In this document: piece by piece, positions 1-64,000 of the stretch
Position numbering within the stretch: position 1 is the first letter of the stretch
Layout of the letters: every line of letters begins with the position of its first letter
NCBI GenBank assembly: GCA_900769765.1
Contig: CAAGHW010000005.1
Location: 13,838 to 77,837, forward strand
Origin: Bacteroidaceae bacterium
Lineage (GTDB): Bacteria; Bacteroidota; Bacteroidia; Bacteroidales; Bacteroidaceae
Direction of reading: 5' to 3'
DNA length: 64,000 bases
Notes under the pieces: model-generated
Told to the model about the DNA's origin: nothing
Databases searched by the model: none
What the model saw: the letters and a program-made list of their open reading frames with translations, nothing else
Translations under genes and position numbers: made by a program

Positions 1-464
1 AACAATTGTTTCTTTTCAGAAACTTTAAGATTGTTTAACACTTCAACAAAAGACTTTGTGCTTGGAGCATCAAAATTGAAGTCCTCTACAACAACAATAG
101 CATTGTCGATTGCCTTCTGAGAAAGAGCAGATTTACGTGCAAGCTGCTTAACTTTCTTGTTCAACTTAAAGTTGTAATCACGTGGAGTAGGACCGAAAAC
201 ACGTGCACCACCCACCAACAGAGGTGAGTTGATATCACCACGACGAGCACCACCGCCACCTTTCTGACGACCGAGCTTACGTGTTGAACCTGACATTTCG
301 CTTCTCTCCTTTGACTTGTGTGTTCCCTGACGCTGAGCAGCAAGATACTGTCTAACAGCCATGTACACAACATGCTCGTTAGGCTCGATTCCGAAGATAG
401 ACTCGTCTAACGTAACCTTTCTACCGGTGCTTTCACCCTTAATATTTAATACGCTGACTTCCAT
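1..464 (-). CDS. rplD: 50S ribosomal protein L4, N-terminal part (gene runs off the window start)
   Basis: My own translation of the minus strand from the ATG at 464-462 gives [15 protein letters not shown]... The ATG overlaps the rplC stop (TAATG). Its position after rpsJ-rplC matches S10 operon order. It is absent from the ORF track because there is no stop codon in the window. Confidence 0.85.
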
Positions 465-1081
465 TACTTTTCAATTATTACGATTGAACCATTGTAACCT
501 GGAACCGAACCCTTGATAACCAATAGGTTGTGCTCAGGAATAACCTTTAACACTTGTAGGTTGTGTGTAGTAACACGAGCGTTACCCATCTGTCCACCCA
601 TGCGAAGGCCTTTGAATACCTTTGCAGGATAAGAACAAGCACCGATTGAACCCGGCTTGCGAGCGCGGTTGTGCTGACCGTGAGTAGCCTGACCTACACC
701 ACCAAAGTTGTGTCTTTTAACAACACCCTGGAAACCCTTACCCTTTGAAGTACCTGTTACGCTAACGTAGTTAGTATCAGCAAAGAGATCTACTGTGATA
801 ACATCGCCCAAAGCGAGCTCTGTCTCAAAACCCTTGAACTCGGCCAAGTGGCGCTTGGGAGTTACACCGGCCTTCTTGAAGTGGCCTGCAAGAGGAGCGC
901 TGATACGGCTCTCCTTCTGATCCTGGAAACCAACCTGAACAGCCTCATAGCCATCCTTCTCGATTGTTTTCACCTGTGTAACTGCGCAAGGACCTGCTTC
1001 GATAACAGTGCATGGAACATTCTTACCATCGGCACTGAAAACGGACATCATTCCGATTTTTTTTCCTAATAATCCTGGCAT
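464..1081 (-). CDS. rplC: 50S ribosomal protein L3
   Basis: 205 aa. Typical uL3 sequence ([24 protein letters not shown]). Lies between rpsJ and rplD. Confidence 0.97.
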
Positions 1082-1118
1082 TTCAGTTTAATTTAAAAAA
1101 TTAGTAAACAACATTTAA

Positions 1119-1424
1119 TTACACTTTAATCTCAACCTCAACTCCTGAAGGCAACTCAAGCTTCATAAGAGCGTCAACAGTCTTAGCTGTAGAGCTGTAG
1201 ATGTCGATCAATCTCTTGAAAGAAGAGAGCTGGAACTGCTCACGTGACTTCTTGTTCACGAAAGTAGAACGGTTAACTGTGAAAATACGCTTGTGTGTAG
1301 GCAATGGAATTGGACCGCTTACGATAGCGCCTGTAGCCTTCACTGTCTTTACAATCTTCTCAGCTGACTTGTCAACCAAGTTGTGATCGTAAGATTTAAG
1401 TTTAATTCTAATTTTTTGACTCAT
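1119..1424 (-). CDS. rpsJ: 30S ribosomal protein S10
   Basis: 101 aa. [10 protein letters not shown]...[10 protein letters not shown]...[11 protein letters not shown] is canonical uS10. Confidence 0.97.
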
Positions 1425-1454
1425 CGTCTTTTAATATTTATAAAATTTATAATT

Positions 1455-1490
1455 GCCTGTCGGTTAAGAGTCATTCGCTAACCGACAGGC
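1455..1490 (-). terminator. 12-bp stem-loop between fusA and rpsJ (possible partial terminator or processing site)
   Basis: GCCTGTCGGTTA-N12-TAACCGACAGGC, followed by an A/U-rich tract on the minus strand. There is no clean U-run. Confidence 0.35.
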
Positions 1491-1501
1491 CTGAATTATT
1501 T

Positions 1502-3595
1502 TTACTTCTGAAGTTCCTCGAGAATCTGCTTTGTCAAAGAAGCACTTACCTGCTCGTGGTGATCGTAAGTCATTGATGATGTTGCACGACCTGAAGTGAT
1601 GGTACGCAATGATGTTACGTAACCGAACATTTCTGATAGCGGAACCATAGCCTTAACGATACGAGCACCGGTACGGCTTGTCTCAAAGCCCTCAACCTGA
1701 CCACGACGCTTGTTAAGGTCGGCGATAACATCACCCATGCTCTCCTCAGGAGTTACAACCTCAAGCTTCATTACAGGCTCGAGAAGTACAGGATTTGCCT
1801 TCTGGCAAGCGTTCTTATAAGCCTGGATAGCACAAACCTCGAATGACAACTGGTCAGAGTCAACGGGGTGATAACCACCATCGAGAAGAACAACCTTCAA
1901 AGACTCCATTGGGTAGCCTGCAAGAACACCGGCCTTGATAGCTGTCTGGAAGCCCTTCTGTACTGATGGGATGAATTCCTTAGGAACGTTACCACCCTTA
2001 ACTTCGTTAACGAACTGAAGGTTACCCTCCTTGAAGTCCTCATCAGCAGGACCAACAGAAACAAGGATCTTAGCATATTTACCCTTACCACCGGTCTGCT
2101 TCTTGTAAGTCTCATCAACCTGAACAGTACCTGTGATAGCCTCTTTGTAGCTAACCTGTGGACGACCCTGGTTACACTCAACGCTGAACTCACGTTTCAG
2201 ACGGTCGATGATAATCTCAAGGTGAAGCTCACCCATACCAGAGATGATTGTCTGACCTGACTGCTCGTCTGTTCTTACAGTAAATGTAGGATCCTCCTCT
2301 GCAAGCTTAGCAAGACCGTTAGCAAGTTTGTCAAGGTCTTTCTGTGTCTTAGGCTCAACAGCGATAGAGATCACAGGATCAGGGAATGTCATAGACTCGA
2401 GTACGATTGGAGCATCCTCTGCACAGAGTGTATCACCTGTACGAACGTCCTTCATACCGATAACCGCACCGATATCACCGGCACCGAGAACCTCTACAGG
2501 GTTCTGCTTGTTTGAGTGCATCTGGAACATACGAGAGATACGCTCCTTGCGGCCTGAACGTGTGTCAAGGATATATGAACCTGACTCGAGCTTACCTGAG
2601 TAAACGCGAACGTAGATCAAACGACCAACGAATGGGTTTGTAGCAATCTTGAACACAAGAGCAGAAGTCTTGTCATCCTCAGATGGCTTACGTGCCTCCA
2701 TCTCATCTGTCTTAGGATTCATACCCTCGATAGCTGGAGTATCGATTGGAGAAGGCAAGAATGCACATACAAAGTCAAGAAGTGGCTGAACACCCTTGTT
2801 CTTGAAAGAAGAACCGCAAGTCATAGGAGTAATCTCCAATGCAAGTGTACCCTTACGGATAGCCGCGATAATCTCCTCCTCTGTGATTGACTCAGGCTCC
2901 TCAAGAACCTTCATCATCAACTCCTCATCGAAGTCAGCAGCCTTCTCAAGAAGGTGCTCTCTCCACTGGTTAGCCTCATCAACCAACTCTGCAGGGATTT
3001 CCTCAACAGTGTAATCCAAAGCACCGTCTTTATAAACAAGCGCCTTCATTGTGATAAGGTTGATAACACCAAGGAATTTCTCCTCAGAACCGATAGGAAT
3101 TGTTACAGGACATGGGTTAGCACCAAGAATCTCCTTCATCTGACGCATTACAGAGAAATAATCAGCACCTGAACGGTCCATCTTATTTACGTAAGCAATA
3201 CGTGGTACGTTATACTTGTCAGCCTGACGCCATACAGTCTCTGACTGAGGCTCAACACCACCTACTGCACAGAATGCAGCGATAGCACCGTCAAGTACAC
3301 GGAGTGAACGCTCTACCTCAGCGGTAAAGTCAACGTGTCCCGGAGTGTCAATCAAGTTGAACTTGTACTGCTGACCTTTCCAGTTCCAGAATGTAGTAGT
3401 AGCAGCTGATGTGATAGTGATACCACGCTCCTGCTCCTGCTCCATCCAGTCCATGGTAGCAGCACCGTCATGTACCTCACCAATCTTGTGTGAAAGACCG
3501 GTGTAGAACAAAATACGCTCCGATGTAGTAGTCTTACCAGCATCGATGTGAGCACTAATACCGATATTACGGGTAAATTGTAGTTCGTTTGCCAT
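1502..3595 (-). CDS. fusA: elongation factor G
   Basis: 697 aa. GTPase motifs [17 protein letters not shown] and NKMD. Full-length EF-G architecture. Confidence 0.98.
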
Positions 3596-3613
3596 TTTCT
3601 TAAGCTGTTAGGA

Positions 3614-4090
3614 TTAGAAACGGAAATGTGCAAATGCACGGTTAGCCTCAGCCATGCGGTGCATATCCTCTTTACGCTTGAAAGCACCACCCTGGTTGTT
3701 GAATGCATCCATAATCTCAGCGCAAAGCTTCTCTGACATTGACTTGCCACCACGTTTGCGAGCGAACAAAATCATGTTCTTCATTGAGATAGACTCTTTG
3801 CGGTCTGCACGGATTTCAGTAGGAACCTGGAATGTTGCACCACCGATACGACGAGATTTAACCTCTACCTTTGGAGTGATGTTCTCCAAAGCCTGCTTCC
3901 AAATCTCAAGTGGAGTTTTATCCTCGCTCTTCATCTTGTTACCTACAAGCTCGAGAGCACCATAGAAAATAGTGTATGAAACGTTTTTCTTTCCGTCATA
4001 CATCAGGTGGTTAACGAATTTAGAAACCATCTGATCGTTGAAAACGGGGTCTGGAAGAACCACGCGTTTTTTTGGTTTTGCTTTTCTCAT
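3614..4090 (-). CDS. rpsG: 30S ribosomal protein S7
   Basis: 158 aa. Typical uS7 ([13 protein letters not shown]..., [16 protein letters not shown]). Confidence 0.97.
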
Positions 4091-4275
4091 TTTCTCTTAC
4101 GAAAATTAATGTTTTTGTTTGGCTGCGTTATCTTAAATTCTTCAACACCTCCACCGAGGCATTTACTCAACCTTATAACTTCCAACAAACCAAAACTTGT
4201 TAAATAAAATATGTTTTTGCGAGTCATATCCCAAAGTCAAAGCCGGAATCACTCATCTGCCGCTTGTTTTAAGAA

Positions 4276-4656
4276 TTACTTCTTTGCTTTGGGACGCTTA
4301 GCACCATACTTTGAACGACGCTGTGTGCGGTTTGCAACACCCGCTGTATCAAGAGTACCGCGAACGATGTGGTAACGTACACCAGGAAGGTCCTTTACAC
4401 GACCACCACGAACCAAAACGATTGAGTGCTCCTGTAGGTTGTGACCTTCACCTGGGATGTAAGAGTTAACCTCTTTCTGGTTGGTCAAGCGTACACGAGC
4501 AACTTTTCTCATAGCAGAGTTAGGTTTCTTTGGAGTTGTAGTGTAAACACGTACGCACACGCCACGACGCTGAGGACAGTTGTCGAGTGCGGGTGATTTA
4601 CTTTTCTCTACAATCACCTCTCTGCCTTTTCTTACTAATTGCTGAATTGTAGGCAT
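4276..4656 (-). CDS. rpsL: 30S ribosomal protein S12
   Basis: 126 aa. [12 protein letters not shown]..., [16 protein letters not shown] is canonical uS12. Confidence 0.97.
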
Positions 4657-4744
4657 TTTGTTAATTTTTTAATTATTATATATATTGTTTTTTAAATATT
4701 TCTTAACCAGAGGGCCATAGAACACTATAGTCCATTTTGGACTG

Positions 4745-4752
4745 CAAAGGTA
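4745..4752 (-). promoter_or_regulatory. candidate Bacteroidetes -7 promoter box (TACCTTTG) for the rpsL operon
   Basis: The reverse complement of CAAAGGTA matches TAnnTTTG about 90 nt upstream of the rpsL ATG. No clear -33 TTTG is present at the expected spacing. Confidence 0.3.
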
Positions 4753-4931
4753 AAAATTATTTTTCTAATAAAAAAGCATTTATCTTTTTTTTAGCAGAAA
4801 CCACCAAACAAAAAGCCCTTTTTGCGCAAAAAAGGCGAAAAACAAGCCCAAAAAGCCACTTTTTGACTGTTAAAAAATATTAAATCTTTAAACCAACACT
4901 ATTTTCACAGCAAAGAGCACGAAAAAAGAGC

Positions 4932-4963
4932 AAAAAAAAGTTCCCGCGCAAACGCAGGAACTT
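4932..4963 (-). terminator. intrinsic terminator downstream of obg
   Basis: On the minus strand: AAGTTCCTGCG-TTTG-CGCGGGAACTT (one G-U pair) followed by a T8 run, about 25 nt after the obg stop. Confidence 0.7.
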
Positions 4964-4987
4964 TCTCTTATTATATTATATAAGGTA

Positions 4988-6151
4988 TTACTCTTCATCG
5001 AAATCAAATTCATCATAGCCGAAATCCTCATCATCCACATCCTCGTCACCGGCATACTCATAATCGTCTTCCCAGTCGGCAAAGTCAGCAGCAAGCATCT
5101 TTCTGTCATAATTACGGTGAACAAGCTCTTCGCGCTTAACAGCAGCCAAGCGGTTCTCTTCACTATTCAATGCCCCCCACAGAATATCCTTCAGCTCCTG
5201 AATACCCTCACCCGTAGCCGCAGAGATAAACACATGAGGTACATCATCGGGCAGATTCTCCGAAAGCATCTCTTTCAGTTCCTCGTCAATGAGGTCGCAT
5301 TTTGTTATTGCCAACACGCGCTGCTTGTCGAGCATTTCGGGGTTGAAGGTAGCAAGCTCGTTAAGCAACACCTCGTACTCCTTTTTGATATCATCCGTCT
5401 CAGCAGGCACCATAAAAAGCAACAGCGAGTTACGCTCGATATGACGCAAAAAACGCAAACCGAGTCCTCTACCCTGACTTGCACCCTCGATTATACCGGG
5501 GATGTCCGCCATAACAAACGATTTGTTATCGCGATAAGATACGATACCCAAGTTCGGTTCAAGTGTAGTAAAAGGATAATTGGCAATCTTTGGCTTTGCC
5601 GCAGAAACTGAAGACAACAAAGTGGATTTACCTGCATTTGGGAAGCCCACCAAGCCGACATCGGCAAGCAGTTTAAGCTCCAATGTCACCGTCATCTCCT
5701 GCATCGGTTCACCCGGCTGCGCAAAGCGTGGAGCCTGACGCGTAGGGGTTGCAAAATGGACATTTCCAAGACCGCCACGGCCACCTTTCAACAAGGTTAC
5801 AAGCTGACCGTCTTCCATTACGTCACAAAGAAACTCACCTGTCTCAGCGTTATATGCTACTGTACCGCAAGGTACATCAACAATCTTGCTTTCGCCGTCG
5901 GCACCTGTACTTTTATTTATTCCACCGTTCTGACCGTTGCCTGCAAATATATGACGCTGGTATTTCAAGTGAAGCAGTGTCCAATAGTTACGGTTACCAC
6001 GCAGAATAATGTCACCACCTTTTCCGCCATCGCCACCGTCAGGACCACCATTGGGTATATACTTTGCACGATGAAGATGCGCCATTCCACGTCCTCCGCG
6101 ACCCGAACGACACACAATCTTCACATAATCTATAAAATTCGATTCAGCCAT
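4988..6151 (-). CDS. obg: GTPase Obg/CgtA
   Basis: 387 aa. Glycine-rich Obg fold ([13 protein letters not shown]). G-domain motifs [13 protein letters not shown] and TKCD. Acidic C-terminal tail. Confidence 0.96.
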
Positions 6152-6198
6152 AATAATAACATTTAGACCCTCACGGGCTATTCAACATTTCAACAGCA

Positions 6199-6222
6199 AA
6201 AGTTGCCGCATGCGGCAACTTT
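6199..6222 (-). terminator. hairpin downstream of adk (24-nt perfect palindrome)
   Basis: AAAGTTGCCGCA/TGCGGCAACTTT, about 35 nt after the adk stop. The T-run is partly inside the stem. Confidence 0.45.
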
Positions 6223-6256
6223 GTTTCTAAGGAACATATATTGCCCCCTATACGGT

Positions 6257-6829
6257 TCAGATTCTTGAATCTATAGCCGCTACGATATCGGCAAAGATGC
6301 GGTCAAGCTCTCCAAGACCATTGATGTAACAATGCTTGCCGTCGTTCTTGTACCACTCCTTCAAAGGCGATGTCTGTTCGTTATAGACAACAAGACGTTT
6401 TCTGATAGTCTCCTCGTTGTCGTCGGCTCTGCCAGACTCCTGACCACGCTTCAAAAGACGAGTCATGAGTTCATCTTCAGGAACATCGAGTTCAATCATC
6501 GCCGTAACCTCCTGACCACGCTCTGCAAGCATCACCTTCAAAGCCTCTGCCTGGGCTATAGTGCGTGGAAAACCATCGAAGATGACACCATTGCTGTTTA
6601 CAAGATGGTCGAGCTTGCTTGCAAGAATGCTTATCATCAGATCATCGGGAATCAGATGCCCTTTGTCAATTATCTGCTGCGCAGTCTTGCCAAGTTCTGT
6701 TCCTGCAGCAATCTCACCGCGCAGAACCTCACCTGTAGAAATATGGTTAAGAGCATATTTCTCTACAATTCTCTCACTCTGAGTACCCTTACCGCTACCC
6801 GGGGCACCAAAAATCACAATATTAAGCAT
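6257..6829 (-). CDS. adk: adenylate kinase
   Basis: 190 aa. P-loop GAPGSGKGTQ. Short-lid Adk. Confidence 0.96.
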   Translation of the reverse strand: MLNIVIFGAPGSGKGTQSERIVEKYALNHISTGEVLRGEIAAGTELGKTAQQIIDKGHLIPDDLMISILASKLDHLVNSNGVIFDGFPRTIAQAEALKVMLAERGQEVTAMIELDVPEDELMTRLLKRGQESGRADDNEETIRKRLVVYNEQTSPLKEWYKNDGKHCYINGLGELDRIFADIVAAIDSRI

Positions 6830-6844
6830 ATAATATTACGTTTA

Positions 6845-7381
6845 TCATTCTACAACATCATACACGTCAGGAAGATTACGTCCAAGACCATTGTAGTCAA
6901 GACCATATCCTACAATAAACCTGTCAGGAATCGTAAACAGCGAGTATTTCACATCGACATGCACCTGCATTCGCTCCGGCTTTACAAACAACGAAGCCAC
7001 CTCGACCGATGCGGGATTATGTCTCTTCAATGTTTCAAGCATTTTGCACATTGTATGACCAGTGTCAACAATATCTTCCAGGACAACCACATCACGGCCT
7101 TCGATAGAATCGGACAAGCCGATAAGTTCACGCACATTGCCGGTTGTCTCTGTTCCCTGATACGAAGAGAGCTTGACAAAAGAGACTTCACACTCTATCT
7201 CAAGATTCTTCAACAGGTCTGCTACAAACATAAAACTGCCATTCAACACGCCAAGAAACAAAGGACGTTTTCCGGCATAGTCTTTATTTATCTGCGCTGC
7301 TACCCTTTTTATCTCCCGGCTGATATCTTCGCGAGATATCGACAAAGCAAATTCCTTATCGTGTATCTTGACTCTTGACAT
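6845..7381 (-). CDS. hpt: hypoxanthine phosphoribosyltransferase
   Basis: 178 aa. PRPP-binding motif VVVLEDIVDTGHT. Confidence 0.93.
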   Translation of the reverse strand: MSRVKIHDKEFALSISREDISREIKRVAAQINKDYAGKRPLFLGVLNGSFMFVADLLKNLEIECEVSFVKLSSYQGTETTGNVRELIGLSDSIEGRDVVVLEDIVDTGHTMCKMLETLKRHNPASVEVASLFVKPERMQVHVDVKYSLFTIPDRFIVGYGLDYNGLGRNLPDVYDVVE

Positions 7382-7599
7382 AATTCATTCCTAATCATGA
7401 ATATCAAATACAAAATTAGAATAAAGTTCCGAAAAAAAAGATTTATGGCAGTTTTTTTAACTTTTAAAAAGCAAAAAAGCATGGTTGTCACCCTTTTAAA
7501 GAAGTTAAAGAGTTTTTTCAACCAATTTTAGAAAACTATTTATTATCTTCGCGAGAAATTAGAGATTCTGCGCCCGCGAGACTCTAAACAGAAAGCATC

Positions 7600-8658
7600 A
7601 TGAGAAAAGTACTGTTATTTTTAGCAACCTTTGCCGTATTGCCCATTATTGCACAAACCGAGGTAAGCTCTTTCTTCTCCGGAACAAACGAGGGGATAAC
7701 ATACTGTTTGCCCGATACACGCATAGAGGTTACGGTAAACGCAGCATGTATCACGCACACCCCTGGAGAGTTCAACCGATATGCCGAGAGATACCTGCGC
7801 ATAAACAATGCCATAACAGAAGCGGCAAGCCATTGGGAGATGGATGAGATAACCATCACCACAAGTGGCAAGCCAAACAGCGACAAGATGTACACCGTAA
7901 AGGTCAACAGCAGCTCAGCATGCAACATTAGCCTTTGCGACAATGGTATAATAAGAGGCATAAACATCAAAGAACAGGAGAGCGAGACATTTGAAGAGCC
8001 GCGCCCCAACAGCGCCAACCGGCATCTTGATGCGACACAATACATGACAGAAGAGATGCTTCAGGCCACATCGGTTGCAAAGCTTGCCGAACTTACCGCA
8101 AAAGAGATTTATACCATAAGAGAGAGCAAGCTTGCCATAACAAGAGGCTTGGCAGAGAGCATGCCTAAGGACGGACAGTCGATGCAACTTGTACTTGACG
8201 AATTGGACAGACAGGAAAAGGCATTGACCGAGCTATTCACAGGTCGCACCGATACCATCTACACTTCACAGTCGTATACCATAGAACCGACATCGGGTAG
8301 TGACATCAACAAAGCGATACTGTTCCGTTTTTCACGCAAATTGGGATTTGTCGACAACGATGACCTTGCCGGTGAACCTGTCTACTACAACCTGCGCGAC
8401 ATGAAAACGGTACATATCCCCACAACAGAAGAACTTGGCAAGAAGAAAATCCTGAAGAAGGAAGGAATATGTTACAACATTCCCGGAAAAGCCGAATTCT
8501 CGCTCTTCACAAGGAGCAAGAAGATGTACAACGCCGAAATATACATTGCACAGTTCGGTGTTACAGAGATATTGTCAAAAGAACTTTTCAACAAGAAGGC
8601 AACTACAAAGGTTCTTTTCAACACAGCCACAGGCGGAATTATCAGTATAGAGAAATAA
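7600..8658 (+). CDS. hypothetical secreted protein (signal peptide; possibly DUF4831 family, assigned from memory)
   Basis: 352 aa. N-terminal signal peptide MRKVLLFLATFAVLPIIAQ. I recognise no catalytic motif. Confidence 0.6.
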   Translation: MRKVLLFLATFAVLPIIAQTEVSSFFSGTNEGITYCLPDTRIEVTVNAACITHTPGEFNRYAERYLRINNAITEAASHWEMDEITITTSGKPNSDKMYTVKVNSSSACNISLCDNGIIRGINIKEQESETFEEPRPNSANRHLDATQYMTEEMLQATSVAKLAELTAKEIYTIRESKLAITRGLAESMPKDGQSMQLVLDELDRQEKALTELFTGRTDTIYTSQSYTIEPTSGSDINKAILFRFSRKLGFVDNDDLAGEPVYYNLRDMKTVHIPTTEELGKKKILKKEGICYNIPGKAEFSLFTRSKKMYNAEIYIAQFGVTEILSKELFNKKATTKVLFNTATGGIISIEK

Positions 8659-8680
8659 CAACATAAAATTATAGAACAAG

Positions 8681-10012
8681 ATGTTTGAAAACCTAAGCGA
8701 GCGTTTAGAACGCTCATTTAAGATACTTAAGGGTGAAGGACGCATCACAGAGGTGAACGTGGCCGAGACACTTAAGGATGTACGCAAAGCGTTGCTCGAC
8801 GCGGACGTAAACTACAAGGTAGCAAAGACCTTTACCGACACTGTAAAGAACAAGGCTATAGGACAGAACGTGTTGACCTCGCTCCATCCAAGCCAGCTGA
8901 TGGTAAAGATTGTACACGACGAGCTTACAACCCTTATGGGTGGCGAGACTGCCGACATCAATTACGAGGGACATCCTGCCGTCATACTTATGTCGGGTCT
9001 TCAGGGTAGCGGTAAGACGACTTTTTCGTCAAAGCTTGCCAACTTCCTTAAGAAAAAGAAGAACCGCAACCCGTTATTGGTTGCCTGCGACGTATACCGC
9101 CCTGCAGCCATCGACCAGTTGAAGGTTCTCGGTGAGCAGATTGGAGTTCCCGTATATAGCGAGCCCGAGAGCAAAGACCCCGTACAGATAGCACTCAACG
9201 CCATCAAAGAGGCAAAAGCGAAGAGCTACAACCTTGTGATAATCGATACCGCCGGCCGTCTTGCCGTTGACGAGGAGATGATGAACGAGATTGCAGCCAT
9301 CAAAGAGGCTGTAAACCCAACAGAGACACTCTTTGTCGTAGACTCAATGACCGGTCAGGATGCCGTAAACACCGCGAAGGAGTTCAACGACCGTCTTGAC
9401 TTCACCGGTGTCATCCTCACCAAGCTCGACGGTGACACACGTGGTGGTGCAGCATTGTCTATCCGTACAGTAGTGACAAAGCCAATCAAGTTCATCGGTA
9501 CAGGCGAAAAGATGGAGGCAATCGACCAGTTCCACCCCAACCGTATGGCCGACCGCATTCTGGGCATGGGCGACGTTGTCTCACTTGTTGAGCGCGCACA
9601 GGAGCAGTTCGACGAGGAAGAGGCAAAGAAACTGCAACGCAAGCTTGCACGCAACCAGTTCGATTTCAACGATTTCCTTACACAGATTGAGCAGATAAAG
9701 AAGATGGGTAACATAAAAGACCTTATGTCCATGATCCCTGGCGTGGGCAAGGCTGTCAAGGACCTTGACATCGACGACAACGCATTCAAGAGTGTAGAGG
9801 CTATCATACGTTCAATGACACCGAAAGAGCGTGCAAATCCCGACATCATCAACAACTCACGCAAGGAGCGCATAGCACGAGGCAGCGGCACAACAATGCA
9901 GGAGGTAAACCGACTGATGAAACAGTTCGAGCAGATACGCAAGACCATGAAAAATGTTGCCGGCGGCAAGATGGGTAACCTTATGAACATGATGCCTAGA
10001 TTCGGAAGATAA
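8681..10012 (+). CDS. ffh: signal recognition particle protein Ffh
   Basis: 443 aa. NG-domain motifs GLQGSGKTT, DTAGR and TKLDGD. Methionine-rich M domain. Confidence 0.97.
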   Translation: MFENLSERLERSFKILKGEGRITEVNVAETLKDVRKALLDADVNYKVAKTFTDTVKNKAIGQNVLTSLHPSQLMVKIVHDELTTLMGGETADINYEGHPAVILMSGLQGSGKTTFSSKLANFLKKKKNRNPLLVACDVYRPAAIDQLKVLGEQIGVPVYSEPESKDPVQIALNAIKEAKAKSYNLVIIDTAGRLAVDEEMMNEIAAIKEAVNPTETLFVVDSMTGQDAVNTAKEFNDRLDFTGVILTKLDGDTRGGAALSIRTVVTKPIKFIGTGEKMEAIDQFHPNRMADRILGMGDVVSLVERAQEQFDEEEAKKLQRKLARNQFDFNDFLTQIEQIKKMGNIKDLMSMIPGVGKAVKDLDIDDNAFKSVEAIIRSMTPKERANPDIINNSRKERIARGSGTTMQEVNRLMKQFEQIRKTMKNVAGGKMGNLMNMMPRFGR

Positions 10013-10030
10013 CAAATCATTTTCTATACC

Positions 10031-10912
10031 ATGCAACTGATTGACGGAAAAGCCGTTGCGGCACAAATAAAAAAAGAGATTGCCGAAGAGGTCGAGAAAA
10101 TAATCTCAAACGGAGGCAAACGCCCCCACTTGGCGGCAATACTTGTAGGACATGACGGTGGCAGCGAGACATACGTTGCCAACAAGGTAAAATCATGCGA
10201 AGAGTGCGGTTTTACATCCACTCTCATACGCTACGAAGCAGACATCACCGAAGAGGAGTTGCTGAAAAAGGTCGATGAGCTGAACAACGACCCCGATGTC
10301 GACGGTTTCATTGTACAGCTACCGTTGCCCAAGCATATCGACGAGCAGAAAGTAACCGAAGCCATCGACTACCGCAAGGATGTCGACGGATTCCACCCCG
10401 TCAATGCCGGCCGCCTTGCCATAGGATTGCCATGCTTCCTATCGGCAACACCAAACGGCATAATGGAGCTGCTTGCACGTTACAACATAGACACCAAAGG
10501 AAAGAAATGTGTTGTGCTTGGCCGCAGCAACATCGTGGGCAAGCCAATGGCAAACCTTATGATGCAGAAGAGCATTCCCGGTGATGCCACAGTAACCGTA
10601 TGCCACAGTCACACAGTGAACATAGCCGAAGAGTGCCGTCAGGCCGACATCATAATTGCAGCACTCGGACAGCCACATTTCCTGAAAGCCGACATGGTGA
10701 AGGAGGGAGCTGTTGTCATCGACGTGGGCACCACACGTGTTCCCGATGCCACACGCAAGAGCGGATTCCGCCTTTGCGGTGACGTTGATTTCGACAATGT
10801 AGCACCCAAATGTTCATACATCACCCCTGTTCCAGGAGGTGTAGGCCCCATGACCATAGTATCGCTGATGAAAAACACCCTGCTTGCAGGAAAGCGCGAA
10901 ATTTACAGATAA
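10031..10912 (+). CDS. folD: bifunctional methylenetetrahydrofolate dehydrogenase/cyclohydrolase
   Basis: 293 aa. Typical FolD sequence ([37 protein letters not shown]). Confidence 0.96.
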
Positions 10913-12041
10913 AACCTTGAAAACAAGAGTCCTCATAGCAATATTGCTGTTCTGCACTATGCCACACATAGCATTGACGCAGGACGGCAATACTTTTTTA
11001 CAGAAGAGCAGACTTATTTTTGCCGGCGATGTGATGCAACACACCCTGCAGCTCGAAGAGGCCAAAAGAGATGACGGCACATACAGCTACAGCCATTGGT
11101 ACAGACACATCACAAAGGAGATAAAGAGCAACAACCTTGCCATTGCCAACCTTGAGACACCTATATACAAGGAAGGTTTCAGCGGTTACCTTTCGTTCTG
11201 TGCCCCCGACAGTTTCCTTTATGCCATACGCGATACAGGATTCGACGTGATACTTTTTGCCAACAACCACTGCTTCGACAAAGGCAAACGCGGAGCCATG
11301 CACACCTTGGACCTGCTCGACTCGTTGAAGTTATCACACTGCGGCGTATATCGCAACATTCAGGAGCGGGAGGAACGCTACCCCCTTATAATAGACAGCA
11401 ACGGAATAAGGATAGCCATCCTCAACTACACCTATGGCACAAACGGCAACAACATCCCCGAGCCGATGGTAGTGAACCTGATTGACAAGCCCGTCATCGA
11501 AGAGGATATATTCAAGGCAAAGAGCAAAGGGGCAGACGTTATAATAGCCTGCATGCATTGGGGAGATGAATATGTGAGGATACCGCCTGCAAGAGTGCAG
11601 GAGATGAGCCGTTGGCTGATAGAGCAAGGCGTTGACCATATCATAGGCAACCATCCGCACATAATACAGCCCATTGAGATTAGGGAGAGCGTCGAGACAC
11701 CCGACAAGCACGCTGTGGTATATTCAACAGGAAACTTAGTATCGAACATGTCAATGCGAGGCACCGACGGTGGAATGATGATTAAGATGGAGCTGAAAAA
11801 GATAATGAACTACACCCGCGCAGCATCGCTCGGATATCTGCTGACATGGATAGCCCCCAAAAAGAGCAACGGAGAGAGGGATTTCACTATTCTGCCGGCA
11901 TCAACAACCGTATGCCCCGAGAACAGCAATGCCGAGAGAAAGCTGAAACTGTTCCTTGATGATACAAAAAGACTTTTCAGCGAAAACAACAAAGGAGATA
12001 TCGTGGAGTTTACAGCCGATACGGTGTATCTCACTCCTTGA
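10884..12041 (+). CDS. CapA-family (PGA_cap) metallophosphatase-like protein
   Basis: 385 aa. Motifs [31 protein letters not shown] and GNHPHIIQP. The ATG at 10884 overlaps folD by 29 nt. An in-frame TTG at 10917 ([13 protein letters not shown]...) would give a cleaner signal peptide and may be the real start. Confidence 0.75.
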
Positions 12042-12642
12042 CGAACCGCGCCCCGTTCCAACGATAGACAATCTTATTCAACAGCGCGCGCACCTTTGCC
12101 GCATCATCGTCGTTCATATAGTCGGGCATGGTATATTCGGCCACAAGAGTGCTGTCCGCTGCATTCAATTTGAGCGAGACAAGATAGATATCGCACAAGT
12201 CAAGGACACTCTTATCGGCATCGGCAAAGAAATCCCTTATTGATGGTGATGCAAAAAAACTATCGGTGTCCAACCGTTTCCAATCGGCATCGTAAAAAGC
12301 GATACGGCTGTCGGCCGACTCCGCCGACACGGTATTAACCACACAGACAACAGAACTCTCGCCCATAGGCAACACCTTCATCTCTACGGTCGATACGGCT
12401 GTGCTCTGCAACAACAGATAGTCTTTGCCCAACACTTTCAGTGTCGATTTACCGCCAAGAAGATTCGACACGGGATAATCCATGCCTGCATCGGCAAAAT
12501 CTATACAGTCGGCACGGACATTACGTGGCAACAACGGCAAAACGGAATCGGGCGCATCCATAAAAAGAGTACGCGCATCCTGTGCCGAAGAGGTCGTAGA
12601 CCAGGCACACAACAGCAATAGTATCAACAATATCTTTCTCAT
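12031..12642 (-). CDS. hypothetical secreted protein (possibly DUF3256 family, assigned from memory)
   Basis: 203 aa. Signal peptide MRKILLILLLLCAWSTTSSAQ. 4-nt overlap with the upstream EamA gene. Confidence 0.6.
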   Translation of the reverse strand: MRKILLILLLLCAWSTTSSAQDARTLFMDAPDSVLPLLPRNVRADCIDFADAGMDYPVSNLLGGKSTLKVLGKDYLLLQSTAVSTVEMKVLPMGESSVVCVVNTVSAESADSRIAFYDADWKRLDTDSFFASPSIRDFFADADKSVLDLCDIYLVSLKLNAADSTLVAEYTMPDYMNDDDAAKVRALLNKIVYRWNGARFVKE

Positions 12643-13538
12643 TTCGAGCCCAAATATAAGAAGAATAATCCTATTAAAATCAAAACAATGTCAAAAGCTT
12701 TCCGTTTGAGATTCTTCTCGTGCAGAAGCAATGCACCGAAGGCGAACGACACGACAACACTTCCGCGTCTTATCATCGACACGACAGCTATGAGAGCACC
12801 CTCCTGTGCAAGAGAGGAGAAATAGCAGAAATCGGCAAAGCCCAAGAAGATGGAAATCATGGGAATAGCCCAGCTCCAATGGAACTTTTTGCCTCGTTGT
12901 GTTGACGAGAATATGTTCAGCAACAAACCTATGCAACCCATGAGCATACACTGGTAGATATTGAACCACGACTGCACGAGTATAGGTTCCAGCGAGCGCA
13001 TGAGATATTTGTCGTACAGAGCACTCACAGCCCCGAACAGGGCCGCCAACGCCACGAACAACACCCAACGGTTCGAGGTAAAGTCTATTCCTTCGCGTTT
13101 ACCGCTACGGCTCAGAAGGAACACCGACACGACAGCAATGACGACACCCGTCCACTGATAGCCGTTGAGCGTCTCACCAAACAGGAGCAATGCACCGAGC
13201 AGCACAAGCACCGGACGCGTCGACTGTATCGGAGACACGATAGTTATGGGCAGATGCTTGATGCCGATATATCCGCACAGCCACGACGACAGCACAATGA
13301 CAGCCTTCAGCACAAGAAGCAGGTGTGTATGCAAATCGGCTTCGGGCACAAAGAACGCACCCTGGGTTATAGCACCGCAACGGGAGAGTAATATAAACGG
13401 CGAAAAGAGCAGTGCCGAAAAGAGAGTATTCAGGAAAAGTACCGCTATTACAGAGTTATCCTTCAGCGACACCTTTTTGAAGAAATCGTAACAACCAAGC
13501 AAGGCTGCCGACATAAAGGCAAGTACAGCCCACATCAT
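12639..13538 (-). CDS. EamA/DMT-family transporter
   Basis: 299 aa. About 10 predicted hydrophobic helices in two EamA-like halves. Confidence 0.8.
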   Translation of the reverse strand: MMWAVLAFMSAALLGCYDFFKKVSLKDNSVIAVLFLNTLFSALLFSPFILLSRCGAITQGAFFVPEADLHTHLLLVLKAVIVLSSWLCGYIGIKHLPITIVSPIQSTRPVLVLLGALLLFGETLNGYQWTGVVIAVVSVFLLSRSGKREGIDFTSNRWVLFVALAALFGAVSALYDKYLMRSLEPILVQSWFNIYQCMLMGCIGLLLNIFSSTQRGKKFHWSWAIPMISIFLGFADFCYFSSLAQEGALIAVVSMIRRGSVVVSFAFGALLLHEKNLKRKAFDIVLILIGLFFLYLGSK

Positions 13539-14284
13539 AGGAACAACGATTCAGGATATTCTACATTGACAAGAAAGAGAGCCTCACCCATTGCCGAGTC
13601 GCCAGCCTCGCCGCGGGCCTTATTCTCGATGACGGCACGGAAGCCGTCAAGAGTCATCTTGCCGCGACCGACGAGCAACAGCGTACCCACGATGGCACGC
13701 ACCATGTTACGCAGAAAGCGGTCGGCCTCAATCTCAAAGAGCCACTCGTTTTCGTCCACTTGTCGCCATTCGGCAAACGTAACCTTGCAGTTATTTGTCT
13801 TTACATCGGTATGCAGTTTGCTGAAGCTTGTGAAATCGGTATATTCATAGAGAATCCTTGCTGCGCGGTTCATCATGTCGAAATCGACACCCGGCATCAC
13901 ACGACAGGCATAACGCCTTGCAAAAGGAGATTTTGCCGTTATCACCCTGTAGTTATACCGCCTTGACACCGCATCGAAACGTGCATGGGCATCGTCCTTC
14001 ACACGACGTATATTGCTGACAGCAATATCGGGCGGAAGAATCTTGTTCAGCTTATATACCAACTGCTGCACATCAACTTCGGCAGGGAAATCGGCATGAG
14101 CCACCATACACGAAGCATTAACGCCCGCATCGGTACGCCCTGCACCCGTCAAAGGCACAGGCACACGCATCAGCTTGGCAAGAGCCTCTTCCATAACCTG
14201 CTGCACTGTAACGGCATTGGGCTGTATCTGCCAGCCATGATATGCCGCACCATCGTATGAGAAGTATATGAAATAGCGGTACAT
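13535..14284 (-). CDS. truA: tRNA pseudouridine(38-40) synthase TruA
   Basis: YFIYFSYDGAAYHGWQIQ and GAGRTDAGVNA (catalytic Asp) motifs. I prefer the ATG at 14284 (MYRYF...), which overlaps the rsmE stop as TGATG, over the track start at 14317. Confidence 0.92.
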   Translation of the reverse strand: MYRYFIYFSYDGAAYHGWQIQPNAVTVQQVMEEALAKLMRVPVPLTGAGRTDAGVNASCMVAHADFPAEVDVQQLVYKLNKILPPDIAVSNIRRVKDDAHARFDAVSRRYNYRVITAKSPFARRYACRVMPGVDFDMMNRAARILYEYTDFTSFSKLHTDVKTNNCKVTFAEWRQVDENEWLFEIEADRFLRNMVRAIVGTLLLVGRGKMTLDGFRAVIENKARGEAGDSAMGEALFLVNVEYPESLFL

Positions 14285-14985
14285 CACTTCTCGTTCTTGA
14301 GCATTAATATATGGCACGCGGCAAGAGCTGCCGTTTCGGTACGCAGACGGGAGTTGCCGAGACTCACAGGCTTATACCCAGCCTCCATCGCCATCTTTAC
14401 CTCTTCGGGGCTGAAATCACCCTCGGGCCCAATGAGGACTGTGGCATCACACCCTGCAACATGGAGATCCTTCAAAAGATTTTTCTCTCCATCGTAGCAA
14501 TGAGCGATGTATTTCTCGCCGGCACGTTCCTGTGAAACGAATTTCTTGAAATCGGCCATCTCTTCCACAATGGGTTTACTGTATTTCAAAGACTGTTTCA
14601 TTGCCGACACCACGATACGTTCCACACGCTCGGTCTTTATGACCTTACGCTCCGAGAAACGGCAGTTGAGGAATGTCAGTTCATCAAGACCAATCTCGGT
14701 AGCTTTCTCGGCAAACCACTCGATACGGTCCATATTCTTTGTAGGCGCGACAGCTATATGTATATTGCCGTTCCACCCCTTTGGCATAGGCAGCGTCTCC
14801 TTTGCCTCGACATAACAGTGCTTGCCTGCAACAGAACTTATTACAGACTTGTAGAGATTGCCTTTTCCATCGGTGATATCCAGTTCATCACCTACGGAGA
14901 GACGCAACACACGAAGAGCGTGGGCAGCCTCCTCTTCCGACAACTCCCAACGCTCAGCTATATCAGGTACATAAAATAGAGCCAT
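14284..14985 (-). CDS. rsmE: 16S rRNA (uracil1498-N3)-methyltransferase RsmE
   Basis: 233 aa. HALRVLRL N-terminal PUA-like region and C-terminal LIGPEGDFSPEE...LGNSRLRTETA SPOUT motif. Confidence 0.9.
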   Translation of the reverse strand: MALFYVPDIAERWELSEEEAAHALRVLRLSVGDELDITDGKGNLYKSVISSVAGKHCYVEAKETLPMPKGWNGNIHIAVAPTKNMDRIEWFAEKATEIGLDELTFLNCRFSERKVIKTERVERIVVSAMKQSLKYSKPIVEEMADFKKFVSQERAGEKYIAHCYDGEKNLLKDLHVAGCDATVLIGPEGDFSPEEVKMAMEAGYKPVSLGNSRLRTETAALAACHILMLKNEK

Positions 14986-14986
14986 A

Positions 14987-15559
14987 TTATTCTTTTGTGC
15001 TTTTCATTTCTGTTGTATTCTTATGGTGACGCGAATCGATTTCCTCTTTCAGTTTCATCGCCAGCTCATAGTTTTCCTCTTTTACGGCATTTTCCATCGC
15101 CGCACGCAAAGTCCCCTCATCGGCTGCGGTAATAGGTATAGATATTGCACCGTTCTGTTCATCGCGTATGCACATACGGTTAAGCAGTTCCTCGCGGATG
15201 AAGACAGGAGCCTTAGCCCTCAATGCAATGGCTATCGCATCGCTTGTACGTGAATCGATACAGACAATCTCGCCATCCTTTGCATAGTGCAACTCCGAAA
15301 AGAACGTTCCGTCGTCTATGCGGTCTATGAGCACACGTAGCAGCTCTATGCCGAAAGCTGTCGATAACGACCCGAACAAATCGTGTGTCAATGGACGACC
15401 TACATCCACGCCACGCAAAGCGAAAGCTATGGCCTGTGCCTCAAGCATTCCAAGAGCCACTATTATCTTACGCAAACCATCTTTCTCCTGCATGACAAGA
15501 ACATGTGCGCGATGGTCAGAAGCCTTCGACATCATGTCGGAAACAACAAGTTCAACCAT
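14987..15559 (-). CDS. bifunctional nuclease family protein (DUF151/BFN with C-terminal UVR-like helix)
   Basis: Typical BFN core (VLVMQEKDGLRKIIVALGMLEAQAIA...RPLTHDL). Start taken at the ATG at 15559 (MVELVV...), 1 nt after the upstream gene's stop. Confidence 0.8.
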   Translation of the reverse strand: MVELVVSDMMSKASDHRAHVLVMQEKDGLRKIIVALGMLEAQAIAFALRGVDVGRPLTHDLFGSLSTAFGIELLRVLIDRIDDGTFFSELHYAKDGEIVCIDSRTSDAIAIALRAKAPVFIREELLNRMCIRDEQNGAISIPITAADEGTLRAAMENAVKEENYELAMKLKEEIDSRHHKNTTEMKSTKE

Positions 15560-15560
15560 G

Positions 15561-16814
15561 TTATACCTTTTTTTCTTTAAATATAAATGCAAACAGAATT
15601 GCAATCAACAGCGCATACCCCGCAAAGATATACCAAACAATTGGCCAACCATCAAAAAATGTCTGATTTTTTGTAAAATAATTGACAACTTCCTGAGCGG
15701 CGACAACACCTATTGAGGCTCCGAAGCCGTTTGTCATAAGCATGAAGAGACCTTGTGCACTCGAGCGCATACTCTCGGGCACCTCGTTGTTGACAAACAA
15801 CGAACCCGATATATTAAAGAAATCAAAGGCGACACCGTACACAAGCATTGACAATGCAAACATGAAGACACCAGGCACACCAGGATTGCCGACAGCAAAG
15901 AAGAAGAAACGGCACACCCATGCAAGCATAGCCACAATCATCACCTTCTTTATACCGTATCTGCTCAGGAACATCGGAATAAGGAGGATACACAACGTCT
16001 CGGATAGCTGAGAGAGAGAAATCAGCATATTGGTATGCTCGACAGCGAATGTTCCCGCATATTCAGGATACTCCCCGAACCCGTTGATATAAGGGTTCGC
16101 ATATCCGTTGGAAATCTGCAACGCAGCACCAAGCAACATTGAGAATATAAAGAACACCGCCATCCTTTTCTCTTTGAAGAGCCTGAACGAGCCAAAGCCA
16201 AGAGCCGAGACAAGAGACTTGCCACCTGCATCCCTGTTTACAGGACATTTGGGCAACGACAAGGAATAGAAAGCAAGCACAATACCCCATGCCGCCGAAG
16301 CAAAGAATTGGTTATAGCTGTCCTGAAAACCGGTGTAATCGACGAGCAACATCGAAAATATAAATCCTATTGTTCCAAAAACACGTATAGGTGGAAAAGC
16401 CTTCACCGTATCAAGGCCCGCACTTTCGAGTGCCGTATATGAGACAGAGTTGGACAATGCGAGTGTAGGCATATAGAACGCAACAGCCACGGTATATGTA
16501 CCGAAAATATCACCGAATGCGACATCATAGCCCTCGCGCATACCTATGTAACCCGTTATGGCCATAAAGACGGCAGCCACGGCATGGCAGAAAGCCAACA
16601 GATGCTGTGCAGGAACCCAGCGGTCGGCAATAACGCCCATAATGGCAGGCATGAATATTGACACGACACCCTGTACCGAATAGAACCAGCCTATATGTGT
16701 TCCAAGACCATAACCACCGAGATAACGTCCCATGGATGTGAGATAAGCACCCCAGATAGCGAATTGTAGAAAACTCAATACTACAAGCCTGAATTTAATG
16801 TTTGAACTCTGCAT
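15561..16814 (-). CDS. nucleoside permease (NupG-like MFS transporter)
   Basis: 417 aa, 12-TM-like. N-terminus FRLVVLSFLQFAIWGAYLTSMGRYL is characteristic of the nucleoside:H+ symporter family. Confidence 0.85.
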   Translation of the reverse strand: MQSSNIKFRLVVLSFLQFAIWGAYLTSMGRYLGGYGLGTHIGWFYSVQGVVSIFMPAIMGVIADRWVPAQHLLAFCHAVAAVFMAITGYIGMREGYDVAFGDIFGTYTVAVAFYMPTLALSNSVSYTALESAGLDTVKAFPPIRVFGTIGFIFSMLLVDYTGFQDSYNQFFASAAWGIVLAFYSLSLPKCPVNRDAGGKSLVSALGFGSFRLFKEKRMAVFFIFSMLLGAALQISNGYANPYINGFGEYPEYAGTFAVEHTNMLISLSQLSETLCILLIPMFLSRYGIKKVMIVAMLAWVCRFFFFAVGNPGVPGVFMFALSMLVYGVAFDFFNISGSLFVNNEVPESMRSSAQGLFMLMTNGFGASIGVVAAQEVVNYFTKNQTFFDGWPIVWYIFAGYALLIAILFAFIFKEKKV

Positions 16815-16886
16815 AGATTTCTGTTTATAGATTATTACATTAGAGAACTAATATCTAAACCACAGAGCAAACATTATGTTCATTCA

Positions 16887-17177
16887 TCATCTGAACACAA
16901 TATCTGTTATGACCTGTGCTTTCACATAATCGTTAAGTTTATGCACAAGCGTTTTACGATTCATCAACAGTTCCTGACGTAATACCGACGATGTCAATGT
17001 GACATACAGTACCTGATTATGTATCTGAAGATTTTTTGTATATGACTGTACAGCAGGGCCAAGCACCTTAGACCACGCATTTATAAGACGATATTCATTC
17101 AGAGGAGTCTCAAGACCCTCTTCGCGACACATCACACGCACAAGCTCCGCTATGGATTTCGTTGAACCTCTTTTCAT
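16887..17177 (-). CDS. DUF721 domain protein (recF-associated)
   Basis: 96 aa. Lies immediately downstream of recF, as is typical. WSKVLGPAVQSYTKNLQIHNQVLYVTLTSSVLRQEL matches the DUF721 pattern from memory. Confidence 0.7.
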   Translation of the reverse strand: MKRGSTKSIAELVRVMCREEGLETPLNEYRLINAWSKVLGPAVQSYTKNLQIHNQVLYVTLTSSVLRQELLMNRKTLVHKLNDYVKAQVITDIVFR

Positions 17178-17209
17178 TATCGGATACGTTCTGTTTTGTC
17201 AATTTTGTT

Positions 17210-18316
17210 TCATTTGCTTTTCAGCAACTCCATCTCACCGCCCTTGACCTCAAAGAGCCTGTACTCGCCATTTATGCCATCGAGTATTCCGTCGATATGC
17301 TCACGGTTCACATCGGTTATGAAAATCTGTCCGAAATCATCGCCCGACACAAGAGATATAATATGCTCCACCCTATAGCTATCGAGTTTGTCGAATATAT
17401 CATCGAGCAGCAACAACGGAGTCTCCCCACCCTTACGGCGCAAGAAATCGAACTGAGCCAACTTCAACGACACAAGAAAACTCTTGTTCTGCCCCTGCGA
17501 ACCCTCCTTTTTCAAAGGATAACCGTTCAACTGCATGACAAGCTCATCGCGATGGACGCCCTTTGACGTATGCCCCAAGCGACGGTCATCAGCACGCGAA
17601 GCGGCAAGCAGTTCAGCAAGGTTATTCTCGTCAAGATGCGAACGGTAACGCAGAGAGACCTCTTCGCCACCACCGACGATAGAGTTATGGAATGCAGTGA
17701 AGATTGGTATCAACTCATCGGTGAACTGTTTGCGTCGTTCATGTATACACACAGCCTCGGCCACCATCATATCCTCCATCAGCGACATCATATCGGCATC
17801 GGGCTCACGCTCGCCACGCAACAGCACATTACGTTGTTGCAAAGCCCTGTTGTAACGTATAAGCGCACCCAGATATTCCTTGTCATACTGCGAGATAACA
17901 ACATCCATAAAACGGCGACGTTCCTCGCTTCCGCCGGCAATAAGTTCATTGTCGGCAGGCGACACCATCACAAGAGGGATATGACCGATATGGTCGGAGA
18001 GACGCTCGTATGCCTTACCACCCCTGCGGAACATCTTTTTCTCGCCACGCTTGAGGCCGCACGATATCTCGTCATCAATGCCGCTGTCGCTTGTATAAGC
18101 ACCCTGCAACATGAAGAAAGATGCATCGTGATAGATATTGCCATTGTCGGACGGAGATATGGCACTCTTGCAGAACGACAGATAATAGACCGCATCGAGC
18201 AGATTCGTCTTACCCATTCCATTGCTGCCTATAAAACAATTTATTTTGGGCGACAACGAAATGTTGACGTCGGCAAGATTCCTATAATTCAGTATTGAAA
18301 TGCTGTTAAGTTTCAC
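17210..18316 (-). CDS. recF: DNA replication/repair protein RecF
   Basis: 368 aa. Walker A GSNGMGKTNLLDA, signature SQGQNKS, Walker B LLLLDDIFDKLD. Confidence 0.96.
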   Translation of the reverse strand: MKLNSISILNYRNLADVNISLSPKINCFIGSNGMGKTNLLDAVYYLSFCKSAISPSDNGNIYHDASFFMLQGAYTSDSGIDDEISCGLKRGEKKMFRRGGKAYERLSDHIGHIPLVMVSPADNELIAGGSEERRRFMDVVISQYDKEYLGALIRYNRALQQRNVLLRGEREPDADMMSLMEDMMVAEAVCIHERRKQFTDELIPIFTAFHNSIVGGGEEVSLRYRSHLDENNLAELLAASRADDRRLGHTSKGVHRDELVMQLNGYPLKKEGSQGQNKSFLVSLKLAQFDFLRRKGGETPLLLLDDIFDKLDSYRVEHIISLVSGDDFGQIFITDVNREHIDGILDGINGEYRLFEVKGGEMELLKSK

Positions 18317-18475
18317 AGTTATATATCCTAATTTAGAATGCGAAGATAATGAAAAACAAGAATAAAAACGGTACTATTCAAACTATTTTTATGCACCCAA
18401 ATGCGGCTATCGGGCTTTCCGGAACGAAAAACCAAAAAAAATCAGCTATAATTTTTCATCAACCAAGAATTTGAT

Positions 18476-18483
18476 TACTTTTG
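18476..18483 (+). promoter_or_regulatory. candidate -7 promoter box (TACTTTTG)
   Basis: TAnnTTTG match 43 nt upstream of the 18526 ATG. The -33 region is only T-rich. Confidence 0.35.
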
Positions 18484-18525
18484 CATCTTAGAATTTGTAT
18501 ATAAAATAAATAATAAAATATAACT

Positions 18526-19188
18526 ATGAGCAAGAAAGAGACAGAGAAACAGATTCTCGCAGATGAGGTTCTCAGCAAGTCTGAGGCTTTCGTTATCAAA
18601 CACAAGAACACATTCGTAGGAGTAATTGTTGCTATCATCGTGGTAGTTTGCGGTTATCTTGCCTACAACACATTCGTTGCTGAACCAAAGAATGCCGAGG
18701 CAGCAAAGGCTATATTCAAAGCTGAGCAGTACTTTGTAAACGGCGAATACGAGACAGCCCTCAATGGTGACGGTATCAATGCCGGATTCCTACAGGTTAT
18801 AGATGAGAATGGCGGTACAGATGCTGCTAACCTTGCATATGCTTATGCAGGTCTCTGCTATGCACAGCAGCAGAACTATGACGAGGCAATCAACTACCTC
18901 GAGAAATACGATGGCGGTGACAAGCTCGTTTCTCCTATGGTAAAATATGCGCTCGGCAACTGCTATGCAAACCAGGAGAACATCGACAAGGCTATCAAGC
19001 TTCTTCTTGAGGCTGCTGACGAGGCCGACAACGTAACAGTAAGTCCCAAATGTCTGTTCGATGTAGCTGCCATGTACGAGAAGCAGGGCAATACAGATAA
19101 AGCAATCGAGTTGTACAACAGAATCAAGAACGAATATCCACAGGCTCCTGAGGCTGTCAATATCGACCGTTTTATCAACGCAAAGTAA
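18526..19188 (+). CDS. membrane-anchored tetratricopeptide-repeat protein
   Basis: 220 aa. One N-terminal TM helix (FVGVIVAIIVVVCGYLAY) followed by TPR-like repeats. Confidence 0.75.
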   Translation: MSKKETEKQILADEVLSKSEAFVIKHKNTFVGVIVAIIVVVCGYLAYNTFVAEPKNAEAAKAIFKAEQYFVNGEYETALNGDGINAGFLQVIDENGGTDAANLAYAYAGLCYAQQQNYDEAINYLEKYDGGDKLVSPMVKYALGNCYANQENIDKAIKLLLEAADEADNVTVSPKCLFDVAAMYEKQGNTDKAIELYNRIKNEYPQAPEAVNIDRFINAK

Positions 19189-19212
19189 GAAACAATATAC
19201 TTAATCAAACAT

Positions 19213-19253
19213 CAAGACCGACCGAATATATTCAAAATCGGCCGGTCTTGTTT
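19213..19253 (+). terminator. intrinsic terminator after the TPR gene
   Basis: 13-bp stem (12 of 13 paired) CAAGACCGACCGA...TCGGCCGGTCTTG, followed by TTT. Confidence 0.6.
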
Positions 19254-19273
19254 CAATAACAGAGTATAAAGAA

Positions 19274-19762
19274 ATGGCAACCGAACTGAAAAACCTCTCA
19301 AGCTACGACCCCAGCAAGACTCCTGACGGCAAGGGACGTAAGATTGGCATTGTATATGCCGAGTGGAACGAAGAGATAACACACGCACTGCGCGACGGTG
19401 CTGTAAAGACATTATGTGACAATGGCGTTGAAGCCGACGACATCACCTTGGCAAGTGTTCCGGGCAGTTTTGAACTTATATTCGGAGCTTCGCAGATGGT
19501 AAAGAGCGGAAAATATGATGCCGTGATAGCCATTGGCTGTGTGATACGTGGCGACACCCCTCATTTCGACTATATCTGCGAAGGTGTTACCGCAGGTCTT
19601 TCAAAATTGAATGTAGAATATGATGTTCCTGTGATTTTTGGTCTTATCACCACCAACAACCTGTTGCAGGCACAAGAGCGCAGCGGTGGCCGTTTAGGCA
19701 ACAAAGGCGATGAATGCGCAGTAACTGCGCTACATATGATAGCGCAGTTCAAGCATAAATAA
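19274..19762 (+). CDS. ribH: 6,7-dimethyl-8-ribityllumazine synthase
   Basis: 162 aa. Typical RibH ([36 protein letters not shown]). Confidence 0.95.
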
Positions 19763-19868
19763 CACGAGCCGCGATAGGTCGCATACAGTGCAGCGTAGTT
19801 GCACCGTGCGGGTCGCAATAAGCGAGTGTTATTAATGCGCAAAAAAAATGATAGCGCAGTTCAAGCAT
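19736..19868 (+). repeat. 21-nt perfect direct repeat (ATGATAGCGCAGTTCAAGCAT) at 19736-19756 and 19848-19868 flanking a 91-nt insert
   Basis: Direct reading. The first copy encodes the last residues of RibH (MIAQFKH) and the second copy is non-coding. The insert has 8-nt terminal inverted repeats (AATAACAC/GTGTTATT). Confidence 0.85.
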
Positions 19869-19888
19869 CAAAGACAACATAAAAGCAA

Positions 19889-19918
19889 GAAATCCTCAAA
19901 GCGCGCTTTGAGGATTTC
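19889..19918. terminator. 30-nt perfect palindrome; bidirectional terminator between convergent ribH and rubrerythrin genes
   Basis: GAAATCCTCAAAGCG/CGCTTTGAGGATTTC. Confidence 0.65.
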
Positions 19919-19943
19919 TGCTATTTATCAACTCATTATATAA

Positions 19944-20486
19944 TTACTTGAAGTATCTGTTGTAAAGACCTTCAAAGCCCTTGCCATGACGAGCCTCGTC
20001 CTTTGCCATCTCGTGAACGGTGTCGTGGATAGCGTCGAGGTTAAGCTCTTTAGCGCGTTTTGCAATGCGGTACTTGTCGCTGTTAGCCTCAGCCTCTGCA
20101 TTCATACGCTTGTCGAGGTTTGTCTTTGTATCCCAAACGCAGTCACCCAAAAGCTCTGCGAACTTAGCTGCATGCTCAGCCTCTTCCCATGCGTAACGCT
20201 TGAAAGCCTCTGCAATCTCGGGATAGCCCTCACGGTCTGCCTGACGGCTCATTGCCAAGTACATACCTACCTCGGTACACTCACCTATGAAGTGGTTGTT
20301 CAAGTCCTTTATCATCTCATCGTCGCAACCTTTTGCCACACCGATAACATGCTCCTGCACGAACTGGATAGGACCCTCCTGCAACTCATTGAATTTCTCC
20401 GCAGGAACTTTACACATTGGACAACGCTCGGGAGCTGATTCACCTTCATGTATATAACCACACACTGAACAAATATACTTTTTCAT
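19944..20486 (-). CDS. rbr: rubrerythrin-family protein with N-terminal rubredoxin-like domain (reverse rubrerythrin arrangement)
   Basis: 180 aa. N-terminal CxxC...CPxC (CSVCGY...CPMCKV) followed by a ferritin-like diiron four-helix domain (EGE..., EEAEH, E..H). Confidence 0.88.
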
Positions 20487-20510
20487 AGTCGTAAAATTTT
20501 AAATTGTTTG

Positions 20511-20532
20511 AATTATTGTATTATCTATTATC
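20511..20532 (-). promoter_or_regulatory. Fur/PerR-box-like sequence upstream of rubrerythrin
   Basis: The minus strand reads GATAATAGATAATACAATAATT (three GATAAT-like hexamers) 25-46 nt upstream of the rbr ATG. The context is AT-rich, so a chance match is possible. Confidence 0.35.
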
Positions 20533-20544
20533 TCTTTTTTATTT

Positions 20545-20961
20545 TTATTTCTTTGAACATTCCGGGCAAAGACCTTTAAGGTACAACTGCGCATCGGTAA
20601 TATCAAGATTTTCGATACCCTCGACCATCGACAGAAAATCTTTCTTGATGTTAAAATCGATTATCTTACCACATTTGTTGCAGAGAAAGTGTGCATGCTT
20701 GCTGCAATCTCCATCAAAGCAACGGAACGTGTCGTCAATGGTAAGCATCAGTATCAACCCAGCATCGACAAACAGTTTCAATGTATTATACACCGTTGTC
20801 AGGGAGAGAGAACCAAGTTCATCGCGCAAAGCCTCATAAACAACCTCTGCTGTCGGATGCTGACAACTGTTACGCACATATTCGAAAATTGCAAGACGTT
20901 GTACCGACGGACGAATACCGGCCTTTGTCAATTCTTCTTTCAGTTCTGCTCTTGATACCAT
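20545..20961 (-). CDS. Fur-family transcriptional regulator (PerR-like)
   Basis: 138 aa. Winged-helix N-terminus (RPSVQRLAIFEYV...HPTAEVVY), HAHFLC and two CxxC pairs (CNKCG, CPEC). Confidence 0.88.
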   Translation of the reverse strand: MVSRAELKEELTKAGIRPSVQRLAIFEYVRNSCQHPTAEVVYEALRDELGSLSLTTVYNTLKLFVDAGLILMLTIDDTFRCFDGDCSKHAHFLCNKCGKIIDFNIKKDFLSMVEGIENLDITDAQLYLKGLCPECSKK

Positions 20962-21011
20962 ATTTGCTTCAAATCTTTGCTGTTTTCAGTATTTCATTTC
21001 TGAAATCATTG

Positions 21012-21019
21012 CAAATATA
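21012..21019 (-). promoter_or_regulatory. candidate -7 promoter box (TATATTTG) for the Fur-family gene
   Basis: TAnnTTTG match about 50 nt upstream of the ATG at 20961. A small inverted repeat TTTCAG-N10-CTGAAA (20984-21005) lies in the leader. Confidence 0.35.
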
Positions 21020-21144
21020 TAATCGTTTTTAATTTTGTGCAAGTATTTCCGACTTTTTTTTGCAAAAATTTTAAAAAAAATGAAAAAACGGGAGAAAATA
21101 GGGGGCGAGCGTATGCTTGATTTTTATTTTTCACTATAAAAGAG

Positions 21145-21152
21145 TAATTTTG
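21145..21152 (+). promoter_or_regulatory. candidate -7 promoter box (TAATTTTG) for the ABC-F gene
   Basis: TAnnTTTG match 38 nt upstream of the 21190 start. Confidence 0.35.
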
Positions 21153-21189
21153 GAACCACATAGTATTACATTATTAATATATAGGAATT

Positions 21190-23121
<1,932 letters not shown>

Positions 23122-23128
23122 TATATTA

Positions 23129-25153
23129 ATGAAGAAATCAATCATCTGCATAGCTCTTGCCACTGCGCTTGGAGCATGCACAACAAACGGAAAAATGGAA
23201 TCAAGACTATTGGCTAACATGGATACCGCCTACGCGCCCGGAACCGACTTTTTCGAGTATGCCACAGGCGGATGGAGAAAGGCAAATCCCCTCACCGACG
23301 AATATGCACGTTACGGACAGTTCGACGCTCTGCGCGAGAATAACCGCGAACAGTTGAAGGAGCTTGTCCTTGAGCAGGCTGCCAAGAAGAGCAAGCCAGG
23401 AAGCAACGCACAGAAGGTGGGCGACCTATATAACATGGTAATGGACAGCACACGCCGTAACAATGAAGGTGTTGCTCCAATCAAGCCTTTGATTGAGGAG
23501 ATTGCATCACTAAAGGAGAGAAGCGAGGTTGCACTGCTGTTGGCAAAGAACTGCCGCACAGGCATTGGCGGAATGTTCGGCACCGGAATAGGCACCGACA
23601 TCATGGACAGCGACAACAACCAGCTTGGCATTTACCAGGGTGGCATATCACTCCCCGAGAAGGAGTACTACAGCGACAGCGACGAGGTGGCAGAGAACAT
23701 ACGTACCAAGTTCCGCGAGTATGTTGTGAATATGTTCAAGATATATGGTTTCAGCAAAGAGGATGCACAGAAGAATATGGAGGCTGTGATGAAGATTGAG
23801 ACACGCATGGCAGAAAAGCATCTGAGCCGCGTGGAGCGTCGCAACCCAATCAACAGCTATCATAAAATGTCGTTCGACGAACTGAAGAAAGAGATTCCCG
23901 GATTCGATTGGGAGAGATTCTACAGCGCATTGGGCATCAACGGTATCGAGACCGTAAACCTTGCACACCCCGAAGCCATAAAGGAGGCTGTCGCAGTCAT
24001 AAACGAAGTTCCGATGAATGAGCTTGTCGCATACCTGCAGTGGAGAGCGATGCGTTCTACATCGAACGAGTTGAGCGATGACATTGAAGCTGAGACATTT
24101 GCATTCTACGGCACAGTGATAAGCGGAAAGAAGGTGCAGCAGCCACGTTGGAAGCGCGCACTCGAAGCGGTGAACGGTGCTTTGGGTGACATCATCGGCG
24201 AGCTTTATGTCGAGAAGCACTTCCCCCCTGCAGCAAAGGAGCGCATGACGCAGCTTGTAAAGAACCTGCAGATTGCTTTGGGACAGCGCATAGATGCACA
24301 GGAGTGGATGAGCGATGTCACAAAAAAGGCTGCTCATGAAAAGCTGAATACATTTACCGTAAAGATAGGTTACCCCGACAAGTGGGACGATTACAGCAAG
24401 CTCACCATCGACCCTGCATTGAGTTACTACGAGAACTGCCGTAAGATGTCGGAGTTCGATTGGGACAAGCATGTAGAGGAGAAATGGGGCAAGCCCGTTG
24501 ACCGCACAGAGTGGTTCATGACTCCGCAGACCGTAAACGCATACTACAACCCTACGACAAACGAGATTTGTTTCCCTGCCGGAATACTGCAATATCCGTT
24601 CTTTGACATGAACGAGGATGACGCATTCAACTACGGTGCCATAGGTGTAGTTATCGGCCACGAGATGACTCACGGATTCGACGACCAGGGCCGTCAGTTC
24701 GACAAGGACGGTAACTTCGCGAACTGGTGGACCGACGAGGACAGTAAGAGCTTCAACGAGCGTACACAGGTTATCATAGACTTCTTCAACAAGATTGAGG
24801 TTCTGCCCGGACTCAACGCCAACGGACAGCTCACTGTGGGCGAGAACATCGCCGACCATGGTGGTCTAACCATTGCAATGCAGGCATTCCAGAATGCCAC
24901 AAAAGAGAATCCGCTGCCTGTAAAGGACGGCTTCACTCCCGAACAGCGTTTCTACCTCTCGTACTCTAACGTATGGGCAGGACATATCCGCGACGAGGAG
25001 GCACGCAACCTGACAAAGAGCGACCCGCACTCGCTTTCACGTTGGAGAGTGAACGGAACCCTGCCACACATCGACGAGTGGTACACCGCATTCGGCATCA
25101 CAGAGAAAGACCCTCTGTTTGTGCCAGCAGAAGAGAGATTGAGAATTTGGTAA
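23129..25153 (+). CDS. M13-family zinc metalloendopeptidase (PepO/neprilysin-like lipoprotein)
   Basis: 674 aa. Lipoprotein signal (LATALGAC), HEMTHGFD (HExxH) and ENIADHGG motifs. Confidence 0.93.
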   Translation: MKKSIICIALATALGACTTNGKMESRLLANMDTAYAPGTDFFEYATGGWRKANPLTDEYARYGQFDALRENNREQLKELVLEQAAKKSKPGSNAQKVGDLYNMVMDSTRRNNEGVAPIKPLIEEIASLKERSEVALLLAKNCRTGIGGMFGTGIGTDIMDSDNNQLGIYQGGISLPEKEYYSDSDEVAENIRTKFREYVVNMFKIYGFSKEDAQKNMEAVMKIETRMAEKHLSRVERRNPINSYHKMSFDELKKEIPGFDWERFYSALGINGIETVNLAHPEAIKEAVAVINEVPMNELVAYLQWRAMRSTSNELSDDIEAETFAFYGTVISGKKVQQPRWKRALEAVNGALGDIIGELYVEKHFPPAAKERMTQLVKNLQIALGQRIDAQEWMSDVTKKAAHEKLNTFTVKIGYPDKWDDYSKLTIDPALSYYENCRKMSEFDWDKHVEEKWGKPVDRTEWFMTPQTVNAYYNPTTNEICFPAGILQYPFFDMNEDDAFNYGAIGVVIGHEMTHGFDDQGRQFDKDGNFANWWTDEDSKSFNERTQVIIDFFNKIEVLPGLNANGQLTVGENIADHGGLTIAMQAFQNATKENPLPVKDGFTPEQRFYLSYSNVWAGHIRDEEARNLTKSDPHSLSRWRVNGTLPHIDEWYTAFGITEKDPLFVPAEERLRIW

Positions 25154-25165
25154 TACATAAGAACA

Positions 25166-26041
25166 ATGCCAATAAAAGTACCTGCCGGATTACCGGCATT
25201 GCAGAACGTAATAGACGAAGGATGCATGGTGAAGGTGCTTGAAGCACCCACCAATCGCACCTTGCGTATAGCCTTGCTGAACATTATGCCTATGAAGGAG
25301 ACCACCGAGGCCGACTTCATACGCCTGCTTGCGACATCGGACGAAGAGATTGAGCTAACATTGCTCAAGCTCGACACCCACACGCCAAAGCATGCAAGCC
25401 CCGAACACATGAGCCGTTACTACACATCGTTCAACGATGTAAGGAACAGCCGTTTCGACGGACTTATAATAACAGGCGCACCCATCGAGAAGATTGAGTA
25501 CGAAGAGGTGACATACTGGCCCGAGCTATGCGGAATTTTCGAATGGGCAAGAAAGAATGTGACATCCACGCTTTATATATGCTGGGCTGCACAGGCTGGA
25601 GTGTATCAGAAGTTCGGAATACAGAAATACCTGCTCCCGGCAAAGATGTTCGGCATATTCCCACACACCATTGCCAAGCCCGAGATGCCGTTGTTCAAGG
25701 GCATGGACGATGTCATATATGTTCCTCACAGCCGCCACACCGAACTGCACCGCGAGGATATAGTTGCAGAGAGCAGACTTGAACTGCTGTCGGAGTCGGA
25801 GCTGTCGGGAGTGTACATAATGCAAGAAAAAGGAACAAAGGATTTCTTTATTACAGGACACTCCGAGTATGCCCTATACACCCTTGACGGCGAGTATAAG
25901 CGCGATGTGGCAAAGGGATTGCCCATTGAGTTGCCGTTGAACTACTACCGCGACGACAACCCTGCCAACGAGCCTGTAAACCGCTGGCAGGCAACAGCAA
26001 GACTGCTTTTTGGCAATTGGCTGAAATATTATTGTAAATAA
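25166..26041 (+). CDS. metA: homoserine O-acyltransferase MetA
   Basis: 291 aa. MPIKVP...LRIALLNIMP..., ICWAAQAG (catalytic Cys region). Confidence 0.92.
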   Translation: MPIKVPAGLPALQNVIDEGCMVKVLEAPTNRTLRIALLNIMPMKETTEADFIRLLATSDEEIELTLLKLDTHTPKHASPEHMSRYYTSFNDVRNSRFDGLIITGAPIEKIEYEEVTYWPELCGIFEWARKNVTSTLYICWAAQAGVYQKFGIQKYLLPAKMFGIFPHTIAKPEMPLFKGMDDVIYVPHSRHTELHREDIVAESRLELLSESELSGVYIMQEKGTKDFFITGHSEYALYTLDGEYKRDVAKGLPIELPLNYYRDDNPANEPVNRWQATARLLFGNWLKYYCK

Positions 26042-26053
26042 TTCATATCCGTT

Positions 26054-26785
26054 ATGAGCAAGACATTTTCAAAAGACTATACCATCACCTGCTACGAGGC
26101 AGACGCGAACCAGCTTATGCGTCCTACAGCCATGCTCGACCTTATGCAGGAAGCTGCAAACGTCAACGCATCGACATTGGGATTCGGTTACGACGAGATG
26201 ATGAACAGCAACATTGCATGGGTGCTTTCACGCATACATGTAAAGTTCAACAGCACACCCAGATGGCGCGACGAGGTAAACCTCAAGACATGGCACAAAG
26301 GTGTATCGAAACTCTTTTATCTGCGTGATTTCATTTTGAGCGACAAAGAGGGCAACCCGATGGTGCTTGCTACGACATCGTGGCTCATCATTGACATGAA
26401 CACACGCCGCCTGGTGCGCAACAGCGACCTCGCTTTGAGCGACACAGCAATGCACGCCATCGAGACACCTGCCGACAAGGTTGTTGTTCCTGTCGACATT
26501 GAGCCGGAGCTTGTAAGAAAGCACCCTGTAACGTGGTCGGAGATTGACACCAACGGACACGTGAACAATGTAAAATATGCTGTTTGGGCACTTGACGCCG
26601 TAAAGCTCGAGGATATCAAGAAGAGACCTTTGAAGGAGCTGCTCATCAACTACGATGCCGAGGTGATGCCGGGCGATGTGGTAAAGATTTCACGCGTGCG
26701 CCAAGAGACCGAAGAGGGCATTGTGTATTACATCACAGGAAAAGTATCGGACAAACAGAATTTCAGCGTGAAACTAGCATTCTGA
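26054..26785 (+). CDS. acyl-ACP thioesterase
   Basis: 243 aa. Double hotdog fold and typical sequence (ITCYEADANQLMRP..., IDTNGHVNNVKY). Confidence 0.85.
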   Translation: MSKTFSKDYTITCYEADANQLMRPTAMLDLMQEAANVNASTLGFGYDEMMNSNIAWVLSRIHVKFNSTPRWRDEVNLKTWHKGVSKLFYLRDFILSDKEGNPMVLATTSWLIIDMNTRRLVRNSDLALSDTAMHAIETPADKVVVPVDIEPELVRKHPVTWSEIDTNGHVNNVKYAVWALDAVKLEDIKKRPLKELLINYDAEVMPGDVVKISRVRQETEEGIVYYITGKVSDKQNFSVKLAF

Positions 26786-26792
26786 CATACAG

Positions 26793-28838
26793 ATGAAAAT
26801 ACCGGCCCATTACATCAACACAGTGAAGGTATATTCGATAAAACGGATATATCTTTCACTTATATTCATGCTTTTATCAAGTACAATACAGATAAAAGCC
26901 GAAGTCTTTGACATTTTCAAGGAGCCATGTCTGTTTGTTTATCTCACCGATGGAGGAGTTGATGCCTATCCTTTAAACACTATTGAAGGAAAATACTACA
27001 CTGACGGTGACAGCACTTATATCAAACTATTGTCGGGTAATGTTGTAAGATATCACACTGATGAGTACTTATATATAGACACCGAGATTCCGATATTGCC
27101 TTATATGACATCATATAAGTTCAATAACAAATACAACCCCAACCTGAACAAGGATGTCGGAGCGACAATAACAGACGGAAATATAAATGTCAGACTCAAT
27201 GCCATAGGAAAGAGTCTTACAGCAAGTTTTCAATTAAGCGATGATGATGCCATTGCGTATATCGGAAATGATTTGCAAACGAGCAAAGAGAGCCGCAACC
27301 GCTTTGACCGGACTATAAGATACACTATTACATACCCGAACTACAATGTAGTATCGGGAACGGAGAAGAAACCGTTCGGACGTATATACAGCGTAGAGAC
27401 AGAGTGGCTGACAGACAACAGCAAGGTTGCACGTATGGACATCAATATCGAAAATGGATATAGTGTCGTAAGCAAGAACTACTATCTTAATGCAGATGTG
27501 AGTATAACCGGCTATGGTGTATATAACGATTTCAGACAGGCTGTACAAATCAAAGGACGAGGTAATAATTCCTGGAATTACAAGAAGAAATCATACAGAC
27601 TAAAATTTGCCCAAAAAGAAAAGCCTTTTGGACTTACAAAAGGAAAGAGTTGGGTGTTACTTGCCAACCCACATGACGGTTCACTGATGGTAAATGCCGT
27701 AGCAATGAAGATAGGACAACTCTGCGAAGCAAAATACACCAACCATATTATTCCTGTAGAGCTTTATATCAATGGGGAATATCAGGGCAGCTACATATTC
27801 ACCGAACATGTAGGTCTCAGCAACAATAGTGTCGATGTTGATGAGGAAATTGGCTATATGCTTGAGCTTGACAGCTATTACGACGAAGATTTCAAATTCC
27901 GTTCAGCCTATAGCGACCTGCCTGTAAATATCAAAGAGCCCGATCTTCTGGAAAATGAAAAAAGCACAGTAAGTTCTTCGTTGTTGGAATCAATGCTTAA
28001 CGACAACTGCCTGAATACCATACCGTCACAGAAGTTCCCAAATTCATCACCCATAGGAACAATAATATCCAACTATAACGCAAAAAATGAAAAGTTCAAT
28101 GTCATAAAAGAGCAATTCAACAGACTCGACAGCGTTGTATGCTGCAATGGAGACCTGAGTAAAGTCCTGGATCTTGATGCGGCAGCACGCTATTTCCTGG
28201 TAATTGATTTGACATTGAACAGTGAGATTTTGCATCCCAAAAGTACTTTCCTGTGGAAAGCAGACATCAGCTCCAAAGACTCAAAATTCATTTTTGGACC
28301 GATATGGGATTTTGACTATGCATTCGGATATTCCGGCAAGACATATTTTATCAATGCAAGCAGGAATACCTTTCCTCTTAACGACAATTCCCCCGGCGGA
28401 AGGTTCTTTAAAGCACTGAGGAAGAACAGGGAGTTCCAAAGACATTATTATAAAGTGTGGTGTGAATTTGTAGAAAAGGATTGCATCAAAGAGGTTATGG
28501 AATATATGCAGGACTACTATGAATTTGTCAAAGATTCATACAGCAACAATGCCGAAAAATGGGGTGACAACACCGACTACGGCAACCATATCCCAGTGAT
28601 GCAGGAGTGGATAAAAGGAAGACACGACTACATTGTAAAGAATCTAACAGAATATGATATTACAGACCTTATAAACAATCCACAGGAAAAAATCGGCGAC
28701 GATAGAGAGAATTACACATTCCGACAGGATACAGATATCATTTATACAGTTTACGGGGAACGTGTCACAAACACTGAGAATCTACGACAAGGCATATATA
28801 TCATCAATGGCAAGAAAGTGTTTATAAAAAAGTATTGA
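26793..28838 (+). CDS. CotH-family kinase-like protein with T9SS C-terminal sorting domain
   Basis: 681 aa. CotH core (IKGRGNNSWNYKKKSYRLKF, KSWVLLANPHDGSLM, PVELYINGEYQGSYIFTEHV, WDFDYAFG). The C-terminus IIYTVYGERV...LRQGIYIINGKKVFIKK resembles a type A T9SS CTD. The gene is AT-rich relative to its neighbours. Confidence 0.85.
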   Translation: MKIPAHYINTVKVYSIKRIYLSLIFMLLSSTIQIKAEVFDIFKEPCLFVYLTDGGVDAYPLNTIEGKYYTDGDSTYIKLLSGNVVRYHTDEYLYIDTEIPILPYMTSYKFNNKYNPNLNKDVGATITDGNINVRLNAIGKSLTASFQLSDDDAIAYIGNDLQTSKESRNRFDRTIRYTITYPNYNVVSGTEKKPFGRIYSVETEWLTDNSKVARMDINIENGYSVVSKNYYLNADVSITGYGVYNDFRQAVQIKGRGNNSWNYKKKSYRLKFAQKEKPFGLTKGKSWVLLANPHDGSLMVNAVAMKIGQLCEAKYTNHIIPVELYINGEYQGSYIFTEHVGLSNNSVDVDEEIGYMLELDSYYDEDFKFRSAYSDLPVNIKEPDLLENEKSTVSSSLLESMLNDNCLNTIPSQKFPNSSPIGTIISNYNAKNEKFNVIKEQFNRLDSVVCCNGDLSKVLDLDAAARYFLVIDLTLNSEILHPKSTFLWKADISSKDSKFIFGPIWDFDYAFGYSGKTYFINASRNTFPLNDNSPGGRFFKALRKNREFQRHYYKVWCEFVEKDCIKEVMEYMQDYYEFVKDSYSNNAEKWGDNTDYGNHIPVMQEWIKGRHDYIVKNLTEYDITDLINNPQEKIGDDRENYTFRQDTDIIYTVYGERVTNTENLRQGIYIINGKKVFIKKY

Positions 28839-28849
28839 AACATATAATT

Positions 28850-29377
28850 ATGAAGAAGTTCATCATACTGCTTATTATAGCAATATCATTGTCGGTCACA
28901 ACAGCTGACGCACAGAAAAAAGGCGACACCTATGCCGGCGGAAACCTGAAATTCGCTCTCTCGACATCGGGTTCGAATGGATATATGAATACAGGAACAT
29001 ATTTCAGCATCGCGCCCGAAATAGGACATTTCATTACCGACAAGGTAAAGATTGGTGGGGAGATAAGCTACGAGGTATCATCGAATGCACACGTAGTTGC
29101 CCTGATGCCCAATATAGCATATTACCAACCTGTCATAAGAAACCTATATTACACACCACAATTGAATATTGGCGGAGGTGTTGGCATATACTCGGGTTAT
29201 GTCGCAGGAATATTTACACTAACATTAAATATTGCGTCGTTCGAATACAGACCAACAGAAAGACTTGGTATCGCAATGGGCCTGGTAAACCTCAACTATA
29301 ACCTTATTGATAAGACAAAAAGCATAAACTTCAATGTCCTATATTCACCTTCGGTAAGTTTCAGATGCTATTTCTAA
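28850..29377 (+). CDS. small outer-membrane beta-barrel protein (OmpW/porin-family-like)
   Basis: Signal peptide MKKFIILLIIAISLSVTTADA, alternating amphipathic strands, and a C-terminal ...SVSFRCYF with terminal Phe. I prefer the ATG at 28850 over the track TTG at 28835. Confidence 0.75.
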   Translation: MKKFIILLIIAISLSVTTADAQKKGDTYAGGNLKFALSTSGSNGYMNTGTYFSIAPEIGHFITDKVKIGGEISYEVSSNAHVVALMPNIAYYQPVIRNLYYTPQLNIGGGVGIYSGYVAGIFTLTLNIASFEYRPTERLGIAMGLVNLNYNLIDKTKSINFNVLYSPSVSFRCYF

Positions 29378-29416
29378 AAATATATTGGAAATTCCAAGCA
29401 AAATAGGTTCACCGAC

Positions 29417-29460
29417 TATACGAATAATGGCACGCAAGCTTGCGTGCCATTATTCGTATA
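29417..29460. terminator. 44-nt perfect palindrome; bidirectional terminator between convergent genes
   Basis: TATACGAATAATGGCACGCAAG/CTTGCGTGCCATTATTCGTATA (22-bp arms, AAGCTT at the centre). Confidence 0.65.
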
Positions 29461-29461
29461 A

Positions 29462-30139
29462 TTACCATATAAACGGGATAATCTTGTATTTCACTCTGCT
29501 GCAATAATCGGCATATCCGTTGAGTCCTTCTAACAGGATAGCCTCTTCGTTCCTTATCCTTTTTGCGATGAGCGGTATATATGCCAGCATTATCACAAAC
29601 GAGGGCAGTGAGCCAAGCACAAGTGGCATTGAGAGAAACATCAATACCGTTGCCGAATACATTGGATGTCGCACCATGCCGTAAAGCCCTGTGTCGATGA
29701 CCTTCTGATTCTCTTGCACGCCGATTGTACGTGAGAGATATGCATTCTCGCGCAACACCTCGGCATACATTATATACGACAGCAGGAACACCGCCACCGC
29801 ACTCCACACAGCCCATGAAGGCATCACTGTCCAAGAGTATCGGAAATTGAGCCCGGCAACGACAAATGCCGCGATGAACATCACTCCGCTGAGTGCCACG
29901 ACGCTTTTTTGTTCAGCCTCCTTTTCCTTGGCATCAAGGCGTTTCTCCAACAGCTGGGGCGAACGGAACAGCATCACCACTCCTGCGATGAACATAGGCA
30001 CAAACAACACTGCAACCAACAACCAACCGCAAGGATAATGCAATGTGCCTGCCGGCAGAAACAACAACAACCCTACAAGCACAAGCCCCAAAAGAAACCT
30101 GATGCTTGCCGATGCCATAAGTTTTTTTCTTGCTTGCAT
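29462..30139 (-). CDS. membrane methyltransferase of the ICMT/PEMT family
   Basis: 225 aa, multi-TM. C-terminal motif GLYGMVRHPMY...RIRNEEAIL is typical of isoprenylcysteine carboxyl methyltransferase-like proteins. Confidence 0.8.
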   Translation of the reverse strand: MQARKKLMASASIRFLLGLVLVGLLLFLPAGTLHYPCGWLLVAVLFVPMFIAGVVMLFRSPQLLEKRLDAKEKEAEQKSVVALSGVMFIAAFVVAGLNFRYSWTVMPSWAVWSAVAVFLLSYIMYAEVLRENAYLSRTIGVQENQKVIDTGLYGMVRHPMYSATVLMFLSMPLVLGSLPSFVIMLAYIPLIAKRIRNEEAILLEGLNGYADYCSRVKYKIIPFIW

Positions 30140-30142
30140 TGT

Positions 30143-30538
30143 TTACTCTTCAGATAATGATTCAACCCACTCGTTGTAGCCGCCTTTCAGGTCAACGACA
30201 TTTTTGAAAAAGACTTTTTCAAGAACCCAACCTGCATTTTCACTACGCCTTCCACTACGGCAGTAGAGAGCCACAGGACGTTCCGGGTCGAGCGTTGCGA
30301 CAAGTTCTTCATGTCCTTTGAGAACATCTATGTTTATACTGCCCGGAATGTGACCGGCATTGTACTCCTCTGCGGTGCGCACATCCACGAGCTGCACATC
30401 GGGGGCGACAATAATCTCCTTGAATTCGGCAACATCGACTCTTCTGAAATTGCCTCCTGTGTGACTGACACTACACTGCATACATGAATTCATAACTATA
30501 AGCGCAAACAGCAACAATGGAAACATTAGTTTCTTCAT
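30143..30538 (-). CDS. rhodanese-domain lipoprotein
   Basis: Lipobox (VMNSC), rhodanese fold with active-site loop YCRSGRRS. Start taken at the ATG at 30538 (MKKLMF...) rather than the track GTG at 30544. Confidence 0.85.
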   Translation of the reverse strand: MKKLMFPLLLFALIVMNSCMQCSVSHTGGNFRRVDVAEFKEIIVAPDVQLVDVRTAEEYNAGHIPGSINIDVLKGHEELVATLDPERPVALYCRSGRRSENAGWVLEKVFFKNVVDLKGGYNEWVESLSEE

Positions 30539-30540
30539 AA

Positions 30541-30885
30541 TCACAACAATTTTAAAAGTTCCTCTTTTGTTATTCCGAGCATCTCAGCCTTTGCCTTGAA
30601 CTGTGGCAGCTCGTCGGAAATGAATTCTCTCTTCATATTCTCCTTGATACGCGCAACGGCACCATCCTTGACAAAATAGCCCAAGCCGCGCTTGTTGTAT
30701 ATTATCTCTTGCGCTTCGAGAAGCTGATAGGAGCGTACTATGGTGTTGGGGTTGACCCCCACCATCGCGCCCATCTCGCGTACCGAGGGAATGCGCTCCT
30801 CTTCGCGCCAATCGCCACGCAGGATTTTCTCCTGCATCAAATCGACGTTCTGAAGATATATAGGTTTATGTTCGCTATACTCCAT
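30541..30885 (-). CDS. GntR-family transcriptional regulator, YtrA subfamily (short effector domain)
   Basis: 114 aa. Winged HTH (IPSVREMGAMVGVNPNTIVRSYQLLE). The small size is typical of YtrA-type regulators that accompany ABC transporters. Confidence 0.88.
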   Translation of the reverse strand: MEYSEHKPIYLQNVDLMQEKILRGDWREEERIPSVREMGAMVGVNPNTIVRSYQLLEAQEIIYNKRGLGYFVKDGAVARIKENMKREFISDELPQFKAKAEMLGITKEELLKLL

Positions 30886-30897
30886 AATATACGTTCT

Positions 30898-31701
30898 TTA
30901 ATAGTTCACTTTCTTGATGCGGAAATAGGTTATCGCAAGATAGAGGAAACCTAACAGCAAAGCGGCGATTCTCCAGAAAACAAGCCAGAATCTTATAAAT
31001 CCTTCCTCGCTTTCGAAACAATCACGTAGAGTATTCCAGACTCTATCGATAAATTCCATATCGAATATCATTGTAATAAATATAACCGAGACAAAAGCCA
31101 AAGCCATATTGAAAAGTATAGTCTTCATAACCTTGTTCTTGCGGAAAATGACATTGAACATCATCGCATAGAATATAGGCACTTCTGTTGACAGAAAACT
31201 ATCCAACAATGGCAAACCAAATTCGCCTATATCGCCATTGTTCAAAGTAACAGTCCCCCAACTATCGGCAAACGGATTATAGATATCAAGCTGCATGAAT
31301 GAACCGATGCCTGCTTGTGATAACAGCCATAGCAATATATCGGTTGCCTCAAGCACAGCGTATGAAAGCAACTGCACTACAACCACGCAAATCACAATCA
31401 TCGACAACAGTTTCTCGAGAGTGCTTGCCGGTATCATTGCATATATATATCCCTTCTTGCGGTTGTTGACATCCTTATATACGATAAAGGGACTGAGTGT
31501 CACTGCCAGAGTAAAAAGAAATTGTACAAGAGGGGCTCTGCTATCTTCCCACATGTCAGAATCCATAGTAACCGACAGCATCCACATGGCAAATATGATA
31601 CTTGCAAAAATAAGGAGTGACTTGAAGAAGCGTGGCATATAATTCACCACCTCGAACTGCACAAGTTTACCGAAACGCTTTATATCAAATACTTCATTCA
31701 T
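30898..31701 (-). CDS. hypothetical polytopic membrane protein (probable ABC-2-type permease partner)
   Basis: 267 aa, about 6 hydrophobic helices. Starts 6 nt after the upstream ABC ATPase stop. Confidence 0.65.
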   Translation of the reverse strand: MNEVFDIKRFGKLVQFEVVNYMPRFFKSLLIFASIIFAMWMLSVTMDSDMWEDSRAPLVQFLFTLAVTLSPFIVYKDVNNRKKGYIYAMIPASTLEKLLSMIVICVVVVQLLSYAVLEATDILLWLLSQAGIGSFMQLDIYNPFADSWGTVTLNNGDIGEFGLPLLDSFLSTEVPIFYAMMFNVIFRKNKVMKTILFNMALAFVSVIFITMIFDMEFIDRVWNTLRDCFESEEGFIRFWLVFWRIAALLLGFLYLAITYFRIKKVNY

Positions 31702-31707
31702 GGCATT

Positions 31708-32508
31708 TTACTTTTTTGAGTTGATGTAATTGAACAACAGTTCTATGTTTATACGACTCTCTTCACCGCTCTGGTTCCTGCTGATTGAGCAATAACCGCC
31801 AAGCCCCTCTTCGCAATAAAGGGCATCCTGGGGACAATGCATTGTAACATCGAACATATATTCGTTCTGTATATCTGCAACGCTCTTGTCGAGCAATACG
31901 CAACGCTTGTCGAGAATCATGATATGGTCGAGCAGATTCTCGACATCCTTGACCTGATGGGTCGATATTATTATGGTGCGGTTATCATCCATCGCCTTGG
32001 CAACCATCTTGCGGAATTCCGCCTTTGCCGGAATATCGAGTCCGTTGGTAGGCTCGTCGAGCAACAGATATTCGGTATTCATTGCAAGCGCAATACAAAG
32101 GATTGCTCTCTTGCGCTGACCAAGTGACAACGATGTAAATTTGCGGTTTATATCAATGTCGAAATCACTGAGCAAACCATTCAACAGATTCTCGTCGTAA
32201 TTGGGATAGAACGCCGATATACCACTTGCATAGTTTTTTATTGAAACGGCAGCACCTTCGAAATCCTCGGGAATATAGAATATCTTGGACAAGAAACCGG
32301 GCTGACGGTCGGCAGGAGAATAACCGTCGATTTTTATTTCGCCGCGCTTTGTTGTGAGCAGACCGCACAACAGCTTGAAAAGAGTACTCTTTCCCACTCC
32401 ATTGGCACCAAGCAGACCATATACCCTGCCCTGCTCAAAAGTGGTGCTTATATTATCCAAAACCTTTGTATTGGAATAAGCAAATGACAAATCTTTGACT
32501 TCAATCAT
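31708..32508 (-). CDS. ABC transporter ATP-binding protein
   Basis: 266 aa. Walker A GANGVGKST, signature LSLGQRKR, Walker B LLLDEPTNGLD, H-loop STHQ. Confidence 0.92.
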   Translation of the reverse strand: MIEVKDLSFAYSNTKVLDNISTTFEQGRVYGLLGANGVGKSTLFKLLCGLLTTKRGEIKIDGYSPADRQPGFLSKIFYIPEDFEGAAVSIKNYASGISAFYPNYDENLLNGLLSDFDIDINRKFTSLSLGQRKRAILCIALAMNTEYLLLDEPTNGLDIPAKAEFRKMVAKAMDDNRTIIISTHQVKDVENLLDHIMILDKRCVLLDKSVADIQNEYMFDVTMHCPQDALYCEEGLGGYCSISRNQSGEESRINIELLFNYINSKK

Positions 32509-32566
32509 AGTGTATTAGTTTATTAGTACACTGCAAATGTAAATACAATTAGAATTACTTTCCAAA
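32509..32566 (-). promoter_or_regulatory. promoter (TTTG-N21-TACATTTG) plus YtrA-type operator AGTGTA-N12-TACACT for the ABC/GntR operon
   Basis: On the minus strand: -33 TTTG (32563-32566) and -7 TACATTTG (32534-32541). The inverted repeat AGTGTA/TACACT (32509-32532) overlaps the predicted TSS and abuts the ATG. Internal direct repeat TATTAGT x2. Confidence 0.55.
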
Positions 32567-32621
32567 TTTTTATTGACCTTTTTTTAAAAATTTGTGCTAT
32601 TTTCGCAAAAACAACTGTTTT

Positions 32622-34667
32622 ATGAAAAAAATACATATTTATATTTTACTGCTTCTTGTAGCCGTAGCCTGCAATAGACCTGTAACGACAAACAACTGTA
32701 ACGTGTTGCCTTTGCCTGACAAGGTTGAACTCAGCAGCAAGGTTTTCACATTGTCGGAAGCGACAGAAATAATAGTTGAGGCACCCGAGAACGACAAAAG
32801 GATTCTCGAGGAGTATCTGCAGGCATCGCTCAATGGCATGGACAATGCAAAAAGCGGTACAATAAGACTTGTTGTAAAGGATAATATAGAAGGTATCTCT
32901 TCGCCCGAGGGTTACCGCATGGAGATTACCCCAAAGGTGATTACCGTTGAGGCTACAAGCGGAGCCGGACTTTTCTACGGCATACAGACCATTCTGCAGA
33001 TGGCAAGAGAGAACAACACCGTTGCTTGCGGTACCATAACCGACGAACCTGCATTTGCATATCGCGGACTGATGCTCGACGTCAGCCGTCACTTCTTCGG
33101 CAAGGAGTTCGTGAAGAAACAGATTGACGCAATAGCACACTTTAAGATGAACCGCCTGCATCTGCACCTCACCGATGCGGCAGGATGGCGAATTGAGATA
33201 AAGAAATATCCGCGCCTGACAGACTTTGCGGCATGGCGCAAGCCCGGACTGTGGAAGGATTGGTGGTTCGGCGACCGCAGATATGTGAATGAGGGTACCG
33301 AGGGTGCATACGGCGGCTACTACACACAGGATGACATCCGCGAGATTGTAAAATATGCGCAGGAGAGATACATCACCATTATCCCCGAAATAGAGATGCC
33401 TGCACACAGCGAAGAGGTGCTGACAGCATACCCCGAACTATCATGTACCCACGAGCCATACAAGCAGGCAGACTTTTGCATAGGCAACGAAAAGACATAC
33501 GAATTCCTTGAAAATGTATTGAGCGAAGTAATTGAATTGTTCCCCAGCGAATACATACACATAGGCGGCGACGAGGCAGGCAAGGCATCGTGGCCACACT
33601 GCCCATTGTGCCAGAAACGCATGAAAGAGGAAAACCTCAACGATGTAAACGAATTGCAGAGCTACCTGATACAGCGCATAGAGAAGTTCGTGAACAGCAA
33701 AGGCCGACAGATTATCGGTTGGGACGAAATTCTCGACGGCGGACTTGCACCGAATGCGACAGTGATGTCATGGCGCGGAACAGAGGGCGGATTGGCAGCC
33801 GTGAACAGCGGACATAAGGCAATTATGACTCCTGGCGGTTACTGCTATCTGGATTCATATCAGGATGCACCGCACACACAGCCAATGGCATTCGGCCCAT
33901 ATATGCCTATCGAAAAGGTATATTCATACAACCCAATCGAGGGCATCGATACTGAAAAAGCAAAACTGATATATGGTGTTCAGGGCAACCTGTGGGCTGA
34001 ATATATTCCTACAGAGGAGATGGTAGAGTACATGGTTTATCCGCGTATCCTTGCCATTGCCGAGATTGGATGGAGCAACCCTACAGAACGCAATATCGAC
34101 GAATTCAAGGAACGTGCCATAAATGCCGTAGAGTGGCTGAGAGCCAAAGGCTACAATGCCTTTGACCTGAAGAACGAGTTCGGACAGCGCAAGGAAGCCA
34201 CTATGGAATCGGACAATATGGCAAAAGGTAAAACCATCAGCTACAACAACGGAATGATGTACAGCAACAGCTACACAGCCGGTGGCAATGAAGCTCTCAT
34301 CGACGGTGTACACGGCGGATGGACATACACCGACAAGAAGTGGCAGGGATTCATTTGTGGCGGTATGGATGTGACAATAGACCTTGGCGAGGAGAAAGAG
34401 ATTACAGCCGTTCATGCCGACTTCATGCAGATGTGCATCCCCGATGTGTGGATGCCTGCCGAGGTAACCATTGCATTGTCGAGCGACAACAGCGACTTCA
34501 ATACTGTTGCCGAGATTACACACAACGTGGTACGCGACGAGGAACTATCGTTCAAGAACTACGGTTGGAAGAGCGACAAGGCTGTAAAGGCACGCTATGT
34601 ACGCTACACTGCAAAGAGCGGCAAGCAGGGTGGATGGCTGTTTACCGACGAGATAGAAATAAAGTAA
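32622..34667 (+). CDS. GH20 beta-N-acetylhexosaminidase with C-terminal F5/8 type C (discoidin) domain
   Basis: GH20 motifs (RGLMLDVSRHF, HLHLTDAAGWR, HIGGDE, GNLWAEY). The C-terminal ~140 aa are discoidin-like. Start taken at the ATG at 32622 (MKKIHIYILLLLVAVAC, lipoprotein-like). Confidence 0.92.
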   Translation: MKKIHIYILLLLVAVACNRPVTTNNCNVLPLPDKVELSSKVFTLSEATEIIVEAPENDKRILEEYLQASLNGMDNAKSGTIRLVVKDNIEGISSPEGYRMEITPKVITVEATSGAGLFYGIQTILQMARENNTVACGTITDEPAFAYRGLMLDVSRHFFGKEFVKKQIDAIAHFKMNRLHLHLTDAAGWRIEIKKYPRLTDFAAWRKPGLWKDWWFGDRRYVNEGTEGAYGGYYTQDDIREIVKYAQERYITIIPEIEMPAHSEEVLTAYPELSCTHEPYKQADFCIGNEKTYEFLENVLSEVIELFPSEYIHIGGDEAGKASWPHCPLCQKRMKEENLNDVNELQSYLIQRIEKFVNSKGRQIIGWDEILDGGLAPNATVMSWRGTEGGLAAVNSGHKAIMTPGGYCYLDSYQDAPHTQPMAFGPYMPIEKVYSYNPIEGIDTEKAKLIYGVQGNLWAEYIPTEEMVEYMVYPRILAIAEIGWSNPTERNIDEFKERAINAVEWLRAKGYNAFDLKNEFGQRKEATMESDNMAKGKTISYNNGMMYSNSYTAGGNEALIDGVHGGWTYTDKKWQGFICGGMDVTIDLGEEKEITAVHADFMQMCIPDVWMPAEVTIALSSDNSDFNTVAEITHNVVRDEELSFKNYGWKSDKAVKARYVRYTAKSGKQGGWLFTDEIEIK

Positions 34668-34686
34668 CGACAAATACATTACAATT

Positions 34687-37600
34687 ATGAATACAAGGAG
34701 TCTAACTATTGCAATTTTGTTTATTACATTGGCCTTGCCTATAAGCACTATAGCACAGACTGATGTAAACAGGGAGAAATACCCAGACTATAGCGATTGT
34801 ATCAACCCAGACTATACAATGTTGCAGACAGCAACGGCACAGAAGAGTGCATCCCGTAGCGTCGAGACAAGAGCTACGCGACCTGCATACGTAAACAATG
34901 CGGAACAGAAGTTTTTCCCTCCTGTATTCAACCAGGACGGTGGCTCGTGCGGTTCAGCTTCGCGAATCTGCTATATGTTCACATACGAACTGAACGCTTA
35001 CCGCGACCTTGACGGAAAACAATCGACAAACTACTACCCTTCGCATTTCGTGTGGTTGCTGACAAACAGCAGTTCGGGCAAGAATGAATTCGTGACAAGC
35101 ATAGGAGTTCCATCAGCGGCAACATACGGTGGACAGACATACTCATACAAATTCGGCAATCAGGACTGCAGCGACAACTCTTTCGGTTGGATGCAGGGAT
35201 ATGACAAATGGTTCGAGGCTATGCACAACCGCATGCTTGCACCTGTCAACACTCCATTGAATGTAGGCACAGCCGAGGGACGCGAACTTGTAAAGAACTG
35301 GCTGTGGAACCACAACGGTGACACAAGCTTCAAGGCCGGCGGTATATGCGGTGTCGGCGTTGGCAGCAACGGAGGTAACTTCGAAGCAAAACTCCCCAAC
35401 ACATCGGCCAACAGCAATGCCGGCGTTGTAGGTAAAAAGTATGTAAAATCGTGGGGTCCACAACTTGACCACGCTGTTACAATCGTAGGTTATGACGACC
35501 GCATTGAATTCGACCTTGACGGCAATGGCGTTGCCGGAGAAACAAGCAAGGACGAGGTAGGTGCATGGATTATCGTGAACTCATGGGGAAGCTCATGGGG
35601 AAACAACGGTTTCATATATTGCCCATACGCCTATGGTGGTGCCACATCCAACAGCAACGGGACATTCACCGGAAACTGGTGGCAACCCGAACTGTACAAA
35701 GTAAGAAAGGACTATCGTCCGTTGCGTACCATAAAGTTGGAGATGGACTACTCGCGTCGAAGCGAGATAAAGCTCTCTGCCGGTATTTCATCGGATATAA
35801 ATTCCGACACGCCAGAGAAGGTCATTGAATTCGAACACTTCAAGTATGCAGGTGACGGCAACTACGGAAATACAAGACCTGCACCAGAGGTTCCGATGCT
35901 CGGCAAGTGGGCCGACGGCAAGATGCATACCGAGCCTATGGAATTCGGATATGACCTGACCGACCTTACCAAAGGATACGACCGCGCTATGCCGTTGAAA
36001 TACTTCTTTATTGTAGAGACACGTGATTGGGCTGCCGGAAGCGGTAACATTCACAGTGCCTCAATAATGAACTACGAATTCAATGAAGAGGGCATTGAGA
36101 CACCGTTCATGCTCACGAACGGCAAACAGGAGATAAGGAGTGCCGGCAACAAGACCATAATATCGACAATTGTTTACGGAGACCCATATTATGCGCCACA
36201 AAATCCGTTCATAAGCAACAGCATCCTGCAGTGGAGTGCACCATTGCCGTCAACAAACAAGATATCCAAATACAACATTTACCATAACGACAACAAGATT
36301 GCAGAAGTCTCTTCAAGTACATTCAGCTACTATATCCCATCGTCGGAAAGCAAAGAGGGTATATTCGGTGTCTCAGCCGTTTATGAAGGCGATATAGAGA
36401 CAGAAAAGGCAAGCACTATTGCACCAATACTTTACGAAAGTACAAACAAAGCCATAAACCTCCAGGCATCGGGTGTGAGATTGCCGGAAATCTTCAATGA
36501 GAAATACGAGGAGGCTACCATAGAATACTACATAAAGCCCAATTCATTGAAAAACTGGAATCAGGTAATAGGTCCGGGATGGAGCACATTCATGATGCAT
36601 GCCGAAAGCAGCGGAGCATTCACTGCAGGTTGGAACTCAACAGCCAACGACCGTTTTACCACAAGCACATCGATATTGCGCACCGGAACATGGACACATA
36701 TAGCATTGGTAATCAAAGGCAACAAAATGACCCTTTATGCCAACGGTGTGGAGAAGGGCAGCTGCACATCATCCAATTACAGTGGAATAGGAAGTTTCGG
36801 CAGTCTGGAACTAAGGGCTGAAAATGACGTTTACAACACAAACAACGATGCACAATATGACGAGATACGTATCTGGAACGTTGCACGCAGTGCCAACGAG
36901 ATAAAGGATTCGTATAATTCACAATATTCAGGAACATTGTGTCCGAAAGGTCTGATTGCGTATTATAAAGGCGACATCATCAATGTCAACGGCAAGAACA
37001 TGTTACACGAATACATATCGAGCAAACACGGCGAGTTCCTCAACAACAGTTACAGCAGTGTAACAAGCAGTCAGTCGCTCAGCGGAAACACATCGCCAAG
37101 CGTCAACATCAATGCCATAAGCGGTTATGTATATGTAGGAACACCAGTCAAGCTATCTGCAACATACAACAATGCTGTTTCAAAACTGAAATGGACCGTA
37201 TCGGATGCCGGAATAACAAACCTTGCCGTTGACGAGCCGATTGTCACGTTCAAGAATTCCGGTTACCAGACGATAACTGTTGTTGCCGAAAACAGCAACG
37301 GCAACAGCGTCACCAAGAATATGTCGATATATGTATATCCCGAAAAGAATATCGATGCCACATTCACCGCAAGCAAGGAGGATGTCATTATGGGCGAAAA
37401 GGTTTCATTCATCATCAGCAACCCCTCTTTTGGAGAGATGTACGAATGGAATATTGCAGGAGCCGAGGAAAATATCGTTTATGGACAGCACGGATATGCA
37501 ATATTCAAGGAGCCGGGAAGACAGCAGGTAACCCTTAAAGTCACATCGCTTAGCGGAAACAAGACGGCAACATCAAGCATATATGTAGATGTAGCGGGTT

Positions 37601-39213
37601 CTGCTCCTGTAGCCGATTTCGAGGTAACTCCGGGTATTGTCATGAAAGGAGAGAGGGTGTATTTGACCGACAAGTCCAAATATACTCCCGTAAATTGGTG
37701 TTGGACCATAGAAAGCGATGCAAAACAATATGTAATAAACGAGCAGAACGGAAGTTTCACACCAAAGAAGAGCGGTATCTACGATGTAACGCTCGAAGCA
37801 AGCAACAATATAGGTTCAAACAGCACCACACGCGAACGTGCGATAATCGTATGCAATGCAGACAGCAAGAACGGCCTGAGCTTCAGCGGAAGAGACAATG
37901 CAAAAGTCGTTGCGTCGACCAACGGTTTTTCGGGACAGAGCAGTGCATTTACAGTTGAATGGTGGATGCGTCCGGACAATCTTCAGAGCAATTGTCTTGG
38001 TATAGGAGAGAGCGAATCGACATTCCTTGTTACCACTGAGGCCGACGGCAGAATGAACATGCACATAGGCGGTAGGAAAATAAGAGGATTTTCAGGCTAT
38101 GTCATAGCGAACGAATGGCATCATTATGCTGTTATATTGGAAAACGGTTATGTGGCCTTGTATCGTGACGGCGAATACTTTGAGAGAGACTACATATCGT
38201 ACAATGCAAGCATTCCTTCACTCGGCAGCTTTAGCATAGGCAATGACAATGCTAGAATGAACGGACAGATTGACGAGTTCCGCGTATGGAAGAAAGCGCT
38301 CAATAGAGAATCGCTTATAGAGGTCAGCAACGCTCCTATTGAAAACCCAAGCAAGTATAGCGACCTGGTACTTTACTACGACTTCAACCAGAGCGGCGGT
38401 TATGTCATTGACCGCACATCAAACAATAACTACGGAGTACGTAGCGGATTCGGCCCCGACGGTGATGCTTGGGGCTTGTCAAAAGGTGTTTTCTGCCTAA
38501 GCTATGGCGAGGAGACAACCAAAGAGGATGTAACATCACTCTATTTGACCAACTATTGTGCAGAATTCGACCATACCAAGAATTGGGTAAACACCAATAC
38601 CTATGACCGTTTCTACGAACTGACGGGGTGGACTATCGAGAATGCCGTAAGAAACGGCAATATAACAACCGGTGCCCATGTCGATGCCCAAAAGGAGTAC
38701 TTCATGACATTCACCTCGAATTGGGACGGATTCGGAGCAGTCAAGAACCACAAGACCTACCAGACAGTTACACTACCGGCCGGCAAGTACAGGTTTGTTG
38801 CCAAGTACGACACATGGGAAGGACAAAGCGGAGACAGCTATCTTGTTGCCGCACATGGAAAGGGATTGCCCGACACCGAAAATGTGGCAAATGCAATAGC
38901 ATATACCAAGATGAAGGAATTTGACTATGAGACCGTATTCTCGAACGAGATTGAGTTTACCCTTGAAAAGGAGACTGAGGTTTCACTTGGCTTAATCGTT
39001 AATTTGAGCTATAGATCGTGCTTGACAATAAAAGAGTTCATCCTTGAATGGGAAGCACTCGAGAATTCCGGTGAAGAGGAGACTGCTATTGTAGAGATTG
39101 CAGAAGATACATTTGAAAACGGTGCAATCTACAATCTTCAGGGAATAAAAGTTCTCAAGCCCGTAAAAGGAAACATATACATAAGGGGCGGTAAGAAATT
39201 CTATGTAAAGTAG
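34687..39213 (+). CDS. 1508-aa multidomain T9SS-secreted protein: papain-like (C1-like) peptidase + Fn3-like + LamG + 3x PKD + LamG + C-terminal jelly-roll-like domain + T9SS CTD
   Basis: - Signal peptide.
- Cys88 in QDGGSCGS (nt 34948), His262 in DHAVTIVGYDD (nt 35470), Asn298 in IVNSWGSSWGNNGF.
- LamG-type ends YDEIRIWNVARSANEI and IDEFRVWKKALNRESL.
- Three ~85-aa PKD-like repeats (about aa 805-1056).
- C-terminus AIYNLQGIKVLKPVKGNIYIRGGKKFYVK is a type A T9SS sorting domain. Confidence 0.85.
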   Translation: MNTRSLTIAILFITLALPISTIAQTDVNREKYPDYSDCINPDYTMLQTATAQKSASRSVETRATRPAYVNNAEQKFFPPVFNQDGGSCGSASRICYMFTYELNAYRDLDGKQSTNYYPSHFVWLLTNSSSGKNEFVTSIGVPSAATYGGQTYSYKFGNQDCSDNSFGWMQGYDKWFEAMHNRMLAPVNTPLNVGTAEGRELVKNWLWNHNGDTSFKAGGICGVGVGSNGGNFEAKLPNTSANSNAGVVGKKYVKSWGPQLDHAVTIVGYDDRIEFDLDGNGVAGETSKDEVGAWIIVNSWGSSWGNNGFIYCPYAYGGATSNSNGTFTGNWWQPELYKVRKDYRPLRTIKLEMDYSRRSEIKLSAGISSDINSDTPEKVIEFEHFKYAGDGNYGNTRPAPEVPMLGKWADGKMHTEPMEFGYDLTDLTKGYDRAMPLKYFFIVETRDWAAGSGNIHSASIMNYEFNEEGIETPFMLTNGKQEIRSAGNKTIISTIVYGDPYYAPQNPFISNSILQWSAPLPSTNKISKYNIYHNDNKIAEVSSSTFSYYIPSSESKEGIFGVSAVYEGDIETEKASTIAPILYESTNKAINLQASGVRLPEIFNEKYEEATIEYYIKPNSLKNWNQVIGPGWSTFMMHAESSGAFTAGWNSTANDRFTTSTSILRTGTWTHIALVIKGNKMTLYANGVEKGSCTSSNYSGIGSFGSLELRAENDVYNTNNDAQYDEIRIWNVARSANEIKDSYNSQYSGTLCPKGLIAYYKGDIINVNGKNMLHEYISSKHGEFLNNSYSSVTSSQSLSGNTSPSVNINAISGYVYVGTPVKLSATYNNAVSKLKWTVSDAGITNLAVDEPIVTFKNSGYQTITVVAENSNGNSVTKNMSIYVYPEKNIDATFTASKEDVIMGEKVSFIISNPSFGEMYEWNIAGAEENIVYGQHGYAIFKEPGRQQVTLKVTSLSGNKTATSSIYVDVAGSAPVADFEVTPGIVMKGERVYLTDKSKYTPVNWCWTIESDAKQYVINEQNGSFTPKKSGIYDVTLEASNNIGSNSTTRERAIIVCNADSKNGLSFSGRDNAKVVASTNGFSGQSSAFTVEWWMRPDNLQSNCLGIGESESTFLVTTEADGRMNMHIGGRKIRGFSGYVIANEWHHYAVILENGYVALYRDGEYFERDYISYNASIPSLGSFSIGNDNARMNGQIDEFRVWKKALNRESLIEVSNAPIENPSKYSDLVLYYDFNQSGGYVIDRTSNNNYGVRSGFGPDGDAWGLSKGVFCLSYGEETTKEDVTSLYLTNYCAEFDHTKNWVNTNTYDRFYELTGWTIENAVRNGNITTGAHVDAQKEYFMTFTSNWDGFGAVKNHKTYQTVTLPAGKYRFVAKYDTWEGQSGDSYLVAAHGKGLPDTENVANAIAYTKMKEFDYETVFSNEIEFTLEKETEVSLGLIVNLSYRSCLTIKEFILEWEALENSGEEETAIVEIAEDTFENGAIYNLQGIKVLKPVKGNIYIRGGKKFYVK

Positions 39214-39258
39214 TATATTTCAAGACGCCTTTAAACAGATAACATAACATTCGACATA

Positions 39259-41103
39259 ATGGAAAAGGAAAGACTTTTCAATGAATTCCAACCGGTGACA
39301 TCCCAGGATTGGAAGAACAAGATTATAGAGGACCTTAAAGGTGCCGACTATGACAAGAAGATGATTTGGAGAACAGCCGAGGGGTTCGACGTAAACCCGT
39401 TCTACCGCAAGGAGGACTTGCCGAAAGGGTGCGAAAGCGAGATTCCCGGCAAATTCCCGTTCACTCGCGGAAACAGAGCCGAGAATAACTGGCTTGTACG
39501 TCAGGACCTGAACATTGCCGATGCTACGGAAGCCAATGCCAAAGCAAAGAAAATAATTGCCGAGGGTGTTGAATCGATAGCGTTCAGGGTAAAAGGCAAA
39601 TGGGTTACACCCGAGTATATCCCCACTCTGCTCAACGGCATTGACGCAGAAAAGGTTGAACTGAACTTCAATGTATGCCACGGCAAGGTTGTGGAGTTCA
39701 CCACTCTGCTTGTGGAATATTACAGACAACGTGGATTCAACCTCGAAGACATACGAGGCTCAATAAACTACGACCCTATTGAAAAGGAGATGTTCGCAGG
39801 CAAGGTCTCCGAGAATTACACAGAGGTGATGAAAGCCCTGATAGAGGCAACTGCTGCAATGCCAAAGATGCGTTGTATTGGCGTGAACAGCGGTAAGCTG
39901 AACAATGCCGGAGCATATATTGCACAAGAACTGGGTTATGCCCTTGCTTGGGGTAATGAACACCTTGCCGTTGCAACCGAAGCCGGCATTCCTGTTGACG
40001 CTGTATCCAAAAAGATTAAGTTCAACATGGGCATTTCGAGCAACTTCTTCATGGAGATTGCAAAGTTCCGTGCGGCACGTATGCTGTGGGCAAAGATTGT
40101 CGAGCAATATTCACCCGAATGCCGTTGCGCATGCAAGATGATTGTACATGCCGAGACATCGCAGTTCAACCTCACACTGTTCGACTCGTATGTGAACATG
40201 CTCCGCACACAGACCGAAGCGATGAGCGCGGCAATAGCAGGTGTGGAATCAATAACAGTAACACCATACGACACTGTCTATGAAGAGCCCACAGACTTTG
40301 CCATGCGCATAGCAAAGAACCAGCAACTGATATTGAAGCACGAGAGTCACCTCGACAAGGTTGCCGACCCTGCCGGCGGTTCATACTATATAGAAAGCCT
40401 CACTGCATCAATAGCCAACGAAGCATGGAAACAGTTCCTTGCAATAGAGAACGAGGGCGGATTCCACAAAGCAGTAAAGGAGGGTAAGGTTCAGGCGGAT
40501 ATAGAAAAGACCGCAGAGAGCCGTCGCACAGCTCTTGCAAAGCGCAAGGAGATACTTTTGGGAACAAACCAATATCCCAATTTCAGCGAACTTTCCGAAG
40601 GCAAACGCCCAAAGAGTGCCGTTTGCGGATGCGGTTGTCACGACGAAGAGAACAAATCCATTACCATAGCCACGAGACGATTGGGCGAGGAATTTGAGCA
40701 GTTGCGCATACAGACAGAGGAGAGCGGACGCAGACCTAAGGCATTCATGCTAACCATAGGTAACCTTGCCATGCGACAGGCAAGAGCGCAGTTCTCTTGC
40801 AACTTCCTTGCAACAGCAGGCTATGAAGTTATCGACAATCTCGGATTCAAGAGCGTTGAGGATGGTGTTAAAGCGGCACTTGATGCCAAAGCCGACATTG
40901 TGGTTATATGTTCAAGCGATGACGAATATGCCGAGTATGCAATACCTGCATATCAGGCAATAGGCGACAAGGCCATATTCATTGTTGCAGGTGCTCCGGC
41001 ATGCATGCCCGAACTGCAACAGGCAGGAATAGAGAACTTCATCCATGTGAGGGTGAATGTTCTTGACACCTTGAGAGAACTTAACAGAAAGTTGGGTATT
41101 TAA
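39259..41103 (+). CDS. mutA: methylmalonyl-CoA mutase small (beta) subunit
   Basis: 614 aa. MCM-like TIM barrel without a complete catalytic set. Directly upstream of the large subunit. Confidence 0.88.
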
Positions 41104-41114
41104 ATTATACAGCC

Positions 41115-43250
41115 ATGAGAAAAGATTTCAACAATATAGATATTTTCGAGAGTGCAGCGGTTGTATCATGCGCTTCGACAGCAATGCCCGACAACTCTTG
41201 GGAAACAGCCGAACACATTAAGGTCAAGCCAGTATATACGGCCGACGACCTTAAGGACATGGAACATCTGGAGTATGCGGCAGGTATCCCGCCATTCTTG
41301 CGTGGACCATATTCAATGATGTACACGTTCCGTCCTTGGACCATACGCCAATATGCAGGATTCTCTACAGCCGAGGAGAGCAACGCCTTCTACCGTCGCA
41401 ACCTTGCATCGGGACAGAAAGGCCTTTCTGTGGCATTCGACCTTCCCACACACCGCGGATATAACCCCGACAACGAACGCGTAGTGGGCGACGTGGGAAA
41501 AGCAGGTGTTTCCATCTGCTGTATGGAGAATATGGAACAGCTTTTCGACGGAATACCATTGAACAAGATGTCTGTTTCAATGACCATGAACGGTGCGGTG
41601 TTGCCTGTTCTTGCATTCTATATAAACGCGGCACTTGAGCAGGGTGCGAAACTCGAGGAGATGGCAGGAACAATACAGAACGACATCCTCAAGGAGTTCA
41701 TGGTGCGTAACACATACATTTACCCACCTGCATTCTCAATGCGTATAATAGGCGACATTTTTGCCTATACATCGCAGAAGATGCCGAAGTTCAATTCCAT
41801 ATCAATCAGCGGTTACCACATGCAGGAGGCAGGTGCATCGGCAGACATTGAGTTGGCATATACCCTTGCCGACGGCTTGGAGTATGTACGCACAGGTGTA
41901 AATGCAGGCATTGACATTGATGCTTTTGCTCCACGCCTGTCGTTCTTCTGGGGCATTGGCATGAACCCGTTTATGGAGATAGCAAAGATGCGTGCGGCAC
42001 GTATGCTCTGGGCCAAGATTATAAAAAGCTTCAACCCGAAGAATCCAAAGTCGATGGCGTTGCGTACTCACTGCCAGACATCGGGATGGTCACTCACCGA
42101 GCAAGACCCGTTCAACAACGTGGGACGCACCGTAATAGAGGCCATGTCGGCTGCGATGGGACATACACAGTCGTTGCATACCAACGCACTTGACGAGGCC
42201 ATAGCATTGCCTACAGACTTTTCGGCACGTATTGCGCGCAACACACAGATATACTTGCAGGAAGAGACGAACATTTGCCGTGTAATAGACCCGTGGGGCG
42301 GTTCATACTATGTAGAGAGCCTTACACAGGAGCTTGCCGACAAGGCATGGAAACTCATTCAGGAGATTGAGGAACTTGGCGGCATGGCAAAGGCCATAGA
42401 GACCGGCATACCTAAGATGCGTATTGAAGAGGCTGCAGCACGTACACAGGCACGTATAGACAGTGGCAAGCAGATTATTGTAGGAACCAATGCTTACTGC
42501 CTTGCTGAGGAAGAGCCAATCGATATACTTGAGATTGACAACACCGCTGTACGAAAGGAGCAGCTCGAAGCCATCGAGCGCAACCGCACATCGCGCGACG
42601 AGGTTGCAGTAAAGGAGGCTCTTGACAAGATTACAGCATGTGCAGAGAGTGGCGAGGGCAACTTGCTCGAATGCGCTGTTGAGGCAGCTCACCTGCGTGC
42701 TACATTGGGAGAGATATCAGATGCCTGCGAAAAGGTTGCAGGACGTTATAAAGCAGTAATAAGAACAATTTCAGGCGTGTATTCAGCAGAGAGCCGTAAC
42801 GACGAGAACTTTGAGAAGGCTTGTCGATTGACCGAAGAGTTTGCAAAGAGAGAGGGACGCCGTCCCCGAGTTATGATTGCCAAGATGGGACAGGACGGTC
42901 ACGACCGCGGTGCAAAGGTTGTAGCTACGGGATATGCCGACTGCGGTTTTGACGTTGATATGGGAATGTTGTTCCAGACACCTGCCGAGGTTGCTCGCCA
43001 GGCGGTGGAGAACGACGTGCATGCTGTGGGCGTATCATCGCTTGCGGCAGGACACAAGACACTCATCCCGCAACTCATCGAAGAACTCGAGAAACTCGGA
43101 CGTGGTGACATCATGGTATTTGCAGGCGGTGTGATACCTGCACAGGACTATGAATTCCTGTACCGTGCAGGAGTGATTGGAATATTCGGCCCCGGAACAA
43201 GCGTGGCAAAGGCTGCTTGTGAGCTGATGAAGATATTCCTCGACAAGTAA
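41115..43250 (+). CDS. mutB: methylmalonyl-CoA mutase large (alpha) subunit
   Basis: 711 aa. [19 protein letters not shown]..., C-terminal B12-binding domain with [11 protein letters not shown] (DxHxxG). Confidence 0.95.
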
Positions 43251-43270
43251 ATATTAAACGAAAAAGGCAG

Positions 43271-43302
43271 AGTCCTTAAAGGTTTGAACACCCTTAAGGA
43301 CT
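43271..43302 (+). terminator. hairpin after mutB
   Basis: AGTCCTTAAAGG-N8-CCCTTAAGGACT (one mismatch), followed by TT. Confidence 0.4.
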
Positions 43303-43329
43303 TTGCTACGCAATATATCGAAGAGAAGA

Positions 43330-45210
43330 ATGATTGTTTGTATAGCAGAGAAACCGAGTGTAGCAAAGGAGATTGCCGATATTTTAGGGGCAAGAAGCCG
43401 ACACGATGGATACTACGAAGGAAACGGATACCAGGTTACCTGGACATTCGGTCATCTTTGTACTCTTAAAGAGCCACACGACTATACCCCCATGTGGCAA
43501 CGGTGGAGTCTGAGCAGCTTGCCGATGATACCGCCACGGTTCGGTATAAAACTCATTAACGACAAGGGCATTGAGAAGCAGTTCGCCATAATAGAACGTA
43601 TTATGCAGAGTGCCGATATGATTGTGAACTGCGGTGATGCCGGCCAGGAGGGAGAACTTATCCAGCGTTGGGTGATGCAAAAGGCGCAGGCAAAGTGCCC
43701 TGTAAAGCGTCTATGGGTATCGTCACTTACCGAAGAGGCTATACGCGAAGGATTTGCTACACTAAAGGACCAGAGTGAATATCAGGCATTGTATGAGGCC
43801 GGATTGAGCCGTGCCATAGGCGACTGGTTGCTTGGCATGAATGCGACACGCCTGTACACCATAAAATACGGCAAGAACAGACAAGTGCTCTCCATAGGAC
43901 GTGTACAAACCCCTACCCTTGCGCTGATAGTAAAACGTCAACAGGAGATAGAGAATTTCGTTCCACAGCAATATTGGGTTCTTAAGACAACCTATCGCGA
44001 CACCGTATTCAACGTAATACAGAAAAGAAGCGAAGATGAACTGATGGCGGACATTGAGAAACAGAAAGAAAAAGCCGAGAAAAAAGGCATAGCCTTTGAT
44101 ATGTCCGAAGCGTGGAAAAAAGCCGAAGAAAGCAACATCGGTATTGCCCCCATTGCCAACAACGATGAAGGTCTGGCAATCCTAAACAGAATAAAAGATT
44201 TGCCATTCACCGTAACATCAGTTGACAAGAAGAACGGCAAGGAACTGCATCCGTCGCTCTACGATTTGGGTTCACTGCAGAGCGAATGCGACAAGAAATA
44301 TGGGTTGTCTATCGATGTAACACTGCAGACAGTACAATCGCTATACGAAAAGAAGGTAACCACATATCCACGTGTAGACACGACCTTCCTGAGCGACGAC
44401 ATATACCCCAAATGTGCAAATATCCTTAAAGGATTGCGCGATTATCAAGCACTTACAATGCCATTGCTCGATAAACCGCTTATAAAATCGAAGAAAGCCT
44501 TCGACAACAAGAAGGTTACCGACCACCATGCCATAATCCCTACAGGAGTATACCCACAGGGACTTACCGACATTGAAAAAAAGGTATACAACCTTATTGT
44601 CCTACGCTTTATTGCAGCATTCTATCCCGAATGCAAATATTGCACCACAACCGTACAGGGAGAGAGTGGCGGTATTCTGTTCAAAACCTCGGAAAAAGCA
44701 ATCACAGACCCTGGTTGGAAAGTTGTTTTTGCAGGAGAACCATTCGAAGAGAACGAAGCGAAATCCATGCCCGCATTCAGCGTCGGAGAAAGCGGACCAC
44801 ACCTCCCCGAACTGATGGAAAAATGGACACAACCACCCAAGCCATATACCGAGGGAACATTGGTACGAGCAATGGAAACCGCCGGTAAATTCGTTGACGA
44901 CGAAGAACTGCGCGATGCCATGAAAGAGAACGGAATAGGACGTCCGGCAACCCGTTCCGAAATCCTTAAGACACTCTACAAACGCAACTACGTTGTAAAA
45001 GAGAAAAAGAACATTGTAGCAACAGAAACAGGCATAGAACTTATAGGCCTGATAAGGAACGAACTGCTAAAAAGTGCCGAACTAACAGGCCGTTGGGAGA
45101 AGAAACTTCGCGACATCGAGAAACGGCAGTACGAAGCAAAGACCTTCATCGAAGAGCTGAAAGAGATGTTGAACGAAGTGGTGAATGACGTTCTACGCGA
45201 TAACAGATAA
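43330..45210 (+). CDS. topB: DNA topoisomerase III
   Basis: Toprim N-terminus MIVCIAEKPSVAKEIA, type IA core, catalytic Tyr region (TYPRVDT). Start taken at the ATG at 43330 rather than the track TTG at 43303. Confidence 0.9.
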   Translation: MIVCIAEKPSVAKEIADILGARSRHDGYYEGNGYQVTWTFGHLCTLKEPHDYTPMWQRWSLSSLPMIPPRFGIKLINDKGIEKQFAIIERIMQSADMIVNCGDAGQEGELIQRWVMQKAQAKCPVKRLWVSSLTEEAIREGFATLKDQSEYQALYEAGLSRAIGDWLLGMNATRLYTIKYGKNRQVLSIGRVQTPTLALIVKRQQEIENFVPQQYWVLKTTYRDTVFNVIQKRSEDELMADIEKQKEKAEKKGIAFDMSEAWKKAEESNIGIAPIANNDEGLAILNRIKDLPFTVTSVDKKNGKELHPSLYDLGSLQSECDKKYGLSIDVTLQTVQSLYEKKVTTYPRVDTTFLSDDIYPKCANILKGLRDYQALTMPLLDKPLIKSKKAFDNKKVTDHHAIIPTGVYPQGLTDIEKKVYNLIVLRFIAAFYPECKYCTTTVQGESGGILFKTSEKAITDPGWKVVFAGEPFEENEAKSMPAFSVGESGPHLPELMEKWTQPPKPYTEGTLVRAMETAGKFVDDEELRDAMKENGIGRPATRSEILKTLYKRNYVVKEKKNIVATETGIELIGLIRNELLKSAELTGRWEKKLRDIEKRQYEAKTFIEELKEMLNEVVNDVLRDNR

Positions 45211-45224
45211 GCAATATAAAAAAG

Positions 45225-45257
45225 AGCGAAAGCCGTCGATTATCGACGGCTTTCGCT
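45225..45257. terminator. 16-bp-stem hairpin between convergent topB and ispG (overlaps the last ispG codons)
   Basis: AGCGAAAGCCGTCGAT-T-ATCGACGGCTTTCGCT. Confidence 0.55.
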
Positions 45258-46976
45258 TTCTATCAGTTGCAAAAGCTTTTCAATAGCTTCCTCTTCGGGG
45301 ATATTCTTCTCGACGCACTCTTTTTTGCGATAGAGCGACACTTTGCCTCGCGCAGCACCTACATATCCGTAGTCGGCATCGGCCATTTCGCCCGGGCCAT
45401 TCACAATGCAACCCATAACACCAATCTTAAGGCCTTTAAGATGTGCTGTAGCGGCCTTGATGCGTGCAAGCGTACCTTGCAGATCGTACATAGTGCGACC
45501 GCAACCCGGACATGCGATATATTCTGTTTTGCTTATACGCGCACGGGTAGCCTGCAGAATGCCGAATGCAATAGAATTGATTTCTGTTGCTGTACCAACA
45601 CTATTTTCCAACCACAAGCCATCGACAAGACCGTCGATAAGCAATACGCCCAAATCGACAGCAGCCTTAAGACGCAAAGTCTCGACAGACTCTTCGTTAT
45701 ATATGCGGCGTATAACCACAGGTGCTGTAACACCGTTGTTGACAAGAGTATGCACAATGGCTCTTAATTCGCCGACAGGGTTGGCATGATGCGATGAAGC
45801 CACAAGCACGATATCCTTTAAAGTCTTTATCTTCTCGATGTTCCCTGCAGTCAAGTCATCAAGGGTGATTTCAACAAATGCACCATCAGTAGCGGTATTG
45901 ACTTTTTTCAAATCGATGTCAGAAGCAAGGAAATCAGCCCTTACATCAGCATCGTCTGTTAAACCGCCCACAACAACAGGAACATTATCACCACCGACAA
46001 CGCCCACAGATACGGTTGTACGACGCACAGGCTCCTCATAGTTAAAACCTTCATAAGCCTGGGCACTTATAACAGAGTGACCTGCACGGACAGCAATATA
46101 GTCAACAAGTTCCTTTGCGACAGGTATCTCGTTCTCGGGAGCTTCGGCAAGCGATACACGCAAGGTGTCACCTATACCATCGGCGAGCAAAGCACCGATA
46201 CCTACAGCACTCTTTATGCGTCCGTCCTCGGCATCACCGGCTTCGGTAACACCAAGATGCAGAGGATAAGCTATACCCTCTTCTGCCATAACCCGCACAA
46301 GACGGCGCACAGTGGTAACCATCATTGACGTGTTGCTGGTCTTTATAGAGACAACCACATCCTTGAAATCCTCGTCGCGGCATATACGCAGGAACTCCAT
46401 GCACGACTCCACCACACCCGAAGGGGTATCACCATAACGGCTCATGATGCGGTCGCTAAGCGAGCCATGGTTTACACCCACACGCACAGCCTTACCCTCG
46501 GCCTTGCATAGGTTCAGGAATGCCACAAAACGCTCGCGAAGGCGTTTCAGTTCTTCGGCATATTCGGCATCGGTATAATCGATATGTTTGAATGTACGCG
46601 CAGTATCCACGTAGTTGCCCGGGTTTACTCGCACCTTGTCGGCATAACGGGTTGCTGTATCGGCAACAGAGGCATTGAAATGGACATCGGCAACAAGAGG
46701 TACCTTATAGCCGCGTGCAACAAGTTGCTCTTTTATATTGCCGAGATTGATGGCTTCGCGGTTACCCTGTGTTGTCAAGCGGACAAGCTCACCGCCCTTG
46801 TCGACGATGCGTATCACCTGCTCCACACTGCCATCGGTATCCATCGTGCCCGTATTGGTCATGGACTGCACCTTTATGGTGTATCCGTTACCTATCTTTA
46901 CACCGCCTACATTCACTTCGACAGTAGCACGGCGAGTATAATTGAAAAGATTTATATCAGTTTGTCTTGTACTCAT
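45240..46976 (-). CDS. ispG: 4-hydroxy-3-methylbut-2-en-1-yl diphosphate synthase (long form with insert domain)
   Basis: 578 aa. N-terminal TIM-barrel region (VQSMTNT), C-terminal 4Fe-4S domain (CPGCGRT...GCIVNGPGE). Confidence 0.95.
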   Translation of the reverse strand: MSTRQTDINLFNYTRRATVEVNVGGVKIGNGYTIKVQSMTNTGTMDTDGSVEQVIRIVDKGGELVRLTTQGNREAINLGNIKEQLVARGYKVPLVADVHFNASVADTATRYADKVRVNPGNYVDTARTFKHIDYTDAEYAEELKRLRERFVAFLNLCKAEGKAVRVGVNHGSLSDRIMSRYGDTPSGVVESCMEFLRICRDEDFKDVVVSIKTSNTSMMVTTVRRLVRVMAEEGIAYPLHLGVTEAGDAEDGRIKSAVGIGALLADGIGDTLRVSLAEAPENEIPVAKELVDYIAVRAGHSVISAQAYEGFNYEEPVRRTTVSVGVVGGDNVPVVVGGLTDDADVRADFLASDIDLKKVNTATDGAFVEITLDDLTAGNIEKIKTLKDIVLVASSHHANPVGELRAIVHTLVNNGVTAPVVIRRIYNEESVETLRLKAAVDLGVLLIDGLVDGLWLENSVGTATEINSIAFGILQATRARISKTEYIACPGCGRTMYDLQGTLARIKAATAHLKGLKIGVMGCIVNGPGEMADADYGYVGAARGKVSLYRKKECVEKNIPEEEAIEKLLQLIESESRR

Positions 46977-47463
46977 ATTTCAACTCCTTCAAATCCTCGT
47001 TGGCCTTTTCGATTTTCTTCTTGAGATTCTCTTTATATTCAGCCAAACGTGCAGCAAGAGCCTCATCGGCAAGCGACAACATTTCAACAGCCAATATAGC
47101 GGCATTCAACGAAGCATTGACACCAACTGTTGCCACAGGAATACCCGGAGGCATCTGGACTATAGCGAGCAGAGCATCCATACCGTCGAGTGTGCTGTTG
47201 ATGGGCACACCTATTACAGGCAGTGTGGTACTTGCAGCGATGACACCAGGCAAGTGGGCTGCCATACCGGCTGCAGCGATGATTATTTTAACTCCGCGCT
47301 CCTTGGCACCCTTTGAAAAGGCCTCAACAGCCTCGGGTGTACGGTGTGCCGAAAGAGCGTTTACCTCGAAAGGAACCTGCATTTCGTTAAGGAAATCCGT
47401 TGCTTTTTTCATTACAGGAAGGTCGGATGTGCTTCCCATTATAACACTTACAATTGCTTTCAT
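46957..47463 (-). CDS. purE: 5-(carboxyamino)imidazole ribonucleotide mutase
   Basis: 168 aa. IMGSTSDL, SAHRTP, AAGMAAHLPGV. The 3' end overlaps the ispG start by 20 nt. Confidence 0.95.
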   Translation of the reverse strand: MKAIVSVIMGSTSDLPVMKKATDFLNEMQVPFEVNALSAHRTPEAVEAFSKGAKERGVKIIIAAAGMAAHLPGVIAASTTLPVIGVPINSTLDGMDALLAIVQMPPGIPVATVGVNASLNAAILAVEMLSLADEALAARLAEYKENLKKKIEKANEDLKELKYEYKTN

Positions 47464-47489
47464 ATATCTTGAATTTATTACTCTTATAC

Positions 47490-49484
47490 TTAATTAGGTC
47501 TCTCTTTTATTACACCTTTGCGGTATGCATACAACAGACGCTCAAGGTCGGCAATCTTTACCATTATTCCGCGACCGATATCGGTATCACGCACCTTTTC
47601 GCGTTCACCTACCATCTCGACAATGTTGATTGTACCATCAATATCTGTTCCGTTGAGGATAGCCTCTTCGGTTGAAGTAAACGGTGTGAGCTGCACAAGT
47701 TCAAAGCCACGGCTATGATAAACGAGAGTATAACCTGCAATGCCTGTACGATTGTGGTATATCTTTGAGAAACCGCCGTCGATGACCATCAGACGGCCGT
47801 CGGCCTTGATTGGTGTCTCGCCCTTGCCTACACGCACCGGAACGTGTCCGTTGATTATATGGCGGTGATTGCCCTTTACACCGAATTCATCCAATATCTT
47901 GTCGCAGACATCTGCATTATCGCGCAGTATATAGTACCAACCCTTAGGCTCTTTCTGCACATCCTTGTCATCGAGAAGATAACGCTCGAACGTAGCCATC
48001 TTTGCCTTTCCGAAGAGCGGCGATTCCGGACCACACCACAAGTACCAGAAGAAATCGGCATACTTGTTGCGTACCTCTGCATCGACATCATTATCGAAAG
48101 CAGTACGCGCCATGCGCTCTACCTTTTTCAACAAATCCTTACCTTTCACAGGAACGCCATCGAACACGACCTCACGCATAGAGCCGTCCTCATTGATGGG
48201 AACTGCCGCATGGAACATAAGGTTCGAGTTGTATATCATATACATACCGCCACGCATTAGCAGACAGTTCACATGAGCCTGAAGACGTTCGCTTCGCATG
48301 AACGAATGACGCAGACGGTCCACCACATCCTGTTCCTCTGGGGTGAGGGCGTATGGATTTGCTGGGTCAAGTGTAGGCCACAGTTTGTCTTTCATCTCAT
48401 ATTCTTTGCCGTCGATAACAATGACACCCTTTTCCTTGTTTATGCCCTCCATAAGACAACGGTCCATCATGTTCCATTCAGGATGCTGCATTGCAATCTG
48501 TCCCGACAGCTTGAACTCAATTACCGATATGGCCTTATGCATCTGTGCAATAAGACGCACATCCTTTTCGGTGAAGTTGGTACGCTCCTCATCCACACGC
48601 GGCTGATATATCTCACAGGGGTCATCGGCATACTGTTCCATGGCAAACGTAGCCAAAGGAACCATATTTATGGCATAGCCGTCTTCGAGCGTCGTAGTAT
48701 TGGCATCGCGCAACGACAAACGCAACACGCTTGCGATACAACACGTATTACCTGCCGCAGCACCCATCCACAACACATCGTGGTTACCCCATGTTATATC
48801 AAGGTGGTGGTATTCGCAAAGGGCATCCATGATATGATGCGCTCCCGGACCACGGTCGAAGATGTCGCCAAGTATATGCAGACGGTCGATTACAAGACGC
48901 TGTATAAGATAGCACAATGCGGTGATGAAGTGGTCGGCACGGCCTGTACCTATGATTGTATCGATGATGACATTGAAATAGGCAAGTTTGTTCTGATAGT
49001 CATTTGCCTCGTGCATAAGCTCCTCGATGATATAAGCATACTCTTCGGGAAGGCTCTTGCGCACCTTTGAACGGGTATATTTTGACGACACGTCACGACA
49101 CACTACGATAAGACGATTCAACGAACGCTTATAATACTCTTCAATATCAATCTCTGTCTGACGCAGCAGTTTAAGTTTCTCCTCGGGATAGTATATGAGA
49201 GTACACAGGTCTTTCTTCTCTTCTTCGGTTATTGTATTGCCGAACAGGTCATTGACCTTGCGTTTGATATTACCCGAAGCATTACGCAGAATATGCTGGA
49301 AAGCCTCGTGTTCACCATGTATATCGGCAAGAAAATGTTCTGTAGGTTTAGGCAGATGAAGAATCGCCTCAAGATTTATTATTTCGGTTGTCACACTTGA
49401 CACTGTAGGGAAGTCGCGTGCAAGCAGACGCAAATATCTGATATCTTCCTTTACCTCTTCGATTGTTACATTCGATTTTGACAT
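47490..49484 (-). CDS. fbp: fructose-1,6-bisphosphatase, class 3
   Basis: 664 aa. Metallophosphoesterase core (GDIFDRGP, WGNHD) and the characteristic long class 3 length. Confidence 0.93.
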   Translation of the reverse strand: MSKSNVTIEEVKEDIRYLRLLARDFPTVSSVTTEIINLEAILHLPKPTEHFLADIHGEHEAFQHILRNASGNIKRKVNDLFGNTITEEEKKDLCTLIYYPEEKLKLLRQTEIDIEEYYKRSLNRLIVVCRDVSSKYTRSKVRKSLPEEYAYIIEELMHEANDYQNKLAYFNVIIDTIIGTGRADHFITALCYLIQRLVIDRLHILGDIFDRGPGAHHIMDALCEYHHLDITWGNHDVLWMGAAAGNTCCIASVLRLSLRDANTTTLEDGYAINMVPLATFAMEQYADDPCEIYQPRVDEERTNFTEKDVRLIAQMHKAISVIEFKLSGQIAMQHPEWNMMDRCLMEGINKEKGVIVIDGKEYEMKDKLWPTLDPANPYALTPEEQDVVDRLRHSFMRSERLQAHVNCLLMRGGMYMIYNSNLMFHAAVPINEDGSMREVVFDGVPVKGKDLLKKVERMARTAFDNDVDAEVRNKYADFFWYLWCGPESPLFGKAKMATFERYLLDDKDVQKEPKGWYYILRDNADVCDKILDEFGVKGNHRHIINGHVPVRVGKGETPIKADGRLMVIDGGFSKIYHNRTGIAGYTLVYHSRGFELVQLTPFTSTEEAILNGTDIDGTINIVEMVGEREKVRDTDIGRGIMVKIADLERLLYAYRKGVIKERPN

Positions 49485-49505
49485 AACGTTCTTTATTTAT
49501 TAGAC

Positions 49506-49527
49506 CAAAGGTACTATCGCAAATTTA
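49506..49527 (-). promoter_or_regulatory. two candidate -7 boxes (TACCTTTG at 49506-49513, TAAATTTG at 49520-49527) upstream of fbp
   Basis: Both match TAnnTTTG on the minus strand, 22-43 nt upstream of the ATG at 49484. Confidence 0.3.
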
Positions 49528-49578
49528 CGGTTATTTTATTAATCCACAAAGATTGCATACTTAATTTAAAGCAACTTT

Positions 49579-51003
49579 TCATTCTTTCCTTAACCTTGCA
49601 ACAGGGATATGCAGCTGCTCACGATACTTTGCCACCGTACGCCTTGCAACACAATAGCCGCGCTCTGTAAGTTTTTCCTGCAACACCTGGTCGGTCAATG
49701 GTGCATTCTTGTCTTCACTCTCAATGAGTTCCCTTATGACAGCAAAGAGTTCATAAACCGACTGTTCCGTTCCGTCGCTCTTTGTAACGCCATCGCTGAA
49801 GAAATATTTCAACGAAGAGACACTCCATGGCGTCTGCACATACTTGCTGTTGCTCACACGCGATATTGTAGAGATATCAAAGCCTGTCATCTTTGCTATA
49901 TCCTCAAGAATCATAGGCTTGAGATAAGCCTCATCACCACCATTCAGGAAATACTCTTTCTGTTTTGCAACTATGGCACGCATCGTGGCAAGCATGGTGT
50001 TCTCGCGTTGCTGTACAGCACTTATGAAACCCTTTGCCGCATCAATTTTCTGTTTCAGGAATGTTACTGCAGCCTTCTGCTCCTGATTGCCGCCTGCAAG
50101 CTGTTCATCAAGCATCTGCATATACTCTTCACTCACCCGTAACTCGGGCACATGAACATTGTTCAACGACACATACACATTGTCATCGACGATATCAAGT
50201 ATGAAATCGGGTATTATCTGCTGACGGCTGAAGCCGACATTCTCGCTCAACGACGCACCCGGGCGAGGGTTAAGACGGACAATATCGGCAATGGCGGCAC
50301 GGCACTCCTCTTTTTCGACACCCAACTTGTCATCAAGCTGCTCCCAGCGTTTTGCGGCAAAATCGTCGTAGAACTCCCCGACAATACGTTTTTGCAATGT
50401 AACATCTTTGTTGCATCCTACACGTTCAAGTTGCAGCATCAACGACTCCTGAAGATTCCGGGCCGCTATGCCTGCCGGTTCAAAGCCCTGGATGCGTTCA
50501 AGGACAGAAAGAATCTGTTCCTTGTCGGTCATCACACTGGCATAGATGAGCAATTCATCCTCTATCTCGGCGATGTCCTTAGTCAAGAAACCGTCCTCAT
50601 CGAGCGAGCCTATTATATATTCCCCGATGCTCTTTTCCTGTGGAGTAAGCTGCAGTTCGCCAAGCTGTTCAAGCAACGTGTCGCCGAACGACACGGAGTC
50701 CCCTATAGTGTAATCGCTACGGCTGTAACCGCTGAATACAGGAATATCGCCGTTTCCGCTATAGTCGTCATCATTGTCCTGTGAAATATCCGATATAGGA
50801 TTGTCGGCACCGTCATGTTCTGGAATACCGTCATTCTCTACAACCTCCAAAGCCGGATTGTCCATGACCTCACTACGCACCTTGTCCTCAATCTCCATTG
50901 TAGTGAGTTCGAGGAGCTGGACCGTAAGCAGCTGCTGTGGCGACAGCGTCTGCGTCAAGGTCTGTTCGTGTTTCTGCGTTTGTGTAAAGGTATTTCCTGC
51001 CAT
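49579..51003 (-). CDS. rpoN: RNA polymerase sigma-54 factor
   Basis: 474 aa. Gln/Leu-rich region I, acidic region II, C-terminal RpoN box (ARRTVAKYRE). Confidence 0.95.
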   Translation of the reverse strand: MAGNTFTQTQKHEQTLTQTLSPQQLLTVQLLELTTMEIEDKVRSEVMDNPALEVVENDGIPEHDGADNPISDISQDNDDDYSGNGDIPVFSGYSRSDYTIGDSVSFGDTLLEQLGELQLTPQEKSIGEYIIGSLDEDGFLTKDIAEIEDELLIYASVMTDKEQILSVLERIQGFEPAGIAARNLQESLMLQLERVGCNKDVTLQKRIVGEFYDDFAAKRWEQLDDKLGVEKEECRAAIADIVRLNPRPGASLSENVGFSRQQIIPDFILDIVDDNVYVSLNNVHVPELRVSEEYMQMLDEQLAGGNQEQKAAVTFLKQKIDAAKGFISAVQQRENTMLATMRAIVAKQKEYFLNGGDEAYLKPMILEDIAKMTGFDISTISRVSNSKYVQTPWSVSSLKYFFSDGVTKSDGTEQSVYELFAVIRELIESEDKNAPLTDQVLQEKLTERGYCVARRTVAKYREQLHIPVARLRKE

Positions 51004-51015
51004 GTAAAGTACAAA

Positions 51016-52659
51016 TCAATATTTGAAGCTGCTTCCTCCGAGGAATTCGCGCACCACCGATGTAGGAGGCAGTTCGTTATCCTGCAAAGGTACTACATAT
51101 TCCAATAAATGCAAAAGTCTCCGTGCCTCAGAATACTCCTTTATATTCTGGGGAACGGCACGCAGTATAGGCTCGGCATGTGTCTTCAACACAGCAAGCT
51201 CATAGAAGAGCGATGAATTGAACATCACATCCGCGTTTTCCTGATAAGGGAAAATCCACTCCTCTTCACCGGCACGCACATCGGGCCATCGCTGAATAGT
51301 CTCTACGGCCGAATAGCCACGATACTTTGCATCGCGAAGCATGCGACGCAACAGACGGTTGTCGGATGTTGATATATAGTTGTGATAATCGAGTTTTATT
51401 GATGTCAATGCCGACACATATACACGAAACTTCTCGTTGTCGGGCACCTGCGAGGTCAACATCGGATTGAGCGCATGGGTTCCTTCTATGACAAGAACCA
51501 TCTGCGGAGTGAGTTTCAGTTTGTTGCCCCTGTATTCGCGTTCGCCCGTCACGAAATTATAATAAGGCAAATCGACCTCTTCTCCGGCAAGTATTTTTGT
51601 AAGCGACTCATTGAAGTAAGGCAGGTCTATTGAATAGAGCGATTCGAAATCATAATCACCGTCGGGCTTGCGCGGCGTATGTGTGCGGTTCACGAAATAG
51701 TCGTCAAGCGATATTGCATAAGGACGCAAACCGCAGGCAAGCAACTGCACACTAAGACGTTTGCTGAATGTCGTCTTGCCCGATGATGACGGACCGGCAA
51801 TAAGCACCACCCTTGCTCCGCGAGCCTGAATGTCGTCGGCTATCTTTGATAAACGACGCTCCTGAAGCACTTCGGAGACATTGACCAGGTCGATGCCATA
51901 TCCGGAACGTACTCCCTTATTGAATTCGCCAATTGTCTCAACACCCATCTGCTGATGCCACTGCAAACGCTCCTCGAACAGGTCCTGAAGTTTTTCCTGC
52001 GGCACTTTGTCTTCAAGCTCATTAGGACGTTCCTTGTTCGGCACACGCAACAGCACTCCATCGGCATATCTTTCAATCTCGAACAGACCGATATAGCCTG
52101 TACTTGGGACAAGACCATGATAATAGCTGTCGATATAGCCGTCAAGTTCATAGTAGCTTGTATATAGACGGTCGTATGTCTCGAGCAACTTCACCTTGTC
52201 TATACGTCCCACCTTACGGAAGAGTTCAATAGCCTCCTCGGTATGACATTCCACACGTTTGAAAGGTATATCGCTCTTTACGATAAGATGCATCTTCTCG
52301 CGCACAAGAGCAACCTGCTCCTCGCTTATGGGATTATCCATACGGCAGTAATAACCTTTTGATATGGCATTCTCGAAACGCACTATTTCGCCGGGGAACA
52401 CCTCGTTCATAGCCTTCATGAAGATAAAGGTCAATGAACGTACATACATGCGCATACCATCATCGGTGGTAATGTCGATAAACTCAACATCCTTATTACG
52501 GAACAGACGCAGAGCAAGGCTATGGGTGGTATTGTTCACCCTTGCAGCTATAGCCCCGTATGGCATATCAAGTTCAAAACCATTATAAATATCCAACAAA
52601 GAAGAGCCTATCGGGAAATCCTTTGTAACACCATTGTTCAAGCAATAAATGTGTATCAT
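51016..52659 (-). CDS. TGS-domain / uridine-kinase-like P-loop nucleoside kinase fusion
   Basis: N-terminal TGS-like ~60 aa, then a ThrRS-like linker and a PRK/uridine kinase domain with Walker A GPSSSGKTT. Start taken at the ATG at 52659 (MIHIYCLN...). Confidence 0.8.
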   Translation of the reverse strand: MIHIYCLNNGVTKDFPIGSSLLDIYNGFELDMPYGAIAARVNNTTHSLALRLFRNKDVEFIDITTDDGMRMYVRSLTFIFMKAMNEVFPGEIVRFENAISKGYYCRMDNPISEEQVALVREKMHLIVKSDIPFKRVECHTEEAIELFRKVGRIDKVKLLETYDRLYTSYYELDGYIDSYYHGLVPSTGYIGLFEIERYADGVLLRVPNKERPNELEDKVPQEKLQDLFEERLQWHQQMGVETIGEFNKGVRSGYGIDLVNVSEVLQERRLSKIADDIQARGARVVLIAGPSSSGKTTFSKRLSVQLLACGLRPYAISLDDYFVNRTHTPRKPDGDYDFESLYSIDLPYFNESLTKILAGEEVDLPYYNFVTGEREYRGNKLKLTPQMVLVIEGTHALNPMLTSQVPDNEKFRVYVSALTSIKLDYHNYISTSDNRLLRRMLRDAKYRGYSAVETIQRWPDVRAGEEEWIFPYQENADVMFNSSLFYELAVLKTHAEPILRAVPQNIKEYSEARRLLHLLEYVVPLQDNELPPTSVVREFLGGSSFKY

Positions 52660-52795
52660 AACGATATTTTTTAATAAAAACACAAATGTGGAACATTACT
52701 ATGCGAAGATAAAAACAAAATACAGCAAATCAACATTTTTCACTATTTTTAAATTAATTCACTTAAACATACTTGATATTAGCCAAACATTGTAT

Positions 52796-52803
52796 TACAT
52801 TTG
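52796..52803 (+). promoter_or_regulatory. -7 promoter box TACATTTG for the ATPase/DUF4435 unit
   Basis: Perfect TAnnTTTG match 28 nt upstream of the ATG at 52831. It overlaps the track TTG start at 52801, which argues against that start. Confidence 0.45.
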
Positions 52804-52830
52804 TGCATAGTCAGAAATAATGTACAGCCT

Positions 52831-53655
52831 ATGGAGAAGATGGCACAATACATAAAGAGCATTGAGATTGACTCTTTGTGGAGCAACCGCAAGCATATCT
52901 ATTGGGAGTTGCGCCCCGACGTAAATATCCTGAGTGGCAGCAACGGAGTGGGAAAGAGCACCATAATAAACCGTTCGGCACGCCATCTTAAGGTTATGCG
53001 CAAAGGGCTCATAACAACAAACCCCGAAGACGGAGTACATGTAAAATTCTACCCCGAAGATGCCACAAGCATACATTTCGATGTAATAAGCAGCATCGAC
53101 CGTCCAATAATGAACAGTGAGATGCTTGAAAAGATTCCCGGCGCAGACATACGTACCGAACTCGATTGGCAGCTCTACAATCTGCAACGCCGCTATCTCA
53201 ACTACCAGGTAAACGTAGGCAACCGCATCATATCGTTGCTCACATCGGGCAATCCCGACGACCAGCGTCTTGCCACAGAGCTGACAAAACCAAAGAAACA
53301 GTTCCAGGACCTTGTCGATGAACTGTTCGCCCCCACGGCAAAGACAATAGCACGCGACAGCAACGAGATATTCTTTAACCAATATGGAGAGACCATATCG
53401 CCATATATGCTCTCATCGGGCGAAAAGCAGATGCTTGTCATACTGCTCACCGCATTAGTGCAGGAGAACCGCCCGGGAGTGATGCTCATGGACGAGCCCG
53501 AGATTTCGTTGCACATTGAGTGGCAACAGCGCCTTATAAGCCTTGTACGCACGCTAAACCCGAACACTCAGATAATATTATGCACCCACTCGCCAGCAAT
53601 AGTCATGGACGGATGGATGGATGCCGTTACCGAGATTGAGGATATAACAAAATAA
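52831..53655 (+). CDS. short SMC/ABC-type ATPase (AAA_21/AAA_23-like), candidate AriA-like defense ATPase
   Basis: Walker A GSNGVGKST, signature LSSGEKQ, Walker B VMLMDEPE, H-loop THSP. RecF/SMC-like N-terminus (IKSIEIDSLW...VNILSG). No TM domain or transporter partner. Confidence 0.85.
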   Translation: MEKMAQYIKSIEIDSLWSNRKHIYWELRPDVNILSGSNGVGKSTIINRSARHLKVMRKGLITTNPEDGVHVKFYPEDATSIHFDVISSIDRPIMNSEMLEKIPGADIRTELDWQLYNLQRRYLNYQVNVGNRIISLLTSGNPDDQRLATELTKPKKQFQDLVDELFAPTAKTIARDSNEIFFNQYGETISPYMLSSGEKQMLVILLTALVQENRPGVMLMDEPEISLHIEWQQRLISLVRTLNPNTQIILCTHSPAIVMDGWMDAVTEIEDITK

Positions 53656-53672
53656 ACACCGACAAATGAGAT

Positions 53673-54668
53673 ATGAAAAGGCTCACTGAATATCTCAATT
53701 CAAATTTCATAGAGGCAGCCAATGCACTGCGACCAAAGAGAGCTGCACAACGCATCATAGCATACGTCGAGAGCTATGATGACATATCTTTCTGGCGTTC
53801 GGTATTTAACGAATACGAAAGCGACAAGGTACATTTCGAGATAATGTTGCCTGCACGCACCAAACTCACAAAAGGCAAGAAACAGGCAATGATGAACTTG
53901 CTTGGCAAGGCATACGGCCGTAACATGATAGCCTGCGTGGACAGCGACTACGACTACTTGTTGCAAGGTGCTACAAGCACATCGCGACAGATGCTCGAGA
54001 ACAGATACATACTGCACACATACGCCTACTCAATAGAGAACTTCCGCTGCTATGCCGACAGCCTGAAACAGGTTTGCGTGCTATGCACACAGAACGACAC
54101 TAACGTAATAGATTTCAAAGAGTTCTTCAAACTGTACTCGCGCATATGCTACCCGTTGTTCGCATGGAACATACTGCTATACCGCAAGCACGACACCAAG
54201 ACAATGAGCATGCTCAAGTTCTGCGACATTGTACGCCTGACATCGTTCACAACAGGCAACCCTGCATACTCACTGCAACAGCTGAGCAACCGCGTGAACC
54301 ATAATATTGCACTTTTAGAGAAAGGATTCCCCGAGCTGATAAAGGAATGCGAATATCTAAAACAAGAACTCGAGCAGCTTGGCATTCACCCCGACGAGAC
54401 ATATTTTTATATACAGGGACACCATATAATGAATGGTGTTGTATTGCGAGTGATGCAACCAGTATGCCGACACCTGCGTAGCAAACGCGAAGAGGAGATA
54501 GAACGCTACGCATACCACCGCCAACAATACAACAACGAGCTGGCATCGTACCGCCATAGCCAATGCGATGTAGCGATGATGCTGAGCAAGAACACCGACT
54601 ACAAGAACGCGACGCCCTATCTGAGATTAAAGACAGATATTGAAAAGCTGTTGGAAACAATAAAATAA
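53673..54668 (+). CDS. DUF4435 (Toprim/OLD-nuclease-like) domain protein, candidate AriB-like effector
   Basis: 331 aa. Motif series AYVESYDD (Glu33), ACVDSDYD (Asp90/92/94) and YAYSIENF (Glu122), as I remember for DUF4435. Starts 17 nt after the ATPase stop. Confidence 0.8.
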   Translation: MKRLTEYLNSNFIEAANALRPKRAAQRIIAYVESYDDISFWRSVFNEYESDKVHFEIMLPARTKLTKGKKQAMMNLLGKAYGRNMIACVDSDYDYLLQGATSTSRQMLENRYILHTYAYSIENFRCYADSLKQVCVLCTQNDTNVIDFKEFFKLYSRICYPLFAWNILLYRKHDTKTMSMLKFCDIVRLTSFTTGNPAYSLQQLSNRVNHNIALLEKGFPELIKECEYLKQELEQLGIHPDETYFYIQGHHIMNGVVLRVMQPVCRHLRSKREEEIERYAYHRQQYNNELASYRHSQCDVAMMLSKNTDYKNATPYLRLKTDIEKLLETIK

Positions 54669-54702
54669 ATGAGATGAAGTTGAATTCAACTTCATCTCAT
54701 TT
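54667..54702. terminator. 36-nt perfect palindrome; bidirectional terminator after the DUF4435 gene and the convergent lipoprotein gene
   Basis: AAATGAGATGAAGTTGAA/TTCAACTTCATCTCATTT, followed by ATTTTG. Confidence 0.65.
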
Positions 54703-54720
54703 ATTTTGATATTAAATCTT

Positions 54721-55413
54721 TCATTTACATACAGGGCGAACTGGGCGGCCGTTACAACGGTCACCTGTATTATTGTTTGCTGATGGATAACCACTATAAA
54801 AATATAAGACTAAAGCATGACGGTCTATTTCACCACGCAAGTTGCATGACCAATAACTTCCTTCTTCACCATCCATGTAACGCCCGTCGTCACTACGATA
54901 ACCTGTAGCAGGAAGAAATATGCTATTGTCGTTGACACGACTCTTTACAACATAGCCATAAACACCGTTTAGGGTAGTCCACTCCCAATCACAGTTTTCT
55001 ACAAGTTCCTTTTGTTCTTCATGGGTTGGCATACGCCAATTGCTGCCCCATTTTACATGAGCCACGTCATCTTCCATATCAAGTACATCTTTACCATCAG
55101 GAGTTCCATAGCTGGTACTGAGGCAATATTTTTTCATAGAACTTGGAGTGTCTCCGCTATATTTATAGTATTCCCAGTCATATATTGCCTTTTCCTCGGT
55201 CTCGCCCCAAGCAAAATAGCCACCGAACTCTTCGGGCACTGTCGCACCGACATTACATGAAGCCCATTTCAAGCCACTTGGCAAGCCGAGATCAACAGCC
55301 ACATAAGGTGAGGCAGGAGGAGTATAACCATCTTCATCACCGGTGTTACAAGAAACAATAAACAAAGAGAGAGTCATTATAAACCCGAAAGAGAATAAAA
55401 ATACTTTTTTCAT
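54721..55413 (-). CDS. lipoprotein with DUF1566 / FISUMP-like (Fibrobacter major paralogous domain-like) fold
   Basis: 230 aa. Lipobox LFIVSC. GLKWASCNVGA, YFAWGE, WRMPTHEEQKEL, GSYWS and C-terminal GRPVRPVCK resemble that family. Confidence 0.7.
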   Translation of the reverse strand: MKKVFLFSFGFIMTLSLFIVSCNTGDEDGYTPPASPYVAVDLGLPSGLKWASCNVGATVPEEFGGYFAWGETEEKAIYDWEYYKYSGDTPSSMKKYCLSTSYGTPDGKDVLDMEDDVAHVKWGSNWRMPTHEEQKELVENCDWEWTTLNGVYGYVVKSRVNDNSIFLPATGYRSDDGRYMDGEEGSYWSCNLRGEIDRHALVLYFYSGYPSANNNTGDRCNGRPVRPVCK

Positions 55414-55484
55414 AATTGATTATATTTAATTGATTGTTTTTGGCACAAAAAAGACAATAAGCCGAAGCGTAAACATCGACAACG

Positions 55485-55515
55485 CAAATATAGGATATTG
55501 CATTATCTTAACAAA
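55485..55515 (-). promoter_or_regulatory. promoter TTTG-N19-TATATTTG for the lipoprotein gene
   Basis: On the minus strand: -33 TTTG (55512-55515) and -7 TATATTTG (55485-55492), about 70 nt upstream of the ATG at 55413. Confidence 0.5.
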
Positions 55516-55542
55516 GTTTTTCAAAAAAAACATCTTCGAGCA

Positions 55543-55564
55543 GGCGAACCCTGCCCCTACGGTG
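55543..55564 (+). repeat. GC-rich repeat copy 1 (GGCGAACCCTGCCCCTACGGTG)
   Basis: 17 of 22 nt identical to 56078-56099. Shared core GCCCCTACGGT. Confidence 0.6.
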
Positions 55565-55589
55565 GCGCAATCCACAATTGCGTACGCTC

Positions 55590-55611
55590 GGGCAGACACG
55601 CTGGTCTGCCC
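55590..55611. repeat. REP-like GC-rich hairpin GGGCAGAC-ACGCTG-GTCTGCCC
   Basis: 8-bp perfect stem followed by ATAC. A degenerate relative, GGGCGGACGGACCCTG, lies at 55639-55654. Confidence 0.6.
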
Positions 55612-55768
55612 ATACAATAGACGACTGTTGCATGATTTGGGCGGACGGACCCTGTTTTCAATCTCCTTCCGCAACTTCGTTGCTCGCCTCTCTTACACGC
55701 AAGAGGGACAGTTTATTTACGCGTACAAGTGTAATCCCCAAAATTAAACCGGCACCGTTTGAGAAACA

Positions 55769-55890
55769 GTTATTATTAGTGGCAAATCAGGAAAAGAATG
55801 GGGGATGTCTGAGCGGTGTGTTATGCGTTGCTGGAAATTAGCGTAAAGCGAGTTACCCCATTCCCTGATTTGCCACGTTAAGATAATAAC
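55769..55890. repeat. 122-nt composite inverted repeat / long hairpin (8+13+8 bp helices, 51-nt loop)
   Basis: - Left arm: GTTATTAT-TA-GTGGCAAATCAGG-AAAA-GAATGGGG.
- Right arm: CCCCATTC-CCTGATTTGCCAC-GTTAAG-ATAATAAC. Confidence 0.7.
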
Positions 55891-55979
55891 GGCAAGCGAA
55901 AAGCGAATGAGTGACGTTGTTTACAACTCACGAGCAAGAGCTTTGAGCGACTTTCGAAACTGTGTGCCGGGCGCTTTTG

Positions 55980-56004
55980 TTACTTTTCACGCGATGAAAA
56001 GTAA
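55980..56004. repeat. 10-bp-stem hairpin TTACTTTTCA-CGCGA-TGAAAAGTAA
   Basis: Direct reading. No flanking U-run on either strand. Confidence 0.5.
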
Positions 56005-56072
56005 AGAGAGAAAGACTACAAAAAGAATATAAGACAAAGGTGTAAAGGTTAAAAGTTGCGGTAAAATATATT

Positions 56073-56099
56073 GGGCGGGCCGACCCCGCCCCTACGGTT
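56073..56099 (-). terminator. GC-rich hairpin GGGCGGG-CCGAC-CCCGCCC plus repeat copy 2; plausible trkH terminator
   Basis: On the minus strand the hairpin is followed by AATATATTTT, about 80 nt after the trkH stop. It contains repeat copy 2 (56078-56099). Confidence 0.45.
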
Positions 56100-56178
56100 A
56101 CGATAAACAAGATAACTACGATTACTGCGTTTGCCTACCTACGGCGGATTTTTTCTGTATTCAAGAATTGGCAATACC

Positions 56179-57636
56179 TTATCTCTTTTTCCAGAAAACC
56201 GGTGTCAGCAACAACAGCACCGCAAAGAATTCAAGACGGCCAACGAGCATCTGGAATGCGCTGAACCATTTTACAAAACAAGGCAACGTTGCAAAAGAGT
56301 CCATTGGACCATAGTGACCGAGCGCAGGGCCTACATTACCCACCGAAGCGACTGAAAGTCCGAACGAGTCAAGGAAATCCATACCGAAACACATATTCAC
56401 CACAAGACCTATAATAAGCATGAATATGTATATGACGGTATAGGCAAGTATTGCCGACTGCACTGATGTGGGAACAACCTTGCCTGCCATACGCACAGGG
56501 ATAACGGCATTGGGGTGCACAATGCGTTTGAACTCATTTATCATCACTTTGAACAGTATTGATATGCGCACGCACTTCATGGCTCCCGATGTAGAGCCCG
56601 AACAAGCACCGAAGAACATAAGCGAACAGAGCAAAAGCCACAATATAGGCAACCACAAAACATAATTTGCCGTTGCAAAACCTGTTGTCGTCTGCACCGA
56701 CACCACCTGGAAAAGTGCTGTACGGAACGACAATTCCACATCCGCCGGAGTGGTAAAATAGAGTCCAATGGTTATTGCAATAGTGTATATGACAACAATG
56801 GTTGTATAGGTCTTGGCCTCTGTGTCGCGTAACAACTCCTTAAAGCGGAATTTGAATATGAACAGATAGAGAAGCGACATGTTTATACCGCTAAGGAACA
56901 TGAACAACGTTGTAACATATTCTATCTGCGGAGAGTTAAATGCCGCAATGCTGTCTTGTTTTGTAGAAAATCCACCGGTTGCAATAGTCGACATGGCATG
57001 GCACACAGAATCGAACCATCCCATACCTGCAAAATGATATGATATTGACGCAATCAACGTAAGCCCTACATATATTGTAAGAATCCATCGTGCCGTAACG
57101 GCTATTCGGGGATGCAGCTTTGCACGCATGGGACCTACAGACTCTGCTGCAAAAAGATGTATATCGCTCAAACCGAATATAGGGAATATGGCTACCGTAA
57201 AGAAGATAATACCCAAACCACCTACCCAATGGGTGAGCATGCGCCAGAAGAGAAGTGACTTTGGCAAGGCTTCAATATCCTGCAGAATGGTTGCACCAGT
57301 TGTAGAGAAACCCGACATTGTCTCATAGAAGGCGTCGGTGAAGGTGGGGATATACCCAGTGAGCATATATGGCAATGAGCCGAAAAGCGAGAATATTATC
57401 CAGCAGAGAGTAACCACAATGTAACCGTCCTTACGGGAAATGTTGCGTTCAGTACCGCTGCACAGATATGTAAACAAAGCGCCGACACCCACCATTGTAG
57501 CTATGGATATAAGCAACGGACGCATCACCGGATCATCGTAATACAATGCCACCGGAACACAGCCAAGCAAGAATATCGCTTCGACATAAAGCAACAGACC
57601 TATAATGCGGAATATGATTTTGGGATGAAACATCAC
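56179..57636 (-). CDS. trkH: TrkH-family potassium uptake membrane protein
   Basis: 485 aa, polytopic. Repeated M-P-M selectivity-loop-like motifs (SGFSTTG, TGGFST, TTGFAT). Confidence 0.92.
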   Translation of the reverse strand: MMFHPKIIFRIIGLLLYVEAIFLLGCVPVALYYDDPVMRPLLISIATMVGVGALFTYLCSGTERNISRKDGYIVVTLCWIIFSLFGSLPYMLTGYIPTFTDAFYETMSGFSTTGATILQDIEALPKSLLFWRMLTHWVGGLGIIFFTVAIFPIFGLSDIHLFAAESVGPMRAKLHPRIAVTARWILTIYVGLTLIASISYHFAGMGWFDSVCHAMSTIATGGFSTKQDSIAAFNSPQIEYVTTLFMFLSGINMSLLYLFIFKFRFKELLRDTEAKTYTTIVVIYTIAITIGLYFTTPADVELSFRTALFQVVSVQTTTGFATANYVLWLPILWLLLCSLMFFGACSGSTSGAMKCVRISILFKVMINEFKRIVHPNAVIPVRMAGKVVPTSVQSAILAYTVIYIFMLIIGLVVNMCFGMDFLDSFGLSVASVGNVGPALGHYGPMDSFATLPCFVKWFSAFQMLVGRLEFFAVLLLLTPVFWKKR

Positions 57637-58970
57637 TTAAAGAATTTTTCGAGTTTCTTCAGTACGTGCTCACGACAGAATACTATGACATGGTCACCTG
57701 CCTGCACCATAGTGTTACCCGTAACATGCATACCGTCGCCGTTACGTATGAGACCACCGATATTTGCTCCCTCGGGCAGGCCAAGATTCTTGACCGGTTT
57801 CCTTGTGATGTAGCATCCTTCCCTGACGGGGAATTCGGCTACAACAGCCTCAATGAAGGTGAGACATTTGACACTGAGCACATCGGTATTGAGCAACATC
57901 TGGAAAATTGTACTTGCGGCAATCTTCTTTTTATTGATAACAGAACCGATATCCATGCTCTCGGCCATAGAGATATAGTCGATATTCTCAATCTCGGATA
58001 TTGTACGGAACACTCCGCCACGCTTTGCAGCCATGCAGGCAAGGATATTCGTCTCGGAGCTGTCACCAAGAGCTATAAAGGCGTCGGTGCGGTCTATACC
58101 CTCGCTACGTAGCAGTTCTGGGTCGCGCGCATCACCATTTATTATCATGACCCTGTCATCGACAAGTTCAAGCAACTTATTACAACGGTTAAGGTCGCTC
58201 TCTATAATCTTTACGCTTATATCATCGGGGATGAGATTTGCCGTACGCACTGCTATTCGGCTACCGCCCATTATGATAAGGCTGTTCACCTCGGTAAACT
58301 CCTCTTTACCGCAGATTGTACGCATATACTGTATCTGGTCGCCCGTTGTCATGAAACAGACAAGGTCATTGACCTTTATCATATCATTACCACGCGGTAT
58401 GATTGTTTCGTCGCCACGCTGTATGGCCACCACGTGATAAGGTATGTCATTCGGGAAATCCTTGAAAGGAATATCCTTTATGGTGGCATTCTCCCTTATC
58501 TTGACACCAATCATCACCAATGCACCGTCACCGAACTCAAGCATCTGTCGCATCCAACTGTACTTGATGTTTGTGGCAATCTCCTCTGCCGCAAGCTGTT
58601 CGGGATAGATAAGCGTATCAACGCCCAAAGACTCGAAATAGGCTTTGTGCTTGGGTTGCAGATATTCATAATTGTCGATGCGGGCAATGGTCTTCTTTGC
58701 ACCGAGATAGTGCGCAAGGATACATGCTGTTATGTTACGGCTCTCGTCCGGAGTAACAGCCACAAACAACTCTGCTCCGTCAACACCGGCCGACTTGAGT
58801 GCCGATATTTTTGTAGGGTCACCCACAATAGCCTGCAAGTCGAAAAGCGACTCCATCTTACCGAGCTTCTCCTCGCTCTCGTCGAGCAGAACGACATTCT
58901 CGTTTTCTACAGAAAGCATCTTTGCCAAGTGTGTGCCTACGGCACCGGCACCGGCGATAACAATTCTCAT
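57633..58970 (-). CDS. trkA: Trk system potassium uptake protein TrkA
   Basis: 445 aa. Two RCK/NAD-binding halves ([16 protein letters not shown]). 4-nt overlaps with both dxs and trkH. Confidence 0.93.
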
Positions 58971-60862
58971 AACTCCTTAAATTTTAGGATAGTACTCAAT
59001 ACACTATCTTTATCCATACCGCATACGCGATACAACTCCTCGGGGGTTCCATGTTCGACGAACTGGTCGGGAATACCCATTACCTTTATAGCGGGGGTAT
59101 ATCCGTTCTCGGCCATATATTCGACAACGGCACTTCCCAAACCGCCATTGACGCAACCGTCCTCCAGGGTAACTACATATTTGAACTTCTCGCCTACCTC
59201 GCGAAGAATATCCGTATCTATCGGTTTCAGGAAACGCATATCGTAATGCGCAACACTTACGCCCTGTTTTTCAGCCTCGTCGATTACGCTCTCCATAACC
59301 TTGCCTATAGGGCCTATTGTAAGGAAAGCCACATCATTGCCCTTACGCATCATACGTCCCTTACCGACCTCGACGGCCTCGAGCGGACAACGCCAATCGA
59401 CAAGCGAGCCTTTTCCGCGTGGATAACGGATGACAAAAGCACCCATATCGGGCTGAACAGCCGTAAACATAAGCCTGCGCAATTCACATTCGTCGTATGG
59501 CGATGATATAGTAAGATTCGGTATAGGACGCAGATATGCAAGGTCGAATGCTCCATGATGCGTTGGACCATCCTCGCCCACAATACCGGCTCTGTCAAGA
59601 CAAAGAACAAAGTTCAGACGTTGCAATGCAACATCGTGTATAAGATTGTCGTAACCGCGCTGCATGAACGATGAGTATATGTTGCAGAACGGAATAGAAC
59701 CGCCCTTTGCCAAGCCTGCCGAGAATGTGACAGCATGTCCTTCGGCTATACCGACATCAAAGAAACGCTCAGGCAACTCGTTCATAAGTTTGTTCATGGA
59801 ACAGCCTGTAGGCATAGCCGGCGTAATACCTATGATTCGTTCATCGGCCTTTGCCAGTTCCACAAGCGTTTCACCAAAGACATCCTGGAAACGCGGTGAG
59901 CCACCTTCGGAAACAATGCGTTCACCTGTCTCTATATCAAACACACCGGGTTGATGCCATACGGTAGCGTTCTTTTCGGCAGGTTCCCAGCCTTTACCTT
60001 TTGTGGTATGTATATGCAACATACGGGGGCCTGTCATATCCTTTATACTGCGCAACATGTGTACAAGTTCGTGTACGTCATGACCGTTTACAGGGCCGAA
60101 ATAGCGGGCACTCATTCCCTCGAACACATTACGTTGACGGAAGAGCATTGCCTTAAGACCGTTGTTGAAACGAATAAGGGCATTTGCACGCTGTTCGTTC
60201 AACAGACCCACCTTACGCAACCCCTTTGCAATGGCATAACGTATCTTGTTATATGCCCTTGACGAGTGCATGGATATAAGCAACTGACTCATACCGCCGA
60301 CACTCTTGTCGATAGACATGTTGTTGTCGTTAAGGATAACAAGCAGATTATTGGGAGTGTTCGACAGATTGTTCAGTCCCTCGTATGCCAGACCTCCGCT
60401 CATGGAACCGTCACCAATAACGGCAACCACATGTTCGTTGCGACCTTGCAGCTTGGCCGATACCGACAAGCCCAACGCCGCCGATATGGAGTTTGAAGCA
60501 TGACCGGCAACGAATGAATCATATTCACTCTCGTCGGGAGAGGGGAACGGCTTTATACCGCCGAACTTGCGGTTGGTATGGAAACGGTCTCTGCGGCCGG
60601 TAAGAATCTTATGGCTATAGGCCTGATGACCCACATCCCATACAAGCTTGTCTTCGGGAGTGGAAAAGACATAATGCAAGGCAACAGTCAACTCCACCGA
60701 ACCGAGACTCGATGCGAAGTGACCTGGATTGTTGGCCAATGAATCTATTATAAAGTTCCTGAGTTCAGCACACACCTGCGGCAACATCTTTTCAGGCAAC
60801 TGTCTGAGGTCGGCAGGTGAATCTATTTTGCTAAGCAAAGGATATTTTGTCAAGTTTTCCAT
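58967..60862 (-). CDS. dxs: 1-deoxy-D-xylulose-5-phosphate synthase
   Basis: 631 aa. [29 protein letters not shown] (TPP motif). Confidence 0.96.
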
Positions 60863-60909
60863 TTTGTGAATATTTTACAGCGGGCACAATAAATATCCGC
60901 TATAATCCG

Positions 60910-60917
60910 CAAATATA
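60910..60917 (-). promoter_or_regulatory. candidate -7 box TATATTTG for dxs-trkA-trkH
   Basis: TAnnTTTG match about 48 nt upstream of the dxs ATG. Confidence 0.35.
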
Positions 60918-61011
60918 ATATTTTAAAACATATTTACAGCAAAAATGCCATAAACAAGCATATCATGTACAATTTCCGTACAAAGATACTATATTTCTTA
61001 ATGAAGTTGAC

Positions 61012-61019
61012 TATTTTTG
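61012..61019 (+). promoter_or_regulatory. candidate -7 box TATTTTTG for the GSCFA gene
   Basis: TAnnTTTG match 37 nt upstream of the ATG at 61056. Confidence 0.35.
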
Positions 61020-61055
61020 TGATTGTAATTACGAAAATCGACACTCATCAATACA

Positions 61056-62054
61056 ATGATACGCTTCAGGACTGAAACAGAGCTCCCTACCGGCAAATAC
61101 AGGATAAGCCACAGAAACAATCTGCTGCTTGCCGGTTCGTGCTTTGCCGACAACATAGGAAGTATGCTTGCCGACAGGAAATTCAACATTGGAATAAACC
61201 CTTTCGGCATATTGTACAATCCTTTATCCATAGCCACGATGCTGACACGCATCATCGAGGGCAAGCCCTTTACGGCTGATTCGCCTGAGCTGTTTGAGCA
61301 CAACGGCAAATGGCACAGCATACTGCATCATGGCGATTTCTCGCGCAACACAAAAGAGGAGCTATTGGAAATTCTCAACAAACGTATTCAAGAGAGTCAC
61401 AAAAGAGCCGTCGGTTGCGATACCGTAATAATCACCTTTGGAACGGCATACGCATACATACGCAAAGACGACGGAGTTGTTGCCGGCAACTGCCACAAGC
61501 TGCCCACAGAGACCTTTACACGCCGTCTGCTCGGTATTGATGAGATTGTGGACACGACGGCAGAGGTCATCAATGCATACCGCAAGTACTACCCCGACAT
61601 AAAGTTCATGTTTACGGTGAGCCCGATACGCCACTTGCGCGACGGGGCACACGACAACCAGAAGAGCAAGGCGACTCTGTTGCTTGCCATAGACAAGATT
61701 CAGTCCCTGTTCCCTGAAAATACATTATATTTCCCGGCATACGAGATTGTACTTGACGAGCTACGCGATTACCGATTCTATGCCGAAGACATGGTACACC
61801 CCTCGGCGGTGGCTGTCGAATACATCTGGGAATGTTTCGGCAGATGCTATTTCGACAACGGCACACAAAGGTTGAACGAAGAGATAGAAACCGTCATACG
61901 CGCCATTGGGCACCGTCCTTTAGATGCCGAATCGGAGGGTTACAAGAACTTCCTACGCAACTTATTGGACAAAATTGGAGCGATTGAAGAAAAATATTCG
62001 TATATTGACTTCGAAAATGAAAAAACGCGATGCAGTACACTATTGAAGATATAA
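61056..62054 (+). CDS. GSCFA-domain protein (SGNH-hydrolase-like, function unknown)
   Basis: 332 aa. Contains the literal family motif LLAGSCFADNIG near the N-terminus. Confidence 0.85.
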   Translation: MIRFRTETELPTGKYRISHRNNLLLAGSCFADNIGSMLADRKFNIGINPFGILYNPLSIATMLTRIIEGKPFTADSPELFEHNGKWHSILHHGDFSRNTKEELLEILNKRIQESHKRAVGCDTVIITFGTAYAYIRKDDGVVAGNCHKLPTETFTRRLLGIDEIVDTTAEVINAYRKYYPDIKFMFTVSPIRHLRDGAHDNQKSKATLLLAIDKIQSLFPENTLYFPAYEIVLDELRDYRFYAEDMVHPSAVAVEYIWECFGRCYFDNGTQRLNEEIETVIRAIGHRPLDAESEGYKNFLRNLLDKIGAIEEKYSYIDFENEKTRCSTLLKI

Positions 62055-64000
62055 GAGAGATTCTGAGAGCCAAAGAGAGAATAGTCACCCCCGACAGTAA
62101 GGTCACACGTCTGCTGACAGACAGCCGTTCGCTCAGTTTTCCGGAAGAGACAATATTCTTTGCCATAAAGACAAAGCATGGCGACGGACACAACTATGTA
62201 AAGGAACTCTATCACAGAGGTGTACATAATTTCATAGTCAACAGCACGGTTGGCTTTGAAGAACTTGACAAAGCGAACTTCATCATCGTCGAGGACAGTC
62301 TAAAGGCACTGCAAAACCTTGCCGCACACCACCGTTCCCTGTTCGATATACCTGTCATTGGCATAACAGGCAGCGACGGCAAAACAATCGTCAAGGAGTG
62401 GCTGTACCAGCTAACAGCAGGCAACTACAACGTCACAAGGTCACCACGAAGCTATAACTCACAGATAGGCGTTCCGCTCTCGATATGGAAATTGAACGAA
62501 GAGAGCACTCTTGGCATCTTTGAGGCGGGCATATCCCGTGTGCAGGAGATGGACAATCTGCAACGCATAATAAGACCCACAATAGGCATTGTCACTAACA
62601 TAAGCAGTGCACATCAGGAGAACTTCAGCACAATGCAGGAAAAGTGTCTGGAAAAGCTATCACTGTTCCGTAATTGCGAGATTGTCATCTACAACGCCGA
62701 TGACACACTCTTGGCAAACTGTGTGACACGTTCACATCTGCCGTCGCGCGAAATAGCATGGTCGCGCAAAGACCCGGAGCGTCCTCTGTTCATAAAGTCG
62801 ATAGAAAAGGACGATACCGGAACAACAATCCGTTATGTATACCTTACAATAGAGAACAGCTACCGCATACCGTTCCTCGATGACGCATCGATAGAGGATT
62901 CCATAAGTTGCCTTGCCGCCGCATTGTACCTGATGATTCCGGCAAGCACAATAACGGAACGTATGGCGCAGCTTGAACCCGTAGCCATGCGTCTTGAAGT
63001 AAAGGAGGGCAAGCAAGGCTGTCTTATCATAAACGACAGCTACAATTCAGACACAGCGTCACTTGACATAGCCCTTGACTTTATGGAGCGTCGCAGCAGC
63101 ACCCTTCCACACCTTAAACGCACACTTATCCTTGCCGACATAAAGCAGACCGGCGAAAGCGCACAGTCGCTCTACCGTATAGTATTGCAATATCTCGAAG
63201 AGAGAAAGATTGAAAAGTTCATAGGTATAGGCAAGGAGATATTTTCACAGGCTGCAAAGTTCAGGAAATCGAACATCGAATGCCATTTCTTCAACACTAC
63301 AGAAGAGTTGCTTGCATCACATATCCTCCGCGAAATGAACAATGAATGTATTCTCATCAAAGGCTCGCGTTCATTCCATTTCGAGGATGTTTCGGAAGCT
63401 CTTGAAAAGAAGGTACACCAGACCATACTCGAGGTGAACCTGAACGCTTTACGCGACAACCTCAACCGCTACCGCAACAACCTGTCACCCGACACAAGGA
63501 CCGTTTGTATGGTAAAGGCTTCGGCCTATGGCGCAGGAGCACTTGAGGTGGGACGAACCCTGCAGGAGTGCAATGTTGACTACCTTGCCGTTGCCGTTGC
63601 CGACGAAGGTGCAGAATTACGTAAAGAGGGAATTACAACAGGTATAATAGTAATGAACCCCGAGCCAAGTTCATACACCACCCTTTTCGACAACAAGCTC
63701 GAGCCTGAGGTATACAGTTTCGGCATGCTCAAATCACTTATACACGCAGCCTGCCACGAAGGGATAACGGACTACCCCATACACATAAAGATTGACACAG
63801 GCATGCACAGGCTCGGTTTCTTGCCCGAAGAGATTCCGCAACTCATAGATACGCTGAAACGGCAAAGCGCACTTACGCCACGCTCGGTGTTCTCACACCT
63901 TGCAGGCAGCGACAGCGACCTCTTCGACGAGTTTACCAAAAAACAGATAAAACTTTTCGAAGGTGCAGCAGAAATGTTGCAGAACGCCTTTACACACAAG
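62029..64000 (+). CDS. murF/alr: bifunctional UDP-N-acetylmuramoyl-tripeptide:D-Ala-D-Ala ligase (MurF) / alanine racemase (Alr), 5' ~657 codons (runs off the window end)
   Basis: My own translation from the ATG at 62029 gives MQYTIEDIREILRAKERIVTPDSKVTRLLTDSRS... (MurF N-terminus), then GITGSDGKT (Mur ligase P-loop). From about 63420 it reads KVHQTILEVNLNALRDNL...VCMVKASAYGAG (Alr PLP-Lys motif), in one frame with no stop. It is absent from the ORF track because it is open-ended. Confidence 0.88.

Follow-up and report, generated by a model that had tools for sequence, protein, structure and literature searches.

To our knowledge, PARIS is understood from a single satellite-borne system of E. 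coli, in which sensing proceeds via an AriA hexamer that is built by insertions. That system, from the P4-like satellite of E. coli B185 (PDB 8UX9 and 8V45-8V49; class 4 OLD-like), consists of an ABC/Rad50-like ATPase, AriA (464 aa), and a DUF4435 Toprim protein, AriB, encoded by adjacent and co-directional genes. Two insertions have been described in AriA, namely IS1 (residues 122-180), associated with the trigger pores, and IS2 (residues 242-289), associated with the hexamer interface (PMC11464382), together with a coiled-coil (CC) interface (PMC10802264). The anti-phage phenotype of PARIS involves activation by anti-restriction proteins (Ocr) and the cleavage of tRNA by AriB once it is released. 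AriB has been described as an alpha/beta N-terminal domain plus a helical bundle (PMC10802264), with the acidic residues E26, D30, D88, E90 and E122 (PMC11464382). PADLOC-DB v2 also contains short PARIS models, PDLC04164 for AriA (253 positions) and PDLC04165 for AriB (289 positions), which are bioinformatic only; no experimental study of this short-AriA sub-family was found in the literature searched. A PARIS system has already been reported by DefenseFinder in Bacteroides fragilis NCTC 9343 (PMC13139388), and it may or may not be the orthologous pair.

The same arrangement of an ABC/Rad50-like ATPase gene next to a DUF4435 gene is present in a 64,000-nt stretch of a Bacteroidaceae genome (hereafter the window; all positions are those of the window). 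ORF1 (52831-53655, + strand, ATG start) encodes a 274-aa short AriA-type ABC/SMC-family ATPase, built as a head domain with a single helical hairpin, and ORF2 (53673-54668, + strand) encodes a DUF4435 protein of 331 aa. The ORF analysis placed the two genes in the same direction with an intergenic gap of 17 nt. A perfect Bacteroidetes-type -7 promoter box of the form TAnnTTTG (TACATTTG, 52796-52803, + strand) lies 28 nt 5' of the ORF1 ATG. TAnnTTTG is the -7 element of the primary sigma factor in Bacteroides. Of 78 orthologous loci, 65 have the motif within 150 nt 5' of ORF1, as compared to ~5.5% by chance, and mostly at a distance of 25-46 nt from the ATG. Across the whole window there was no enrichment of TAnnTTTG (42 observed against 42.6 expected), and the weight given to the box therefore comes from its conservation among orthologous loci rather than from the window-wide count. 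Scanning for generic sigma-70 promoters added no information, with 6 sites against 6.1 expected.

Downstream, a perfect palindrome (54663-54706, no strand assigned) with a 20-22 bp stem, a 4-nt loop and a minimum free energy of -28 kcal/mol overlaps the ORF2 stop codon. The earlier note on this DNA had described a 36-nt perfect palindrome at 54667-54702, which is real but forms part of this longer stem. The palindrome is a bidirectional terminator-like hairpin lying between ORF2 and a convergent lipoprotein gene (54721-55413, - strand). A comparable hairpin was present only in the closest relatives among the orthologous loci (L001, L006 and L013), and it is therefore considered lineage-specific. 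Taken together, the pair is an autonomous transcription unit, with a conserved promoter box before it and a palindromic terminator behind it, and this autonomy is supported by the conservation of the box and by the different genes that flank the pair in two chromosomal slots in Bacteroidaceae (see below). The description in the earlier note of an autonomous unit of two co-directional ORFs 17 nt apart, with a perfect promoter box at this position, thus stood, as did its remark that the unit is not compositionally foreign, the G+C content of 0.43-0.50 being equal to that of the flanks. The window was also found to lack tRNA genes and any Rfam family able to serve as a cognate RNA or decoy.

ORF1 carries the complete set of ABC ATPase motifs on the + strand: the Walker A motif or P-loop GSNGVGKST (52936-52962, with K42), the ABC signature LSSGEKQ (53410-53430), the Walker B motif VMLMDE (53479-53496, with D221 and the catalytic E222) followed by a D-loop PEISL, and the H-loop THSP (53584-53595, with H253). 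K42 was invariant in 79/79 orthologues and in 48/48 members of the wider family, while S195, D221, E222 and H253 were invariant in the 79 orthologues, as were L194, G197, E198 and K199 of the signature; the catalytic residues are also kept in the Bacteroides orthologues. The motifs quoted for both ORFs in the earlier note were all recovered at the positions that it gave. The Walker A lysine, numbered there as Lys52, is indeed present, but it is residue 42 when counted from the ATG at 52831 and residue 52 only when counted from an upstream TTG at 52801. Most homologues are 274 aa long, and the ATG at 52831 is therefore favoured as the start of ORF1.

The relationship between ORF1 and AriA was clear from sequence and from the predicted fold. 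ORF1 scored 69.2 bits against Pfam AAA_21 and 63.4 bits against AAA_15, and it matched PDLC04164 at 7.5e-56, with residues 5-273 aligned to model positions 3-251. The second-best PADLOC family, PtuA (6e-26), was weaker by ~30 orders of magnitude. AriA was also the nearest relative of known structure in a phmmer search of the PDB (2.3e-16, with 8ux9_B and 8v45_A at the top), and the top ten Foldseek matches to an AlphaFold2 (AF2) model of ORF1 (pLDDT 91.7) were all AriA chains (E ~1e-12, TMq 0.56-0.63). The full ATPase motif set is common to both proteins, and the assignment of ORF1 to the ABC/SMC-type ATPases was thus upheld. The principal difference is one of size. In the phmmer alignment, residues 50-191 of ORF1 (142 aa) correspond to residues 47-363 of AriA (317 aa), and neither IS1 nor IS2 with its four-helix coiled-coil bundle was found in ORF1, whether by alignment to AriA or in the AF2 model, where a single helical hairpin spans residues 110-169 (53158-53337, + strand). 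This antiparallel hairpin is modelled as helices 110-138, 142-151 and 153-169, all with pLDDT above 90, and it amounts to a minimal coiled-coil stub in the position occupied in AriA by the coiled-coil/four-helix bundle with IS2. The alignment and the model therefore agree with the earlier observation that ORF1 has no long coiled-coil insertion. Since IS1 and IS2 are absent, one cannot take it for granted that this protein builds the propeller hexamer seen in E. coli PARIS or offers its binding sites for Ocr.

ORF2 matched Pfam DUF4435 with 159 bits (2.2e-46) over model positions 2-234 of 238, and its only PADLOC matches were to AriB models (PDLC02983 at 6e-53 and PDLC04165 at 7e-36), although the generic DUF4435-derived PDLC02983 scored higher than the short model PDLC04165. 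The earlier recognition of ORF2 as a DUF4435 Toprim-like protein was borne out by these results, Pfam and PADLOC searches being the check that had been proposed for it. Three acidic elements, all on the + strand, fall inside the DUF4435 match. The first Toprim motif, E33-S-Y-D-D37 (53769-53783), has E33 and D37 invariant in 80/80 orthologues as well as in the Bacteroides orthologues; the second, the DxD motif D90-S-D92 (53940-53948), has both aspartates invariant in 80/80 orthologues; and E122 (54036-54038), in the motif YAYSIENF, is Glu in 77 and Asp in 3 of the 80 orthologues. All five residues were invariant in two further alignments, A2 and A3, which include Bacteroides. The resulting pattern of E..D, DxD and E has spacing like that of AriB, and from spacing rather than alignment E33/D37 would correspond to AriB E26/D30, and D90/D92 to AriB D88/E90. 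The AF2 model of ORF2 (pLDDT 83.6, with the Toprim part at only ~45-80) likewise predicts an alpha/beta N-terminal Toprim domain plus a helical bundle at the C terminus, the layout of AriB. ORF2 appears, however, too divergent for a direct match to the solved AriB. A single-sequence phmmer search of the PDB gave no match, AriB included; a 30-sequence family profile returned only spurious matches to YidC and Rop; Foldseek comparison of the model, with its low-pLDDT Toprim part, against the PDB and the viral BFVD gave nothing at E <=0.001; and nothing was found when the DUF4435 proteins of proteobacterial plasmids were used as sequence bridges. Because none of these four routes linked ORF2 to the solved AriB, residue-level equivalence with AriB is not claimed.

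The published rule for PARIS detection calls for adjacent genes with at least 32 bits for AAA_15 or at least 27 bits for AAA_21, together with at least 27 bits for DUF4435 (Rousset et al. 2022, PMC9122126). The present pair gave 63.4, 69.2 and 159 bits, respectively, with the genes 17 nt apart. At the family level, then, the pair is a real and intact relative of PARIS, being a class 4 OLD-like ATPase/Toprim pair, and PDLC04164 and PDLC04165 define the database sub-family, with a short AriA, to which it belongs. The earlier description of the unit as PARIS-like is supported by the detection rule, by the AriA and AriB models and by the AriA fold, while the link from ORF2 to the solved AriB was not obtained. 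The further suggestion of a minimal, uncharacterised subtype did not hold on the database side, because PDLC04164, in PADLOC v2 since 2023, covers ORF1 end to end; the short subtype is already catalogued in defence databases, and the main new result is its fixed inheritance in gut Bacteroidaceae.

We consider it probable that the pair is a chromosomally fixed, short-AriA member of PARIS in which ORF1 restrains the ORF2 nuclease until a signal arrives. Both genes would be transcribed as a single operon from their own promoter, and ORF1, with its complete ABC catalytic set, would form a head-to-head ATP-sandwich dimer that keeps the DUF4435/Toprim protein inactive. By analogy with the E. coli system, from which we infer that ORF2 is sequestered and triggered, that it targets RNA and that the pair acts against phages, a signal (a phage protein in characterised PARIS) would shift the ATPase state of ORF1 and free ORF2, which would then dimerise into a metal-dependent nuclease, acting most likely on tRNA or another RNA, and its cleavage would bring about translation and growth arrest. 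Lacking IS1 and IS2, ORF1 can form neither the IS2-mediated hexamer nor the IS1/coiled-coil trigger sites of E. coli PARIS, and sensing would therefore have to involve another surface of ORF1 or ORF2 itself.

The genomic setting differs from that of E. coli PARIS: rather than on a satellite, phage or island, the pair lies at a fixed, slow-evolving chromosomal locus. Of 80 species-level genomes, about 60-68 have it in one housekeeping slot (Udk-like gene/TrkH), and all of the 21 metagenome loci anchored on the neighbouring genes contain it; no empty site was found among these 80 genomes and 21 loci, a presence/absence sample of ~100 loci, the first set of which had been chosen because its loci contained ORF2. 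A second fixed slot, with different flanking genes, was found across Bacteroides species. ORF1 and ORF2 were adjacent in 79 of the 80 loci, the exception being cut by a contig end, with gaps mostly of 15-42 nt. Selection on both proteins is purifying, with dN/dS values of 0.074 for ORF1 and 0.090 for ORF2 across ~80 species, as compared to 0.04-0.10 for neighbouring genes, and the median identity of ORF1 (88%) is above that of Dxs, TrkA and RpoN. The divergence of ORF1 correlated with that of ORF2 (rho 0.88), and that of the pair with its flanks (rho 0.70-0.79); there was no sign of arms-race diversification, both proteins evolving as slowly as their housekeeping neighbours. The flanking genes are housekeeping genes, with no PADLOC matches among them and no defence genes within ~9 kb, and no mobile-element genes were seen near the pair. 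The pair is thus chromosomally fixed, syntenic and vertically inherited in the manner of housekeeping genes, and is not on mobile DNA. Relatives of ORF2 were also absent from 50,697 phage records (tblastn) and from IMG/VR contigs, and no PHROGs family was found for it.

These data bear directly on the proposal of the earlier note that the unit is an anti-phage or abortive-infection module. Homology supports it, and the genomic context, with its housekeeping neighbours, conserved synteny and lack of viral relatives, does not. That note had itself held that its proposal would be refuted if the pair belonged to the conserved core of the family and showed no clustering with defence genes. For an ordinary accessory defence module this is essentially what was found, the pair being syntenic in at least 60-68 species. 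The anti-phage or abortive-infection role is therefore putative and drawn from homology.

It could be that the Bacteroidaceae pair is a PARIS/OLD-type module that has been domesticated, that is, recruited to a routine task other than phage defence, such as tRNA or RNA turnover, a stress-induced shutdown of translation, or a RecF/Rad50-like step in nucleic-acid repair. The occupied slots with no empty site, the divergence in step with the flanks, the neighbour-like dN/dS of 0.07-0.09, the conservation of ORF1 beyond that of Dxs, TrkA and RpoN, the absence of nearby defence or mobile genes and of viral relatives and the loss from ORF1 of the trigger-sensing insertions of AriA are all consistent with this reading. 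Nevertheless we regard it as rather unlikely, as every family-level match is to defence proteins (AriA and AriB, then PtuA and MAD3), and the sub-family is also cargo of small proteobacterial plasmids, as defence or addiction genes typically are. Moreover, no functional partner gene is common to the two Bacteroidaceae slots, so that no pathway is indicated, certain defence systems are themselves known to be stably inherited, and the presence/absence data come from the modest, partly ORF2-selected sample given above.

The favoured reading, a fixed short-AriA PARIS member, and its domesticated variant meet in a broader and quite tentative proposal, namely that a PARIS-derived pair shed its hexamer and trigger insertions and became a fixed core module of Bacteroidaceae, either as a hard-wired innate immune sensor that detects a conserved cue of infection through a new mechanism or as a domesticated regulator of tRNA/RNA integrity without a remaining part in defence. 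In either case this would be a rare instance of a mobile abortive-infection system being converted to a function that a whole lineage, here a dominant family of gut bacteria, inherits vertically. Members of the sub-family are short, and in Bacteroidaceae they are abundant and highly conserved; cultured Bacteroides species that are genetically tractable have them. The sub-family could show which part of PARIS is essential, the docking of the nuclease on the head dimer or the hexamer scaffold, and how a trigger is sensed by a minimal ATPase. Note also that DefenseFinder and PADLOC would call PARIS in every genome of the lineages in which the pair is fixed. If the pair has another role, such automated calls inflate the apparent defence repertoires, whereas a defensive role would make it a rare instance of core immunity without turnover.

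Genuine plasmids of Proteobacteria also carry members of the same sub-family; one of them, of ColE1 type and 4.4 kb, has the pair as its only cargo. The ATPases of these plasmids (325-415 aa) and the Bacteroides orthologue match PDLC04164 best, and the counterparts of ORF1 and ORF2 overlap in B. finegoldii and in a Klebsiella plasmid. The plasmid-borne members fit with an origin in defence or addiction. The PLSDB 'plasmid' matches from Bacteroides and Phocaeicola were rejected as evidence of mobility, since they are named 'plasmid 41' or 'plasmid: 93' and typed as non-mobilizable; the annotated record among them bears chromosomal housekeeping genes.

The plasmid-borne pairs raise the question of selfish addiction, in which ORF2 would be a toxin and ORF1 its antitoxin, and the pair would persist at a fixed chromosomal site because loss of ORF1 is lethal and not because the host benefits. 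An AriA entry in the PDB is titled 'AriA antitoxin', PARIS has been classed among the toxin-antitoxin systems (PMC13139388), the sole-cargo ColE1-type plasmid is what would be expected of a plasmid-stabilising module, and ORF1 and ORF2 are tightly coupled or overlapping. This explanation is nonetheless improbable. Under addiction alone nothing would keep the toxin free of inactivating mutations, yet ORF2 is intact, with conserved catalytic residues, in 80/80 species at a dN/dS of 0.09, and none of the ~100 loci showed a decayed or solo copy. An intact ORF2 under this constraint implies host-level selection on nuclease activity. The reading of ORF1 as the nucleotide-binding subunit of an ABC transporter beside an unrelated gene, which could draw on a weak ABC_tran match (29 bits) and on one JGI homologue annotated 'ABC-type cobalamin/Fe3+-siderophore transport ATPase', is effectively refuted, as no permease gene (as the earlier note had remarked of this locus) or binding-protein gene is present at any of the ~100 loci, SMC_N, AAA_15 and AAA_21 match far more strongly, the NCBIfam transporter matches reach 25-35 bits against cutoffs above 200, the fold is nearest to AriA and PtuA, and the linkage to DUF4435 is obligate.

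Three other groups of known systems were compared. Septu PtuA and the retron-associated PtuA (PDB 8EEA, 9N69, 9KJX and others) belong to the same AAA_15/AAA_21 clade and are the second-best relatives of ORF1, but the similarity is mainly to the C-terminal lobe, and the partner here is a DUF4435 protein rather than the HNH protein PtuB, with no reverse transcriptase or ncRNA. Septu was rejected on the partial and weaker PtuA match (57.7 bits for NCBIfam PtuA, where the cutoff is 500) and the absence of an HNH partner. P2 Old and Gabija GajA (class 1/2 OLD) and AbiL (AbiLi/AbiLii) share the overall principle of coupling an ABC ATPase with a Toprim nuclease. Old and GajA are fused single polypeptides with Toprim_Old, whereas here a stop codon and the 17-nt gap separate two ORFs and the nuclease is DUF4435, not Toprim_Old; these systems were rejected, and models for GajA or Old were absent among the PADLOC matches listed. 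AbiL was rejected since ORF2 had no AbiLii match and AbiLi was absent from the best 25 of the 149 PADLOC matches of ORF1. The AbiLi matches that were seen were weak (2.4e-14 and 2.2e-15), and were to the Bacteroides and Klebsiella-plasmid ATPases.

The two genes of the pair were found on the + strand with the 17-nt spacing described in the earlier note: ORF1, a short AriA-type ABC/SMC ATPase of 274 aa (52831-53655), and ORF2, a DUF4435 (Toprim-like) protein of 331 aa (53673-54668). Every motif proposed in that note was located at the position reported for it; the Walker A lysine, numbered K52 there, is K42 when counted from the ATG at 52831, a start that is favoured because 274 aa is the length of most homologues. 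Profile searches with Pfam and PADLOC bore out the proposal of a PARIS-like ATPase and DUF4435 pair and established the homology. ORF1 matched AAA_21 (8e-19), AAA_15 (4e-17) and also SMC_N in Pfam, and its residues 5-273 aligned end to end with positions 3-251 of 253 in PDLC04164 (7.5e-56), the PADLOC model for AriA, the ATPase that guards the Toprim nuclease AriB in the PARIS anti-phage system. The runner-up PADLOC family, PtuA, matched the C-terminal lobe only (6e-26), and NCBIfam gave only sub-threshold matches (PtuA, restriction-associated ATPases and transporters). AriA was also the best match in a sequence search of the PDB (8ux9_B and 8v45_A, ~2e-16), the aligned parts being only ORF1 8-49 with AriA 6-46 and ORF1 192-266 with AriA 364-436. 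ORF2 matched Pfam DUF4435 (2.2e-46, model positions 2-234 of 238), and the AriB models were its only matches in PADLOC (6e-53 and 7e-36). The Pfam scores of the pair surpass the thresholds published for calling PARIS, which require adjacent genes with AAA_15 (>=32 bits) or AAA_21 (>=27 bits) and DUF4435 (>=27 bits) (PMC9122126), and on its sequence the locus can be classed, operationally, as a PARIS system. A sequence route to AriB failed, with ORF2, the ORF2 family profile and proteobacterial DUF4435 proteins all returning no match.

An AF2 model of ORF1, computed from 48 aligned members of the short-ATPase family, was confident (pLDDT 91.7, pTM 0.90) and predicted an ABC head with one antiparallel helical hairpin (H110-138, H142-151, H153-169). 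Foldseek placed AriA chains first (E ~1e-12, TMq 0.56-0.63), followed by PtuA chains from Septu and retron systems. An AriA span of 317 residues is matched by only 142 in ORF1, which therefore lacks both insertions, IS1 and IS2, of the 464-aa E. coli AriA. In the latter, IS1 (residues 122-180) provides pore loops implicated in trigger recognition, and IS2 (242-289), with F230, F234, F238 and Y304, widens the coiled coil to a bundle that joins dimers into a hexamer (PMC11464382); the coiled-coil interface is also the Ocr binding site (PMC10802264). Since IS1 and IS2 are absent, a hexameric trigger-sensing scaffold cannot be assumed for the window's pair, and its sensor must differ from that of E. 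coli PARIS. Family members of 300-350 aa carry a variable 20-70-aa insertion past ORF1 residue ~73, and ORF1 is a minimal form within the short-ATPase family. The suggestion of a minimal or distinct, uncharacterised subtype held as regards minimal form; PARIS itself is a known kind of system, and PADLOC v2 already has a model for the short sub-family. The AF2 model of ORF2 (pLDDT 83.6) comprised an N-terminal alpha/beta domain and a confidently predicted C-terminal helical bundle, the layout described for AriB. Foldseek searches with this model against the PDB and BFVD gave nothing significant, the Toprim part being its low-confidence part.

The catalytic motifs were intact throughout. Across 79 ORF1 sequences (window and orthologues), K42, the signature residues L194, S195, G197, E198 and K199, and D221, E222 and H253 were invariant, as were E33, D37, D90 and D92 in 80 ORF2 sequences, where residue 122 was E in 77 and D in three. 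The catalytic-motif residues of both proteins were likewise invariant in alignments with Bacteroides orthologues (~47-50% identity). The E-x3-D / D-x-D / E spacing of ORF2 mirrors AriB E26/D30, D88/E90 and E122, to which these acidic residues are probably equivalent. Variability was greatest at ORF1 51-80 and 91-100 and at ORF2 211-240, segments that might form specificity surfaces.

A scan of species-representative genomes with ORF2 as the anchor gave 80 loci (136 relatives in total), every one in uncultured Bacteroidaceae/Bacteroidales MAGs, most of them named from ruminant or other mammalian gut samples. The two genes proved to be linked, as had been supposed: ORF1 adjoined ORF2 in 79 of the loci, the remaining one being cut by a contig end. 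The window's exact gene order, FBPase(class 3)-RpoN-Udk-like-[ORF1-ORF2]-TrkH-TrkA-Dxs, recurred in ~60-68 of the 80. Because this sample was selected on ORF2, a second scan, of metagenomes, was anchored on the neighbouring Udk-like gene. Of the loci belonging to the clade (77-98% identity), all 21 with sequence upstream of that gene had the pair, and no empty site lacking it was seen among them. Both genes are under selection, with dN/dS values of 0.074 (ORF1) and 0.090 (ORF2) against 0.043-0.096 for six flanking housekeeping genes; median identity of ORF1 to the window was 88%, above that of Dxs, TrkA, Udk, TrkH and RpoN. Pairwise divergence of the pair followed that of its flanks (rho 0.70-0.79) and agreed closely between ORF1 and ORF2 (rho 0.88). 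The G+C of the pair equals that of its flanks, in line with the earlier view that it is not compositionally foreign. What is new here is the absence of IS1 and IS2, together with the finding that in many Bacteroidaceae species the pair is fixed and syntenic and is constrained to the same degree as housekeeping genes.

All ten neighbours of the pair within ~9 kb are housekeeping genes, and the ORFs sampled further upstream are metabolic or housekeeping. This is essentially the conserved core locus lacking defence neighbours that the earlier note named as a refuting outcome. It weakens the idea of an anti-phage module of the ordinary accessory type; the assignment as a PARIS homologue is not lowered by this result. 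The interpretation that we favour, and regard as reasonably probable, is that the pair is a short-AriA module of the PARIS family. ORF1 would form an ATP-dependent head dimer that holds the ORF2 Toprim nuclease in check until a signal releases it, whereupon ORF2 would cleave RNA and growth would stop. Sequestration is proposed by analogy with E. coli PARIS, as are the trigger, the target and a role in defence (PMC11464382, PMC10802264, PMC12409363). The main rival, that the pair has been domesticated to a housekeeping role, is favoured by a core-like, slowly evolving and island-free locus, and we consider it possible though rather unlikely. A pure addiction module is improbable, as selection acts on the nuclease ORF2. 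No relatives of ORF2 were found in phage records, IMG/VR or PHROGs, and no paper naming DUF4435 together with Bacteroides was found in the literature searched. A DefenseFinder PARIS call exists for B. fragilis NCTC 9343 (PMC13139388), and may or may not correspond to this pair.

The operon is preceded by a TAnnTTTG box (TACATTTG, 52796-52803). This motif occurs no more often in the window than expected (42 observed vs 42.6 expected), and its position upstream of ORF1 is conserved: it lies within 150 nt 5' of ORF1 in 65/78 orthologous loci, vs ~5.5% by chance, with a distance to the ATG that is usually 25-46 nt. The palindrome reported at the end of the unit is present with a different extent, a perfect stem of 20-22 bp at 54663-54706 that overlaps the ORF2 stop codon; among the orthologous loci compared, a strong terminator hairpin after the pair was confined to the window and its closest relatives.

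The only PADLOC match among the ten neighbours was domain-level, that of a type IA topoisomerase (43303-45210, +, 635 aa, Toprim and Topoisom_bac) to DpdF (3e-114). This is likely to be a false defence call, because the match is confined to the N-terminal, topoisomerase-like third of the 1499-position model and further Dpd genes were not seen in the vicinity. No tRNA genes or Rfam elements were found in the 64-kb window. The junctions flanking the pair varied between species, and the pair itself was never disrupted in the 80 loci. A 230-aa Lcl_C-like lipoprotein gene 3' of ORF2 (54721-55413, -) was whole or a remnant in only five of the 80, and between it and trkH lies a gap of ~760 bp (55414-56178) whose only ORFs are short and overlap one another (82-105 aa) and which has no Rfam match. 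Elsewhere the flank held ~8 kb of lipoprotein-like ORFs (locus L043) or a 559-aa ORF (L031), and in L019 the Udk-like gene was separated from ORF1 by a 679-aa ORF.

In a sister clade of the window lineage (ORF2 62-65% identical), the pair adjoins dnaX. A conserved hydrophobic, membrane-like ORF of ~109-119 aa lay directly 5' of the ATPase, on the same strand, in 9/9 informative loci (examples among L071-L080: L078:8762-9088, L080:8730-9086, L072:8764-9111); in L070 it was found on the downstream side of the pair, 2.7 kb away. This ORF had no significant Pfam match and is absent from the window; it could be a third system component in that clade or a mere conserved neighbour.

Cultured Bacteroides and Phocaeicola also have orthologues, at ~50% identity. 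A single fixed slot, A2M-DUF1573-MeaB-EamA-[pair]-MscS, houses the pair in B. fragilis, B. intestinalis and B. finegoldii (ATPase 275-282 aa, DUF4435 333-338 aa); B. pyogenes (283 and 346 aa) keeps the MeaB side of this slot only. In the B. fragilis-like locus L110, genes with Lin1244_N and WYL_2 domains (10473-11838) were seen downstream of the pair at a distance of 2.5-4 kb, and after them comes a UpxY/UpxZ capsule locus. WYL proteins frequently act as regulators of defence; these genes are missing from the B. intestinalis and B. finegoldii loci. Two PLSDB records, NZ_OY725943.1 (L081, B. finegoldii 'plasmid 41') and OY726067.1 (L082, P. massiliensis 'plasmid: 93'), look like mislabelled chromosome fragments and were rejected as plasmids: both are typed non-mobilizable, and the genes on the first are ordinary chromosomal ones (alpha-2-macroglobulin, MeaB, MscS and a TonB-dependent receptor).

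The ATPase family comprised 306 clusters (50% identity) at E <= 1e-30. Pairs of the same PADLOC sub-family, their ATPases 325-415 aa long, were found on genuine plasmids of Proteobacteria; the sub-family therefore has mobile members elsewhere and is fixed in Bacteroidaceae. On the K. pneumoniae plasmid pK708696-4 (L118, NZ_CP141665.1, 4416 bp), a ColE1-type replicon with Rop and an HTH protein, the pair is the only cargo, its genes overlapping (short AriA 325 aa, DUF4435 325 aa); this plasmid offers a compact natural test case for defence or addiction activity in the short PARIS sub-family.
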